Source: a virus (lineage: Duplodnaviria > Heunggongvirae > Uroviricota > Caudoviricetes). Taken from it: a stretch of DNA of 9,601 bases. A model generated the notes under the pieces. That model saw only the letters and a list, made by a program, of their open reading frames with translations, was not told the DNA's origin and did not search any database. The stretch lies in IMG/VR virus record IMGVR_UViG_2698536337_000007; one strand, 5' to 3'. Below are positions 1 to 9,601 of this stretch, one piece after another (position 1 is the stretch's first letter; each line of letters opens with the position of its first letter). Position numbers and translations under genes: made by a program.

Positions 1-1
1 C

Positions 2-25
2 ACAGCTTACGAACCTGAGGAGTAA
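2..25 (+). CDS. hok: 3' end (last 7 codons plus stop) of a Hok/Gef-family type I toxin gene; the gene start lies upstream of the window
   Basis: Reading from position 2 gives T-A-Y-E-P-E-E-stop (TAA 23-25), which matches the C-terminus I recall for HokD/RelF-type toxins. It is followed by a GC-rich structured region and an intrinsic terminator, as expected for a hok mRNA 3' end. Only 7 residues are visible, so this is tentative. Confidence 0.4.
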   Translation, partial: TAYEPEE

Positions 26-94
26 GAGACCAGGCGGGGGAGAAATCCCTCGCCACCTCTGATGGGTCAGGCATCCTCAATGCACCCACACTTA

Positions 95-120
95 ACCCGC
101 TTCGGCGGGTTTTTGTTTTT
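95..120 (+). terminator. Rho-independent terminator downstream of the hok-like gene
   Basis: Stem acccgc (95-100), loop ttcg, stem gcgggt (105-110), followed by tttttgttttt. Confidence 0.6.
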
Positions 121-245
121 ATTTTCAACGCGTTTGAAGTTTTAGATGGTGCCGGAATAGAATCAAAAATACTTAAGTAGCGCGCAGGGAGAAGAGGGAT
201 GGACCCCGAACAGGGGAGTGCTATTTATCTGGAAGGATTCTGTTG

Positions 246-527
246 ATGAAAATCGAAGAATTACGTGAAATTTTTAGTGAAGATGGCCTCTATACTGTGC
301 GCGTTGAGAATGGCGCTATTGTCAGCCACTGCCTTCCAGACTACACAATTCTGATAATTCAGCCGTCTTTGCCAGCAGGCACGGGCGGCGCTCTCACGCA
401 TTTAAATCTGATTGGTACCAGCATCCCCCATGCACTGAAGAACAGGCCGAATGGCTCATTCAGTGTTACCGCAGGCGCGGATGCGAGGTTAAAAAAGCCC
501 TTAGCCTCGACTACCGTCACTGGATAA
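246..527 (+). CDS. Hypothetical small protein (93 aa from the ATG at 246); sits between hok and the DUF968 gene, the slot occupied by rem in Qin-like prophages
   Basis: ORF track 243..527; ATG at 246 preceded by aagga (233-237). The C-terminal half has low-complexity composition and the call rests on position only. Confidence 0.3.
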   Translation: MKIEELREIFSEDGLYTVRVENGAIVSHCLPDYTILIIQPSLPAGTGGALTHLNLIGTSIPHALKNRPNGSFSVTAGADARLKKPLASTTVTG

Positions 528-602
528 TCTCCGTCAGGCTCCCTTACTCCGAACGGCCAACGCGTCCGTCCCGCACATTCCAGCAACGGATCTGGAGGTA
601 AT

Positions 603-1661
603 GTGCGGGTATTACTTCGACCTGTTCTGGTACCGGAACTCGGTCTGGTTATCGTTAAGCCAGGCCGTGAATCAATGTCAGCATTCCATAACGGCAGAAT
701 ACTGGTGGAGCCGGAACCAAAAAGCATGCGTAATCTGCCGTCCGGGGTCGTTCCTGCCGCTCGCCAGCCGCTGGTGGAAGACAAAACATTGCTGCCGTTT
801 TTCAGTAACGCACGGGTGATTCGTGCTGCTGGTGGTGCTGGTGCATTGTCTGACTGGCTGTTGCGCCATATTAAATCCTGCCAGTGGCCACACGGCGATT
901 ATCATCACAGCGAAACCGTCATTCACCGTTATGGTACCGGCGCAATGGTGTTGTGCTGGCACTGCGACAACCAGCTGCGTGACCAGACATCCGAATCACT
1001 CGAGCAACTTGCTCATCAAAACCTGTCAGCATGGATGATTGACGTCATCGGTCACGCAATAAGCGGTACGCAGGAGCGTGAATTATCTCTGGCTGAATTA
1101 TCCTGGTGGGCGGTCCGCAATCAGGTGGCGGACGCGCTACCGGAAGCGGTATTACGTCGTTCGCTGGGGTTGCGTGCGGAAAAAATTCGCTCTGTGTACA
1201 GTGAAAGCGACATCATACCGGGAGAGCAGACAGCCACCAGCATACTGAAGCAGCGCACAAAAAATATTGCGTTACTGCCTCACGTCCACCAGCAACAGAA
1301 CCCACCACAGGAAAAGACGGTGGTCAGCATTGCCGTTGATCCGGAGTCACCGGCTCAGTATCTCCAGCGCCAGAAATCACAACGGGAAGAGATGCCTGTA
1401 TACACGCGCTGGGTAAAAACGCAGAAATGCATGACGTGTGGCAATCAGGCAGATGATCCGCATCACATCATTGGTCATGGACTGGGAGGGATGGGAACAA
1501 AGGCTGATGATTTGTTTGTTATTCCGTTATGCCGTAAATGCCGTAACGAACTACATGCCGGAGTAAAAGATTTTGAAGAGAAACACGGCAGTCAGCTGTT
1601 GTTGCTGATTCGTTTTTTAATGCACGCGAGAAATTCGGGTGTTCTGAAGTGGAAAGCATAA
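603..1661 (+). CDS. DUF968-like (YdfU-like) prophage protein with a C-terminal Cys/His zinc-finger or HNH-like motif
   Basis: 352-codon ORF. C-terminus reads CMTCGNQADDPHHIIGHG...LCRKCRNELH (CxxC..HH..CxxC..H). GGAGG at 594-598 precedes the GTG at 603; in-frame ATGs at 675 and 729 are alternative starts. The stop abuts the rusA start (TAA 1659-1661, ATG 1662). Confidence 0.6.
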   Translation: MRVLLRPVLVPELGLVIVKPGRESMSAFHNGRILVEPEPKSMRNLPSGVVPAARQPLVEDKTLLPFFSNARVIRAAGGAGALSDWLLRHIKSCQWPHGDYHHSETVIHRYGTGAMVLCWHCDNQLRDQTSESLEQLAHQNLSAWMIDVIGHAISGTQERELSLAELSWWAVRNQVADALPEAVLRRSLGLRAEKIRSVYSESDIIPGEQTATSILKQRTKNIALLPHVHQQQNPPQEKTVVSIAVDPESPAQYLQRQKSQREEMPVYTRWVKTQKCMTCGNQADDPHHIIGHGLGGMGTKADDLFVIPLCRKCRNELHAGVKDFEEKHGSQLLLLIRFLMHARNSGVLKWKA

Positions 1662-2042
1662 ATGACCGAGCGCATAGAATTTGTTTTACCTTACCCGCCG
1701 ACGGTGAACACTTACTGGCGTCGTCGTGGCAGCACATATTTTGTATCAAAAGCCGGGGAGCGTTATCGCCGGGCAGTGGCGCTTATTGTTCGCCAGCAGC
1801 GGCTGAAATTAAGCCTGTCCGGAAGGTTGGCAATAAAAATTATTGCAGAACCACCGGATAAGCGCCGCCGTGACCTGGACAATATTCTGAAAGCGCCGCT
1901 GGATGCGCTGACGCATGCGGGGTTGCTAATGGACGATGAGCAGTTTGATGAAATCAATATCGTTCGTGGTCAGCCAGTATCTGGTGGACGTCTGGGGGTG
2001 AAGATTTACCCCATAATGCATGAAGAGCAGGTCAAAAAATGA
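1662..2042 (+). CDS. rusA: Crossover junction endodeoxyribonuclease RusA (Holliday junction resolvase)
   Basis: 126-aa product MTERIEFVLPYPPTVNTYWRRRG...DKRRRDLDNILKAPLDALTHAGLLMDDEQ matches the RusA family pattern (PxxxNxYxR, RRRDLDN, DALT..G...DD) as I recall it. Typical position upstream of Q; ATGA overlap with the next gene. Confidence 0.85.
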   Translation: MTERIEFVLPYPPTVNTYWRRRGSTYFVSKAGERYRRAVALIVRQQRLKLSLSGRLAIKIIAEPPDKRRRDLDNILKAPLDALTHAGLLMDDEQFDEINIVRGQPVSGGRLGVKIYPIMHEEQVKK

Positions 2043-2860
2043 AACTGGAAGATTTACCGAAATACTACTCCCCAAAATCCCCCGGCCTGACTGATGCATC
2101 GGCCTCAACGTCGAAAGATGCGCTGAGTATCACTGATGTGATGGCCGCGCAGGGCATGACACAGAATCGGGCTGAGATGGGGGTTTCTGCGTTCCTTGGG
2201 AAAATGGGCATTAGTATGAATGACAGAGAGCGGGCAACAGAATTGCTGACAGAATATGCACTCAGTCGGTGTGATCGCGTGGCGGCGTTAAGAAAACTCC
2301 CGGCAGAAATAAAACCGGCAGTGATGCGTATTATGGCTTCGTATGCGTTTGAAGATTATGCCCGTAGCGCGGCGAGCAAAAAACAGTGCCCCTGCTGTCA
2401 CGGAAAAAAATTTATTGAAAGCGAGGTTTTTACAAACAAGATCCAGTATCCGGATGGTAAGCCGCCGGTATGGGCAAAGTGTACGAAAGGTGTGTATCCG
2501 TCTTACTGGGAAGAATGGAAAAAAGTCAGGGAGGTGGTAAAAGTTGCCTGTCCGGAGTGTGGCGGAAAGGGTGAGGTTTCCACCGCCTGTAAGGATTGCC
2601 GTGGGCGTGGTGTCGCCATTCATCGTGAAGAGTCGGTAAAACGTGGTATGCCTGTTATCAGAGACTGCCAGCGTTGTGGTGGTCGTGGCTATGAAAGACT
2701 ACCATCAACGGAGGCATTTAATGCTATATGCGAGGTGACAAACCAGATAACACGCGCGTCATGGGAAAAAACAGTTAAGAAATTCTATGATGCGCTGGTG
2801 ACTCGGTTTGATATTGAAGAAGCATGGGCTGAGCGGCAGTTAAAAAAGGTAACTAGGTAA
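2039..2860 (+). CDS. Late-gene antiterminator Q candidate (large Q82/QuuQ-like size class), containing DnaJ-type CxxCxGxG zinc-finger repeats
   Basis: 273-aa ORF translationally coupled to rusA. It sits immediately upstream of a pR'-like promoter and tR'-like terminator. Cys motifs: CPCCHGKK, CPECGGKG, CKDCRGRG, CQRCGGRG. Assignment is by synteny and zinc-binding character, not by recognised sequence identity. Confidence 0.55.
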   Translation: MKLEDLPKYYSPKSPGLTDASASTSKDALSITDVMAAQGMTQNRAEMGVSAFLGKMGISMNDRERATELLTEYALSRCDRVAALRKLPAEIKPAVMRIMASYAFEDYARSAASKKQCPCCHGKKFIESEVFTNKIQYPDGKPPVWAKCTKGVYPSYWEEWKKVREVVKVACPECGGKGEVSTACKDCRGRGVAIHREESVKRGMPVIRDCQRCGGRGYERLPSTEAFNAICEVTNQITRASWEKTVKKFYDALVTRFDIEEAWAERQLKKVTR

Positions 2861-2865
2861 CAAGG

Positions 2866-2893
2866 TTGATTTTTCCGGAATCTGTGGTAAATT
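2866..2893 (+). promoter_or_regulatory. pR'-like late promoter (-35 TTGATT, 16-nt spacer, -10 TAAATT)
   Basis: Hexamers at 2866-2871 and 2888-2893, directly after the Q-slot stop. The initial transcribed region cgtcatAACGATGGG (2894-2908) resembles the lambda pR' -10 and AACGATGGG promoter-proximal pause segment as I recall it. Confidence 0.5.
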
Positions 2894-2941
2894 CGTCATA
2901 ACGATGGGCGTTTTATGCCTGACGTTAGAAGAGTTTCTACA

Positions 2942-2964
2942 ACCCGCCGCCGAGCGGGTTTTTT
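2942..2964 (+). terminator. tR'-like intrinsic terminator, about 65 nt downstream of the predicted late start site
   Basis: Stem acccgc (2942-2947), loop cgccga, stem gcgggt (2954-2959), then a T-run through 2964. Confidence 0.55.
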
Positions 2965-3084
2965 ATGACTGAAATCGCGTCAGTACAGTAAACGCGCTGG
3001 TGGCGGTGAATACCTGTCTTTCAGCTTGCTGGCTTTTTCGACAAGAGTTATTGGTGTGTCACGTTAACCGGAAAAGGAAAAGAC

Positions 3085-3282
3085 ATGCTAAAACAGCAGG
3101 ATATGACAGAAACCGCCAGAGTGGTGTTTAATGAATTAAGCGTTACCGAACCGGCGACAGTCGGGGAGATAGCGCAGAATACTTACCTTTCACGCGAACG
3201 CTGCCAGTTAATACTGACCCAGCTGGTTATGGCGGGTCTGGCAGACTATCAGTTCGGTTGTTACAGACGCCTTCCGCAGTGA
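3085..3282 (+). CDS. Small (65 aa) winged-helix-like putative DNA-binding protein
   Basis: SD aagga about 6 nt before the ATG. The segment ATVGEIAQNTYLSRERCQLILTQLVMAGLA has a helix-turn-helix-like pattern reminiscent of small PapI/FaeA-type regulators (weak, pattern-level only). The stop is embedded in a terminator hairpin. Confidence 0.45.
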   Translation: MLKQQDMTETARVVFNELSVTEPATVGEIAQNTYLSRERCQLILTQLVMAGLADYQFGCYRRLPQ

Positions 3283-3296
3283 AGGCTTTTTTATTT
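3269..3296 (+). terminator. Rho-independent terminator overlapping the stop of the small winged-helix ORF
   Basis: Stem gccttc (3269-3274), loop cgcagt, stem gaaggc (3281-3286), then ttttttattt. Confidence 0.55.
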
Positions 3297-3309
3297 GTGG
3301 TAAATGGGC

Positions 3310-3340
3310 GGCTGGTGGGTGTTAGGGGCACCCACCAGCC
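3310..3340. repeat. Perfect 12-bp inverted repeat (ggctggtgggtg / cacccaccagcc) with a 7-nt loop; contains a Chi octamer on each strand
   Basis: Arms at 3310-3321 and 3329-3340; no U-tract on either side, so it is not a canonical terminator. GCTGGTGG at 3311-3318 and its complement at 3332-3339. Confidence 0.7.
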
Positions 3341-3432
3341 ATCTGCTCATGCGTTGGGTTCACAAGCAAACCTCAGGCCCACTGCTTTGCGCAAAAGCAG
3401 AATGAGCCTATCAGAGACAGGCTTAATGATCC

Positions 3433-4491
3433 ATGCTTAATACTGTAAAAATATCCAGTTGTGAGTTAATCAACGCCGACTGCCTGGAATTTATCCGGTC
3501 GTTACCCGAAAATTCTGTTGACCTGATAGTCACGGACCCGCCGTACTTTAAAGTGAAGCCTGAGGGCTGGGATAACCAGTGGAAGGGCGACGATGATTAC
3601 CTGAAGTGGCTGGACCAGTGTCTGGCGCAGTTCTGGCGGGTGCTGAAACCTGCCGGAAGTCTTTACCTGTTCTGTGGTCATCGCCTGGCATCTGATATCG
3701 AAATCATGATGCGTGAACGCTTCAGTGTGCTGAACCATATTATCTGGGCGAAGCCGTCCGGACGCTGGAACGGATGCAACAAGGAAAGCCTGCGGGCGTA
3801 TTTCCCCGCCACAGAGCGCATTCTGTTCGCGGAACATTATCAGGGGCCGTATCGTCCGAAAGATGCCGGGTATGCGGCGAAGGGCAGTGCACTGAAACAG
3901 CATGTGATGGCCCCGCTGATTTCTTACTTTCGTGATGCGCGAGCTGCCCTGGGGATAACGGCAAAACAGATTGCAGATGCCACAGGAAAGAAAAACATGG
4001 TGTCGCACTGGTTCAGTGCCGGTCAGTGGCAGTTGCCGAATGAAAGCGATTATCTGAAATTACAGGCGCTGTTTGCCCGGGTGGCAGAAGAGAAGCATCG
4101 GCGTGGTGAACTGGAAAAGCTCCACCACCAGCTGGTGGATACGTATACCTCACTGAACCGGCAGTATGCGGAGCTGCTGAGTGAATATAAACATCTGCGG
4201 CGGTATTTTGGCGTGACGGTGCAGGTGCCGTATACCGATGTGTGGACGCATAAACCGGTGCAGTTCTATCCCGGGAAACATCCGTGCGAAAAACCGGCAG
4301 AAATGCTGCAGCAGATAATCAGCGCTAGCAGTCGTCCGGGTGACCTGATTGCAGATTTTTTCATGGGGTTGGGTTCGACAGTGAAAGCGGCACTGGCGCT
4401 CGGGCGTCGTGCAATTGGCGTTGAGCTGGAGACTGAACGTTTTGAGCAGACGGTTCGGGAAGTACAGGATTTAGTCAGCCAGAACGGATGA
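3433..4491 (+). CDS. Orphan DNA amino-methyltransferase (N6-adenine or N4-cytosine), beta-class motif order
   Basis: 352 aa. Catalytic DPPY motif near the N-terminus (DLIVTDPPYF) and SAM-binding FxGxG-type motif near the C-terminus (ADFFMGLGST). No restriction endonuclease partner is visible in the window. Confidence 0.85.
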   Translation: MLNTVKISSCELINADCLEFIRSLPENSVDLIVTDPPYFKVKPEGWDNQWKGDDDYLKWLDQCLAQFWRVLKPAGSLYLFCGHRLASDIEIMMRERFSVLNHIIWAKPSGRWNGCNKESLRAYFPATERILFAEHYQGPYRPKDAGYAAKGSALKQHVMAPLISYFRDARAALGITAKQIADATGKKNMVSHWFSAGQWQLPNESDYLKLQALFARVAEEKHRRGELEKLHHQLVDTYTSLNRQYAELLSEYKHLRRYFGVTVQVPYTDVWTHKPVQFYPGKHPCEKPAEMLQQIISASSRPGDLIADFFMGLGSTVKAALALGRRAIGVELETERFEQTVREVQDLVSQNG

Positions 4492-4531
4492 TATTGAAGA
4501 ATTAATTACGCGTCGTTATTATGCGGCTCCC

Positions 4532-4607
4532 GGCCCTTTAGCTCAGTGGTGAGAGCGAGCGACTCATAATCGCCAGGTCGCTGGTTCAAATCCAGCAAGG
4601 GCCACCA
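4532..4607 (+). tRNA. ileZ: tRNA-Ile2 (anticodon CAU, lysidine type; formally CAU could also be Met)
   Basis: Cloverleaf folded by hand: acceptor ggccctt/aagggcc, anticodon loop ctCATaa, T-loop ttcaaat, encoded CCA. Close to my recollection of E. coli ileX. Symbol given by positional analogy to the Stx-phage ileZ-argN-argO arrangement. Confidence 0.85.
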
Positions 4608-4614
4608 TCACATA

Positions 4615-4691
4615 CCGCCATTAGCTCATCAGGAAAGAGCGCCAGCCTTCGAAGCTGGCTGCGCGGGGTTCAAGTCCCCGATGGCGGTCCA
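4615..4691 (+). tRNA. argN: tRNA-Arg (anticodon UCG)
   Basis: Acceptor ccgccat/atggcgg (C1:G72), D-stem gctc/gagc, anticodon stem ccagc/gctgg with loop ctTCGaa, T-arm cgggg-ttcaagt-ccccg, discriminator t, encoded CCA. Confidence 0.8.
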
Positions 4692-4704
4692 TTATCTGCA
4701 TTCA

Positions 4705-4781
4705 GCGTTGTTAGCTCAGCCGGACAGAGCAATTGCCTTCTAAGCAATCGGTCACTGGTTCGAATCCAGTACAACGCGCCA
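4705..4781 (+). tRNA. argO: tRNA-Arg (anticodon UCU, reads AGA/AGG)
   Basis: Acceptor gcgttgt/acaacgc, anticodon stem attgc/gcaat with loop ctTCTaa, T-arm actgg-ttcgaat-ccagt, encoded CCA. Confidence 0.85.
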
Positions 4782-4795
4782 CACTTATTTTCCCT

Positions 4796-4821
4796 GGCTC
4801 GCTTTTGCGGGCCTTTTTTTT
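4796..4821 (+). terminator. Intrinsic terminator after the tRNA cluster
   Basis: Stem ggctcgc / gcgggcc (one G-U pair), loop tttt, followed by 8 T. Confidence 0.55.
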
Positions 4822-5193
4822 AAATGTCTCACAATTCAGACGGTTGACAGTTGTCTGTTTTGCGGGGAGTTTGTTAAAAGAAACTGGCATGGTGAATCCC
4901 CCTGTGCGGAGGGGCAATCAGCGAGTAGGTATATGGGATAATCGCGGATTCAGGTGCTGGTACTGAATTCACCGGGAGGCACCCGGCATCATGCANNNNN
5001 NNNNNNNNNNNNNNNNNNNNNNNNNNNNNNNNNNNNNNNNNNNNNNNNNNNNNNNNNNNNNNNNNNNNNNNNNNNNNNNNNNNNNNNNNNNNNNNNNNNN
5101 NNNNNNNNNNNNNNNNNNNNNNNNNNNNNNNNNNNNNNNNNNNNNNNNNNNNNNNATAGCGCCACTCTCCAGCCCTCTCCGGAGGGGCTTTTC
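4821..5193 (+). repeat. Copy A of a duplicated structured element (candidate small RNA: promoter-like TTGACA, internal hairpins, terminator-like 3' end); interrupted by a 160-nt N-run
   Basis: 4831-4995 is about 97% identical (4 mismatches in 165 nt) to 5893-6057. TTGACA at 4844-4849. Terminator-like hairpin agccctc..gaggggct at 5171-5189 followed by tttt. Confidence 0.65.
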
Positions 5194-5360
5194 TGTGCCG
5201 GATACATCACAGTTTCTGGAACCTTAGGTACTACAGTATCAGTCAGGGTGCTATATTTTCAGATGTGATGAAAGCCTGTCAGCAGGCAGGNNNNNNNNNN
5301 NATGTTTGTCAAAAATAAAAGTTCTGTTAAGTATTGATTGAGTGTTTGTTATACGGTCTA

Positions 5361-5687
5361 ATGGTTTTTTCAGCATTAAATATTTATCATTCATATGGTG
5401 TGGGTAGAGTGAATATTGATGAGGCGTCGGGGTGTTTCATCCTTAGGCAGCGTATTGATATAGTCAATGCAGCACGAGCAAAGGCCTTCAGCCGTTTGAC
5501 AGTTTTGTTCTGTACTCCTGATCGTCTTTCGGGAAGAGACGTTATTATTCTGAATAGTGATGCTATACAGAGGGTTTGCGATGAGTTCATGGTTGCTAAT
5601 TCAGAATTATTTGCTCTTGTTCAGGAGTACAACAGAATAGCCAGGACCTGTGGTATGGATGAACTTCGGATTACTCATCTGGGGTAG
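5361..5687 (+). CDS. Hypothetical protein (108 aa from the ATG at 5361; ORF track opens at the TTG at 5334), cargo ORF in the stx slot
   Basis: Longest ORF in the unique segment between the two repeat copies. It contains 3 AGA, 3 AGG, 3 ATA and 1 CGA codons, matching the adjacent tRNA set. Weak SD; no recognisable family. Confidence 0.35.
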   Translation: MVFSALNIYHSYGVGRVNIDEASGCFILRQRIDIVNAARAKAFSRLTVLFCTPDRLSGRDVIILNSDAIQRVCDEFMVANSELFALVQEYNRIARTCGMDELRITHLG

Positions 5688-5883
5688 ATACATATCTGGA
5701 TTATCACCTGTTACGGTAAAAAGTGATTGCTTACTGTTTTTGTGAATGGCATTGCAGCAGCCGGATAATGTCAGTGCTGGCTGACGGTGTGCTGGTGGCG
5801 GGTGTGGTGGTTGTTGCTTTCCCGTTGCTGAAAAAGAAAACGCCAGACTGTTAGCCGGGTATCAGTTAGCGGGAGAAATTTTT

Positions 5884-6116
5884 AAATACTTCACAATTCA
5901 GGCGGTTGACTGTTGTCTGGTTTGCGGGGAGTTTGTTAAAAGAAACTGGCATGGTGAATCCCCCTGTGCGGAGGGGCAATCAGCGAGTAGGTATATGGGA
6001 TAATCGCGGATTCAGGTGCTGGTACTGAATTCACCGGGAGGCACCCGGCACCATGCAATGGCACATAGCGCCACTCTCCAGCCCCTCTCCGGAGGGGCTG
6101 TTTATATTGATTTTGT
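5884..6116 (+). repeat. Copy B of the duplicated structured element (candidate small RNA), uninterrupted
   Basis: TTGACT at 5906-5911; hairpins cccct..agggg (5961-5976) and ccggg..cccgg (6034-6048); terminator-like 8-bp stem agcccctc/gaggggct (6080-6099) followed by the U-rich tail gtttatattgattttg. Confidence 0.65.

Positions 6117-9601: not shown

Follow-up and report, generated by a model that had tools for sequence, protein, structure and literature searches.

Does a short open reading frame rich in host-rare codons, lying just downstream of phage tRNA genes that read these same codons, owe its sequence, or even its recognition as a gene, to those tRNAs? This question is raised by a 108-codon frame at positions 5361-5687 of a 9,601-nucleotide stretch of caudoviral DNA (IMG/VR record IMGVR_UViG_2698536337_000007), hereafter the window. 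A preliminary description made from the sequence alone had proposed that the frame is a real and phage-adapted gene, on the strength of the match between its rare codons and the neighbouring tRNAs.

The prophage region and its cargo slot

Scans for open reading frames, tRNAs and profile matches identified the window, parts of which are masked by four runs of N, as part of a lambdoid E. coli prophage, namely its late-regulatory region, with the following features:

603-1661: DUF968/NinG-like gene
1662-2042: RusA
2039-2860: Q antiterminator, PF03589 type
3085-3282: 65-aa ORF
3433-4491: N6/N4 DNA methyltransferase
4532-4781: three tRNA genes, detailed in the next three lines
4532-4607, plus strand: tRNA with anticodon CAT, tRNA-Ile2 (ileZ-type) (ARAGORN; Rfam tRNA, 72.5 bits)
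4615-4691, plus strand: tRNA-Arg(UCG), cognate to CGA/CGG (ARAGORN; Rfam, 58 bits)
4705-4781, plus strand: tRNA-Arg(UCU), cognate to AGA and also AGG (ARAGORN; Rfam, 70.1 bits)
4796-4821, plus strand: terminator-like hairpin and T-run directly 3' of the tRNA cluster, a putative terminator (consensus scan)
4858-5195 (3' end approximate), plus strand: STnc100 sRNA, copy 1 (Rfam RF02076, 94.9 bits; terminator hairpin 5171-5189), including a mask of 160 N at 4996-5155
5361-5687, plus strand: flagged ORF as first read, 108 sense codons
5361-5408, plus strand: first 16 codons of that reading, probably a non-coding 5' leader
5409-5687, plus strand: 92-codon gene of the phrog_2873 family (PHROG match, clade conservation, AlphaFold2)
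5723-5854, plus strand: DUF3927/TciB-like small protein of 43 aa, downstream partner of the 92-codon gene (Pfam PF13064, E = 1.7e-27; phrog_1470; PGAP 'DUF3927 family protein')
5920-6109, plus strand: STnc100 sRNA, copy 2 (Rfam RF02076, 132.4 bits; terminator hairpin 6079-6100)
6135-6470, minus strand: AT-rich IraM-family anti-adapter gene (NCBIfam NF007393, 162 bits for a cut-off of 121; PGAP 'anti-adapter protein IraM' in the relative L014)
7134-8987: nanS-p-like SASA esterase
9060-9353: P21-type holin

The three tRNAs announced by the preliminary description were thus recovered by ARAGORN and Rfam, 0.6-0.8 kb upstream of the ORF. The identical CAT tRNA is labelled tRNA-Ile by PGAP in the relatives L001, L009 and L014, and tRNA-Ile2 reads AUA once modified with lysidine. 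Together, these phage tRNAs match codons that the host seldom uses, with relative synonymous usages in its core genes of 0.07 for AGG, 0.12 for ATA, 0.15 for AGA and 0.22 for CGA. Downstream of the cluster, a direct repeat of 192 nt has one arm at 4804-4995, covering the 5' part of the first STnc100 copy, and the other at 5866-6057. No consensus promoter was found upstream of the 92-codon gene by a scan of the window, in which hits were no more numerous than in shuffled sequence, and the next terminator 3' of the gene is that of the second STnc100 copy. For the neighbourhood of the gene, a published RIBOseq study of EHEC reports the STnc100 RNAs only (PMC5331693).

The succession of Q, tRNA(Ile2, Arg, Arg), cargo, nanS-p-like esterase and holin defines a cargo region of the Stx-phage type. 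In Stx2a, Stx2c and Stx2d phages, the corresponding region reads q, tRNA 'Met'(=Ile2)/Arg/Arg, stxAB, nanS-p and lysis genes (PMC7366253). The window resembles it by its Q-type antiterminator, its three tRNA species, its cargo slot and the order of the nanS-p-like esterase and holin, and the slot between the Q/tRNA cluster and the esterase-lysis genes is the one that holds stx in Stx2a-type phages. It differs by a Q of the PF03589 type, by the N6/N4 methyltransferase inserted between Q and the tRNAs, and by its cargo, which is composed of the 92-codon gene, the DUF3927 gene, STnc100 and the IraM-like gene in place of stx: no ORF between 4782 and 7133 matched Shiga toxin, the cargo ORFs of this interval being those of phrog_2873, DUF3927 and IraM-like type.

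Coding status and start of the gene

The flagged ORF is a real gene, as initially proposed, on grounds that are independent of the codon match, namely the conservation of its frame among diverged homologues. Its product is a full member of phrog_2873, with a match over the whole profile (positions 1-108 of 108, E = 3.8e-70), and identical sequences of both 108 and 92 aa have already been deposited in GenBank/UniRef as hypothetical proteins of E. coli or Shigella (e.g. UniRef A0A136WL65_ECOLX). Besides the lineage of the window (clade 1), a search of 5.8e9 proteins recovered a second clade at 54-60% identity, and a third one corresponds to the 92-aa hypothetical protein WP_001017777.1, annotated by PGAP. 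These three E. coli clades share 68-72% nucleotide identity over 279 nt (92 codons), with zero indels and with common positions for the GTG start and the stop. Their differences are distributed over the three codon positions as 24/22/43, 19/19/39 and 24/19/40 (P = 0.005-0.013), third-position changes being about twice as many as the others, and dN/dS reaches 0.26 across clades. At larger distances, searching 1.84e9 cluster representatives with a profile returned 19 matches in all, including distant relatives of 91-95 aa (33-41% identity; E. coli, Citrobacter and metagenomes) that aligned from residue 1. Within clade 1, the gene is intact in all 74 close loci, with 5 synonymous and 5 non-synonymous variants that are too sparse to inform on selection. 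A tblastn search of 50,697 phage records found the gene in a single phage, mEp460_ev081.

Two reverse-strand ORFs overlapping the region, at 5387-5590 and 5251-5394, were considered as candidate genes and rejected, since the substitution pattern fits the plus-strand frame. The ORF at 5251-5394 is called as a gene in the mEp460 record.

Several observations could nonetheless be read as signs that the frame is open by chance in AT-rich cargo DNA between genes. RefSeq carries no PGAP annotation at the clade-1 ORF in any of the matches listed, the complete E. coli genomes that match numbering more than 1,200; the Shine-Dalgarno (SD) pairing is weak; Pfam, NCBIfam and PADLOC gave no match for the 92-aa protein; and the other frames of the segment are similar in rare-triplet density. 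Such an origin is extremely improbable, and we consider it effectively refuted by the conservation among clades and by the distant relatives: frame, length, start and stop are kept at ~70% nucleotide identity, with the third-position bias and dN/dS reported above, homologues extend down to 33% identity, the predicted fold is confident, and PGAP does annotate the clade-3 orthologue. Judged from these sequence comparisons, the interval 5409-5687 is a genuine prophage accessory gene.

By contrast with its coding status, the start initially assigned to the ORF, ATG 5361, is most likely wrong. All clades and distant relatives begin with V/M-N-I-D-E or an equivalent where the window has GTG 5409, and the product therefore most likely comprises 92 aa and not 108, being shorter by 16 codons. 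Upstream of this GTG, clades 1 and 2 can be aligned only with indels of 2, 2 and 3 nt, the stretch is either out of frame or interrupted in the clade-2 loci L007 and L009 (with a stop in L009), and clade 3 shows no similarity to clade 1. Predicted pairing with the anti-SD sequence is also stronger at GTG 5409 (-4.5 kcal/mol) than at ATG 5361 (-2.4) or at TTG 5334 (-0.9); among four relatives tested, the corresponding start gives -6.9 to -8.3 kcal/mol in L010, L011 and L012 and -2.8 in L007. The indels relative to clade 2, the lack of clade-3 similarity and the weaker SD argue for 5361-5408 being a probable leader rather than coding sequence.

A longer product restricted to this lineage, of 108 aa from ATG 5361 or of 117 aa from TTG 5334, would agree with longer frames that stay open in all 74 close loci, with gene callers often giving versions of 108, 117 or 118 aa, with the 108 positions of phrog_2873 itself and with the in-frame extension of a few clade-2 variants (P0014, P0015). 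We nevertheless hold it to be quite improbable, because the extension shows no conservation at the protein level (indels relative to clade 2 break the frame, L009 has a stop, and clade 3 is unrelated in sequence), while the distant relatives all start at the GTG position and SD pairing is weakest at the two upstream starts. Moreover, only two variable sites occur in the extension among 26 clade-1 haplotypes, and its open frame therefore says little. With GTG 5409 retained as the most likely start of the conserved gene, a start would be fixed for a small gene that is widespread (over 1,200 complete E. coli genomes matched) and, among the matches listed, absent from RefSeq annotation.

Rare codons against composition and across the family

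The codon counts of the preliminary description are exact, the 108 sense codons of 5361-5687 including 3 AGA, 3 AGG, 3 ATA and 1 CGA (9.3%), of which 2 AGA, 3 AGG, 3 ATA and 1 CGA fall in the 92-codon core (9.8%). The backbone comparison it had suggested as a check also revealed a clear excess, since six backbone ORFs of the window hold 40 of these codons in 1817 (2.2% vs 9.3%; Fisher P = 4e-4). The density in the flagged ORF is 4.4 times that of the backbone genes and ~15 times that of host core genes, where the four codons represent 0.66% (31 genes and 9096 codons from one E. coli chromosome). This excess over the backbone is due to a high content in Arg and Ile (19 of the 92 residues of the core) combined with the use of AGA/AGG, which encode 5 of 10 Arg in the gene vs 14 of 111 in the backbone (P = 0.009); the share of ATA among Ile codons does not differ (3 of 9 vs 21 of 86; P = 0.69). 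Host-rare codons that are not read by these tRNAs (TTA, CTA, ACA, AAG, GGA, GGG) are not enriched, with 6.5% in the gene vs 7.7-10.3% in the six backbone genes.

Measured against composition, the rare-codon count does not exceed expectation (P about 0.05-0.18). A mononucleotide null predicts 7.2 of these codons in 108 vs 10 observed (P = 0.18), shuffling of the nucleotides gives 6.7 +/- 2.4 (P = 0.12), and a codon-position-specific null yields P = 0.06. For the 92-codon core, a synonymous-choice null, in which the protein is kept and synonymous codons are drawn from the third-position composition of the ORF itself, predicts 5.8 vs 9 observed (P = 0.08). In addition, the five remaining frames of this segment contain 8, 4, 5, 15 and 4 of the four triplets vs 10 in the flagged frame, which is largely the comparable density in non-coding frames that the preliminary description had named as the mark of a mere composition effect; its coding claim survives on frame conservation. 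Because the count lies within composition and the other frames reach 4-15, the codon match brings no evidence of coding, and it fails as the proof of a real ORF for which it was first put forward. The lesson extends to AT-rich ORFs in general, in which a match between rare codons and tRNAs is unusable as coding evidence, non-coding frames giving an equal signal.

The segment has a GC content of 42-44%, and the 92-codon gene one of 44% vs 49-53% in backbone genes. These backbone genes avoid the four triplets in frame (2.2% vs 4.7-5.1% over all frames), whereas the flagged gene displays no such avoidance (9.8% in frame vs 5.6-6.0% over all frames in the cargo region). The notion of a phage-adapted codon usage does not hold either, the index of adaptation to host core genes being 0.475 for this gene vs 0.59-0.68 for the backbone, alongside its lower GC. 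As a comparator from the same cargo, the IraM-family gene contains 6 ATA and zero AGA/AGG in its codon table.

Across the family, the CGA of codon 23 is the only rare codon conserved in all three clades, and the invariant Arg15 and Arg29 are encoded by CGT in every clade. The AGA/AGG codons of the window gene occur where the family sequence varies, the residues of the other clades at these sites being Leu, Gln/Lys, Asn/Lys or Gly/Ser, and codon 76, of the AGA/AGG class, is common to the window gene and clade 2. Six of the nine rare codons are specific to the lineage, five of them at sites of amino-acid replacement. Such a pattern is the one expected from ordinary replacement at fast sites of an AT-rich gene, rather than from the conservation of rare codons. 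Eight lineages of the family could be compared, with rare-codon counts of 9 (the window), 5, 6, 3, 7, 3, 1 and 5 vs 6.2-9.6 expected. When pooled, they total 39 observed vs 62 expected, and the family overall therefore avoids these codons. The lineage of the window is the only one of the eight that stands above expectation, with an observed/expected ratio of 1.45 vs 0.12-0.97 (P = 0.007 at the family ratio, post hoc), and it has 5 AGA/AGG codons vs 0-3 in its relatives. An AT-rich composition of the same kind is also found in relatives that have none of these tRNAs close by.

Lambdoid morons, following the concept of Hendrix and Juhala, are extra genes of deviant composition located between backbone genes. 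We consider it probable that the 92-codon gene is an ordinary moron lodged in a Stx-type cargo slot, with rare codons that come from composition and a sequence that needs no tRNA match to be explained. Like morons, it is variably present between similar backbones and has a deviant GC content (44% vs 49-53%). The same slot is elsewhere occupied by tciA-tciB in JLK-2012, by an AraC-type regulator together with the clade-2 gene in L007 and L009, and by the clade-3 gene alone in L010. It would depart from them in that no consensus promoter of its own was found in the window, and a clear terminator hairpin comes after it in clade 3 only (L010). The rare codons would then have three sources, namely (i) a foreign, AT-rich composition, (ii) an Arg/Ile-rich sequence and (iii) a choice among codons that is under weak selection, AGA and AGG being located at fast-evolving positions (Lys, Gln, Asn, Ser, Gly or Leu in relatives) and the invariant Arg residues being encoded by CGT.

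tRNA linkage, neighbours and predicted product

The association between the gene and the tRNAs was followed in 80 IMG/VR loci carrying clade-1 copies that are 98-99% identical. In ~75 of these 80 loci, tRNA-Arg(UCU) ends 186-188 nt before the GTG, and this fixed spacing implies that tRNA-Ile2, tRNA-Arg(UCU), the gene, DUF3927 and STnc100 travel as a block. tRNA-Arg(UCG) was not detected by ARAGORN in 78 of the 80 loci (it is present in L032 and L052), five of these 78 having upstream sequence too short to judge; in L001, its copy is disrupted. Outside clade 1, the distribution is contrasted: tRNA-Ile2 and tRNA-Arg(UCG) lie 2-3.6 kb upstream of the gene in L003 and L009, the gene is downstream of tRNA-Thr in L011, L095 and L096, and none of the three tRNAs occurs within 4.7-5 kb upstream in L007 and L010.

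The three tRNAs are able to read these codons and accompany the gene and DUF3927 as one block in this lineage; in the ordinary-moron reading, such co-travelling tRNAs probably make the rare codons cheap to translate. The tRNAs ileZ-argN-argO of phage 933W were reportedly proposed, in the paper describing its genome, to serve the rare codons of phage genes. Lambdoid phages frequently carry tRNAs downstream of Q, and the idea that phage tRNAs compensate for host-rare codons has been cited for those located there in SfI, Sf6, ST64T and P21 (PMC3636060). In agreement with this idea, the tRNAs of the window match host-rare codons, whose frequency rises from 0.66% in host core genes to 2.2% in the prophage genes and 9.8% in the flagged gene. 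It differs in that the excess is here within composition and not frame-specific, and relatives devoid of such tRNAs are similar. As a sign of adaptation, the codon-tRNA match is suggestive and does not amount to a proof.

An alternative would be that the tRNAs did shape the codons, either because the co-inherited tRNA-Ile2 and tRNA-Arg(UCU) lifted selection against AUA, AGA and AGG, or because translation of the gene became tied to the phage tRNA supply. It draws on the sole lineage of eight above compositional expectation being the one fused to tRNAs (9 rare codons vs 1-7; post hoc P = 0.007), on its surplus of AGA/AGG not being matched by other host-rare codons, and on the constant position of tRNA-Arg(UCU) in most loci. 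Local clusters of rare codons, such as AGA-ATA-GCC-AGG at codons 76-79, and the lack of a visible terminator-like hairpin between tRNA-Arg(UCU) and the gene in L001 point in the same direction. This signal comes, however, from one lineage, was obtained post hoc and concerns an ORF that was flagged because of its high count, a count itself within composition and equalled by non-coding frames. Furthermore, the copies of this lineage are 98-99% identical and therefore represent one evolutionary event. Clade 2 also argues against such an influence, its codon content being unchanged with tRNAs (L003, L009) or without them (L007), as does the single CGA, conserved everywhere although tRNA-Arg(UCG) is undetected in most clade-1 loci. 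Lastly, tRNAs act in trans, several prophages of this kind are often present in one E. coli strain, and in the window the terminator-like hairpin and one copy of STnc100 lie between the tRNAs and the gene. Altogether, we regard drift or gating driven by the tRNAs as unlikely, the lineage-specific signal giving a weak indication of relaxed selection in the presence of co-resident tRNAs.

In its most elaborate form, tRNA-Ile2, tRNA-Arg(UCU), the 92-aa gene and DUF3927 would constitute a co-inherited and possibly co-transcribed unit, in which the tRNAs license a protein rich in AGA, AGG and AUA codons that is made efficiently only when the prophage tRNAs are expressed. The outlier codon content of the lineage and the fixed 186-nt spacing would be the traces of this gate. 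We judge this scenario very improbable; if true, it would offer a testable instance in which a single cargo protein is controlled by phage tRNAs. Beyond annotation hygiene, the importance of the locus otherwise appears to be little.

Returning to the ordinary moron gene that we favour, its 92-aa product is predicted to form a soluble antiparallel two-helix hairpin. The AlphaFold2 model, built on the profile-search alignment, has a mean pLDDT of 88.3 and a pTM of 0.75, with helices at residues 3-34 and 50-81 joined by TPDRxSG, the most conserved segment of the family. Foldseek searches of PDB and BFVD retrieved generic antiparallel coiled-coil hairpins only (the EmrA hairpin, prefoldin beta and HR1; best E-value 0.06), and no function was drawn from the fold. 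A profile search of PDB sequences likewise gave no match. With low confidence, the product may be a small accessory protein of mobile elements, cytoplasmic and shaped as a helical hairpin, that probably binds another protein.

The gene neighbourhood, the sole lead to a function, places this small uncharacterised helical-hairpin family repeatedly in the virulence-cargo slot of lambdoid prophages, beside TciB-like and IraM-like genes. In clades 1 and 2 the gene adjoins a DUF3927/TciB-like gene and lies upstream of it, and in clade 3 it has no DUF3927 partner. This arrangement recalls the TciA/TciB module of JLK-2012, where tciA-tciB occupies the equivalent slot after the phage's own tRNAs; the window gene is likewise directly upstream of its TciB-like neighbour, but the 92-aa family has no sequence relationship to TciA/TerB. 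Kinship with these proteins was indeed considered and rejected (hhalign probability < 1%). In a Citrobacter relative with 39% identity, the gene lies upstream of a TerB-like gene and DUF3927, just before the holins, and more distant members of the family adjoin fimbrial or type IV pilus operons.

Repeat arms and STnc100 copies around the cassette

The 92-aa gene (clade 1, phrog_2873 family) and a small partner form a cassette flanked on both sides by the arms of a long direct repeat, recovered by a repeat search, which contains the 5' part of the small RNA STnc100.

Cassette and flanking elements (window coordinates)
4804-4995 and 5866-6057: direct repeat, 192 nt, 93% identity
4858-~5195 and 5920-6109: STnc100 copies 1 and 2
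5723-5854: DUF3927/TciB-like gene, 43 aa, starting 35 nt past the 92-aa gene

None of the 80 related IMG/VR loci, which carry near-identical clade-1 copies of the gene, has an STnc100 copy upstream of it, and the majority possess the downstream copy only, so that the two-copy bracket of the window is atypical. Recombination between the repeat copies could lead to gain or loss of the cassette. The first copy is further interrupted by one of four N-masked stretches.

N runs in the window
4996-5155: 160 nt
5291-5301: 11 nt
6772-6894: 123 nt
9431-9498: 68 nt

The run at 4996-5155 falls within copy 1, and the corresponding stretch of copy 2 measures just 7 nt; copy 1 therefore holds about 150 additional, masked bases. 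STnc100 has been linked to PF03589-type Q genes (bioRxiv 10.64898/2026.05.13.724894), and its 11 copies in EDL933 are abundantly transcribed (PMC5331693). On our reading, STnc100 may represent the terminated leader of the late promoter. A related locus from E. coli O43 RM10042 (L009) displays five STnc100 copies within one prophage late region (5639-6618 and 3668-3880), four of them in a head-to-tail array immediately 3' of its clade-2 homologue.

The pairing with DUF3927 recurs in a Citrobacter relative, whose protein is 39% identical to the 92-aa protein and where a TerB-like gene lies between the two, which suggests that such small genes make up a module that recurs immediately before the lysis genes.

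Annotation of the 92-aa gene

Among the matches listed, drawn from more than 1,200 complete E. coli genomes, no clade-1 or clade-2 row had a RefSeq PGAP feature under the 92-aa gene, as exemplified by two related loci, L001 (5608-5886) and L014 (~3470-3750). The clade-3 orthologue does have a PGAP annotation (WP_001017777.1). The pattern suggests that a gene evolving under purifying selection has been systematically passed over in annotation. Within its coding sequence, at window 5523-5541, a hairpin and an adjoining 3' T-rich tract resemble a terminator, probably by chance.

Neighbouring cargo and late-region genes

Downstream of the cassette, the opposite strand encodes an anti-adapter of the IraM family.

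IraM-family gene
6135-6470 (-): IraM-family anti-adapter ORF, 111 aa, 34.5% GC (NCBIfam NF007393, phrog_4407)

Its product scores 162 bits against NF007393 (cut-off 121), PGAP gives its L014 counterpart the name 'anti-adapter protein IraM', and its codons include 6 ATA and no AGA or AGG. The IraM anti-adapter inhibits RssB and thereby stabilises RpoS; judged by its family identity, this prophage cargo gene could thus alter the host stress response.

Further downstream, the stretch at window 7124-7174, which carries the ribosome-binding site of the nanS-p-like esterase and its opening codons (MAFKHYDVVRAA...), has a duplicate with 84% identity at 6721-6771, 403 nt upstream. As the upstream duplicate continues into the N mask at 6772-6894, we read it as probably a truncated DUF1737 gene fragment, matching one annotated by PGAP in L014.

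The Q antiterminator (PF03589, window 2039-2860) has a second profile match to the DnaJ CXXCXGXG zinc-finger, which may be the reason why the Pas sRNA preprint (bioRxiv 10.64898/2026.05.13.724894) terms STnc100 neighbours 'Fels-1 prophage chaperone'.

Finally, the middle tRNA of the cluster, tRNA-Arg(UCG), receives no ARAGORN call in L001 and most other related loci. Compared with the intact copy retained in the window (4615-4691), the L001 counterpart (5254-5335) preserves the tRNA ends around a scrambled centre.
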